Below are positions 1 through 64,000 of a stretch of DNA of 64,000 bases, piece by piece. The translations under genes and the position numbers were made by a program. The stretch comes from Eledone cirrhosa. Lineage: Eukaryota. The notes under the pieces are model-generated. The model saw only the letters and a list, made by a program, of their open reading frames with translations. It was not told the DNA's origin and did no database searches. The stretch is from contig OZ024740.1 of assembly GCA_964016885.1 (NCBI GenBank), positions 123,814,001 through 123,878,000 of the forward strand. Reading direction: 5' to 3'. Each line of letters starts with the position of its first letter. Within the stretch, counting starts at the first letter, position 1.

Positions 1-109
1 AGTCCTATGCGAGCAAGACAATCACTCTTGCCTCAAGTGGGAAAACCCCCGTCCAAACCCATGCAAGCGTGGAACACAGACGTTAAACGTTGATGATGAT
101 GATGATGAT
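1..109 (+). mobile_element. 3' end of RTE-clade LINE with (GAT)n tail (runs off the window start)
   Basis: Near-identical to the 3' UTR/tail at 22368-22473 and 62529-62635, which follows an RTE RT C-terminus at 61962-62245. Confidence 0.85.
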
Positions 110-139
110 TAGCATTAATCAATTACATTTTTCTATTAA

Positions 140-393
140 CCCTCTTGATACCAAACAATCAAAAAAACACCTTGGGTTCCATGTTGCTATGCTGTCTATT
201 TTAAAGTGTTTATATTTATCTAAAAACTTCCATTATAGTTTTATTTAAGAACATTTGTAATGTTATATCTTGATCAACAGTTTTATTATGAGAAAATTAG
301 TTATATTATGAAAGCTCTATAAATTCTTGATTATTTTCAAAATCGTGAAAATCACAGGCAGAGTATTTCATCAGAAATACAGTGTTGAAAGGG
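140..393. mobile_element. piggyBac-type non-autonomous element (MITE)
   Basis: TTAA|CCCTCTTGATAC...GTGTTGAAAGGG|TTAA: TTAA target duplication with CCC/GGG imperfect TIRs. Similar ends near 5105-5124, 5962-5985 and 46802-46825. Confidence 0.6.
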
Positions 394-1237
394 TTAAGGA
401 AAATTAAAAGAATTCATTTTACTGTAGCATCAAATAAAGATAATGTTTTCAAAAGACTATCAATTATATTAATTGTGAATGATACTGATGATTATTGGAA
501 CTTAACAGATGAAGGTATGTGAGTATTGGGTGAGGTGAGGTGATGAGTGGGAAGAGAGTTAAATTGCGATGCATACATAGATTTTCAATACTGGATTTCT
601 CTGTAAATAATATTTCACAACATCTCTTCACAAAGATTGAAACTACTCGAGATCCACCTCTAAATGACTGTCTGATAGCACTGACAGATGCAACTGACAT
701 ACAACAAGTATTTTAAGTACAGACAGATTAATCTAAAGCAATGTCTAAAAATTAATTCAAACTCTGCCGAAGGGTGTTTTATTATAATTTCTCTCTTCCT
801 CTGTGTGTGTGTGTGTGTATATATGCATGTATGTATGTATGTGTTTATATATATATATAAATATATATACGTACATACATATATATATATATATTTACAT
901 AAATATATATATATATATGTGTGTGCGTGTGTATGTGTGTATCTCACAACAAAGGCAAAACATACAATAGCTTGAGTAAAGGTTAAACTCTTGACCAATT
1001 GGCAAAGATTGGTGCTAATTTATCATGTCAACCTTTGGCTCTTTTGTTTTGTTTGGCTTTAATAAGGACATATCAAGCTTATTTCAAAGGTAAGATAAAC
1101 CACCAAATTAGATGTCTACATGTCACATTGACATGATAGAACTAGCAGTAAAATCTCCCTCAGTTTAAACTTTGGATATTGTTTTTATAGGTACACCCAA
1201 AAAGACAGGTTTGGTAATCAGAATTAAGTATATATAG

Positions 1238-1411
1238 AAAGTGTGGTAAGAAACCAGGTGGACCATAACACACCAGAATACTTGGTACTTAGGGTAGTAG
1301 ATTGGGTAATATGACCCCAATGGCTGAGCTCCGGCCATTTTGACAGCTAGATCCGAACGTTGGCTGTCGAAATGGCTGGAGTTCTGCCATCGGGGTTCTG
1401 ACTCTTTTCCT
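1238..1411. mobile_element. Older PLE pseudo-LTR remnant with internal foldback (family of 1436-1629 and 56171-56357)
   Basis: 1238-1310 matches 56178-56250 (GTGGTAAGAAACCAGGTGGACCATAAC...); 1313-1396 is an imperfect palindrome. Confidence 0.65.
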
Positions 1412-1435
1412 ATATATATATATATATATATATAT

Positions 1436-1629
1436 AGGAACGAGTAGGACCCCGACGGCTGAGCTCAAGCCCTTTCGATGGCTATTTCTGGACCCAGAAT
1501 TAGCCGTCGAAACGGCTTGAGCTCAGCCGTCGGGGTCCTACTCGTTCCTATTACCCACTCTACTACCCTAAGTATTGAGTACTTTGGTGCGTTATGGGCC
1601 ACCTGGTTCCTTACCACATTTCCTCCGTT
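1436..1629 (+). mobile_element. PLE pseudo-LTR remnant; foldback palindrome containing the 3' half of a hammerhead
   Basis: 1436-1551 is a near-perfect palindrome containing GAAA-CGGCT-TGAGCTC-AGCCG-TC-GGGGT; flanked by (TA)n; homologous to 56171-56310. Confidence 0.7.
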
Positions 1630-1645
1630 ATATATATATATATAT

Positions 1646-3366
1646 AGAAATCACATGAATCAAAGTTCTGTTCAAACCATTCATTAGCTTACAATTGTTT
1701 CGTCCAAACCGAGGTTTGGCGTCTTCGGAAAAATGTTTCAATGATTGTTTACATACATGACCTCCTTTCCAAAACAAGAGACATACAGAAACATATGTAT
1801 ATATCGATGCACAGTGGGGTGACATCCATTATAATATTTTTGCATGGCAATTTAAATTCAAAAATTAAAGTTAAAATATAACATCGGCAGTTTACGAAGA
1901 TAATGCAAGAGGATAGTTTGTTAGTCATTTGAAGTAGTTAGTGCATGCAATAGTTACACGTGGGGCATGCACGTGTGTCTTATTTATATAAGATTATTGT
2001 GCGGCAAGGTGTTATATGCAATACAAGCACTTTAAGCGGGTAATCAAGAGTATTATGGGGGTTGTATTGGTAAAGTATTTTTTATGTATGATAAAGAAGC
2101 TTGTGTGCAGAGAAATAATTCAAATTCAGAGAAATATTAAAAATGAGAAGCAAAATAATGTTATGGTTTTTGTATACACCACCATTTTCACAATCCAGGA
2201 AACGTAATATATAGATTATATGTCCTTCACATAATTAACGATGATTTAGTATTGGATGTTTGATGTATTAGGTTAGATTATTACAGCTTGTTGCGGCTCA
2301 GTGTTCTTTAATCCAATTTTATAGAGCAGGTTGTTTTTGTTGCGAGAATTTACATCGATTTATTTTCCAGAAGTATGTGTGTGATTAAGGGGAGTTAATG
2401 CGTGAGGGGAGGTAACTAGCTGATTTCTATAACTAAATTTATTATTCCAATGTACATTAAAAGGTGTCCCAATTGAGTCCCTTATATATATGGTTATATA
2501 CAGTTTACTCAATATATACAGGACTCAATTGGGACACCTTTTAATGTACATTGGAATAATAAATTTAGTTATAGATAGAAATCAGCTCACCTCCCCTCAC
2601 GCATTAACTCCCCTTAATCACACACATACTTCCGGAAAATAAAACGATATAAATTCTCGCAACAAAAACAACCTGCTCTATAAAATTGGATTAAAGAACA
2701 CTGAGCCGCAACAAGCTGTAATAATCTAACCTAATACATCAAACATCCAATACTGAATCATCGTTAATTATGTGAAGGACATATAATCTATATATTACGT
2801 TTAGTGGATTGTGAAAATGGTGGTGTATACAAAAACCATAACATTATTTTGCTTCTCATTTTTAATATTTCTCTGCACACAAGCTTCTTTATCATACATA
2901 AAAAATACTTTACCAATACAACCCCCATAATACTCTTGATTACTTGTATTGCATATAAAGTACTTGTATTGCATATAAAACCTTGCTGCACAATAATCTT
3001 ATATAAATAAGACACACGTGCATGCCCCACGTGTAACTATTGCATGCACTAACTACTTCAAATGACTAACAAACTATCCTCTTGCATTATCTTCGTAAAC
3101 TGCCGATGTTATATTTTAACTTTAATTTTGTTTTAATATGATTTTAATTTTTGAATTTAAATTGCCATGCAAAAATATCATAATGGATGTCACCCCACTG
3201 TGCATCGATATATACATATGTTTCTGTATGTCTCTTGTTTTGGAAAGGAGGTCATGTATGTAAACAATCATTGAAACATTTTTCCGAAGACGCCAAACCT
3301 CGGTTTGGACGAAACAATTGTAAGCTAATGAATGGTTTGAACAGAACTTTGATTCATGTGATTTCT
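1646..3366. repeat. ~1.7 kb inverted duplication (two ~840 bp arms, head-to-head) of a degenerate PLE 3' end
   Basis: Arms 1646-2480 and 2521-3366 are reverse complements (identical mirror ORFs 1628..1825- and 3187..3372+); each has an HHR motif near its outer end; weak YIG remnant at ~2546. Confidence 0.85.
3277..3330 (+). ncRNA. Minimal hammerhead ribozyme motif, CCGAAGA core variant (mirror copy 1682-1735, minus strand)
   Basis: CCGAAGA-stem II (CCAAACC/GGTTTGG)-GAAA-palindromic stem III ACAATTGT-A; stem I weak. Confidence 0.65.
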
Positions 3367-3526
3367 ATATAACTGCTCTGTAGAACAACTGATGTTATTA
3401 CATTGAGCTATTTATCTTACTGGTAATAAGGTAGTAATAAATTACTGTCTTTCACTGTTTAGGGTTTAAAATATATATAACTATAAAAAGTTTTAGTATA
3501 TACATAACCATAAATAGTATCCTTAA

Positions 3527-3645
<119 letters not shown>

Positions 3646-6342
3646 TTCCTTGCTTTCAACAATGTTAAACCATCTCTAGGTTTCAATGTTATGTATTTCA
3701 GTTATTTGACTAACCGAAATGTATACTCATTGAATTATAGTGATGTAACTAAGTGTTCCATAGATGCATTTATCTTTACCATAATCCTCAGACAGAATAT
3801 GACACAAACATGGCACATTGAAACTATTGTATTATAGCTACAGGCCACAATGCTACAATTAACATGAGAATATACAATTGTCAGAAATGACAACAAAAAT
3901 ATCCACCACCTAATTGAACAAATGAAAATCTATTGGTCTAAATTCAAATACTTGCATAATATCTATGCCAATCTCATTGGTCGTGTCCTGCTTACAACAT
4001 ATCCACAGCAATACAATTACGTGTTCTTGAAGATCAGTCTGTAAAACTGTAGAAAGATTGATGATGATTTTAGGAACTTTACAGCTGTAAACAAACAGTA
4101 AGAAACTCAAACAGAAATATGAAAACTGCCTTGGTATTAGAAATGAAAACTGAACATGAATAAAAAGTGTTTACCCATTTATATAAGAAAACTACCATCA
4201 TTCGGGACACAGAAAAAAATATACATGTCTATGTCATAAGGACTTAATTCTACTTTTTGTTTTACTTTTTTTTTTTTCAAGTAGTAACCTTAATCCAAAC
4301 TATACTTCTCTGGCTAAAAACGCAAGGAAAAAATGGAAATATATAAATAAATATCTATTTAACATGTTAAATGTTGCTGTTTCTAGTATATGATTATGAT
4401 AATATTAAGAATATATATTCTTATTGTACCTTTTAATAAAATTAGTTTCTTTAAACTTTAGAAAATATATGTATCTTGAGAGACAAATATTTATCTTATG
4501 AATTATACAGCATAAATATATATGATTAGAATTACAGGAAATTAGCATTTTATCCCCAAGAGCATTATGGAACATATCAGAATGATAGTCTCTATGTTTA
4601 GCATTATTCTTTTAATAACTGACTTTCAAATATAGATTTACATCTATTAAGTCTTAATATACTGTAATAATTTAGCAAGAGATATCTAAAATAAGTTGCT
4701 TAATACAAATGTTTGTATATATTACTCTTAGACAATGTGTACAATCAGTGAAATAGTATTTCATAAGTTTCAAAAAATTCAGATTCAACAATTTTGTTTC
4801 TAATCTCATTTCCATCATCAATATTTTAGGCTTCTAGATATGTTGTAACAGAGATTGGTGTTAAATGAAATACTGTTAAACTAGTCTATTTAGCCACAAT
4901 TTTTGTATGCATAGCAATTAAATATGTTGTCACCATATATCTAATGAATTACACTGTATTTGAATTAATTATTGAAGAATTTGAAGGGATTTACTAATAT
5001 TATTCATTGTTTCATTATTAAGATGATATTTGTAACACAAGAAAAGGTTCCAAATAGGAACCCTTTGAAATATTTTTCCTTCTTGTTCAGTTTTGGGTAA
5101 GTGGGTTGGTATCAAAAGGGTTAAGGGTTACAAAACCTGGTACATCCTCAATTTGCCTTTTAAAAAATCTTTAGCATTACACAAATGTTATGAGTCATAA
5201 CTTATGACCCAGACAATAAGCAACGAATGTCTAATTTACTTAGCTGTACAATGACCGAGTTCATGAGTCAATAAATGAGCCTTTGATGGTTACTTACCCT
5301 GCTAAAATTAGCAAATAATCTTTTTTAAACAACTTTATTGTCTTCAAAAAGAAGACATTGAATAATGTATTCTTTGGTACACTATTCCAGAAAAGATAAT
5401 CATCATGACTTGAAAGCTTTTAATCATGTCTTTCAGTAAGAGCTGATTTGTGACAAAGCTATCAGGAACATGACTAAATACAGACGCAAAGTATAAGACT
5501 CAGAATATGTAGTATAATTCCATAGTATTTCAGCTGTAACCACCCCTTCATTATTCAATGTACCATTCTTTTTATAATGGTAAAGTATAATTGTAGAGAA
5601 ATTTTACTGCTATTTCTATCATGTTGTACAACCATATAGAAGATCCCTCATTAGCAGCTGTGAGTTCAGACACTCTTGCAAGTTTTTGGACATGGACGAC
5701 TTTCATTAGTTGACTAATACCAGACACTGAAGAAGAAAAAGAAATTTTAATCCATTTATTATCATGTATCTAATAAAAGATACTGCCTATGATTTTGGAA
5801 TAACTTTGAAAATAATCAAGAATTTGAAAGGATTTAGTTATATAACGAACGTTTTTATTATTTTTTCTGGTGTCTGGAACATAACAAAAGTTCTTACATA
5901 AAATTATATAACAAAGTTTTCAAAGAAATATTTCTATCACAGTTCTAGTGGCAGTTTCTGCTGGGTTCATATCAAAATGGTTAAATAATATCCCAACTTG
6001 TTAAGAATCAAATATCTGTACCAACCCTCTTTATCATACTCACATGCTACTCTCAAATCAATATCACAACTGGCAAAATACAAAATAAATGAGCTAAATA
6101 AATAAATAAAGATAAAATCAAATCAATGATTGACAGAAATATGTTTAAGATGAAAAGTCTAAAATTAATTATCAACAATTAATATTCAGAATTTTGTGTT
6201 TGACTAGAGAGATAAAATTAGCAATAGTTTTCACATGTTTTTGTTTTCACACACATGGATGGTTTAGTCTGCTGAATAAATGATTCTCAAATCTATTCTT
6301 TTATCAACAAAACATTTCATTAATAATATTATTAATATATGT

Positions 6343-6837
6343 ATTCTCTACTCTACTCTAGGTTGGGTAAAATTCCCGAGATCCATGGACGAGTTCTCTC
6401 CAGCAGTCTCTGTCCCTCATTATCGCTGCCATGTCCTGCGTCTCCAACAGACCAGTGTCTGTCCTTAGGGCATCAACATACATTAACCTTGATCTTCCTC
6501 TTCCAGTGTGTCCATGTAGGGGCTCCCACAGGAGCACTGAGTGCAATGTCAACTCTGGATGTCGGTGAGCATGTCCAGCTAAACTCAATCTCCTCTGTGT
6601 CACTTTTGAGCTGACTTTTGGGAGGCTCCCATACAGCTCTGAGTTTTTCATCCTCAGTGTATACTGATTAATGTTCAGAGCCATTCTCATCATTCTCCTG
6701 TAGCACCCATCCACCATCTGAGTGAGTTTCATGTCCAAGTCTCAGACCCGTGCAGCAGCACAGACTCCACTACAGCAATGAAGAGGCGGATTTTCAGGTC
6801 TTTACGAAGGTCGGACTTCCACACAGATCTCAAGCTG
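6343..6837 (-). mobile_element. RTE-like LINE 3' fragment (RT C-terminus, short TAGAG tail)
   Basis: ORF 6358..6738 has RRLSLAGH...GRGRSRLMYVD...RDRDCWR, typical of RTE C-termini; tail CTCTACTCTACTCTA. Confidence 0.8.
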
Positions 6838-7084
6838 TATATATATATATATGGATTATATAGTAAGGATCAGCAGAGAAAAATTGGTCATAAGAAGAAT
6901 CAGATGCAGTGTGCAATAGAGAAGTTTACATAAAATGGTGATGATGATAGTAACATTAACAATAATAATGATGATAAAAATAATGATTATAGTGGAAGCT
7001 ATTTATTAAAATCATGGATAATATTATGAACCAGTTATTGTTATCAAAATTAGTGGCTCCCAAATTATATATTTGATTAATGTT

Positions 7085-7830
7085 ATCAACTGTTCATCAA
7101 CACCCCTGCTGTGGAAGATTCTGCTGGAGTATGGGATCGAGTGTCAACTTCTTGCTGCCCTGATGGCTTTATATGAATGCCAGAGTATTTGTGTTTGAAT
7201 AAATGGTGCTAAATCGAAACCATTCAATGTGGGAGTTGGCCTCCGCCAAGGGTGTGTACTATCATTTCCCCTGTTCATTATTTATATGAAGAGGTTTGTC
7301 ATGTGCAGCCGGGTTGGAAGTGGTATCACAACTGGTTGGATTAAAATCAGTCGGCTGGAATTTGCAGACATGTTACTTAACTCAACAGAAAGTGATCTCT
7401 GACTTGCACTCAATAGGTTTGATGCCAAGTGCTACATGGCTGGAATAAAAATCAGTGCTGCGAAAATTGAGTCTCTCATCCACTCAAGGATGCCTGTGCA
7501 TTGCACTCTACATATGAATGGAGTTCCCACTGAAGCAGGAAGAGAAGTTTAAGTATACCAGCAATGGGAGGCAGGGGCTGAAATCCGTGCAAGTATTGCA
7601 GAAACTGGTGTAGTAATGCACAAACTTCAGTAATCAGAAAAGGGAGGTAGGCATAAACATCAAGCTTGCTATCTTCAATTCAGTATTCGTACCAACCCTT
7701 ACCTATGATCATAAATCTTGGGTAATAACCAAAAGAATATGATCACAAATGAAAGCAGCTGAAATGGAGTTCCTCCAAAGGGTCTTTGAAGTAACATTAC
7801 TTGATAGAATGCGTGGCTTGGAAACCCAGA
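7085..7830 (+). mobile_element. Degenerate RTE LINE RT fragment
   Basis: Translates SKPFNVGVGLRQGCVLS (~7212-7262), LEFAD (~7335-7350), and FKY and LTY remnants; many stops and frameshifts. Confidence 0.75.
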
Positions 7831-9379
7831 GGCAGTTCATGTTGGGACATTCTTTTAGGAGAAGGAAAACTCTGCATTAAAACCTGCAACACGATAGCAG
7901 CCAATGATGTTGACTTATTCTTTTTTCCTTTAAAATGTTTCAAGCACCGACATCATTTCATCTAAATGACTTTCACATGTGTTGTGTGCGTATGATGTTT
8001 TTTTTTACTTTTGCTGTAGCATAGGCAGAAAGGACTCTAAGTCCTTGACAGGGTTAAAAAGTCATGTTCGTCCCACCTATATATGAGAAAAAGGTCGAGG
8101 GATCGCAATTCTCGAAACTGAGATGCAGCCATTATATGTATATATGTATGTATGTCAGGTTGCTCTTCAGCACTACCTGTGGGGTTGTCAGTTTAGTGGC
8201 TGATGACTCAACCACCTACAGGTTGTACTGGGTTACATGATTGTGGGCACCCTGCAGGATGAAAAACAAAACCCATCAATGGGCAGAGGAACACAGGAGA
8301 ATCAACAGCCAACTAATATTTTTTTTCTTTTTGAGCGAGAGACTCATAGTCTTCATGAATATATCTCTCTAGGATTAGATCACTCTGATATAAAAAAAAC
8401 CTGTAACTTCGTTGGCATGCAATAATTTTGGTTAAATGCATTTAAATGTTCACAGGGTGTCATTGGCCCCGTGCAGTGCAAATCCTTTCCTCTCTTAAAA
8501 ATGCTTCAAGGACAGTCATTGCCTGATATGTGGCATATTTTGCAATGCATGGTATGGCTGGCCATAGGCAAATCCTTTGTAAGACTAAAATGCCACGTCT
8601 GTGATACTCATGCTTAAGTATCAAGTGATGGCATAACTAGAAATTGAGTTGCAGCCATCACGTTTGTATGTATGCCTCATGAGAGGTAGTAACAAGATGA
8701 GATTATTTCACAGTTGGCAATAATGTGGCTAACCTCTTCAATCTTTGTTTTGTGCAGCCTAAATTTATTGTCATCTAATGAGCTTTTTTGCAGAAGGTAC
8801 TTGGTGGGGATTTCTTGTTTCTGGATTGCATGGAAATATATTTCAAGGTCAGATGTTGTGAAATTGTCGTCGGGCCTTTAATATATTTAATCGCCTCTAT
8901 GATCTGCAATTTTTGTCTCGAGTACCCATATACAACCTTCCCGGTGAATTGGTACATTTTTTTTTTGGTGTGTCTTTCATTTTCCAATTATCCAGTGAGA
9001 GAAATTTCTATTAGGTTTTGTTTCATGTCTCTTTTCTAGATCAGTGGCTATCCTAACAATATTGTTATTTTCATGTTCATAAACCTGGAAAAGGTGACTG
9101 CTTAACTTTTTCTTCTGATAAAAATGTTGCTTCAGTGTTATTTGGGAAAAATTAACATGTGGTATTTATCGTGGTATTACCCAATTAGAAGCTGTTGGCA
9201 AGATATTTTTAAAATCTTTGCTCAACAGACTGAAGTAAGATATCTGTCCTGTAGTTATCCCAGTTCAGAAAGCTACAATCATTGCTAACTACAAAAGTAT
9301 TTTTCCCTCAAAATGAGGGCAGATTGTATGATGCATGTATATGAACAACAATGGTGCCATGTAATGAGACCTGGGCACT

Positions 9380-10110
9380 GGGTGCAGAGGACCTACAAAG
9401 ATTGGAAAGAAATGAGGCTTACATGCTTCAATGTATATGAACTGCAAAGCTATATGAACTGAGAGAGAAACTGGCATAAGAGGAATCAGTTGCGCTGCAG
9501 GAAAGGGAATTGCATAGGTATGGGCATGTGATGCATAGGACTGATGACAGCTTTATAAAAAGGTGCAGAGTGCTCAAAATTGATGACAGCTATGGATTAG
9601 GAAGATCTAGGAAGACTTGGGATGAGGCAATAAAAACCAGCCTCACACAACGACACCACAGAAATGCAGTGACACAGGATCATGATCTCTGGTGTTATGC
9701 AGTACTGCAGAAGACACACCTTCCTATGTGCATGGGTTGCAGCATAACTCCTTCCATACACCTCACACATCTTAACACTCTCCTCTTTACCTAACACCCA
9801 TGTCATTACACTGCACCCTTCACCCACTTCCTAAAATTCCACCCTTCATCCACTCCAAACACCCCATCTTTCACCAGCTAAGTGCCCCACCCTAGACATA
9901 CCTCTCCACCCTACATACACTCAACTCCCTCGACCCAGCCACCAGTTGACACTGTAAAGTGGTCCTTTTAGTAAAATGACAAAAATTACCCAATTCACAC
10001 TGTAAAATGGTCATGTTGGCAACACAACGAAAAGCACCCAGTCCACACTCTAAAGTATTTGTGTTGGTGTTAATAAAAAAGCACCCAGTCCACACTCTAG
10101 TTGACGTTTT
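9380..10110 (+). mobile_element. Degenerate RTE LINE 3' fragment with 3' UTR
   Basis: ORF 9510..9794 YGHVMHR.DDSFIKRCR...GRSRKTWDE is homologous to 45835..46515. Confidence 0.75.
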
Positions 10111-10439
10111 GATGATGATATAGTGACAAAATAGCCAATTTGCTAAGGCATTAGATAAAATATAAGGTGGTATTTTTAAGGCTTTGTGCTTTGAAATCTC
10201 ACTTAGTTTAACTATATGTTCATCCCTCCATGGATTAATTGCATGGCAGTGGATTGGTATAATTGTTAGAGCATCAGAAGAGATGCCATGAGGTATTTTT
10301 TCTGGCATTTTGTATTCTAAGTTCAAATTCTGCCTAATGATTCAAATCCTACATATGATAATGGAATTGCAACTGATTATGAATGCTGCAATGAGTGGAG
10401 GGAGATTGTTATATTTGCTTGTGCAGGTTGAACAACCAT

Positions 10440-10772
10440 GGCACTGTATATAAATCAGTCCACTTCAGTCATGACTGACTATGTGCTTGCATCAATACAG
10501 TTAACACCAGAGGCACAAGTCAAAGCAACGTGTTTAGCAGTTGCCCATGTATGCCAGTCTCCTCTCTTTTCAGCATTGATGCTGACTAAGTGAAAGTCAA
10601 AGGCCAATACAGCCTGAAACCAGTGATGTCACAAGACTTTTTTCCCAACTGCATGGAATGGAGCAATATGAAATAAAGTATCCTTCTCAAAGAAGCCATG
10701 TTCTGACCAGTCCAGCATTTGAAATCATCACTTTATAATCCAGATCCTAATACCTTAATCATTAAGCTATGC
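10440..10772 (-). mobile_element. Degenerate tRNA-derived SINE (long-bodied; related to 54060-54399 and 43712-44050)
   Basis: Shares CAGTTGCCCATG...GGAGCAA.ATGAAAT.AA with 54160-54300. Confidence 0.55.
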
Positions 10773-10780
10773 ATCTTAAC

Positions 10781-10882
<102 letters not shown>

Positions 10883-11308
10883 GTTGTAGTTGTTTATATA
10901 TATATATATAAACAACTACAACCACATATCTCTGACATCATGCAAATTTTTCTAATCAAATATTCATTTCTAAGAGAATCTATGTAAATTCCAAACTGTC
11001 ATATATCTCTTATAAATATCATTAATGGCTAGATGTCAAAGGTTTCCTTATCAATTTCACCAATTAACATAAAACAACTGTTGTTCAATGAGCATTTCCC
11101 ATGAAAATATCATATTTTTCACATAAATTGCAAATAATGACATATAGAGTACAGATACATACATTTACTTGCACACATAAACACATTTATATAAAGTGAC
11201 ACACAAACACATACAAACACTCACAGAAAATACACCCACACACCCAAACACACACATATTTATATATGATCATATAGGGATATATATGCAGACATATTTA
11301 TACATATA

Positions 11309-13900
11309 TCATCATCATCATCATCACCACCACCACAACCACCAACTCCACCACCACCACCACCACTTTATGCCTGCTTTACCATGCTTGAATGGGCTGG
11401 ATGGGTTCTTTTCAGCAAGACATCTCTCCAATTGTATCGGTACTTTGTCATCTTCTTTTTGAGATTCTGTGATTTAAGTTTGGCCCTGCCCAGTTCTTCC
11501 TTGACCACCCTTACTGTCATAGCTCCCTTCTACTTGGATTTCTTGACACTTCGTCAACCAACACTCATCACCCATATGCATTAGTTGGCTATATGAGCAC
11601 AATTTTCACTCCTCCATACTACACCTAATTCCTCTTATATCCAGCATCTATCTCAGCTCATCTACGTTTTGCCTGTCATGATTATTAACATTGCACATCC
11701 ATTGAAGCATATTTGCTTCATTTCTCTCCACCCTTTGTATATCTTCTGTGTTCACTGACTATATCTCACTAAAATGCAACATCACACATTTGCATAAGCA
11801 TCATACATACAGCCAGCCTTTCTTTTGTAGAAAGAAACATTTTGCTGTTAACAGAAGTAGTCTGAAAGTTTGCCATTCTGTTCTTACTCTTGTTATTATA
11901 CTTTTGGAGCAGCCTCCTCTTCCACTATTTTATCACCTAGATAACAGAAACTAAAAACTATTTGTATGGAGCCTTTTGGGGATTGGAAAACTTGTATTTT
12001 ACTTCTGTTCTTACTACTAACTCTCCCTGTGCATCTGCCACATACTAAAGTTACCTTTTCTGTTAGTCTGCCTATTATACTTCTAGATTTCTTGTATGCC
12101 CAAAAATGACATTGTGTCCCTTGTATATAATTACTACCTGCTCATTTTCTACATATTGAGCAATGCCACTTTGCTGATGGGATCAGGATCTTATCTTGTT
12201 TCCTGCTTACCAGAACTTTAGTTTTCCTAAGTTTCCTCTAAGATTTTGGATACTAAGTTGTTTCGAAAACCAAATTTCTTCTCTAGCTCTTCCACAGATT
12301 TATTTAGCTATTTTTACAAGCCTGTTGGCATACTTGAGTTCCCATGGGCAACCTATCTTAAACTCCTGTGGTATAGCCTGCAAAACTATAATAAACAGGA
12401 GGGAGCTGAGGGCAGAGCTCTGATGATTACCTACTTGCACATTGAATTCTTTACTGAACTCATTGCCTATTCCCACATTATTAACAGTTCCTCTGTACGT
12501 AGCTTTCACTGCTATTATGAGTCATATGTCTAGTTTTCTTAAAAATCACAGTTTGACTCCTACTTCCCAGAAATTTTCATCGTCTTAGAAACTATTTCTG
12601 ATGGTCTGGCATCCTTACCACTTTTCATGTCCTTGATTACTTTCTTACCTTTATAACTGTCAATTTTGATAGCTGGTTCTTCTGTTGGGTCAGCTGGAAG
12701 TAGTCTCTCTTCCTCCCATTCATTTTTGAAAATCATCAACCAATTGTTACAGCATTTACAGGCCTTCCTCTTTTGGGTATTCATGGTGCTGGGTGCACCA
12801 GTGTCTTTTCATATGCACGTTTCTCTAACAGCATTCTGGTTATCACTGACACACTGCTGAGCATTGCGGAACACCTCATGTTTTTGATCCTCATGTCATG
12901 GGACATGGGAAAGCCTCCTGCTTCCAGCTTCTCTGTATGCTATGTATCATCTAGCTTCTATTCTGGCTAAATTATATCAATCATTACTGCCCCCATCTCT
13001 GCCAGCCTCTTTTCTTTAACAGCTCTACCAATAGTGTTCTTCCACCACCCGTTCACTATCTGTCTGTCTGGAGCTTTACTCCAGCAACACGTCTTCTCAG
13101 TACACTGTAGTATGTCGCCTCGTAGAATCTTCCAATTGCCCTCTTTGTCATATATATCTGAATCCTCCCTCTTGTCATATGCATCATGTAGAGCTTTCCT
13201 GAACCTATATTTAACAGTCAGGTACGTTATCACCCATACTCTCCATATTTTTCAAACATATCTTGTACCATCTCATGCTTATTCTGATGTTGTGTGGTGC
13301 ATTCTTCTCTGGGGATGGGCTTAGCTTTCAAAATCATCTGCCTGTCATGTTTGTTCATGAGTAAAAAATCAATCTGGCTTGTGTGTTTGTCTTATTGGCA
13401 GGTGATCAGGCTGGTCAGTTTCTTATAATTAGTGTAGTAATTAGTTCATATGCATCACAGAATTCTAAGAGCTTCAAGTTTTCATTTTTCAAGCAATAAC
13501 CATATCCACTGTAAGTTCAAGTGTATCCATCCTGGTGCTATCCAACGTGCAGGTTGTAGTCACCAGCTAAGCTGATGAGGTCTCTGTCATCTGTAATGGA
13601 GACTATCTGTAAACGTTGTTCATAGAAGTGTTCCTTTTGTTTCTCACTTGCTTGTGCCATCATTACTCTGACTACTTTGATTACCTTATCTATCTACTCA
13701 GCTAGTAGAATTGCTTCACCACCTATGCTACCATCTTTCATAACCCAGCAAAGCTTGTATCTTTGTAATTTGTCTGTGTGTAGTCATGCAGAGGTACCTC
13801 ACTGTCTTATCTCTTGAAAACAAATGAATGGCAGCTTTGAGATGCGTTACCTGACAGTGGTGGTTAGGTTGTCTTCTCAATAATTTCTCTTTCTACCTGA
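11309..13900 (-). mobile_element. Long degenerate RTE LINE (APE endonuclease plus RT remnants)
   Basis: Minus strand encodes AGDYNLHVG (APE motif, ~13542-13568), WWKN..RAVKEKR, IKDMKSGK..PSEI and EFNVQVGNHQSSALS.LLFIIVLQAI...GCPWELKYA (RT); GAT/GGT tail at ~11309-11365. Confidence 0.85.
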
Positions 13901-14451
13901 GAGGGTATATGGGTATGCAATTGCTTTATATGCACATGGTTAGTTTAGCCACTATTCTACTATGGATAGTAGTAACATGAGTAGTGTTAGTCATCTTTAC
14001 ACAGTTGGTATGAATCATAAATTCTGTGCAGGTCATGGTTCTTTGGCAAAGTTTTCTAGTTGGATGCCCCACTAACCAATTAACTGCATGGACTAGGTGC
14101 ATTCTTCATAGCACCGGCAATAGAGAGGTTGTCTAAATTGACTGAGTCATATCTACCCTATGCATTCAAATTTGTTTGTAGTGACTACTCTTCTTGATAG
14201 GCTGCTTTCTCTGCATGATTATAAATATAATTACATACTGATTCAAATAAAATAATTCTTTTATTATTTTAATAGTTTTTGTCATTAGACTATGGCCATG
14301 CTTAGGTACTGACTTAAAGGGATTTATTATTTCAAATTGACCTCAGTATTTAATTTCTTCATCTCTGTCACATATTTTGTTAATCAAGTTTTGCTAAAAC
14401 ACTAAGCTATGAGATATAAGCATAAGCACATACATAACCCTTTTCCACACG

Positions 14452-14483
<32 letters not shown>

Positions 14484-14696
14484 TCAACACATATATTTTT
14501 ATTGTTTGACCCGAATTACTTGGTCGTTTGTTTTGGCTGTGCGGATGATCTGTTTAACCATCATCTCAGTGTGTTTGGCCCTTAAAGTATGTTGTAGCTC
14601 TGATTCACAGGAATCATCGAGCGCTTGCCACACATATCGGACGTTGATTTTCGTTAATTCCTGAGCTGAAATACGATTCTCGCTAATTTATATTTG

Positions 14697-14824
<128 letters not shown>

Positions 14825-15272
14825 AGGCTCCTGCAATTCCCATCTACCAAATCTTACTGACAACTCACTGCTCAAACAGAATGTATAGTAAGAAAGACCT
14901 ACATGTGTTAACAGGAAGAGGAATTCATCCTGAAAAAGATGATTGTTCTTATCCACACAGCCATACTTGCTTTTATATATATTCTATTAGCTGCAAAGCT
15001 ATATCAGGCAGTAAAGAGCCAAGAGATTCATATTTATACAGAATTTTAAGTACAAAATATTTGGATATTTAGTGTCTGGTAGATCTTTGTGACTGTATTA
15101 AAATATACATTACTTTATCCATGTACTGATTTTTGTTTTTCCTGTTTGTAGAGCCAAGCCTATAACAACCTAACACCATCATCGTTTAACATCCATTTTT
15201 CATGCTAGTATGTATCAGATGAGTTGTCTCATTTTGAGACAGGACAGATCAGTTGACCATGTTTGCTCATGG

Positions 15273-15307
<35 letters not shown>

Positions 15308-15315
15308 GGGGGGGG

Positions 15316-15625
15316 GTGTAATAGTAATGTGCGTGAATGGCGAAGCATAAACGAATTGATAGAGAGACTAAGCATAAGATGTATCAAATGCTGTGTTCTG
15401 GAGAAGAAATTGCATTGGTATGGACATGTGATGTATATGAAGGATGACAGCTGTATAAAAATGTGCAGGACAATGAAAATTGATGGAAGCTACAGAGTGG
15501 GTAGACCAACAAAAACCTGGGGCGAGGTGATAAAAACTGACCTTGCTCACTTACACCTCTCTAAGACAATGACACTTGATCGAGATCTTTGGTGCCATGC
15601 AGTTGTACAGAAAACCCGACTGCCA
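15316..15625 (+). mobile_element. RTE LINE 3' coding fragment
   Basis: ORF 15263..15700 KLHWYGHVM...GRPTKTW...DRDLW is homologous to 45835..46515. Confidence 0.8.
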
Positions 15626-15899
15626 TATCCACCTAACATTCACTCTTTGACATTAGAGATAGAACAGATTCTCTATACCATTTCCTGCAGCATGACTTAG
15701 CAAGCTATTTAGAACCATGGTTTAACCACTTTACTTCCCTCCGAAGAAGAGATATTATCTAAAAAATTAAGGATATTTAAATAAATTTAAGGTAAAAGAC
15801 TAATTGTCAACAATATCTTTTGCATTTGCATTTATATTCTATATCCATACCTGCATTGTTTAGGCTTTACAAATACAAACGTTTATACCTCATTAAACA

Positions 15900-18477
15900 A
15901 TGCTTCAAGTAAACTATAACTTCTTCCTTTCCTTACGCCTGAGCCAGGCCCAGTTCACAACTGTAAAGAAACTCTTCCAGCTATCTAAAAAGCGCGCCAA
16001 AGCCGGCTGCCAAATAAACTTCCTCAAACGATGCCTGAATAACAACAGCATCCCCCAAACTATCAAAAACTTGCATCTACCAACATGCTTCAAACCACCA
16101 GCCCTCAAACCATCACTTAGCTACATACAAAAATTCTGCCTAAGAAAACTCATACACCTATACCGCACGCTACAACAACACATACGGACTATTTCCAGCT
16201 TTGTACCACAACTCGCTGAAACCCCTGAACCTCTGCCCAGAGTTATCCCCGCCGCTATAGACATGTCATACCACCATCGCCGAGACTACGAGAAAATACA
16301 CCTAACGCAAAAATTTCTCAAACTCAGCACGACTAACCGTCTTAACAACAACCCAACTCTAAGCACCAACAGAGGCGAACAAGACGGTACTAACACCGAA
16401 CCTAGCAACCTAGCGGCGCCCCGACCAACAACACACCTAATTCAAAACACCTCGTCACAGACTTGACAGGAACCCTCTCCCGAGAGGAATTAGACCTCCT
16501 CAGCCTGGGTCCCAAGTTCATATTGAAACAGAGACTGGACGACAAATTATGGCTCGACATAGAAACGAATTTCTGTCGGGCTGCCTACCAACAAAAAATG
16601 GATATCGACTCTCGGCAACAACACCACGGAATCTAACAAACCCAGATTCCCGATATACCAACTGGATCACCCACTCTGTCCACCGCCTGCCAACCGCGAG
16701 CTTGAAGAAAAACTCTCGAGGCTAAAACATTCCGTATTTAGCATCTTACGGAAACAGAAGAAGATAGCCCCAAACCTCTCCAGGACACAACAACTCGCCC
16801 TGAAGAACCTACGGAATAGGGAACTTATATACTTACCATCCGACAAAGGTAAAGAGTTTTGTGTCATCTCTCGAGCCCCATACAACAACCTAGCCTTTGA
16901 ACACCTAAGCGACAATGATATACAGAGATCCCGGACATGACTGCAGCCCTGATCGAAAAACAGGCCAACCCCATCTGGTTAGACATCTGTAGGAGAAGAC
17001 AACTCCCAAATAAAGTTATACTCAACTACACCACTAGAAATATCAGACTGCCCACTTTCTACCACCTCATCAAGACCCACAAGATTAGTATTAAGACACA
17101 AATAAGACCCATCGTCTCTAGCATAGAAGGATCCCTATACAAAATCTCCTGACTCCTCTCCCAGGTCCTCAAGCTTCTACTCTCCATCTTCCCCGGGCAT
17201 GTCAGTAGCTCCGACGAAGTCATACATAGACTACACCAACTCCAGCCAGAACAACTTAAACTAAATAGATACGCCTTTAGCCTCGACGTTGTCTCCATCT
17301 ACACTACAGTCCCTGCTCATCCAGCTGTCGATTTATTGACGGACTGCGTGGTTGCAGAGGACATCCACTGCTACGGCCTCCATCCGACGGACATACACCA
17401 GCTTTTGTCCTTCACAGTGGACAACACGTACTTCACCTTCCACCACCACACATACATACAGACAACAGGATTACCCATGGGATCCAGCCTATCGGGCTTG
17501 CTGTCCATCACCCATATGAACCAGCTAGAATGCTGACACATCAACACCTGCTATTCCCATACCTTCTTCACCCGATATGTAGATGACATACTCATCCTTA
17601 TGTCATCCCGTGAGGAGGCGGATAAAATATACACAACATTCTCCAGCATGGACACCAGTATAATGTTCAGCATGGAACACCCCGATGACCGCGGATCCCT
17701 ACTGGATACCTACTGGACTTCCAACTCAGGGTAACATAGGAAGGCAACATGCACACCTGCTTCTATAAAAAAGCCGCCAGCAGGCACCTGTTTGTAGAAT
17801 TTCAGATCGGCCCTCCCAGCGGGCGCTAAGTTCGGATACATAAGGAATGAACTAACACGTATCCGGAACAAATGCACTGATGCTAAAGACCAAGACACAC
17901 ACACCACACATTTCCTGGAAGTACTCAAACTGAACGGAACCCGACGTCCACCACGAACCGTGCAAGAAAGAACAGAGGACACCACACCCGAAGCACTAAC
18001 ACCTGCTTCCTGAAGCTCCCACACTTCAGTGAGGAAACAACAACAGCCATCCGCAGAGCTATCAGACGAGAGGGACAAGATATTCAACTAGCCCACTCAG
18101 GGCCTTCTCTACGCGGACGGCTAACCAAAAGACACTCTACCAGACATGACAGCCACTGCAGGCTAGCCAACTGCCCCATCAACGACACAGACCTATGCCA
18201 CCAGACTTACGTCGTATACAGATTAGAGTGCGACAAATGCAGCAACTTCTACGTAGGTAGCACCACCAGACCACTTCACATAAGAATAAAAGAACACCTC
18301 AATACTAACGCTTCCTCATTTAAGAAACACCTAGTGAAATGCAAAAACACAGACAAAAACATAACTGTTAGGATAGACACTAAGGAAAGAAACCTCGGCA
18401 ATCTTAGAATTAAGGAAGCCCTGATTATAGAGAAAACACAACCACCAATCAATAATAGACTAGAACTCAACACCTAA
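15900..18477 (+). pseudogene. Disrupted PLE polyprotein: reverse transcriptase plus C-terminal GIY-YIG endonuclease
   Basis: ATG at 15900; LLSLGPKF; YLPSDKG; FYHLIKTHK..IRPIVS; YIQTTGLPMGSSLS; RYVDD (17573-17587); VVYRLECDKCSNFYVGSTTRPLHIRIKEH (18211-18297); TAA 18475-18477; stops at 17150 and 17534 plus frameshifts. Confidence 0.9.
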
Positions 18478-18836
18478 TTTATAACTTGATAGAGCACCTA
18501 GCCCCATACTTACACCCCCCTCTTACACACACTCACACGCTTACATCTCCACTTATTCTCTCTCTCACACACCCACATACACACACAAAGACCAGTTTTA
18601 ACACGATAGAGCATCTATCCCCCATATTTACGTATAGACATCTTCTCACACACATACTTACACCTTCACGTATTCTCCGACACACTTAAACATACATGTA
18701 CAAAACCCCTTTTAAAGGGAGACTACTCTTTATCCACCTTCACTCTTTTGACATTAGAGATAGAACAGATTCACTTTACCATTTCCTGTCAGCATGACTT
18801 GGCAAGCTATTTAGAATGCTGGTTTAACCACTTTAG

Positions 18837-18871
18837 CCTCCGAAGAAGAGATATTATCTCGAAAATTAAGG
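18837..18871 (+). ncRNA. Minimal hammerhead ribozyme in the 3' pseudo-LTR of PLE-A (5' copy at 15738-15772 has lost GAAA)
   Basis: CCT-CCGAAGA-A-GAGAT/ATCTC-GAAA-AT-TA-AGG: 3 bp stem I and palindromic AATT stem III. Confidence 0.65.
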
Positions 18872-19133
18872 ATATTTAAATAAATTTAAGGTAAAAGACT
18901 AATTGTCAACAATATCTTTTGCATTTGCATTTATATTCTATATCCTTACCTGCATTGTTTTGGCTTTACAAATACAAACGTTTATATATATATATATATA
19001 TCATCATCACCGTTTTACGTCCGTTCTTCCACGCTAGCATGGGTTAGATATGTATGTATATATAGAGAGATAGAACACTGGAAGGTAATATCCGTAGTGG
19101 TAGAGCACTCAGTCCATGGGACGAGTTTGGTAG

Positions 19134-19236
19134 AAGTAATAACACAACAGTTAGTTCACCATACCGAGAACTGAAGATCCGTATAAGGTGAAACAATTGT
19201 TCTTGGTATGGTGAACTAACTGTTGTGTTACTACTT
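19134..19236 (+). ncRNA. Hammerhead core at the apex of a 38 bp inverted repeat
   Basis: CTGAAGA (19171)-TCC.GTATAA.GGT-GAAA-CAATTG-TT; arms 19134-19171 and 19199-19236 differ at 2 positions. Confidence 0.65.
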
Positions 19237-19257
19237 AAATATATATATATATATATA

Positions 19258-19575
19258 TTAGAGCATTGGCCTTGTAATCGAAAGGTTGTGAGTTCAATTC
19301 TCACACAGGGTGATGTGTTGTTTCCCTGAGCAAGACACTTTATTTCACATTGCTCCAGTTTACTCAGCTGTAGAAATGAGATGATAGGGACTGGGGTCCC
19401 TATCAATCCACTGTAAAGTGGACGTGTAGGCACCACAGAAAAAAGCACCCAGCACTCACTGTAAATGAGGTTGGTGTTAGGAAGTGCATCCAGCTGTAGA
19501 AATCATGCCAGAATCAGTTCCCGTCCCACCCTTGCAAGCAGGGAAAATCGGACGTAAAATGAAATGATGATGAAA
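19258..19575 (+). mobile_element. SINE family 1 (tRNA head, CORE-like middle, RTE-derived 3' tail), slightly 5'-truncated
   Basis: B-box-like GAGTTCAATTC; near-identical to 32031-32372. Confidence 0.85.
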
Positions 19576-20267
19576 TGAATGAGGATATATATATATATAT
19601 ATACACACATATAAGAATGAGATTTTACTAGTTAATCATCATCATCAGCGTTTTATGTACGTTCTCCTATGCTAGCATTCAATTTAGTATTCCATACTTA
19701 AGTATAGTAAAGTGTAGATGCTATTAGAGGACAGAATGCCTGGTGGTCAAGCTTAAACTGCTTGGTTAGCAAAATGGGAAGTTAATCAAATATTTTTATT
19801 AACTTCCAATTTTGGCATTGAAATGGTTTAAACTAGATTATCAGTGATTCTATCTCATAATAGATGATTATTGTGCACACATGTCTCAGTGTAAAGAATA
19901 AACAATGATGAAAATTCACACAAATATGATTTCAACTCTTTGGAGATTTCTTGTTTTTCACTGTAGAAAGAAACAAATTAACCATGCTATTGGATATCCA
20001 GCATAAGAATTTCAATTTTTCTAACTGTTATAATGTCCACTCTCTCAGGGATTCATTACATAATTCCATTCACAAGCAATTGGTCAAGCTAAGACTATAG
20101 GTGAAGCAGACTCCAAAGTCCTATAACATGAGAATGAACAGGCAGTCGCTTGATTTTGAATTAAATCTCTCAACCACTAAGCCATGCTTTTTCCTTCACA
20201 CAAACACACATGCATGCGTGTGTTTATCTGTGCAACAAAGAGCTGGATATATAGACATGGGTTTTTG

Positions 20268-20300
<33 letters not shown>

Positions 20301-20370
20301 TAGATAGTTAGTTAGATGGGTGTGTGTGTGATACTTGAGATAATTATATATTTATATATACATATATATG

Positions 20371-20406
<36 letters not shown>

Positions 20407-20867
20407 ATGACATAGATCATATAGAAGAAATTAAGCCAGAAAGAAATATGATGAGAAAATTGATCGAGGGAGAAAAAAGCTGAAATTATGTATATATGTC
20501 TGAAAATAATAGAGAAGAAAATGCAAACACAAAAGTCAACTTGAATCGGAGACATCTTTTACATTACAAGTAATTTTTGCACTATAGAAGACAAGTTATT
20601 TATATGTTTTGTTCTTCGAGTTAATTCTATTTCGTGTCTATTATATTTTCTATTGTCTTCCGGAAGAAATTTTGTGATTAGCTGCAAAAATATTTTTCCT
20701 CTCATCTATGTATAAAAAGGAAGAAAAGAGGTAAAGAAGAAGGAAAATGAACAAACAAAAAAAAAACTGAGATATAGCTGATAATCTAACATTTTGAAGA
20801 AGTCTATGTATATGTTTATACACATATATATGTGTGTGCATGTATATATGTATATATGTATATATTT

Positions 20868-20899
<32 letters not shown>

Positions 20900-20932
20900 A
20901 TGTATATGTACATACCCACATATATATCTAAT

Positions 20933-20973
<41 letters not shown>

Positions 20974-21445
20974 AGATAGAGATAGACGTGTGTGTTTGTG
21001 TGATACAAATATCTATATGTACATATATAAGAAATTAAATATAAACAAGCACATCTGAATTTATGCAGACAGATATTCAAGTATGTAATCCATATGTATA
21101 TACAATTATACTGTCATATATAAATATGCAACATACAAGCATACATCTACATGTATGCACATGCATGTATATTATAAGTGTATATTAAAGTGCATGATTT
21201 GAAAAATAAAAGCAGAAAATATTTTTCACATTCAGGAAATTGCTAATTAATCTGTGCTTTAGGTCCGTGCTGTTCCTTTCCTGTCTACTCATTGCACAGT
21301 TTAACATCATACTTTGGCAGTAATCAATGTGCTAAAGAAAATTGCAGTTCTCTGAAGCCATAGGAATTCAAAAAAGCTTATTTTAGCAGTTAGCTGTCTA
21401 AGACATCCAGCAGTTTGATTAAATGTGAGCAACAATGCATTAATG

Positions 21446-21479
<34 letters not shown>

Positions 21480-21532
21480 TACGCACACAAACATAAATTT
21501 AGACACACTCACACATGCATATATATATAGTA

Positions 21533-21852
21533 ATAATTATTTCTGCTTTTGGCACAAAGCCAGTAATTATCCCAGTGCATTACTGGTACTTTATTTTATC
21601 GACCCCATAAAGATGAAAGGTAAAGTTAACCTGAGCAGGATTTGAACTCAGATCATAAAGAGCCGTAACTCTATACTGCAAAGCATGGCGTCCGACCCTG
21701 TACCGATACTGCCAATCCACCTATATACAATATATAGTAATAATAATTGTTTCTACTTTTGGCACAAGGCCAGTAAATACCCAGTACATTACTGGTACTT
21801 TATTTTATTGACCCCGTATGCATGAAAGGCAAAGTTAACCTCGGCGGGATTT
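21533..21852 (-). mobile_element. Two tandem copies of SINE family 2 (one full, one 5'-truncated)
   Basis: Reverse complement of GAGTTCAAATCC...GCCTTTCATCCTTATGGGGTCGATAAAATAAAGTACCAG; matches 28491-28634 and 49270-49452. Confidence 0.8.
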
Positions 21853-22104
21853 AATAAATGCAAAGACTAAAATACAAAAAGGGCTCGATAAGGATAAATA
21901 TATATCAAATATATAAGAACCCTAGAGCAAATATTTATTAAAATATTTTTTTAAAGTTTCAGAAGATCCCGTGAAGGGTGAAAGCAGCGATTCTTTGCTT
22001 AAACTTTAATCTGTTATTTTAATAAATATTTGCTCTACTTATATATCTGATATATATTTATCCTCATCGAGCCCTCTTTGGATTTTAGTCTTCAAATTTA
22101 TTAT
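21853..22104. repeat. ~250 bp imperfect palindrome with a hammerhead motif at the apex (21951-22009, plus strand)
   Basis: TTAAAGTTT-CAGAAGA-TCCC.GTGAA.GGGT-GAAA-GCA...TGC-TT-AAACTTTAA; stem I continues as ~100 bp arms. Confidence 0.75.
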
Positions 22105-22110
22105 TATTAC

Positions 22111-22473
22111 TATCTCTAACAAAATACACCCCGTCCCACCACCATCACCCCCACCCCATCCACACCACCCCGTTCTATGTAAAGTTATGTTGGTGCCGCG
22201 CTATCCAGGCCGAAACAAATGAGATCATGTAGGTGTCACGACAAAAAAACACACAGTCCACGCTGTAATGTGGCCGTGTAGGCAACACGGTAAAAACCTC
22301 CCAGACCCACACTGTAAATGTGGTTGGTGTTAGGAAGGGCATCCAACTGTAGAAAACCTGCCAGACAGTCCTATGCGAGCAAGACAATCACTCTTGCCTC
22401 AAGTGGGACTACCCCCGTCCAAACCCATGCAAGCGTGGAACACGGACGTTAAACGTTGATGATGATGATGATG
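22111..22473 (+). mobile_element. RTE LINE 3' UTR with (GAT)n tail
   Basis: Near-identical to 62279-62635 and to the reverse complement of 45443-45802. Confidence 0.88.
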
Positions 22474-22489
22474 ATATATATTTTTCTTA

Positions 22490-22704
22490 TCGATTGACTT
22501 TCGTCAAATCGGACCGAGGGAACAATGTTTCCGTTGGTCTTTCAAATTGCTAATACTATCTATCGGTCGCAACTCCAGGTAGAAGGAGCAACGTGAAATA
22601 AAGTGTCTTGCTCAAGGACATAACGCATCGCCTGGTCCAGGAATCGAACTCACAACCTTACGATTGCGAATCCAATTCTCTAACCACTCAGCCACACGCC
22701 TTCA
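22490..22704 (-). mobile_element. tRNA-derived SINE (CORE-like)
   Basis: Minus strand: GGCGTGTGGCTGAGTGGTTAGAG (A box)...GAGTTCGATTCC (B box)...GTCCTTGAGCAAGACACTTTATTTCAC; related copies at 26580-26780 and 29760-29930. Confidence 0.8.
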
Positions 22705-23829
22705 CTATATATATATATATATAAATATATATGCATATATGTAAACATTTACATATTTATATATATGGACATGTATATATATATATATATATATGTATAA
22801 TGAAGGTGTTCACTGAAACAGTTGTATACATATAAGTATCTGTATTTTGTATATCTAATGATATATGGTATGTTTACGATTAAACATTTGAAAGCCTTTG
22901 GTAGAATATGAGACTCGCCTGTCTGGGAGGTCAGTCACCTTGCTGTTATCCAATGCGCAAAAAAGAACAATATGCCACTATCTGTAGATAAATTTGAGTT
23001 AATTTACTTTGAAAAAAGGAATGCACTAAAGTTACCATATTCTCTTCTCTCAGGTGAAAACCTCCCTCTTCTATGCCCACTACAATCAATGACCTCGCAT
23101 CTCATAATATCATTACATATAGTGTGAATTTGACTGGTTAAAGGGAGGTAATTAGAAGTGACACTAAAATAGAATGGTTCCTCATAGGGATGTGTATGAA
23201 AATGAGAATATCTAGCCAATGTTTCATATGAAAAACTATATCGAATTAACCTATTTTGTCTCACTAAGATAGCTGTGACATGATCATAGCTTATAAAAAA
23301 ATTGAGAGCAAGACTCTCTTATTTGCTTTCATATACACCCCTATATACACAACCCCTGCTATAACCAATTAACAGCTTTAATGTATTTTAGCATATTTAT
23401 GAATAACACCCATGAATTTATTTTTGCATGTCCAAAATGGTATGTTCACAAGCTTATGCTTTTGCTTCTGTACTATTAATTATTTTTAATATATTTCCCG
23501 AAGAGATACAGCTTAGAGTAAAGCACCTATAATGGAGTTACTTAACTGATATGTTTTTTCTCCACAATTGATGAAATATTCTAGTTGCATTGAAACATCG
23601 TTAGATGTATAAATAAATAATAATAATATTAATCCATGGTCTTACTGAATTTTGAATTATGTATATATATATATTTATACATCCAGCTGTAGAAATCAAG
23701 CCAGAATCAGTTCTCGTCCCACCCTTGCAAGCAGGGAAAAAGCGGACGTAAAATGAAATGATGATGATTATATATATATATATATATATGCACACACATA
23801 TACTTATATATACTTATGTTATAATCTTG

Positions 23830-24360
23830 ACTCTCTTGTATGCCAGTGAGACCTGGGTACTCAAGCGAAGAGATGTTCGCAAACTTCAACAATTCTATTG
23901 ACTAAAACTTCATTAAATCCTACAGATTTCATGGCAGGACTGAATCATGAGCAATGAAGTTCTTCACCATGCAAAGATGGAGAGCCTAGAAACCTTAATG
24001 ACTTGTCATTGACTTCGATGGGCTGGACACCTTGCCTGAATGGCAGACATGCACCTACCCCAAAAAATCCTCTTCTTAGAGCTTGCATTTGGCAAAAGAC
24101 CATGTGGAGCTCCCCATCATCAATTCAAGGATCAACTCAAAAACATCTTGCTGCGGACAGAAATCAAATAATCAATTGGGAGTTGGAAGCTGCAGAAAGA
24201 ACCAATTGGAGAAGAACAATCCATGAAAATACAAACACCACAAGTCAAATAGAACAGAGGAAGAGAGCCCAAAGAAAATCCAGAGCTTTCTACCCACTGA
24301 ACCATCCTACCCTACCCTACCATGCAGTGGCTATGGACATCTTTTCAGATACAATATAGG
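23830..24360 (+). mobile_element. Degenerate RTE (BovB-like) 3' coding fragment
   Basis: LRWAGH remnant (~24014-24031); NWELEAAERTNWRR in ORF 24003..24359. Confidence 0.65.
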
Positions 24361-24726
24361 AATCATGTCACGAGTGAAACCACATGTGACAGACAGCACA
24401 TAGTGGCATGAGTGGTTTCACTCATTCTCTTACTATACCACGTGCGATATTTAGTTACCTGAATTATCTCTAGGAGTGCTGTTCATACAATTTTTACTCC
24501 TGTTTAGAAGCCCTGAGATTCTATGACACAGTTACTAATTTTCTGCGAAAAAAAATTTTATCTGTAGTTTGTCCCGGACTTTAATAATTATTGAAGTGGT
24601 TAGTATGTTTTAATTCACTTTTTCCGATTATTATGTATTTTCCGTTTTTTCATAGATTATCGGTATTGCGCCAGAGTGGTTTTCACCCCATGTCATTCAA
24701 AACACACTTCTTTCTGTGTTCATTTA

Positions 24727-24760
<34 letters not shown>

Positions 24761-26937
24761 TGCTTTCATTTCCTCCTTTAGGAAATTTCAGCAATATATT
24801 ATTACCATGGATTTTCCTTAGTATTATTTATGTTTTGAAGTTCTAGAGGTGACCGAAGTTAATTCCAGGAGTCATCTTCATCCCCACTGTTTTACATTTA
24901 TTTCCCATGATTGTATGGGTTAGATGGGTTATCAATCTCTGAAATTAGCAGATTGTGTCTTGCTCATTTGCTCCATTTTGGCCTGAGTTCTACAGCTGTT
25001 ATTTACACTAACCACTTCACACCATAATCCACATGGATTATTTTCTCATGGCATTAACACCACCATTACCACCTCACATGGTGGACTTTTTGCTTTCTTT
25101 CTAACACCAGCACTACCACTTTACAGAGTGTACTGTGTGCATTTCATCATGACACCAACAATTCCACATTCTAATGTGGGTTGAGCACCGAGCAGATTTT
25201 ATTGCTGTGCAAGTGCCACATTTCAACACTAGAATTATTGCATCTTTGGCTTGGCTAGGATGATAGTGATAGGGAGTCGGGGAGGGAAGAGAGCAGAGTT
25301 TGTGCTGCCTATTACTAGCCATGGAGGCAGGCAGAGTTGGAAAAGCCTTAGGGTAGGTGAGTGATATCATCCCATATTTTTGTGTGAGTCCAGCTTTCCA
25401 TATTGACATAGTTGATCAAGAGTGGGGAATTCAGGTATAAATTTGTCAGTGTGAGCTGTGGGGGAGAAGGGGGAAGGGACAGCAAAAGGTTGGACCTGCA
25501 TCTGGGTAGGTGGTTGGGGGGAAAAGACTATGGTGTGGAAGGGGTAAATGAAGTGTTTGAGATGGATGATTAGGTGAGGGGGATAGATAATCAGATGTAG
25601 TGTTACATATTTTTGCCCTTGATAACCATCCATCCCATGCAAGCTTCATCTCACTTATGTAGGGGCATGAGTCTTTTGTAATATAGCATATCATCAAAAA
25701 CATCATTATCAACATTATTATTAATGTTTCTATTTTGGAAATACTCAGCTATATATATTATTTTCATTCAGAAATTACTGATCTTTTTCATTTTATATTG
25801 CTCTTCTTTTCTTTTCTTCTTTAAGTTCTTCTTTAAGTTTAACTCGGTTATTCAAAAGCTGTAAAATAATTCTATTATGAGAATATATTTATAATTGTGC
25901 TATTGGACTGAACTATGAAATTTATATTTTTGAAAATAAATCCTAACAAAGACTAAGGAGAATTTTTTTGAGCTCTACAGTGAAAGTAAAATAAATATTT
26001 CTTCATATCCCAGTGGAATATTATACAGGTGGTTCCCAAATATCTTTGTTGTGGAATGTTTATACTAATTTTCACTAAATTGTAGAAACTATATCTATAT
26101 TTCATGTTGAATCCTACCACCATAATTCTAATACATCATTAACTGAAGCAAAAATCTTTTTTGAGAAACTATTTATTTCTATATAAAAAAAATATTAAAT
26201 TTTTATTAAAGTCTCACACAAGGCACCATTTCTATTATAGAGTTATTTGGTTCATTGGAAACCACTTGGAAAAACACTGAATTAGAGTATTAGTAAAGTC
26301 TTTATCCAACTTAGTACATGCCATCTGGAAGTGATCATTCTTTTGATTGTTACCCTATTCTGTAAGTATATTTCTAGTGAAATACATTCTATTTCAATTA
26401 ATGAAAACTGCTGAGTGATTTACTAAAATTGTTAATTATTTTAGAACATGCAGTTTTATATAAAATTATATTGGAACATTTTAATTTAAATAGGAACCCA
26501 TTAAAATAGGTAGTTTTGTTTTAAAGAACCAGAGCCAGGTTTGGCCAGGTTGATATCTAATTCCAGTATTTATCTAGAAAAGGCACGTGGCTTAGTAGTA
26601 AGAGAATTGGATTTGCAATCATGATGTTGTGAGTTTGATTACTGAACTGGGAAATGCATTATGTCCTTGAGCAAGATACATTATATCATGCTGCTACATC
26701 TGCCAGGAATTGTGACTGGTAGATAGTCTCGCCAATGAAAAGACCAATGGAAACATTGTTGCTTTGCTTCGATTTGATGAGTTCTACTCAGTAAGTGAAT
26801 GAAGTCTTGGATCTTATTGTTTTGTTCTCATCCCCAATACATACAATTATCTAATAAAACATATGGGAAATGTCATGACATTCATTGGTTCTACCAGACT
26901 GTTAACATAAATGCAGATGATGTTCTACTTAAACATC

Positions 26938-27608
26938 TATAACGGCAGCGAATATTCGAAAACGAATCTGAGCTTCCTGCCTGTGGGACTAGCCGGGGTT
27001 AGTTGTTTACGCCCGACAGACCAACCCCTTGGGAGATGCTAAACACAGGTCAGATGTTGTTTACGCCTGGTAAAAAAAGAGGTCAGATATATCCATCCTT
27101 CTAACTTCAATCCTTATAAATACAAGAGTTGTTTACACCCCGGCAGAAAAAGTGGACTACAGACAAGACAGGTCGCATTTACGCGCTCCCGTTTTGAAAA
27201 ACGTCTGTCTACTAATTTCTCACACGCCATTCCCGCTGGGCTGAGTGATTATTACTACTGCTAAAACAAAAAAGTATACTAATACGCACACATGCATACA
27301 TAGTAAGTTCACACTGTTTTCATTTCACACGCACCATTTCTGTTTGTCAGATTGTATCTTTCAGATACAATATAATTATATTATAATCGTATTCTGTGAT
27401 ACTTGTATTTACATAGCTCGAAGAGCCACCTACTTATTGTACGAATATTTCATGTTATAGATTTTACCATTCAATATTCAAATTGAATATTGTTATAATA
27501 AAATAAACTTTGTAACAACACAATCCTGGTATTATTCTTTGCATTGAAACCATCATACAAACTATTCCATCTATTCACTTATCCGTTACAACTGGAATAT
27601 TTGCTACA
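26938..27608 (+). mobile_element. Solo LTR (probably Ty3/Gypsy-type)
   Basis: CATC duplicated at 26934-26937 and 27609-27612; ends in ...GCTACA; terminal inverted similarity; AATAAA at ~27497; CpG-rich relative to flanks. Confidence 0.7.
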
Positions 27609-28490
27609 CATCTGTAGTTAAAACTAAGGCAAGAAAAAATCTAGTGAATTACTGGAAAAATTCTTGAATGTGGTGTATGAAATTAGACACACTAAGAAAA
27701 ATGTGTACAGAAGGGACTGAATAATCTATTGTGACTGGTAGTAGATGGGGGTATAATTTGCCAGTTTAGGGGAAAAGAAGCTGCTGTAATCACAGTAAAC
27801 AAAACAGAAATAGGAAACTGTATATATGAAATAGTGGTGATATATGCATGCATGGTCCTCTGACTCCTGAGAGAGTTGTAAGGCTGCCATATTGACATAC
27901 AGCATGTTTAGAGCATTTTTAAACATGGCAGAGCCCATTTCTTCTCCAGATTAGAATACAACAGATTTCTTCCAGAGAAGGATAGAGAGTGAGAAAATAT
28001 ATAGAGGAAGAGTTGACTCTAGTACTTGAATGGTATTTTTTTTATTGACCTGAAATTGATGAAAGGCAAAGTTGACCATGGCAGGATTTGAACTCAGGAA
28101 GCATGGAGCCAATATGAATAATGTAAAGCATGATAGCCAATGTTCTAATTACTCTGCAAATTAGCCACCTTTTTTGGTATATATATATAAATGAGTATAC
28201 CTGATGCCCTTCCTGGCATTAATGTTTTTAGTCACTTTTTATGACATGCAGAAATATGGATACCTATTCCAAACGAGATGTAATATATATTTTATACTTA
28301 TTAATGTATTTTCGTGATGGCAGCAGGAGTTGATGTACCTCAGTTTTCCCAATCAACATTCCATAATACAGGAAATTGATTAATTGTTTCAGCATGGCAA
28401 TTAATTTTTCAATTTTGCAAGGACTGTAACAGAAAGTATAGACAATCTGTTAATCTCATATAGAACACAATAATATTATATACATATAAG

Positions 28491-28634
28491 TTACGGCATA
28501 GAGTTACCGCCCTTGCCATTCTGAGTTCAAATCCCGCCGAGGTTAACTTTGCCTTTCATCCTTATGGGGTCGATAAAATAAAGTACCAGTAATGCACTGG
28601 GTAATTGCTGGCCTTGTGCCAAAAAGTAGAAACA
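28491..28634 (+). mobile_element. SINE family 2, 5'-truncated, with 16 bp TSD
   Basis: ATTATATACATATAAG at 28475-28490 and 28635-28650. Confidence 0.88.
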
Positions 28635-28989
28635 ATTATATACATATAAGAAAGTATTTGTTATTTTAAGTACTTGGTATTAAAGACATGACTTTAATGC
28701 ATTTTATGAAGTTTTGCTAACTTTCATGTTTTATGTTCCATTATGCTATTAAAAAAACTGCAAAATATTCAATTTAACAGAAACAGTATGAAGCACAGTA
28801 AGAGCGTGATTAAAATTCCTTTAAATCCATTTTTTTTCTTGGTATTCATGATGTCACTATCACATTACATTTAGGAGACTGAAAAATTGAAATATTCTGT
28901 ATTTAGCAGCAACTTATCTAGAGACTCAACAATTGTATTTTATTTATTGATTGTCTATTGTGCACACTCTTCGTTATTTATATTATGAA

Positions 28990-29206
28990 GGGCGGTCGAT
29001 TGGCATTATTGGTAGAGCGTCGGACAATATGCTTTGTGACACAGAGTTGAGGTCATTTGCGCTCTGAGTTCAAATCCAGCCAAGGTTAGCTTTGCCTTTC
29101 ATCTTTACAAGATCTATAAAATAAAGTACCAATAATGCACTGGGGTCGATTTCATCAAGTTCCCCCTCCCCCAAAATTGTTGGCTGTGTGCCTAAATCAG
29201 AAAACA
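28990..29206 (+). mobile_element. SINE family 2 variant with TSD
   Basis: A-box-like TGGCATTATTGG and B-box-like GAGTTCAAATCC; TATATTATGAA on both sides. Confidence 0.78.
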
Positions 29207-29556
29207 TATATATTATGAATTCCACAAAACACTAGACAGCCAAATTGAACACTATCACTGCTAAGAAGAGTGATCATATTTACATATGCAAGGTTTATTA
29301 ATTAATATATAATTATTATGAGGATTATAATTACTAACAAAAGAATGAGGCAACAAATTTTAGAAAAGAAAAGAGTCCATGAAATTGACCACAGTAGTCA
29401 GCTCTGTGCCAAAGTCAGAAATATCATAGGCTGTTGAGCAGAGGAAGAAGATTAATGCTTAGCAGTAAAGAGTGATAAATATAAACAAATATGGGTGATT
29501 AAGATAAGTGAGAAAGAGATAAAGGGGAGATATGTATAATACGTGTGTGTGTGTTA

Positions 29557-29590
<34 letters not shown>

Positions 29591-30555
29591 TTTCTTTATC
29601 CAAAACCAGGTAAGGTAGGTCTGTGGCCTGAGAGTCCAGAAGTTTCCCCAGAAGGAAGGCTTATGTTTGTTTTCTGTTAGCAGTTATAATTTCCATTGCC
29701 AGCTTGCTAACCCTCTCATGACTAATGCCTTCGATGTTGTCCAAGGGAAGGGCAAGGAGCGACAAAGTTTGAAAACAGTGATGTTGCAATTCATTTCTAC
29801 AGCTGATTGAACTGGTGCAATGTGAAATAAAATGTCTTGATGAACAACATAATGCATTTCCCAGTCTGAAAATCGAACACATAACCTCACGCTAGTTAAT
29901 CCAACTCTTTAACCACTAAGCAACGTGCCTTTACTAAAATGAAAAATAAGCATGACAACCTTGATCCCACCCCCACATCAAGAACTGAAATATCTTGTTC
30001 CCACTACCACCATTGCCATCATGTTCATTTCCATTGCTGGTGCCATCGCCATCATTTTCTTTTTCCTCATCATTGCCATCATTACCAGCCTTGAGAAAGA
30101 GCTAAACAAATTAATTCAGTTATCCAATAGCAGTCAAAAGAAGCAAGAGCCCAGGTGTCAGGCAGTAAATCTTTGCAATACCTATACTTTACTATTCTAA
30201 GTATTGAGAACTTAGTTGAACAATGCTCTTGCTAGTTTAAACCAATACCTCCCAATCTATCTGTCTCTCTCTTACTCTCTCTCTCTCTCTATATATATAT
30301 ATAAATGAAAAGTATAGAAATTGTTGTAGCGAGAAGTTAACAGTATTCCATAACATATAAGTGACTATAGCGTCAAAATGGGAAAATAGTTAACATAAGA
30401 TATGGGAAAAATAATTCAGACTCAATTCAAAAGGAATCAGGATATAGATTTATTCAACAGAATTTAGAGAAATCCAGGGAAAAATCAATAGAGCCTTAAC
30501 TCATGATAAAAAAAAGTCTAAAGTACTGAACCTTCTATTTGGGACAACTTCAAAT

Positions 30556-30637
30556 GCTCTGTATAGTCTTGAAAAGACTATTTCACAAAAACTTTCAGTG
30601 GGGACGGTTACGGTTGAATTTCGTTCATCAGCAGAGC
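30556..30637 (-). ncRNA. Full-length type I hammerhead ribozyme with canonical core
   Basis: Minus strand: GCTCTG-CTGATGA-ACGAAA...TTTTGT-GAAA-TAGTCTT-TTC-AAGACTA-TA|CAGAGC. Stem I 6 bp, stem II ~6+4 bp, stem III 8 bp; predicted cut between 30562 and 30561. Confidence 0.85.
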
Positions 30638-30847
30638 TCAACATGGTAACCAAGGTCTCACTGGTAATATGCCAAAAAGGGAATTTAAAAGCAGGCTATT
30701 TTAACATCATGCGTGATTATTAAAATAAACGCACATGTGGAAAAACAGGGCTGGTGACGTCAGAATGAGACAAATGTTTGTTTACATGAAACAACAGTCA
30801 AAAACATTCCGAAATAAATTATTTCATTTATATTTCATTTATATATA

Positions 30848-31102
30848 TATAAATGAAATAACAGGAGGCTGGACTGGTGTAAATACTTCAAAGGTTTATT
30901 ATACTATGATCATTTCAATGACCGGATTCCATATGAATCCGGTGATATCATTAGGTATTGGAATATAACAAAGGAATATGTAAAAAGCCATGAGTCCGAA
31001 AAACCATGGGTCCTGAAACGAAAGACAGAGAAGACGGCTGACAAAAGAATAATAAATCTTTCAAGGATTTACACCAGTCCAGCCTCCTGTTATTTTATTT
31101 AT
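30848..31102. repeat. ~55 bp inverted repeats enclosing a hammerhead motif (30902-30957, minus strand, CTAATGA core)
   Basis: Arms 30848-30901 and 31050-31102; minus strand TAC-CTAATGA-..ACCGGATTC/GAATCCGGT..-GAAA-TGATCA-TA-GTA. Confidence 0.72.
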
Positions 31103-31280
31103 AATTAACTCCGTATTCGCACCACCAACTACACAAACGAAGATGGGTGAACTGCACTGCGTTGAGTACTCTTCACAATATTACACCAGGATTGACCATA
31201 CGGAATGACCAGTTCTATCCAGTGGTGAACCAACAAACCTACAAACCTAAAGAAATATATATATATATATATAGATATAT

Positions 31281-31603
31281 ATCATCATCATCATCATCAT
31301 TTCATTTTACGTCCCCTTTTCCCTGCTTGCAAGGGTGGGACGGGAACTGATTCTGGCTTGATTTCTACAGCTGGATGCCCTTTCTAACACCAACCTCATT
31401 TACAGTGAGTGCTGGGTGCTTTATTGCAGTGGAATGATATGGACCCCAGTCCCTATCATCTCATTTCTACAGCTGAGTAAACTAGAGCAATGTGAAATAA
31501 AGTGTCTTGCTCAAGGAAACAATACATCACCCGGTTTGAGAAATTGAACTCACAACCTTTCAATTGCAAGGCCAATGCTCCAACCACTAAGCCATGTGCG
31601 TCC
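31281..31603 (-). mobile_element. SINE family 1
   Basis: Reverse complement of 32031-32372. Confidence 0.85.
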
Positions 31604-31607
31604 ATAT

Positions 31608-31836
31608 ATATACAATATATTAATAAATGGAAACTATATTTATAAAACCATAAATTATTTTATTATATATATTTCCAGGGCGACCAAGGTAAATTATGGT
31701 GCGCTTTCATCAGATAAAATACAGATTTATCTGATGAAAGCGCACCATAATTGACCTTGGTCGCCCTGGAAATATATATAATAAAATAATTTATGGTTTT
31801 ATAAATATAGTTTCCATTTATTAATATATTGTATAT
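31608..31836. repeat. Near-perfect ~230 bp palindrome carrying two mirror hammerheads (31726-31785 plus; ~31658-31717 minus)
   Basis: TTTAT-CTGATGA-stem II-GAAA-TATATA-TA-ATAAA; loop ~31718-31725. Confidence 0.85.
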
Positions 31837-32030
31837 TTACTCCACTAAATTGTTGAGTGCTTTATATCAGTTATAAAAATGTTTAAGCTTGTTGAATCCC
31901 AACAAATTAAATGTAACCTCTGCATATATATATACAGATATATATATATATATATATTTCTTTAGAAATACGAAATTTCTATACAAATCTGTATACAGCT
32001 ATGCTTGAAGCTAATTCTTATTTCTATATG

Positions 32031-32372
32031 TGGAGGCACATGGCTTAGTGGTTAAAACATTGGCCTTGCAATCGAAAGGTTGTGAGTTCAATTCTCAGAC
32101 CCGGTGATGTGTTGTTCCCATTAGCAAGACACTTTATTTCACATTGCTCCAGTTTACTCAGTTGTAGAAATGAGATGATGGGGACTGGGGTCCATATCAT
32201 TCCACTGGAAAGTGGTCGTGCAGGTGCCACGTCAAAAAAGCACCAAGAACTCACTGTAAATGAGGTTGGTCTTAGGAAGGGCATCCAGCTGTAGAAATCA
32301 AGCCAGAATTATTTCCCGTCCCATCCTTGCAAGCAGGGAAAAGCGGACGGAAAATGATGATGATGATGATGA
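32031..32372 (+). mobile_element. SINE family 1, full length
   Basis: TGGCTTAGTGG A box, GAGTTCAATTC B box, CORE-like AGCAAGACACTTTA, 3' part matching the RTE 3' UTR, (GAT)n tail. Confidence 0.88.
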
Positions 32373-32702
32373 TTCTATTATATGTTGAGCCAACTGATGC
32401 AGCTTCATATGCAAATGAAATTACACAGACAAGAAAACTATATATTCTCGACTGTTCTCAAGTCCAGCAGCCACAAGCGAGGTAGGGATTGTCCTGATGA
32501 AGACCAGTTAGTCTGAAATGCATCGATGATTGTCCCCCTTGCTTCTGCTGGACACTACCAGAAGACGTTAGCCGGGGTGTTTTTTGCATAGCTATGGCTT
32601 CCTAAATGTTTACCCTGTAAACATACTGTGTTTCTTTAGAAATACTAAATTTCTATACATATCAGTATACAGCTATGCTTGAAGCTAAATCCTATTTCTA
32701 TT
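32373..32702 (+). mobile_element. ~330 bp non-coding HHR-containing unit in partial tandem (retrozyme/pLTR-like)
   Basis: Its last ~70 nt are repeated at 31957-32027; contains an HHR; diverged homologue at ~60520-60740. Confidence 0.7.
32488..32530 (+). ncRNA. Minimal hammerhead ribozyme with canonical core
   Basis: ATTGTC-CTGATGA-AGAC.CAGTTA.GTCT-GAAA-TGCA-TC|GATGAT; palindromic ATGCAT; distal pairing CCAGCAG/CTGCTGG. Confidence 0.82.
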
Positions 32703-32822
32703 ATATATATATAACTATGACTTACTAAAGTAAACAAACCACTATCCTAATGGCCTCCAAAAGCAACGGTCAATTTTTAAAGGGGTACGTCAATGTCTAT
32801 TTATAAAACTGTTATATATTGT

Positions 32823-32887
32823 ATTTTGTCTGATGAAGGCATACCATAATGTAACTTGGTAACCTTGAAATACATATAATGAAATAA
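32823..32887 (+). ncRNA. Hammerhead ribozyme with canonical core (homologue of 31726-31785)
   Basis: ATTTTGT-CTGATGA-AGG..TACCA/TGGTA.CCT-T-GAAA-TACATA-TA|ATGAAAT. Confidence 0.75.
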
Positions 32888-32925
32888 ATAAGGTTTTATA
32901 AATATAGTTTCCATTTATTAATATC

Positions 32926-32927
<2 letters not shown>

Positions 32928-32993
<66 letters not shown>
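32928..32993. repeat. (TA)n microsatellite (insertion site of PLE-B)
   Basis: Direct reading. Confidence 0.95.
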
Positions 32994-32996
<3 letters not shown>

Positions 32997-33492
32997 TTTT
33001 GCGAGGATTTTTATATGAAATCGTGTGTCGAAACAAATATTGTTATACTTGGGGAGGGTCATATTTGTGTAATATTGCCAGAATTAATAACAGAACACAC
33101 TCACTGTTTGGTTGGTTTTCGCTTCTCGCTTCTGTGTCTTTTATATCGGTAATCTAATATACTCGGACCTCAATGTTGCCATTGACTGATCGGCGGTCAA
33201 AAATAATACAGATACAATATAGACACAAACACATATATATAGTTTATCATAAATCTTTCGTTGCACATCTGCAACATTGTCAGTGGTGCTATATTTTCCT
33301 CCTGTTGTATTGTATGTCTACGCCATTTTTATTCAGTCTGTCTATATATTTATTTATTTATTTGCTTGTTTGTTTATTTTATTTTGTCTTCTTTGCGCAT
33401 GCGTTTGCGTGTGTGTATAGTGTTTTGTTTGCTGTGTGATGGGTGACTAGTGTGTGTTTATGTGCTTGTTGTTATTGTGCTTGTGTATGTAT

Positions 33493-33527
<35 letters not shown>

Positions 33528-36500
33528 TATTATTTTATTTACTTATTTATACTTATCTTAGGTCAGTGTTGTTTGTTTGGGTGTTGTTGTTATTCCATTC
33601 ATTCTTTCTGTTTAGCCTTGGTCTTCTAATTTCTATTTCACTGGCCTCTCTGATTTGCCTATCTGCTGGGTCATTTCTATGTTTAGATATTATTCTAATT
33701 TCTATGTTGTCTATGTTACCGTCATGTTGTTGTCTAGCATGTTCGTATAGTACTGACCCGTTTTTTCGTCCTTTTAGTTCTCCCCAGTGTTGGTCTATCC
33801 TTTCACCTATGCTACGAGCTGTCTCACCCATGTATGTTGTTGTCATGTTTCTGCAAGTACCCTCTGTACATCTTATGCTATAGACTACGTTTCTAGTTTT
33901 ACAGTTTATCCGGGGGTTCACCTTACATATTATAGATTTCCTATTGGTACAGTGGGTTTTCTTAAAAGGGTAGGTTTTGCTGATCAGGGATTTTATGGTG
34001 GTTCCTGGCTTTTCTACCACCTTTATTTTTAAGTGGGTATTTCTCAGGGCCTTTCTACACTGGTTAGCTAATTTTCCTCCAGGGCTAGCGTCCACAATCA
34101 TGACACTCTGGTATCTCTGGTTGTCGTACCATGAGGTGGCTTTCCCTAACATATGTCTAGCCCTATCTAAGCTATTCCATGATTTGCTCCTGTATAATGG
34201 GCAAATTCCTTTCATGTCCAGTTCTATGAGGGTCTTATACTTCTCCATGGCTCCTTCGTATACTCTGATTCTGTCTCTTTGGTTATAGCCAGAGAACTGC
34301 ATGCGGTTGATGAAGTGTTGAATGTGTCTTTCCATTTCTGTTGGTTCGCACATGCGGGACACATTCTTCATCACTCGTACCAAATCTGCGATCAGAATAT
34401 TAAACTTAGCACTACTGGACATTGCTGAGTTTTTGAGTATCAGGTATTTGGAGGCCATGGGTTTAACATAGTGTGAGTGGAGAATTTGGGCTCTCTCGTC
34501 TATAGTGTTAATCCAGAGTTCTGTGTCTAATACAGGTAGTCTATTGTTAGGGTGTTTGGAAGGGAGGTCGATAGTTACAGTTATACTCTGGTGTATGGAA
34601 TTAGCTATCTGTTGGATGCTTTCCATCGTGCTACGTTCTAAATCAAACTTGTTAGTGCTCTCTAGTGGGGGTTTTCTTATAACTATATTGATATCGTCTA
34701 CATAACGAGAGTACATGATGAGGTCTATGGAGCTCTCATTAAGGAGATCTTTAAGTCTCCTTTCCCACCATACCATGAAAAGGTTGGCAACATCACCAGC
34801 TATGCTGACGCCGATGGCTGCTCCCTCATTTTGGGTGTAGATCTTCTCGTTGAACTTAATTATGTGGCCCTTTAGGGTAGTTTTGATACTAGCCCCTATT
34901 GCATGTGCGACCATTTTTCTTACCTGATCATTGTTTTGGGGGTCCGTATAGCTTTGGTCCAACCCAATCCACCTTCCCATGGGAGTCTTTTTTGCCATTG
35001 AGGTTATGGTGGGGGGTCTACCTCTTATAGGTCTACTAGGGCAGAAACGTTTAAGTCAAGGCTGTCTAGGTAGTCAGTGTCGTAGGTAAGTCTAAGTAGG
35101 AGGCCCAGTTCGTCTGTGTCGACGTCGCAGAACTCCACCTCACTCTCAATTATCATCTCCACACATCTTTTCACAGCAAAATCAATGTTAATGGATGGGC
35201 ACAGTGACACCACATCCATGCTGCCTATTATGCAGTTGGATAGGTTCCTGTTTTTGTTGCACTCACTGATTCTGCTGAGGAGGTCCTCTGTACTGTCACA
35301 TACATCTGGGGACATCTTGATTATGGGGCGTATAACCATTGAGAGGAAGTAGGAGATCCTGTAGTTGCTAGCTATATTAGCTCCGCATACGGGTCTTGTT
35401 GGTGGTCCTGTTGACGGGTCGTCGACTGTCTTGTGGTCTTTGCGGAGCCCATACAAGTGTAGTATGCCATTGTTAGACGCCTGGAAGTTGTTGGCAGTGC
35501 GTCTGCTTGGCTTTAGGATGTCAGTCCACATCATCATGTGAGCATTGAGGATTTTCTCTCTCCCATCGTGTATCCGTGGGTAGACATACTACCTCACCAT
35601 CCCTTGTGCGCTGCTTGAGGCTAACCAAGCCTTCTACAGGTTTCCTCCCAAGTTGTTGGGCCTCTGGTCTGCTCTGTATCTTAGTATACCTGTCTACTAT
35701 TTGTCTAATCTTATTTCTAGCTATGGTGAACTGTGCCTCTCTCTCGTCATCTATTTGTTGTGGTATGCAAACTTTTTTTATTAAAGGGTAACCTCGTAGG
35801 ATAGATATTACCCATCTTATATGTTTTGTCAGCTGGGTTGAAAAATAGTTTCTCTAAGGGGTTGTCATTATATCTATCGTCATAGTTGTGTGTGTTGCTA
35901 TTATTGTTATCATGGTGGTTGTTGTTGTTTCTATCATTAGCATTATTATTATTGTTATGATTGCTAGATGTATTGTTGTTTACTTCACCGTTATTGTTGT
36001 TGTTACTGTTATTTCTACCATTGTGGTCGTTACTTTTATTATGTTTCTTGTTTTTGTTGTTGTTGTGTCTATCATTGATGTTGCTGCATGTACTATTTCC
36101 ATTATTACCACTGTGGTTATTGTTGTTGTTGTTCGTATTGTTACCGTTATTACTACTGTGGTCGCTGCTGCTGTGTCTGTGGTTAATGTTTCTATTATTA
36201 TTATTATTGTGGTTGTTGTTGTTCTGTCTATCGATTGTATTATTACCATTATCACTATTTCTCACTTTCCTGCTATTGTTATTGTTATGACTGTTATTTC
36301 TATACTCAGAGTTATTGTTTATATTACTACTACCGTTATTAATGTTGTTGTTGTTGTTGTTTACCTTTGCATTCCAACGTATTTTTGTGAAACACTTTTC
36401 CAGGTCCGTTTTGCACTCCATAGGGTTAATCTTTTTGTAGATGGCAAATTTTGGTGGTAGCCGCAGGATTTGTTGTTCTTGTTCACTGATTAAAGTGTTC

Positions 36501-36858
36501 CCATAAATATTTACTGTGTGGTCATTGGTAAATTCTTCCGGTAGTTTTACATCAGTCATACGGATATTGTCGATGTTATCTGGGTATTTTTAAGAATATT
36601 CAATTTTCCTTTCTTGTAGTTTTTTCTTATTCATCCATTCTAATTTCTTATTGAAATGCCTATTGCATTCGTTTCGGGCGTATTTCGTTTCACGTCGGAT
36701 GACGCTCATGAAGTTATCCCTCTCGTTTGCCGTGGTGAGATTTCTGGTCATGTTTCTGCAAGTACCCTCTGTACATCTTATGCTATAGACTACGTTTCTA
36801 GTTTTACAGTTTATCCGGGGGTTCACCTTACACATGATACATTTCCTATTGGTACAGT
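32994..36858 (-). mobile_element. Penelope-like retroelement PLE-B, 5'-truncated and rearranged
   Basis: RT plus GIY-YIG ORFs on the minus strand, 3' UTR with HHR-like motif, ends at (TA)n. Confidence 0.92.
33553..36746 (-). pseudogene. Frameshifted PLE-B polyprotein (N-terminal domain, Asn-rich tract, RT, Cys linker, GIY-YIG)
   Basis: ILRLPPKFA; LYGLRKDHK..PTRPVC; GSMDVVSL.PSI; YTQNEGAAIG; YSRYVDD; LPVLD; VVYSIRC...YMGETARS..ERIDQH. Split over ORFs 35747..36559, 35025..35537 and 33553..34998. Confidence 0.9.
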
Positions 36859-38103
36859 GGCTACAACCAAAGAGACAGAATCAGAGTATACGAAGGAGCC
36901 ATGGAGAAGTATAAGACCCTCATAGAACAGGACATGAAAGGAATTTGCCCATTATACAGGAGCAAATCATGGAATAGCATAGATAGGGCTAGACATAAGA
37001 TAGGGAAAGCCACCTCATGGTACGACAACCAGAGATACCAGAGTGTCATGTTTGTGGACGCTAGCCCTGGAGGGAAATTAGCTAACCAGTGTAGAAAGGC
37101 CCTGAGAAAGACCCACTTAAAAATAAAGGTGGTAGAAAAGCCAGGAACCACCATAAAATCCCTGATCAGCAAAACCTACCCTTTTAAGAAAACCCACTGT
37201 ACCAATAGGAAATGTATAATATGTAAGGTGAACCCCCGGATAAACTGTAAAACTAGAAACGTAGTCTATAGCATAAGATGTACAGAGGGTACTTGCAGAA
37301 ACATGACAACAACATACATAGGTGAGACAGCTCGTAGCATAGGTGAAAGGATAGACCAACTCTGGGGGAACTAAAAGGACGAAAAAACGGATCAGTACTA
37401 TACGAACATGCTAGACAACAACATGACGGTAATATAGACAACATAGAAATTAGAATAATATCTAAACATAGAAATGACCCAGCAGATAGGCAAATCAGAG
37501 AGGCCAGTGAAATAGAAATTAGAAGACCAAGGCTAAACAGATAGAATGAATGGAATAACAACAACACCCAAACAAACAACACTGACCTAAGAGAAGTATA
37601 AATAAGTAAATAAAATAAAATAAATAAATAAATAAATAAATAAATAAATACATACACAAGCACAATAACAACAAGCACATACACACACACTACTCACCCA
37701 TCACAAAGCAAACAAAACACTATACACACACGCAAACGCATGCGCAAAGAAGACAAAATAAAATAAACAAACAAGCAAATAAATAAATAAATATATAGAC
37801 AGACTGAATAAAAATGGCGTAGACATACAATACAACAGGAGGAAAATATAGCACCACTGACAATGTTGCAGATGTGCAACGAAAGATTTATGATAAACTA
37901 TATATATGTGTTTGTGTCTATATTGTATCTGTATTATTTTTGACCGCCGATCAGTCAATGGCAACATTGAGGACCGAATATATTAGATTACCGATATAAA
38001 AGACACAGAAGCGAGAAGCGAAAACCAACCAAACAGTGTGTGTGTTCTGTTATTAATTCTGGCAATATTACACAAATATGACCCTCCCCAAGTATAACAA
38101 TAT
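36856..38103 (+). mobile_element. Inverted duplicate of the 3' ~1.25 kb of PLE-B
   Basis: Reverse complement of ~33037-34290; ORF 36901..37374 repeats the GIY-YIG region. Confidence 0.92.
37855..37893 (+). ncRNA. Hammerhead-like motif with variant core CTGACAA (mirror copy ~33247-33286, minus strand)
   Basis: CA-CTGACAA-T-GTTGCA.GATG.TGCAAC-GAAA-GATT-TA-TG; same position in the 3' UTR as the canonical HHR of PLE-C. Confidence 0.55.
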
Positions 38104-38183
38104 ATATATATATATATATATTTCCTTTCTGGCAACATGACCCTCCCAAAGTATAACAATATATATATATATATATATATATA

Positions 38184-39073
38184 TTTCTTTATTTAATGAA
38201 ATATATACAAAGGAGATTAATCATTTTAAAAGGTATCTATATTTGAAGTTCTAGTTAAACTTTAATTAGTTACCTACCTAGCTGTGTGTGCTTACACACT
38301 TTACAAATTATTCCCTGTGATTGCTTCCAATGTTTATTTTATATATATATATATATGTCAATCAATTTCTAGTTGATATAAAATGTTCGGATTTAATCAT
38401 TGGAATCTTTGAGCATATTGTGCAGTGGATATGGCACATGTCTCTCACACATGACACCTTTAATTTAATTTTGGATATATATGGCTCCTTAATTGTAGAG
38501 CTAACTCAGTTGAATGGACTCAGCTGCTATTTATAGCTGTCGATAATCCATTCACGCCCTGGGATGACGCTGGTATGCTGTGTATTTTTTTTTTAAATGC
38601 AACACATGCTACGATCATTCACAGATTTACATTTGCTGTGTAAACACAGGTAGTAGGATCTTCTCCTTTGGTGAACATCCGGGATTTGACTACTGTGATT
38701 TACTGATTGATGGTGAAATATATTTCTTTATTTAATTGTTTCTACTTTTGGCACAAGGCCAGCAATTACCCAGTGTATTACTGGTACTTTATTTTATCAA
38801 CCCCATAAGGATGAAAGGCAAAGTTAACCTCAGCGGGATTTGAACTCAGAATGGCAAGGGCCTTAACTCTATATGTCAAAGCATGGTGTCTGACCCTCTA
38901 CCGATACTGCCAATCCACCGCCCTTTCTTTATTTAATGAAATATATACAATAGAGATTAATCGTTTTAAAGGTATCTATATTTGAAGTTCTAGTTAAACT
39001 GTAATTAGTTACCTACCTAGCTATGTGTGCTTACACACTTTACAAATTATTCCCTTTGATTGTTTCATATGTT

Positions 39074-39085
<12 letters not shown>
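38184..39085. repeat. Partial tandem direct duplication (38184-38345 repeated at 38924-39085) interrupted by a SINE
   Basis: TTTAATGAAATATATACAA...GTTACCTACCTAGCT..TGTGCTTACACAC occurs twice; (TA)n flanks. Confidence 0.75.
38736..38923 (-). mobile_element. SINE family 2, full length
   Basis: Minus strand starts GGGCGGTGGATTGGCAGTATCGGTAGAG; TSD TTTCTTTATTTAAT. Confidence 0.85.
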
Positions 39086-39105
<20 letters not shown>

Positions 39106-39689
39106 CATCATCATCACTGTTTAATGTCTATTTTTAGCATGGGTTAGATGAATTGTTCTGTTGTGAGACAAGTCAGATCAGGCGACTGTTGCTTGCTCAT
39201 ATAGAACTGATTCTGGTCAATTTTCTAGGGCTGGATACCGTTCGTAATGCAAAGCATATTTATAGTGTGTCCGGGGTGCTTTTTGTCATGACACTTAGAT
39301 GACACCTTTGCAGTGTGGGCTGGGCAATTTTGGCATAGCATTAAATGACCACTTTATAGTGCAGTCTGGAGACTTTGGTGCAGGAGATGCATTGGAATTG
39401 GGGAGGTAGATCTAGGGACATGGATGAGGGAAGGGTGTTTGAGCATGGGAAGTTTGTTAGGACTTGGGAGATGAAGTTGGTGTATACTAGATGTATGTTT
39501 CAACAGTTGATGATTGAATTGCTAAATAATCATGAATCCTTACTCCGGAAATCCTTGAGGACTCTGAAGAATGTGTTGTGGTTGAGCATATTCACAAATA
39601 TTCAAATGGCTTATAACAAACAGGAATCAAAAATAATATACAATTTTTTAAGCCTTTACTATTTAAATTGGCCGTATCTGGCCAGAATT

Positions 39690-40280
39690 TGCTTACTTCT
39701 TTCTGTTCAAACCATTGACACAGTGAATTGAAATTTGGAGTGAACACCTAGTATTGTCAATATGTTTGTTTTATTTCACACATCTATGAGGGCCTACTTC
39801 AACTTTAACCATGTTCTGTCAGAACCAATCCTTATTGGCGATAATGTCAAGCAGAGGTAAACTGTTTAATCTGAATCATTTGGAAGCTAAATCAAAGACT
39901 TTCATAGATCAAGTCTTCAATTTGTTGTATGTGGATTATTGTGATCTTATAGCAAACTCAGAACAAGATGTTCGGAAAGAAATGGATCTCTTTGCCTGAT
40001 ATGAGGCCTGAAGTAAACTAAGGTGAGGTTTACACCTGTTCAATTGGAGCTATATGTGGAACCAAATATTCTTCATTAAGGAACCAGACTTGATAGAGTT
40101 AATTCTTTTTTTGTACCCTGGCAGCTCTATCAGAAAGGAATAACTCCTAGATTCTAATATCAACTTAAGAGGCCTCAATCACATTTGGGACACATGGAAA
40201 AAGAGTCTGTGCCTGTCCTGTCTCAATTCTTGAAATGTTCCGCAACAGGCATTTAGGGTGCATATTAATCATCAGTTGAA
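39690..40280 (+). mobile_element. Degenerate RTE (BovB-like) RT fragment
   Basis: GKLFNLNHLEAKSK...LLYVDYCDLIANSEQD resembles the BovB-type LLFADDCAL region. Confidence 0.65.
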
Positions 40281-40645
40281 TAAATATTTTACACACAGAT
40301 AATCTCTAATAAGCAAGCTATCTCAATATTAAAACTTACATTCTCAACTTATCAACTTTCATATATGAGTTGATTATCTATCATGAGGATAACAGGTTAT
40401 CAAAACAATTACTTTATAGTGAATTAATACATTGTAAGTGTCCCGAGTACAAAAGAAGAAAAGATATTTGATAATTTCCTGCCCTTCAACTTTAGCACTG
40501 TCATCCGAGACCCTATAGAAGTAAATCTGACATATCAGATATAGACAAACTTCTACAATAAGAAAGTAGTTTTTCTCAAAAGTGAGTTGACAATCTCCAC
40601 AATGCACACTCACACATATATATGTATATATAAATCTGTATTACT

Positions 40646-41008
40646 GCGTGACCTCTAGCATCACACAGTAATACAGAAAACCTGACTTCCCACGGGAACA
40701 AGTCGAAGCTGAAGCCTATAGACAATATGCCCCTACCACTGCAAAGTGGTCGTGGAGGTGTAATCACAAAAAAGCAGCCAACCCACACTGTAAAGTGGCC
40801 ATGTAGGCGCCACGGGAAAAAAGCTCCCAGAACTCACTGTAAATGAGGTTGATGTTAGGAAGGGCATCCAGCTGTAGATATCAATCCAAAATCAGTTCCC
40901 ATATGAGCAAGACAAGTTCACCCGACCTAGCATTGCCCACAACAGGACAACCCCTCTAACCCATACTAGTGTGGAAGAATGGACGTAAAATGGTGATGAT
41001 GATGATGA
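40646..41008 (+). mobile_element. Short RTE-derived non-autonomous element with (GAT)n tail
   Basis: Homologous to 61357-61719 and 60878-61245; starts in the last codons of an RTE ORF. Confidence 0.7.
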
Positions 41009-41969
41009 CTTCTAATATCAACTTAAGTTTTGTGTATGTGTGTAAATACATCATCATTAACATACAATAGTAGTGGTGGTGGTAGTGGTAGTAGTAGTAG
41101 TAGTAGTAGAATTAACAGTAATTTATAATTTCACTTTTTCTTGTTTTTCTGCATAGTATCTATATATGTGCTGATATATCTTGAAACTAAAGTAGAAAGA
41201 GAAAAGCATAAAAAAAGAGCCAAACAAGGAAGAGAAAGATAATGAAAAAGGCGGAAGAGAGCTAATAACAGAATTTAATTTATTCTCATATATAAAAAGA
41301 AAAATGTGTGAATTTTTAGAGGAACGATTAAGTAATTTAAAGAGATAGATGATGATATAGCCACAAAAATAACTTTAGGGTTATATGTTTTTTATGAACC
41401 AATTATATTTTTTGTTGGTCGAGAAGATTTTAAAACCTTAGTTTTAAAGTCTTAGTTATTTCTCAGTCAATATGAAATCCTACACACTACTTCAATGAAG
41501 CCTAGTTAGTTGAATCTGAAATTTTCAGGATAATATATACTAATTCCATTTTTCATTACTCAGTTTTGTTTTTTCTACATTTCTGAAAATAGTTATAAAA
41601 CGCTTGTAAAGTTGTCTTGTGTGGGAGGAAATACAAGTCCCTTTTTACTTTCTATTAGTTTTTACTTAGAGTTAGTATATTCTGAGGTGGGTAGACTGTG
41701 CTGTGGCTGGCCAAATCCATGTCTTGCTTGAATGTTTCATTTTGGAAAGTTTACTTCAGCTGGATGCTTCTGTCATCATTCAGGTCATGTAGTGCACTGT
41801 GTATGTATGTACATACATCATCATCGACATCATCACCATTTAACATCTATTTCCCATGCTTGTATGTCTTAGATATACCACCACATTCTGAGGCTAAACA
41901 GGTCAGGGGAGCACATCTTGCTATTATGTTCCATTTCGTCGTTGGTTTATAAAGCTAGATGCCCTGTAT

Positions 41970-42150
41970 AATTGTTTCTACTTTTAGCACAAGGCCAGCA
42001 ATTATCCCAGTGTATTACTGGTACTTTATTTCATCGACTCTATAAGGATGAAAGGCAAAGCTAATCTCGGTTTGATTTGAACACAGATCATAAAAGGCCG
42101 TAACTCTATGCTGCAAAGCATGGCGTCCGACCATCTAGCGATACTGCCTA
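41970..42150 (-). mobile_element. SINE family 2
   Basis: Matches 38736-38923. Confidence 0.78.
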
Positions 42151-44552
42151 TTTTGCCGTGTGTACTAGGTGATCATCATGGAACAAGCAGTAATAATTTA
42201 CAAGTCATACTGATTGATTTTTATCATAGCACCAGCACTACTACCAGTCACCACCAGCTACCAAATATCCTTCTGAACTAATGAAGATCACTCCAAAAAG
42301 ATTGTTTTCATCACTGGAATACAGCATTTCCCAACTCAATGTCTGAAATCCATGTATATCTCTTTTCATTTGGTACATCCACAGCTCGGCACACACAAAT
42401 ACATACATGCCTATACATACACAAACACATGCCTATACATACACACACACATGCGTGTGCATTAATAATCCACACGCATACCAAAACAGGCTCAGACATA
42501 CATTCTCCCATTGACAATATACAAAAATTGCACACATAACCTGAATCACACACATACACACACACTTACACATATGTTCTCACAAGATCACAAACAAAAT
42601 ATACATCATTCCAATACACTCACACACACAAACAAACAATGAAACAACATTCACACTGAAGAAATGCAGCTCATGCACACACACACACACACACACACAT
42701 TTCCTCATCTCACTGGCATTAATATTTTTTTTATAATTATAGTTTTGAATCCTCTTGAATGGATTCTACCTGTAATTAAAGAAGCCAGTTGTTTCACACA
42801 CTATTTCAAGTTGAATCTCCCTGAGAATTATATTAAGGGTAACAATCTGTGGAATGCTCAGTCACCTACATGTTAATTTCATGAGCAGGCTGTTCTGTTT
42901 ATTGAACAACTGAAACATTCAGTATTGAAACCAATGAAGTACTATCAGAATGATCTCTACAGAAGACTTAACAGCAGGTCATTAATGATATAATAGGCTT
43001 GATATGGCATGGTCCCATACAGAGTCATACAAGTGCTATATTGACATACAGCATTTCTAGGGCATTTTAAAATGTGGCAGAGCCCAATTCTCTCCAGGTC
43101 TTAAAAAGGTAGATTTCTTCCAGAGAAGGATAAAGAGTGAGAGAATGGAAATGAGAAAGTGATATAAAGAAAAAAAAAACAACCCCAGTACTTTATTTAT
43201 CGACCTGGAACAGATAAAAGGCAATGTTGACCATGGTAGGATTTGAACTCAGAAAGGCAAATAATTCTATCTGACCTTCTAACAAATCTGCCAATGTGTT
43301 GCCTTGATTTATTAGAGATGTGATCAATTACCAGTTCTTGCAGTGTTTGATGGATACTGCAATATATATTTGAAACAGGCCCTCTCTACATAAATTCTGA
43401 ACATGTTCATTGTTACCTCACACAAAATATGATGTGGTATGACTGCTTTTATTGCATCTAATCATATTGTGGTATTTTGGCGATCTTATTCTTACCAGTC
43501 ACCAATTTGTTACTTTTGTCAGACCTGTGAAGTCTTATTCATGGAATTACTAATTTGGTACATATTTTCAGACCCACAAATTGATTTGATTAATGTATTG
43601 ACTCTTTTTATTCTGTGCTAGATGTTTGTGTTAAGAGAAGGAAATTTGACAGCTTATTTAGGAGTAGCACTATTTACTGAGCAATCTAGATAGAATAACG
43701 GTAAGCAGCAAAGGCATGTGGATTTGTGGTTAGGTTGCTGGGCTCAAGATCATAATGTCATGAATTTGATTCCCGGACCTGGCGACAATTCACATTTTGA
43801 GCAAGACACTATTTCACATGATTTCAGTGCAATCAACTGGAAAAATATGAATTAGGGCTAAGCTGCTTTAACTCTTGACATTCTCTTGGTCAACGTATGT
43901 CATGGAGAGAGGAGACTTGCATAAATGTGTGACTTGGTCTTTCACAAAGCATCTCACCCAGGCTTGTGCCTCAGAGAAATAAATCCATGGTCTGTAAATG
44001 ATGGATGCATAACCCGTTGTCAGTCATGACTGAAAGGGAACCTTTCTTTCATTTTTGGTAGAAAAGCTTTGGCTGTGATTAACAAATTATCTTTAGACTA
44101 GGTATAATTAAACACTCAAAATCAAGTTCTCAATATATATAAGTATTTTTTCTCATTTACTGCTTTTGCTTCAAAATGTAAATTAGTATTATTAACCTTC
44201 AAACAGTGAAAGAATTATGTGACATCACTGCACACATTGCTTCATGGCATGGAATAAATAAATAAGAAGAAAAAGTAAAAAAATCAAATCATTTGTTATG
44301 AAAATGTTTTGCTAGACTAATCTATATAAATATCTTTTTCAATAAGGAATTTAACTGATGCTTATTCCTCTGGGATTTGTTTTCTATAGGAAACTAAAAA
44401 TGTAATTTCTGGAATTTGAAAGCAGGAATTTGATGAAATAATTAATCCATTATGAGTGCAATTTCAAAGATATACTAAACTCCAATAAATCAGCGACATA
44501 GAGAATAAATTGCTGGAGAATTACCAATTTTTGCTTGTTTGTGAGTTTCTTG

Positions 44553-44606
44553 TTATTATTAATATCATCATCATCATCACCATCATCATTATTATTATTG
44601 TTGTTG

Positions 44607-44662
<56 letters not shown>
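44553..44662. repeat. (ATC)n/(ATT)n trinucleotide microsatellite
   Basis: Direct reading. Confidence 0.92.
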
Positions 44663-45442
44663 TATAATTTGTGTCAGTCTGAAGAAGTCATAAGAAAAAA
44701 GTAGAAAAAAAGAAAAGAACATATTTCATAACACACAGCTAACTAGTCAAAGTTTCTAAAAAGTTTGTCAATACAATTTCTGTATAATGATTTAAGGTTG
44801 AATGCCTTATATTCCATTCTTAACAGTGCAGCGATGGCAAGGCTATTGATATAAATTTCTAATCTGTCTTATTGTCATATATTTTGCTACTTGATAGGCA
44901 CATTTTGTTTTCTGTTTGATTTTTTCCTTTTAAAATTTCTTTTTTCTTGATTTTATCATTGTTATTTTTTATATATATACTTGATCAGATTTAGCTGTTA
45001 TCATTTATAAGAATACTACAGGGAAATACTCTTGATTAGTGTCCAAGAAAGAAGAAAAGTACAAGAAAAGGAAAAGTTTCCTATAATGACTCACCAGTTG
45101 AAGTTTGGTAGATAAATGGCTGGTTTGAGAGATGCTATATGGGGAAACTTCTAATACTGCAATGGTATATATTTTTCTTTGAGGTTTTACCGTTTTGTGT
45201 AGTAATATTATGTGATAATAAATAAATCACACAACTTGTATGTATTTCTTTACACTGGGTAGGGCTACATTTCTGTTATTTATTAAGTGTTGCTATCTAA
45301 AGATGTGTTAACACACACCAACTTTCAATAACATTTCTATAACAACATTTCTGCAGTGACAAAATCTTATCTAGAATATCAAATGTTCATGTTGACTTAA
45401 ATATTTATGATTCTCATTTCTTGTACTTCATTTCCCCTACTA

Positions 45443-46515
45443 ACATCATCATCATCATCATCAACGTTTAACGTCCGTGTTCCACGCTTGCATGGGTTTG
45501 GATGGGGGTTTTCCCACTTGAGGCAAGAGTGATTGTCTTGCTCGCATAGGACTGTCTGGCAGGTTTTCTACAGTTGGATGCCCTTCCTAACACCAACCAC
45601 ATTTACAGTGTGGGTCTGGGAGGTTTTTACCGTGTTGCCTACACGGCCACATTACAGCGTGGACTGTGTGTTTTTTTGTCGTGACACCTACACGATCTCA
45701 TTTGTTTCGGCCTGGATGGTGTGGCACCAACATAACTTTACATAGAACGGGGTGGTGTGGATGGGGTGGGGGTGGCGAGACGGGGGGTATTTTGTTAGAG
45801 ATGCCTACTGGCTGTAGTAGGTTTTACTATGTATTTAGGTAAGGCGGGTCTTCTCTGTTACTGAGTACCGCCAAAGGTCTCGGTCCAGTGACATTGTCTT
45901 GGAGAGGTGTAAGTGTGTGAGGTCGGAGTTTATCAGCTCGTCCCAGGTTTTTCTAGGTCTGCCTATTCCGTGGCTACCGTCTATCTTCATTGCCCTGCAC
46001 TTTGTTATACAGCTATCGACTTTCATGCGCATCACGTGTCCATACCAACATAGCCTTCTCTCGAGTAAACAACATCTGATCCCTCTTATTTCTAATTTTT
46101 TCCTTAGTTCGTTTATGCTTTGCCGTTCACGTATATTACTGTTACACATCCAGCGGAGCATGCAAGCTTCGTTCCTCTCTAGTCTGCGTATATCCTCTGC
46201 ACACAATGCCCAGGTCTCACTGCCATGCAACATTGCTGTTCGTATGCAGGCATCGTACAACCTGCCTTTCATTTTTAGGGAGAACCCTTTAGCAGCTAAT
46301 AGTGGTATAAGCTCTCTGAACTTTTTCCAACCAGTTCTGACTCTAGCTACTGTACTTTCAGAGCACCCTCCCCCACTGCTGATTTTATCACCCAGGTAAC
46401 GGAAACTGTCCACTATTTCTATAGAACCCTCTGCGCAATTGAAAGAGCTAGTATTTTGTGGGCACTTGCTGCTACTTATTGCACCAGAGCACCGGCCACA
46501 TGTAAAATCTATCAT
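45443..46515 (-). mobile_element. Young 5'-truncated RTE LINE (open 226-codon RT C-terminus, 3' UTR, (GAT)n)
   Basis: ORF 45835..46515: IVDSFRYLG...KGRLYDAC...LHGSETW...MLRWM...WYGHVMR...GRPRKTW. Confidence 0.92.
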
Positions 46516-47289
46516 ACATAATAAAGTTGTATAACTGAGATATGTACATGGATATATTACTCACTTGACCAAATGATTACTAGATTGTTAATCCAGTGAT
46601 TAAAATGATTAGCAGTGTACAAACTTCACACAACATACTTAGGAAAATATATCTAACTATATCTAACAGCGTGAAGTTTTCGTAAACTCTATACGAGAAA
46701 AATACATTCTCTACTCTGAAGTAAGCTTACAATATGAGTGGACAATGTATTAATATTACTGCTTGTTCACTAATGAATTTGTGAAGCGAGTAACACACAC
46801 CTTAACTGTTTTTATACCAACCTGTCCAAAACTGCTATGAGACAAAACTATTAATTTAAAAGGAATATTTTAAAATAATCTTCCAACATAATTTTATTAA
46901 AAAATAATTTCGTAAGATATGTTACGAATACTATCTTAACAATGAAACAATTAAATTTTTAGTAAGTCTCCGCAAATTCCTCATAAAGTAAACAAAATAC
47001 AGTGTTATAATGGGAAAGATTATCATGAGAGGGTTACCCCCTGACCTATGCATAAAAAACCTTGAGTAAATCATTATGATAGAAGCCATCCATCTTCAAG
47101 CTATATCAACAAGAAGAATTACAATCAACATTATAAGATAATAAATAACCTGTCGGTGATACAGAGCTATTGTTGCTCAGGCTTCGAACAGTAAATTGTT
47201 TATTTCCTGTAGTATTCACTTTAGTAAGTTAGACTGAGCCATTTCAAGTTAAGTACCTTGTAGCCTACGATACAGTAGTGGAGGTATAT

Positions 47290-47572
47290 TTTCTAGTGGC
47301 AAGGATGTTGGAATAACTATCATAATGTGATGGGTTTGATTCCATTTGATTTGGACTGGGTTGTGTGCTGTGTTCTTGAGCAAAACACCACATTTCACAT
47401 TGCTCCAGTATACTCAGTTGAAAAGGAATACCAGCAACAGCTAGTGCTTTAAACCTGTGATGGTCTGGCACCCTGTTCAAGAAGGAGTCTTGTACTCTTA
47501 CCCTCTTCATGCCATGGAAACCAGGATAAGTACCAGCCTAATGAGCCTCCGAGTTAAGGACAGACTTTAGAC
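47290..47572 (+). mobile_element. Degenerate tRNA-derived SINE
   Basis: TGTGTTCTTGAGCAAAACAC..ATTTCACATTGCTCCAG core. Confidence 0.6.
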
Positions 47573-49269
47573 TAAGGTACAACAAAATGTAAGGAAATAT
47601 ATATGAACCACAGATTATCTGTGCTCTTAATTGAAGCTCAGTATCAGAGGCAAAATATTATTAATGAAAATATACTAAATTATATTGTGATGGTACATCC
47701 CTCCCCCTAAAAAATATTACACCAATTGATTTATCATCTCAAACCAAAGAGAAACTTTATTGGACACTGCAACTGGACACTTCTAAATGAGTGAGCTTCA
47801 TTAAAGGCATCCAAGATCCATGTGGTGTTATTATCACAAGTGACATTAAGTCTATGACCCCAAAGCAAGAAGGATATCTCTAAGCATTTCCACACAGTTT
47901 TCCATCTTGCAAATTTCACACATATCTCTATTTTGTAAGACAGCAGAGTGTGATTTGAGGGTAATTTAACTGCTATTTCTTGTAGTTTGAGTAGCAGCAT
48001 AGATACCCTCTCAGTTTCACAACTGGCTCTGTGAGTAATGAATATAGTATTTATTAGTGATAAATGTAACTCATTAGTGACCTTGCTATTTTTTGTTCAT
48101 TTGCTTTTTTTTTTTCTAAATTTTTTTACTGCATCAAGTTGATTTCTCTCCAGGTCGATGATGGAAAAGCTAGTTAACAGAGTTTCCAAAATATATTTAT
48201 TCGCCTATATCAGTATTAACTAGACATATATTGCTACTTAATTTTGGATCATTAAACAGAGAGAACAGTTTCTACAGTAAATTTGTTCTTATTTTAGAAT
48301 GAATTTTAGTTATTAATTATCATTTTTACACAAAATGTCAAATAAAACACAGAGCCACCAGAAATAAGAATAACAAATCTAACATCACCATTATTACAAC
48401 TCTCATTGGCCCTATTTTCATCACTATCACCATTACATATAAAACATCACTATCACTACCACTACATTCCCCATTACTGACACTACCATGTCATCCTTAC
48501 TATTAATATCAGTATCAACAGCACTATCACCACAACCACTACCACTGGTAATAAAACTATCATCAGCACTATAACCCCTAGACCCATCAACCAGCCAAGA
48601 ACAACACACCATTGTCCCCAACATCATAAAGTTTACTGCTGTTTTCATCTTTATCTTATAGTTTATTTCCATCCTTGCTTGTTTTCAAGTTGCTCAGCTT
48701 GACATAGGTTCAGCAGGTTAACCTTATAACCACCTTCCACTAATTAAAATAAAATAAAGATTTGTTAATGTGGAACCCAATCAACTCTTTTAATTTATTT
48801 ATTGTTGCTTTACTATTTCAAATTCATTACAATAAAATCAAAGTAAGGAGATTAAAACACCATTTATTGACACAAAAGGAAATTAAAAGCTGTCATTATC
48901 ATCTACAAGCAAATATTTTTTACTTTTTACTATGCTATTTTCACTCACAAACAGCGTTATTAGTATATTATATGATTTATTATTTTTAGCAGGTGATTAA
49001 AATACTTTTTTATTCCCTAGTTAACAAAAAAAAAAATTATATATATATATATAAGCTTTATTAGTGCTAACTGTTCACAAAGAAAGATAAAATTAGATTA
49101 TCTTCACATAAGAGCCATGTAACAAAAATCTTATTCTTTTAATTAGTAAACTTTAAATAAAGAATCTATCAAATCCCTTCATGGGTATGCTCATTAGACA
49201 AATTGATATTTATATGACAAGAAAAGTTTAATAGACAGTTTTACTTATGCACAATGCTGCATCATTATT

Positions 49270-49452
49270 GTGGATTGGCAGTATCGGTAGACGGTCAGAT
49301 GCCATGCTTTGACGCATAGAGTTACGGCCCTTGCCATTCTGAGTTCAAATCCCGCCGAGGTTAACTTTGCCTTTCATCCTTATGGGGTCGATAAAATAAA
49401 GTACCAGTAACGCACTGGGTAATTGCTGGCTTTGTGCCAAAAGTAGAAACAA
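49270..49452 (+). mobile_element. SINE family 2
   Basis: Matches 28491-28634 and 38736-38923; ATCATTATT flanks. Confidence 0.82.
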
Positions 49453-49625
49453 CTATTATCATTATTCTTCTACCTACTTTTCCATGCCAGTTTCATTTAG
49501 ATGAGGCTCTTTAATAAGGTTTTTATGATGGGATACCATTCCTAAAGCCAGCTCATACTTTCTATTATAAATATGGTGTATATCAATCATCTACAGTATT
49601 TTCACAGGATATAACAATATAACAT

Positions 49626-49974
49626 GGAGGCATATGGCTTAGTGGTTAGAGCATTGACCTTGCAATCGAAAGGTTGTGAGTTCAATTCTCAGACCGGGTG
49701 ATGTGTTGTTTCCTTGAGCAAGACACTTTATTTCACATTGCTCCAGTTTATTCAACTGTAGAAATGAGATGATAGGGACTGGGGTCCCTATCATTCCACT
49801 GCAAAGTGGTCGTGGAGGTGCCATGGCAAAAAAGCACCCAGCACTCACTGTAAATGAGGTTGGTGTTAGGAAGGTAATCCAGCTGTAGAAATCTTGCCAG
49901 AATCAGTTCCCGTCCCACCCTTGTAAGCAGGGAAAAGCAGACGTAAAATGAAATGATGAAAAATGAAATGATGA
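49626..49974 (+). mobile_element. SINE family 1, full length
   Basis: Matches 32031-32372; ATAACAA-like flanks. Confidence 0.86.
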
Positions 49975-50264
49975 TAACAAATGTCTCCAGCTGCTTTAAA
50001 CATAGTCAGTATGAAAGCACATAATGTATGCTGACACATGCACACATGAACATACTGAAGCATGGTATAGTCCCGTAACTCCTTATGGTGTTGTATGGGT
50101 GCAGTAGTGGCATAAAGCATTTCTTGGGTGTTTTAAGCATGGCCGAACCTATCCCTTACCGGGTCTAAACACAGCAGATTTCTTCCAGAGAAGGATAGAA
50201 AGTGAGAAAGAGATATAGAGGAAGAATCAACCCTAATACTAGACTATACATATATAGTCTAGCT

Positions 50265-50988
50265 TTGTAGATGTATAAAAAGGTGCAGAGCACTCAAAGT
50301 TGTCAGTAGCCAAGGATTGGGCAGGCCTAGGAAACTTGGGATTAGGTAATAAAAGCTAACATTGCACAATTACATCTTGCTAATGAGATGACAGGAATTT
50401 GTTCTCTGGCGCTATGCAGTTATACAGGAGACCCTCACTCACATATGCTCGAGCTGAAGCATATATCTAGTAGGCAGCACTTTCCCCTACCATCTCTCCT
50501 GACATTCACCCCCCTTGCTGTAATCATCCCCACTCTATACGTACATCCTCATTTCTGCAAGCATAATCACCCCCAGACATGTTCCCAACACACAACCTAA
50601 AGTGGTCCCCCTGGAGCCACAACAAAAATGACTAGCCCACACTGTAAAGTGATCATGTAGGTGTCACAACAAAGAGTGCCAAGTCGACAATGTAAAGAGG
50701 TCCTGTTGGCGACACAACAAAAAGTGCCCAGCCACACTGTAAAGTGGTTGAATAGGTGTCATGACAAAAAGCACCCAGCACACACTGTAAATATGGTTCA
50801 CTTTAGGAAGGGCATCCAGCCGTAGAAACCAGGCTAAAATTGGTTTTATGTGAGTGAACCATGGGCCACCGACCTGATCTCTCACGAAGGGACAATCCGT
50901 CCTACCCATGCTAGGGTGGATAATGGAGGTTAAATGATGATGACGATGATAATGATGATTATGGTGGTGGTGGTGGTGATGATGATGG
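50265..50988 (+). mobile_element. Degenerate RTE 3' end
   Basis: CIKRCRALKV...GRPR remnant followed by repeated CACACTGTAAAGTG units and a GAT/GGT tail. Confidence 0.6.
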
Positions 50989-51959
50989 ATAGATAGATAG
51001 ATAGATAATATGGGTAATCTTATTGTTTTTCTCAACTGAATTCACTCACAAAGTATTAGCCATCTAGGTTAGCATAGAAGACACTTGTTCAGGGTGTTAG
51101 GCAATGGAATGGCGCTTAAAAGATTGAAGGTGTGTAACAAACTTCTTAAACATACAGCAATACTTACACCTTTATATGAATGTAATTAGTGTTGCTTCTA
51201 AATCATTTTCAAAATTAAAACTTAGCTAAGGACAGAACATTTTAGATTAGCAAGCAGAAAATTATAATTTTCATCGCTTATCAGTTACAATGCAATTGAA
51301 GTTTACTACTGACTTGTTTTAAGTACATAAATATCTGAGACTTCTTGATTTTAGATTACATGACACAGGCTTTGACATAATCCATTTTGTATAAATAATC
51401 ATACTTGTCTTGCTATGAAGATATTTTAGGGTTAACATCCAAGTTAATGTGTTCTCTCACATTGAAATTACTATACCTTACTAAGACACTGTTAAGCACA
51501 GTATATAGGGTTGATTTATCTCTAAGCAACCTAGGTTAATTATACATCACACCATTATGATATAATCCGTTTATGTATATGCAAACATATTGAAACTTAG
51601 CTGTGGAGATTTATACAAAATTCGGCCAGAGATGGGGTGGTAGAGAAGCAGACTTAACTCTTAACCTCCACACCCGCATAAAATTGCATTAGCAAGGCAA
51701 TTTTGAAAAGTAGAAATCAGCACCATGACTGCATGACTTTCAAAATTGAATTCTTTACTTTGGCTTACAGCAAATTTTCAGAACAATCTGTCTGCTTGTA
51801 AAGATATTATATACATTTGAATTAACAAACCTGTTTATAGATATTGCTGCTAAATCATTACAGCAAATTAAGCTTGGAATGAAAATTAAAGGAGGCACCA
51901 TTTAGCATTTGAAGTATTAAAAAGAAATAAGGCGAGCATTTTATGCTGGCTTTGTAATG

Positions 51960-53018
51960 AAAGAGCACAGTTGAACTGAAGAGATAAATGAGTACAAGGA
52001 ATCAGTTGTAATATACAAGAAATAAAAACTGCACTGGTTTGGACATGTGATGCATATGAAGTGTATAAAGAAGTAACAAGTTCTTGAAGCTGATGGAACA
52101 TGTGGAAAAGGTAGATCTTGTACAACCAAAGATGGAGTGATGAAACTGACAAAGAACTCAACCTCATGACAGATATGGCAAATAACCTTGATGATTAGCA
52201 ACTTACAGGGCTGGGAAAGACCCTATACAATCCAGTTAAGACCCTTCTATTAATCTGTTAACTTTTCACTCTCTTACCCTTTTCTCATCTGGTTCATTCT
52301 CTCTCACTTTCTCACAATTCTCTGTATTACAATGTTCACAAATCTAGGAAGAATTTTTAATCAGGAAGCCTCCTGTTGACCTCAGATGCTCATCAACCCA
52401 TTCCTGTGTTCAAAGCAAAGCTGCTTACAATAAGAGGGCGACCCATAATCCTATAGATAAATAATCTGCCCTGCCTCATATCTTATAACTGTATTAACCC
52501 CCAACAACATTTCTTCTGACTAACTAGCCATCACACCATCACCAAACAGCCCTTCTCACAACATTAACTACACAACACTTATTCTAGCTCACCCTATCTC
52601 TTCTCTTCCAGGTTCTCTTTCTCTGTAATAATCATGCAACTATTATTCTTCTCCCTCATATTCTTAGTCTTCAATCATACTCTCACTGACCAACTCCAAT
52701 TACTCTCTCTTTTTGTACTTCCAAGATTACAATGACATCTGTAGTGGTAATGCCATCTGTAAATGGTAATGTAGTTACCATAATAAAATGCACCCAATAT
52801 GCTCCATAAAGTATTAGTGCTGGTGCCATGCACTCTAAACAGTCTGTAAATTAAGTTGGTGTTAGGAAAGTCATCTAACTGTAGAAATCACTCTAAAATG
52901 GAGTGTATGACCAAGATATAGTCCTCTAACCTCAAATCTAATTAATTGTGGACAATGATAACCTATCGAACCCATTCCAGCATGAAACGCCGACATAAGA
53001 TGATGATGATGATGATGA
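51960..53018 (+). mobile_element. Highly degenerate RTE 3' end
   Basis: KLHWFGHV remnant (~52025-52050), RTE-like 3' terminus and (GAT)n tail. Confidence 0.55.
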
Positions 53019-53168
53019 GTTAGCCATTCACTTGGTAAAAGCTCGAGTACCAGTTAACCAAAATACAACCTTACAACATGCATTAAGTCAACCCATCAGT
53101 ATATGTCTATCTATTTATCTATCTATCTATCTATCTATCTTTAAATATATAAATATATATATATATAT

Positions 53169-53620
53169 ATCATCATCATAACCCTTTAACATCCATTTTC
53201 CATGCTAGCATGGGTTAGACAAGCTGTCATATTGTGAGGCAAGCCAGATCAGATGACTTACTCATAAATAACTGATTTGGGCTTGAATTCTATGGCTGGA
53301 TGACCTTCCTAACACCAACCAAATTTAGAGTGAGTACTGGCTGCTTTTTGTTGTGACACCTACATGAACACTTTACAGTGTGGGCCAGGCACTTTTTTCA
53401 TGACACCTACACAACAATGTTACTGTGTGGATTGGGTGCTTCTTATTGTGGCACCAAAACGACCACTTTACAATGTGGGCTGAAGACTTGAATGGAAGAG
53501 GTGCATGAGGATTGGGGAGGTAGATCTAGAGTCATAGGTAAGGGGTGAGGTGTTACAACATGTGTGGGGTGTTACAATGTGGGAGATGTATGGAATAGGT
53601 GATGGAGGGGTAGGTGGTGC
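53169..53620 (-). mobile_element. RTE-type 3' UTR fragment
   Basis: Reverse complement of the GTTGGTGTTAGGAAGG.CATCCAG...CCCATGCTAGCATGGAA terminus. Confidence 0.6.
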
Positions 53621-54059
53621 ATATGAGATATTATACATGTGAGAGCACATGTATGCATGAAAATGCATGTCTATCATGTTTAAATCTTAATTATTCATCA
53701 TCTCTGTCCATGTGTCTATTTACATACAACAATTATCTATCTGGAGAACCACGAGTTATCTCCCTTTATTAAAAAAAATATTTGATAAATTCCTATGCAA
53801 ATTTTCCACCACAATATTAGCTCTGCTACACGAAATATAACTTTCTACTTTTGGGAGTGAGATCAGACCTAGAGATATCAACTTACCTTTTTCTTATTTT
53901 TATCTCACGTCTGAATGAAGAGCCAGTTTAAAAGTGTCTCCTCTATTATACAGTGGTGGCCATAAGTGGAACCTGAAACCAATGGTAGCACAAACATTTT
54001 AAGTTTATTAAATTTTGTGTATACTATACATATATTTATATAAAGGTGTGTAAGCATAT

Positions 54060-54399
54060 TTAGGGTAAAGAACCCCTTCGGTCATAAATTACCATCGGAT
54101 TTGTACCTAGAAAACTCCCCTCTGAGGCACAAGTCCGGAAATGGTGTTTGTGGAAGACCAGCAGTTGCCCATGCATACCAGTCTCCCCTCTCCACACCAC
54201 CAATGGTGTCCAAGAGAAAGGCAATAGCCGATACAGCTTGGCACCAGTCACATCGCAACACATTTCTACAGCTGAGTGAACTGGAGCAACATGAAATCAA
54301 ATATTTTGCTCAAGAATACAATGCAAAGCCAGGTCCGAGAATCAAACTCACAAACTCAGGATTGCAAGCCTGACACTCTAACCACTAAGCCATGCACCT
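54060..54399 (-). mobile_element. tRNA-derived SINE, long-bodied
   Basis: Minus strand GGTGCATGGCTTAGTGGTTAGAG...GAGTTTGATTC; homologue at 43712-44050 (plus strand). Confidence 0.72.
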
Positions 54400-55027
54400 T
54401 CACATATATACACACACACATATACATACACAAATACATATATATATATGAATTCCTAGGTGTCTTTATAACAGCAACATTTAAAGTATTTGATGTTAAT
54501 TGTTTAGGCGATTACTTAAAAGGAAATTATATAACAAAAGAACTAGGAGTGTTTTCAGGTATTTTGATACCTAAAGGGTTATAAAGACATCTTGACAGCT
54601 GCCTCATTAGAAAAGTTATAGTTTCTATCAAGATGTTTGATAATAACAAAGTAAAAATCACTGCTTACTTATGTATAAAGAAAAGTAATATTTATTGGAG
54701 ATCAGGAATTACAGATTAACAGTTGTCATGAGTTTCTTAACTGTCAACAGATTCGAATATTGCAGTGAACGGATCCTTGCCATACTGTGAGTCTCCATAA
54801 ATGTCAGAATGATTTTAGTGTTGTTTACAGTCTACATTATATTTCGAGATTACTGGCAACATGAAAGCCAAAATAATCAAGAAATATTATACATATTTTA
54901 TTATATTCTTATTACCTATACACACACGTGTGTGTGTATACTACAAATATTATAGAAAGTCACTTTATGCTAAGGTAAATATATAAGATGCACTCACACA
55001 CACATATATATATATATAATATACATA

Positions 55028-55064
<37 letters not shown>

Positions 55065-55071
55065 CATATAT

Positions 55072-55760
55072 ATACTAGCTAAACTACCCGTCCTTTGGAT
55101 GGTCCAAGGAGCTTTCGATGTAGCTCATTAAACTAAACAAAGTAAATTTGAATATATAGAAAAAAAAATGTATGTATGTAAACATGAAAACCTTAGGCAC
55201 TATTCCAGCGAAATAATTAATATGTGAGTTCGGTGTCTTTTTTGACAATAGTAAAAGCGCATCATGAAATAGAGAAGTGAAGTGAATAATAGACACTATT
55301 ATGTACAAAGCATAATATTGTAAAAGTTATGACATCACTTAATGTATGAACATCAGCTTGAAACGATAAATTATACAATGTCAAATCTATAACTTAACTT
55401 AGTAATCTGTTAGAAATTGCTGGTTGTGAAATATACAAAATGATATTGTTAGTCTCAAGGAAGCGTACCTTTTGTTTCAAGTACAAAGAGTAAATTAAAA
55501 TCCGAATGAGCCGAATTACAAATAACTCTTGTCTTACTTAATCACGAAAATTCACACAAATAACCGAAATTTTTTAAGGTTTCTAAAGGCCCCCAAATCG
55601 ATTTTTGAAAGCCTTTGTAAATCAGGTACAAGTTTTGTGCAAGGAGAAGCTCTGTAAAAAATTTCAAAGAAATCGCATGAATGGTTTAGAATTTATGAGC
55701 CCTCATTAAAAATTGTCCACACACACATACAGACTTCATCTATATATATATATATATATA
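55072..55760 (+). mobile_element. Helitron/Helentron-associated non-autonomous element (DINE-1/Lep1-like); second 3' copy at 59774-59925
   Basis: Starts TATACTAG...TACCCG; 3' AAATTTCA..AAATCG...GGTTTAG, then a CA-rich microsatellite and TATATA; family assignment is from general architecture only. Confidence 0.5.
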
Positions 55761-56170
55761 CAGATATATTCGAAGAATCACCTGTTAATTTTTGGATCGA
55801 CCTCGTCAAGAGCTGAAACGAATAACGCAAATATTTGATTTCTGACAGTTTCACGAATTCATTACCTACATACAGACACACACAGAGACACGCACACACA
55901 TATATATATATAAGTTTATACCGGGTTCAATCAGGTGTAAACACAGGAAGTAAGGTACTCAATACATAGTAGCGTATAAATGTTTAATGTAGAAATGGCT
56001 TTTACAGGACTAGAACCGTTTCATTCGAGAGAAATCATATATCTATATGCATTGTTGGTGCAATAGTTGCTTATATATCCATATATACATACATATATAT
56101 ATTATGAAATACTGTTGGCTTCTTGCTCACATTAATTTCTCTATTTTCATTTATATATATATATATATAT

Positions 56171-56400
56171 AACGAAGGAAATGTGGTAAGGAACCAGGTG
56201 GACCATAACGCACCAAAGTACTCAATACTTAGGGTAGTAGAGTGGGTAATAGGAACAAGTAAGACACCGACGGCTGAGCTCAAGCCGTTTCGACGGCTAA
56301 TTCTGTACTGAATGAAAATTTATTCTGGTATTTAAATAGCCGAACTTATCAAGGGGTAATTCCATATATGGTCAAAGAGATACTCACCAGGATTGGTCAC
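56171..56400 (-). mobile_element. PLE pseudo-LTR with decayed full hammerhead (56264-56357)
   Basis: Minus strand ACCCC-TTGATAA-GTTCGGCTA...TAGCCGTC-GAAA-CGGCT.TGAGCTC.AGCCG-TC-GGTGT. Confidence 0.68.
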
Positions 56401-57163
56401 ATCACAAGTTAGTAGTAAATATGTGATGGCAAGTTGGTGGGGGTAGGGGTAGCTAAACCTGCCGGTAGGAGAAAAACGGAGAGGGGGTGGAGTAGACCCA
56501 TTCATGCGTTGGTAGTGCCAGCTACAGCTGGGTGTGAGGTCAAAGAGGATACTGGGGAGGGGGAGGGGGAAGAGGTCGAAACGGTAAGTAGAACAATGAA
56601 AGGTAAAACTATAAAAGGTACTGAGAGAGAAAAAAAAAAAGCAAAATCTGGTTACTAAGACTTAAGTCTCTCGCTATTGCTAGGCTAAAGAAATACATAA
56701 ATAAATAAATAAACAAATAAGTGAATAAAAGAATAGATAAATACATTTTTAAAAAAATCTATATATATATATAATGTAGAATAAAAAAATAAATAATAGT
56801 AATAGAAATAAACTAGGTGGGACGGAAATAAAGGGACCCTTATACGAGGTATAAGTGCGGGTGTCGTACGGTGACGGGTCAACAAAGGGGAAGCCAGAAT
56901 ACTAAAGAGACTACCACGAAAATAATAAAGGTTTCTACCCCAAACACAGGGCCAGCAACCACCCAGTGCAAGAAAGTAAACTAGCACGAGAATATAATTC
57001 AGGGTCCCGCAAAAAAATACTAGTGCTAACTCTAAGAGTACCGCCACGAAACAAAACGTCTTATACAAGCTACATGAAAGATCGTACGAGGTAAAAGTAA
57101 AGAACGGAAAATTAATGCAGGAACACCACCCCCCAAAAAGAAGGGGAAAAAGAAAAAAGAGAT

Positions 57164-57568
57164 GCTGGTCTTGTAGGGCACAGGTTGCTAAGGTCATATG
57201 TGTCTAGATAAGTATTACTATAGGTAAGTTTAAGTACGAGTCCCAGCTCACTGGTATCAATCCCACGGAATTCAACATTGCTCTCACTGATCATTTCTAC
57301 GCATTTTTCCACAGCAAAATCCACGTCAATAGATTGATGCAGGGACACAACATCCATACTAGCTATTATGCAGTTTGTTAGGTCCCTAGATCGGTTACTC
57401 TCGCCGATTCTGCTGAGGAGGTCCTCCGTGCTGTCACACACATCTGGGGACATTTCAATGATGGGGCGTATCATCAGGGAGAGGAAGTAGGACAGTCTGT
57501 AGTTACTAGTAATGTTAGCCCCACAGACTGGCCGTGTTGGTGGTCCCGTGACAGGGTCACTGCTCGTT
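57164..57568 (-). mobile_element. Inverted 5' duplicate of the PLE-C RT segment
   Basis: ORF 57112..57474 mirrors 57631..57948. Confidence 0.9.
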
Positions 57569-57570
57569 TT

Positions 57571-59360
57571 ATTGCTAGTAACTACAGACTGTTCTACTTC
57601 CTCTCCCTGATCATACGCCCCATCATTGAAATGTCCCCAGATGTATGTGACAGCACGGAGGACCTCCTTAGCAGAATCGGCGAGAGTAACCGAAATAGGG
57701 ACCTAACAAACTGCGTAATAGGTAGTATGGATGTTGTGTCCCTGTATCCATCTATTGGCGGGATTTTGCTGTGGAAAAAATGCGTAGAAATGATCAGTGA
57801 GAGCAATGTTGAATTCCATGGGATTGATACCAGTGAGCTGGGACTCGTACTTAAACTTACCTATAGTAATACTTATCTAGACACATATGACCTTAGCAAC
57901 CTGTGCCCTACAAGACCAGCAAGAGGCAGACCACCTACCATTACCTAAATGGCCAAGAAAACCCACACAGATAGATGGAACGGGTGGACCAGAGCCATAC
58001 GGACCCCCGAAAACCACGATGAACTAAAGAAAATGATTGCACATGCGGTGGGGGCCAGCATAAAATTAACCCTTAAGGAACATATGTTCAAATTTAATGG
58101 AAAAACATATGCCCAAGAGGCGGGAGCAGCCATTGGTGTTAGCATTGCAGGCGACATAGCTAACTTATTCATGGTATGGTGTGACAGTAGACTTAAACTT
58201 AAACTTAAAGAACAATTAGAAGACCCCTTAACCCTGATAATGTACTCCCGCTACGTTGATGATATAAACATCGTAGTTAAAACACGCCCACTAGAGAACA
58301 GTCAGGAATTAGAGAAAAACACAATGGAAAGCATCCAGCAGAGTATTAGAGTTACTATAGACTACCCAAACAAACACCCCAACCATCAATTACCTGTACT
58401 AGACACAGAGCTCTGGTTAGAAACCATTAATAACAAAAAACAAATCCTCCATTCCCATTATGCCAAACCCATGACTTCCAAATATCTGATCCACCGAAAC
58501 TCAGCTGTTTTGGACCATACCAAAATCAACATACTGATTGCGGATTTGGTATGGGTGATGAGAAATGTGTCCTGCATGTGCAACACCGAAGAACTAGAGA
58601 GACACATACAACTCTTCATTCACCGTACGCAGTTCTCTGGTTACAATCAGAGAGATAAAATCAGAGTGTATAGAGCAGCCAGAACCAAATGGGAAAAAAT
58701 GTAAATAATGACACAAATGGGACCTGCCCCTTGTATAGGAGCAAATTTTGGAATATAATTGAAAGAACTAGGAATAAGGCTAATAGAATAAACTCATGGT
58801 ATGATAGCAATAAATACCAGAGTGTAATGTTCATCGATACAACACCTAGAGGTGAATTAGCTTACACATTTAGAAGGACCCTAGATAAACATAAACTCAA
58901 TATTAAGATAGTAGAAAGAGCAGGTACCTCCATAAATACACTTATTAGCAACACATACCCTTTTCAAAGACCTCTCTGTATAGATAAGAAATGTATAATC
59001 TGTAAATTAAGCCCCCATATTAACTGTAAAACTAGAAATGTAGTATATAGCCTAAGATGTACTGAAGGACAATGTAGAGATAAAAATATAGTGTACATAG
59101 GTGAGACAGCTCGTAGTATAAGGGAACGGATAAATGAACACTAGCGAGACCTTCAAGCTAGTAAAGAATCATCTGTACTCTATCAACATGCTAAAATAGA
59201 ACATAAGGGTAAATTAGAGAACATAGAAATAAAAATAGAATCTACACACAGAAAAGACGCAATGTTTAGACAAATCACAGAGGCAATAAACATGAATGAA
59301 TTACAACCAAAATTAAATAGAAAACATGAGTAGAATAGCAACATCACAACTTACAATTAA
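57571..59360 (+). pseudogene. Disrupted PLE-C RT plus GIY-YIG coding region
   Basis: GSMDVVSLYPSI; YAQEAGAAIG; YSRYVDD; CIDKKCIICK; VVYSLRC...YIGETARSIRERINEH; stops at 57946 and 59142, frameshift at ~58700. Confidence 0.88.
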
Positions 59361-59562
59361 GGACAAAATGAAAACATACACGCACATAGAACAAACAACC
59401 AACCAGTAACATGTAAATAAACAAATAAATAAACGAATATAAACACAGACAGACACCCGGATGTAACACATGCGCCAACTAAGCACACCACACACACACA
59501 CAAACAAGATGGCGTAGGACAGAACAAATGAGAGGCACAAAAAACAAAGAAAAGAACCCCCA

Positions 59563-59605
59563 GTCACTGAAGAGGTCACAGAATCTGTGACGAAAGAACT
59601 TTGAC
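59563..59605 (+). ncRNA. Minimal hammerhead ribozyme in the PLE-C 3' pseudo-LTR
   Basis: GTCA-CTGAAGA-G-GTCACAG.AAT.CTGTGAC-GAAA-GAAC-TT|TGAC. Confidence 0.8.
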
Positions 59606-60534
59606 AATATATAAACAACCATCTGGTTGTGGAACCAACCAACCAACTGGAAATTTATAAATTCCTAAATTTATAAATTTATTATAATAAATTGATGTGA
59701 AAGCAACTGGTGCGTGTGTTTCTTATTGGCAACATGACCCTCCCAAAGTATAACAATATGTATATATATATATAGCCTTTGTAGATCATATGCAGGTTTT
59801 GTGAAAGGAGAAGCTCTGTAAAAGAGTTCAAAGAAATCGCATGAATGGTTTAGAATATATGATCCCTCATTAAAAATTATCCACACACACACATACAGAA
59901 AACTTCTTTTTTTATATATATATACAGATATATATATACATGATAGCTGCAACTCGATTTCAAGTAATGCCATTGCTTGATACTTAAGCATGAGTATCAC
60001 ATACGTGGCTTTGTAGTCCTGTTCGGACTACGAGCAATACAATGCATCACAAAAAATGTCACATATCAAGCAATGCCTATGCTTGAAGCTTGTTTAAGTG
60101 AGGAAGGCTTTGCACATAGCCAATCCCACTCTCTGAACATCAAACATATTTGCTCCCAAAAAAGAACTGGTCTACATCATTGGATGCAAACGATGTCACA
60201 TGTTTAATATCAGAGTTACCTTCTCCTAGAGAGATGTGTAAATGAAGACTAAGAATCTCTCGCTCCACATAAAAAAAAAACTCTATTGTATGGCTGTGGC
60301 TATTGACTCTCCTGAGTTTCTCTGCCCTTTGACAGATTTTGGTTTTTATCCCACAGGGTGTCCGAAATCACCCTCCTCATCAAGCAAACTTGGTGGAGTT
60401 GCCGGTGTAGCTGCCGATGACCCGACCATGCACAGGTTGTACTGGGTTACATGTTACCAGTAGCACTGAAGAGCGACCTTAAAGATATATACATAGCTAC
60501 ATATATACTCATATTCAGAAAGCAGCAGCCAAGC

Positions 60535-60578
60535 ACTGTCCTGATGAGAGCCATTAGCTTAAAATGTGCATAGACAGT
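60535..60578 (+). ncRNA. Decayed hammerhead (GAAA to AAAA), homologue of 32488-32530
   Basis: ACTGTC-CTGATGA-GAGC.CATTA.GCTT-AAAA-TGTGCA-TA-GACAGT; perfect 6 bp stem I. Confidence 0.65.
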
Positions 60579-60877
60579 TGTCTATCACTACTTCTGCTGG
60601 AATCCACTAGATGGCACAGGCCATCACCCTTTATTCATTGCTGGGCTTTCAAATTGTTTATTTACTAAACATACCATATATATATTTATATATGAAATTC
60701 ACATATATGTATACAGCTATGTTGAAGCTAAATTTTAATATATATATAATAATTTTATATATAATAATAATTTTATATATAAACATGGAAGATAATATAT
60801 AGAGAAAATAGAAAATTGAAAATTCGATTCGGCTGTCTTCAAATTGGATGAATGAGCCGGGCCATTGAAATATCATC

Positions 60878-61719
60878 AGCATCATCATCATCACCACTTT
60901 TACGTCTGTTCTTCCATGCTAGCATGGGTTAGACGGGTTGTCCTGCTGTGGGCAATGTCCAGTCGGGTGATCTTGTCTTGCTCATACAGGAACTGATTCT
61001 GGCTTGATTTCTACAGCTGGATGCTCTTCCTAACACCAGCCTCATTTACAGTAAGGGCTGCATGCTTTTTTTCCGTGGCGCCTACACATCCATTTTACAG
61101 AGTGGGCTGGGTGTTTTTTTGCCACCATGGCACCTTCACAACCACTTTACAGTGTATGTGTTGGGGGGGGGGGGGGGGGGCATATTGTCTATATGCTTCA
61201 GCTTTGGCTTGTACCAATGTCAGGTCTTCTGTATTACTGCGTGACATATGTATAGTGATTTCGCAGAATTAAAATTCTAAAGCATATTTTCCAGTCTGGC
61301 CTTCTGTTGTTGTTTTATTGACCCAATTGTATCTCTCAATGGCGATGACACAGGACCGTGACCTCTGGCATCACACAGTAATACAGAAGACCCGACTTCC
61401 CATGGGAACAAGCCGAAGCTCAAGCATATAGACAATATGCCCCATCCCCTCCCACATCAAAGTGGTCGTGGAGGTGTCATGACAAAAAAGCACCTAGCCC
61501 ACACTGTAAAGTGGTTGTGTAGGCGCCATGAAAAAAAGCACCCATCACTCACTGTGAATGAGGTTGGTGTTAGGAAGGGCATCCAGCTGTAGATATCAAG
61601 CAGAATCAGTTCCCATATGAGCAAGACAAGTTCACCGACATAACATTGCCCACAACAGGACAACCCCTCTAACCCATGCTAGCGTGGAAGAATGGACATA
61701 AAACGGTGATGATGATGAT
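60878..61719. mobile_element. Two head-to-head copies of the short RTE-derived element (60878-61245 minus; ~61345-61719 plus)
   Basis: Both match 40646-41008; tails point outward. Confidence 0.7.
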
Positions 61720-61867
61720 ATATATATATATATTACAATTAAGTGAGAAAAAACTCTAATTATAGTATTATAAACAAAATAGACAATAAAGATATTCTAC
61801 CTAACCTCACTTATATACAGATCTCCCTACCATGGTTTCATATGGGGAATAATTTTTATTGGAACCA

Positions 61868-61912
<45 letters not shown>

Positions 61913-61932
61913 ATGTATGTATAAATATAGAC

Positions 61933-61961
<29 letters not shown>

Positions 61962-61963
<2 letters not shown>

Positions 61964-62632
61964 GCATAAACGAACTAAGGAAAAAATTAGAAATAAGAGG
62001 GATCAGATGTTGTTTACTCGAGAGACGGCTACGTTGGTATGGTCACGTGATGCGCATGAAGGACGATAGCTGTATAACAAAGTGCAGGGCAATAAAGATA
62101 GACGGTAGCCACGGAATAGGCATCCCAGAAAAACCTGGGACGAGCTGATAAACTCCGACCTCACACACTTACACCTCACCAAGACAATGTCACTGGACCG
62201 AGATCTTTGGCGGTACTCAGTAATAGAGAAGACCCGCCTTACCTAAATACAAAGTAAAACCTACTACAGTCAGTAGGCATCTCTAACAAAATACACCCCG
62301 TCCCACCACCCCCACCCCATCCATACCGCCCCCTTCTATGTAAAGTTATGTTGGCGCCACACCATCCAGGCCGAAACAAATGAGATCGTGTAGGTGTCAC
62401 GACAAAAAAACACACAGTCCACGCTGTAATGTGGCCGTGTAGGCAACACGGTAAAAACCTCCCAGACCCACACTGTAAATGTGGTTGGTGTTAGGAAGGG
62501 CATCCAACTGTAGAAAACCTGCCAGACAGTCCTATGCGAGCAAGACAATCACTCTTGCCTCAAGTGGGAAAACCCCCGTCCAAACCCATGCAAGCGTGGA
62601 ACACGGACGTTAAACGTTGATGATGATGATGA

Positions 62633-62635
<3 letters not shown>
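61962..62635 (+). mobile_element. 5'-truncated RTE LINE (same family as 45443-46515)
   Basis: SINELRKKLEIRGIRCCLLERRLRWYGHVMR; near-identical 3' UTR; (GAT)n tail. Confidence 0.9.
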
Positions 62636-62668
<33 letters not shown>

Positions 62669-62679
62669 AGATATAGATA

Positions 62680-62948
62680 TCTATATTCACTCTTCTTCCA
62701 ATTCTGCCTCAACATCGGATTTACCCTAGAGCAGTGGAAAACTGCCAGTGTTATTGCTCTATTCAATGTTAAAAAAAGGTGATCACATGTCACTTGTCAA
62801 CTATTGTCCTGTCAGTCTTACTAGCTGCATCACCAAACTGAAGGAGTCCTGTGTCAGAGAAACACTCTGCAACTTCTGATACTCTCACAGCCTTATCCGG
62901 CTCTCACAATTTGGATTTAACTCTAATTCCAGCTGCTGTGGCCAAATG
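62680..62948 (+). mobile_element. CR1/Jockey-group LINE RT fragment
   Basis: Translates EQWKTASVIALF..KKG...NYCPVSLTSCITKLKES...SQFGF. Confidence 0.75.
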
Positions 62949-63639
62949 GGTACATTATTCTATGTATCGTACATACACCTTTGATGTGTTGTATTGCACC
63001 TAGCCACTGTATACAATAATTTTCATTATCATTATCATTGATGACAAGTTTGGTCTTATTTAACATGCTGATATGCAGTGAGAAATGGGTGACCTGACCT
63101 CGGATAGCACAAGGAGGGTGTGAATGTGGTGATGATTAGAATGCCTAAGTAGAGTTACTGGTGGGGAGAGGGTGGTGTGATCAATAATGCAGAGATGGGT
63201 GGCACTTATCAGTGTGTCAGGAAGGAGGGTAACTAGTGATGGAGACAACAGATAAGGAGTGATAGTGGAGGAGGAATAGGTGTGGTGCCCAGATGTGGAG
63301 AGAGTAGCCACTAAGCTGCAATAGCGATGGTATCTAAGGTTTTTAAAGTATTTTCCATGTTAAAGTGGGAGTTAGCCCCTTGCACACCTTACGATACAAT
63401 TTTCCTCATCGTTCTTTCTTTTTTCAGGTAGTGTTATATGGCATCATTATCTTTCTCTTTCCAATCCATTTTGTAGCAATTTAGGGAATAATGTAAGTGA
63501 AATTTTTCTTCTGTTTCTAGCAGCACAAATGACACCACCAACGTTCCACTCCTTTATTGCTTATAGAAGTGTCTTCATTTGCTTGGAGAAAACTTCTGCT
63601 CATATCATAGGTATTATTTAAAGTCTAATGCCTGTCTTG

Positions 63640-63885
63640 TGCCTGGAGGATCATCGGGTTGGTGCTTATCCTGATTTCTATGGCATCTAGCAACTGAGAG
63701 TACCAGACACCCCTGACAAAGATGCTAATCCATCACAGGTTTAAACCCCCAGCCATTGCTAATACTCATTTTCAGTTGAGTATAATGGAGCAATGTAAAA
63801 TAAAGAGGTTTGCTTAAGAACACAACACACATTCAGGTCCAGAAATTGAACCCACAACATTATGATCATAACTATAATATCTTTA
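63640..63885 (-). mobile_element. Degenerate SINE
   Basis: GGAGCAATGTAAAATAA...TTGCTTAAGAACACAAC core in reverse. Confidence 0.5.
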
Positions 63886-64000
63886 AACAAGTGGCAGCAC
63901 TGAAAAAGTCCTGCATGTTCTGTTATTCTGTAAGGTTGTGCTTAAATCTTTACAAGAAGAACAAACTAGCAAAGTTATTGGAGCATAAGATTAAATTCTA

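Follow-up and report, generated by a model that had tools for sequence, protein, structure and literature searches.

Does the hammerhead motif that lies in a short non-coding insert of the Eledone cirrhosa genome belong to a ribozyme that is still at work, and what kind of sequence carries it? The question arose from a stretch of 64,000 nucleotides of contig OZ024740.1 (henceforth the window), for which a first-pass annotation, made from the letters alone, had described an intact full-length hammerhead and named it the best candidate for an active ribozyme. Our answer, to which we assign a probability of roughly 0.7, is that the motif sits in a 5'-truncated copy of a repeat of ~630 bp which probably owes its mobility to Penelope-like elements that target (TA)n, and whose ribozyme is predicted to be self-cleaving. 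Such an element is most likely an animal non-LTR retrozyme, i.e. a Penelope-derived non-autonomous element.

Read directly on the minus strand (30637 to 30556), the motif is a complete type I hammerhead of 82 nt that runs GCUCUG, CUGAUGA, 40 nt of helix II, GAA, AUAGUCUU-UUC-AAGACUAU, A and CAGAGC. All invariant nucleotides of the hammerhead are present (C3 to A9, G12 to A14, A15.1-U16.1 and A17), and the open helix I together with the closed helices II and III gives the type I topology. The core had been called canonical (CUGAUGA, GAAA and an AUA triplet) and every part of it can indeed be read on the minus strand. The lengths claimed for helix I (6 bp) and helix III (8 bp) agree with both the reading and a descriptor scan, and hammerhead numbering leads to the same predicted bond for the cut (30562/30561). 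Helix I consists of six Watson-Crick pairs, and helix III folded alone reaches -5.7 kcal/mol. Helix II rises from a base of six A/U-rich pairs (ACGAAA/UUUUGU, one G.U, with A-U at 10.1/11.1), followed in the constrained fold by a 3-nt bulge, a 4-bp extension and a 17-nt loop. The 10.1-11.1 pair of hammerheads is usually G-C, and the A-U of the window copy counts against a clean call. By eye, helix I shows no extension or internal loop beyond its 6 bp that could contact loop 2; the hammerheads of mussel retrozymes, described as devoid of the archetypal tertiary contacts, still cleave (PMC7229834). The expectation that the motif would fold as a monomer is plausible in view of its stable helix III, unlike the minimal hammerheads of Penelope elements.

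Table 1. Parts of the hammerhead motif and of the repeat copy that contains it, in window coordinates.
Feature	Position	Strand	Basis or remark
Type I hammerhead motif, 82 nt	30556..30637	-	direct reading; sole strict descriptor match in the window
Helix I, 5' strand GCUCUG	30632..30637	-	perfect pairing with 30556-30561
Core C3-A9, CUGAUGA	30625..30631	-	N7 is 30627, the sole core position varying among family copies
Helix II, 40 nt	30585..30624	-	constrained fold
Core G12 A13 A14	30582..30584	-	direct reading
Helix III hairpin, 8 bp including A15.1-U16.1, loop UUC	30563..30581	-	folding
A17; predicted cut 3' of this base, 30562/30561	30562	-	hammerhead numbering
Helix I, 3' strand CAGAGC	30556..30561	-	direct reading, fold
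5'-truncated repeat copy ending TTTTCATTT(TA)n	30290..30818	-	BLAST against 30 genomic copies, and L025:1221-1848 against the window
Junction upstream of the copy	30819..30858	-	19-nt repeat of the copy's own 3' end (30840-30858), and inverted complement plus filler (30819-30840)

Both strands of the window were scanned with a strict descriptor (helix I of at least 5, helix II of at least 4 and helix III of at least 4 pairs, core CUGANGA/GAAA, U16.1 and H17). A single site was returned, the one at 30556-30637, with 6, 6 and 8 pairs, and when the window was dinucleotide-shuffled 300 times, only one shuffle contained any strict match; on these two grounds we take the motif to be real rather than a product of chance. 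Rfam (release 15) did not recognise it. At the gathering score no family was matched at the motif in a search of the whole window, hammerhead models included, and at E<=10 neither the whole window nor a 201-nt slice gave a match there to a hammerhead model or to any other family. The majority variant of the repeat family likewise went without an Rfam hammerhead match at E<=10. The search itself works, since RF00163 recovers 18 minimal hammerheads above the cut-off elsewhere in the source genome. The Rfam model, with its 45 positions, probably cannot absorb a helix II of 40 nt together with a long helix III. Standard Rfam screening misses the hammerhead of this repeat family entirely, and genomic hammerhead censuses built on Rfam undercount such variants.

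The insert that carries the motif is a 529-bp, 5'-truncated copy (unit positions ~108-628) of a non-coding repeat of ~630 bp, with 94.9% identity by BLAST. This bears out the description of a non-coding insert between TA runs (30290-30818, with no overlapping ORF above 77 aa) and supplies the identity that the first-pass annotation had missed, namely a single 5'-truncated copy of a high-copy, Penelope-type non-autonomous retroelement. We used a natural full copy (L025:1221-1848) as the ruler for unit coordinates and compared 30 loci. The unit measures ~628-640 bp, starts with CTCGGATTTATTTCC and ends with TTTTCATTT(TA)n. It has a GC content of 32.6% and holds one hammerhead motif, at unit positions 281-362 on the sense strand of the element. 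Close to its 5' end, at unit ~50-65, lies a hypervariable homopolymer tract that ranges from T9A6 to A13 between copies.

When the 82-nt motif was searched against the 3.0-Gb genome, all 40 scored matches had 94-100% identity, among 1080 first-look candidates; with a 119-nt piece of the 3' part, all 40 scored matches reached 98-100%, among 1633 candidates. The copies are spread over many contigs, and the family amounts, as a rough figure, to the order of a thousand rough genome matches. A genome search for copy number and parent element had been proposed: it delivered the first, as the 1080-1633 first-look candidates, while for the second an autonomous partner is suggested. The window holds another fragment of the family at 56096-56165 on the plus strand, a strongly 5'-truncated piece of 70 bp (unit 559-628, 87% identity).

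How well the window copy would fold is a separate matter. The unconstrained minimum free energy (MFE) structure of its 82-mer (-18.2 kcal/mol, z -2.78) has helices I and III formed and helix II absent. The majority variant, represented by the natural copy L018, has as its MFE structure exactly the hammerhead three-way junction (-20.0 kcal/mol), and its helix II has G-C as the third pair plus a small distal stem. The window copy departs from the family majority by four private substitutions in helix II, at 30617, 30609, 30605 and 30587 (by hammerhead index, U for C at 21, A for G at 29, G for A at 33 and U for C at 51). Three of these differences are also visible against the contigs of three coded runs, which are contigs of one sample and behave like DNA. 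Helix II alone folds at -5.6 kcal/mol in the majority variant versus -0.8 kcal/mol in the window copy. With these four substitutions, and with the hammerhead-compatible share of the nearest-neighbour ensemble down from 27% in the majority variant to 0.3% in the window copy, the word intact was an overstatement. So was best candidate for an active ribozyme, given that the hammerhead fold of the window copy lies 3.0 kcal/mol above its MFE.

The ribozyme is predicted to cleave the RNA that carries it. With one ribozyme, no upstream partner and a weakened helix II, the window copy represents a dead end. A single ribozyme does not allow a unit-length RNA to be released, and at most the window copy would cut a read-through transcript once, probably slowly. 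Since window copy and majority variant differ only in helix II, the two together form a natural experiment on the weight of this helix. A different variant was seen at low depth in one contig each of the runs X1 and X3 (depth 4.5 and 12), where 30562-30632 is replaced by three letters, so that the catalytic part is gone and the helix I arms are left as a small hairpin; this is probably a deletion in one copy.

Whether the ribozyme has been maintained can be asked of copies that were chosen without regard to it. Among copies selected through the 3' part of the repeat, a choice blind to the ribozyme, 21 cover the motif and 21 of 21 keep the core. N7 is the sole core position that varies in them (U in 11, C in 7, G in 3), and it is the one core position that the hammerhead leaves free. 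Eighteen of the 21 also pass helix thresholds of 5, 5 and 7 pairs. Across 47 distinct copies, 15 of 529 columns show a second allele in at least 4 copies, and three of these shared variants fall inside the motif: at N7, in the loop of helix II, and at a pair that alternates between G-C and G.U. What this suggests is continued selection on the master copies for a ribozyme that works, although three sites make a weak argument: by a rough hand estimate, the chance that all three would fall at tolerated positions is ~6-10%. Changes in the core of dispersed copies number 0 at 231 sites, where a hand count of private changes in the alignment would lead one to expect ~3, too weak a contrast to be used.

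Two further results concern the imprint that the ribozyme might have left. Not one of the 29 unbiased insertions, nor of the 11 partial copies upstream, starts at the cleavage site (unit 356|357), the nearest 5' end being at 363; the genomic footprint expected of cleaved templates is thus absent. Folded as a circle, the L025 unit reaches -102.5 and has 54% of its bases paired, and 60 shuffles give -99.5 +/- 6.4 (z -0.47), so that for this one natural copy a rod-like, highly self-paired circular RNA is not predicted. We also observed a small cluster of 5' ends inside the ribozyme, at unit 328-343, in 4 of the 29 unbiased insertions and two upstream partial copies of the first set. This cluster (L077/L029, L078, L083, L091, L017 and L008) begins in the 3' strand of helix II and reaches helix III, it lies off the cleavage site, and it may mark stalling of the reverse transcriptase at the folded motif.

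The way in which the copies are inserted points to the machinery that moves them. All copies have their 3' end in common, and their 5' ends are scattered over unit 1 to 464. In the first set of loci, 14 contain a copy that starts at unit 1-7, and 11 of the 14 have a 5'-truncated copy upstream in head-to-tail orientation; the second set adds further head-to-tail cases at L083, L089, L093 and L095. The longest tandem in the sampled loci reaches ~2.5 units, most loci holding single copies or 1.x-mers. At internal junctions the TA run measures 12 nt in 10 of the 12 junctions caught by a sequence pattern (8 and 14 nt in the other two), whereas external TA tails vary from 4 to 67 nt (50 tails). A constant junction beside variable tails indicates that the junction was copied from a template that already contained it. 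An origin of the tandems by one copy landing in the tail of another was considered as well and is ruled out by the constant TA length.

Copies are found adjacent and inverted at L019 and L084. Of 27 insertions, 15 have a (TA) run of at least 4 repeats no more than 20 nt upstream, and in 22 of the 27 TA continues past the 3' end. L014 (G000:C4:27127184-27130265) has a direct duplication of ~40 nt of non-repeat target, the sole clear target site duplication among the 27. For six insertions that begin at unit 1-7, no copy could be recognised upstream. The window copy is itself bounded by TA runs; its upstream junction (Table 1) looks like the short partial copy found upstream at L007, and also like the inverted 5' copies that are known from Penelope-like elements (PMC8557442). 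The marks given for these elements in the same source are 5' truncation, partial tandems that form pseudo-LTRs, adjacent inverted copies and a bias towards (TA)n. The family displays the marks of Penelope-type integration in its 5' truncation with a common 3' end, in its tandems and inverted copies, and in its (TA)n target bias.

Potential partners are present in the genome in large numbers. A GIY-YIG profile search yielded 10,595 candidates, and 150 of 150 scored matches lie above the Pfam cut-off. The window has a GIY-YIG ORF of its own, at 17887-18477, which scores 28.4 bits (cut-off 22.6). It forms part of a Penelope-like element on the plus strand (~15257-19003), with open frames at 15257-17536 ahead of it and a 3' region that ends in a TA run at ~18985-19003; inspection of 18380-19340 by eye showed no CUGAUGA...GAAA motif. 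A further open frame at 57949-58704 on the plus strand has a weak RVT_1 match (21.5 bits, below the cut-off of 29.6) and is probably another decayed retroelement.

Compared by BLAST with 30 GIY-YIG Penelope loci, a sample from more than 10,000 candidates, the unit shares only its last 21-22 nt with 8 of the 30, and nothing beyond the terminal ~22 nt with any. These 8 loci have the ending TTTTCA(TA)n, which occurs in two Penelope 3' regions unrelated to each other and is to be set against the TTTTCATTT(TA)n of the repeat. No similarity was found between the unit and 12 RF00163-type hammerhead loci of the source genome. A common 3' end is what one would look for if a non-autonomous partner mimicked its host element, but the stretch is short; judged from these sequences, an autonomous partner is suggested. 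The link to a Penelope partner consists of a 7-nt motif, a (TA)n run and the style of insertion.

Other explanations have to be weighed against this one. The motif might be a chance hammerhead-like sequence that shares no descent with ribozymes, a reading with which its absence from the Rfam matches would agree; yet the 1 in 300 shuffles refers to a descriptor much weaker than the helices of 6, 6 and 8 pairs observed, and the motif persists in all 21 of the unbiased family copies that cover it, which together make coincidence extremely improbable. The repeat might instead be a LINE-dependent SINE or a dispersed minisatellite whose Penelope-like marks are coincidental. It is, after all, short, non-coding and abundant, it is truncated at the 5' end and has a simple-repeat tail, and the Penelope loci share no more than its last ~22 nt. 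Nevertheless, tail and targets consist of (TA)n and a poly(A) tail is absent, the head-to-tail tandems are partial and have a constant junction, adjacent copies are inverted at L019 and L084, one locus has a long target duplication, and TTTTCA(TA)n is common to two unrelated Penelope 3' ends and the repeat. A SINE is further disfavoured by the many T-runs inside the unit, which, as judged from the sequence, argue against transcription by pol III, and a minisatellite by the dispersal of copies over many contigs with no satellite block. We give this explanation very little credence.

A more serious proposal is that the hammerhead is a relic of a Penelope terminal region, not needed for the mobility of the repeat and possibly inactive, at least in the window copy. 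Helix II is weak, above all in that copy; Rfam finds no match, 5' ends are missing at the cleavage site and the RNA is not rod-like, and in a low-depth contig variant 3 nt stand in place of the whole catalytic part. The function of hammerheads in EN+ Penelope-like elements is, moreover, described as unclear, and Naiads as proliferating without hammerheads (PMC8557442). Against a relic, the hammerhead is the MFE fold of the majority variant and lies on the sense strand. The core is kept in 21 of 21 copies, three subfamilies differ in it only at the free N7, and the other two shared variants of the motif preserve the structure. On this evidence we consider a mere relic unlikely, and we retain the reading of a Penelope-mobilised repeat with a ribozyme predicted to cleave itself.

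For such a repeat a mechanism can be sketched along the lines of the retrozyme model (PMC7229834; bioRxiv 10.64898/2026.07.22.740005). L093 and L095 each contain two intact hammerhead motifs, with a spacing of 629 nt in the first and 628 nt in the second. A transcript that covered both ribozymes of such a locus, one unit from each other, would be processed to RNAs of unit length whose termini are 5'-OH and 2',3'-cyclic phosphate. A tRNA ligase could then circularise them, by analogy with what is described for animal non-LTR retrozymes, and a Penelope reverse transcriptase would likely copy the multimeric or circular RNA, beginning at the (UA)n tract, with a nicked (TA)n site as the target. Copying of this kind would give common 3' ends, 5' ends spread across the unit boundary and a constant (TA)6 junction. 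Among the copies, 5' ends that run on past the unit boundary are roughly as frequent as those that halt inside the unit. The constant junction and the spread of 5' ends fit a linear template with template switching equally well, and the six starts at unit 1-7 without an upstream copy agree with linear templates and switching as well as with circles.

We therefore offer only tentatively, and as a doubtful rather than a favoured extension of the main reading, the idea that the family bears the record of Penelope-like elements specific for (TA)n that copied a hammerhead RNA by reverse transcription, in rolling-circle fashion or from a multimer, with priming at the internal (UA)6 and with a ribozyme of a long-helix-II class that Rfam does not detect. 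Were it true, retrozyme circles would be tied to the Penelope machinery by a direct footprint in the genome. The constant junction and the (TA)n targeting in any case make the use of Penelope machinery by animal retrozymes a testable model, and the mechanism of that use is left open in the 2026 preprint (10.64898/2026.07.22.740005).

The window contains other motifs that recall hammerheads. On the plus strand, 32487-32531 is a minimal hammerhead-like motif with CUGAUGA, a 4-bp helix II, GAAA, the palindrome AUGCAU for helix III and a 7-bp helix I that includes wobbles; a TA run lies ~200 nt downstream. It had no Rfam match at E<=10, and going by its sequence it is probably a Penelope-type minimal hammerhead that would act as a dimer. 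A palindrome at 31620-31830 has arms of ~100 bp, each with CTGATGA, 31 nt and GGAAA (31672-31713 on the minus and 31731-31772 on the plus strand), and a third copy related to these arms lies at 32822-32925. All of them end in TTTCCATTTATTAATAT beside TA runs, much as the ~630-bp repeat does at its 3' end. Because the pairing next to their core is not canonical, these motifs are probably not working hammerheads. A tRNA-like, SINE-looking repeat with GGTTGTGAGTTCAATTCTC was noticed by eye at ~31500-31600, ~32036-32140 and ~19262-19340, in both orientations.

Among known systems, hammerheads in the pseudo-LTRs of Penelope-like elements were reportedly described by Cervera and de la Pena in 2014 and by Lunse et al. 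in 2017. The resemblance lies in the type I topology, the retroelement host, 5' truncation, partial tandems, inverted copies and (TA)n targeting. The Penelope hammerheads are described as minimal, with helix III nearly absent, and as acting in the form of dimers (PMC6155905, PMC8557442), whereas in the window motif helix III is stable, with 8 bp, and helix II is long, and neither a reverse transcriptase nor an endonuclease is encoded by its host. Sm-alpha of Schistosoma mansoni (Ferbeyre et al. 1998; PMC6155905) is, as here, a dispersed, non-autonomous and non-coding repeat with a monomeric type I hammerhead, a likeness drawn from its description. In Sm-alpha an internal loop of helix I contacts loop 2 (PMC6155905), a feature that we did not find in the window motif.

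The closest match is with the animal non-LTR retrozymes (PMC7229834; 10.64898/2026.07.22.740005). Like them, the repeat is non-coding and of low GC content (33%), bears on its sense strand a single type I hammerhead in each unit, occurs in head-to-tail copies with many monomers, and co-occurs with Penelope-like elements. Its unit of ~630 bp exceeds the 170-400 nt of Cervera and de la Pena 2020 (PMC7229834) and falls inside the 51-972 bp of Li, Clavereau and Pollet 2026 (10.64898/2026.07.22.740005). Unlike the retrozymes of PMC7229834, it mostly has 1 to 2.5 units per locus and no long arrays, and the self-paired circles described there contrast with a unit that is not predicted to be highly self-paired; its ribozyme is set apart by the 40-nt helix II and the A-U at 10.1/11.1. 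The preprint reserves the word active for loci where two or more tandem units follow one another and a complete hammerhead is present in every one (10.64898/2026.07.22.740005): L093 and L095 are of this kind, and the window copy, a lone truncated monomer, is not. In the literature on retrozymes, hammerheads and Penelope elements we found no description of this repeat family, although the supplements of the preprint might list such families. The class itself is already known; what the present family adds to it is a well-delimited, hammerhead-bearing non-autonomous element of Penelope style.
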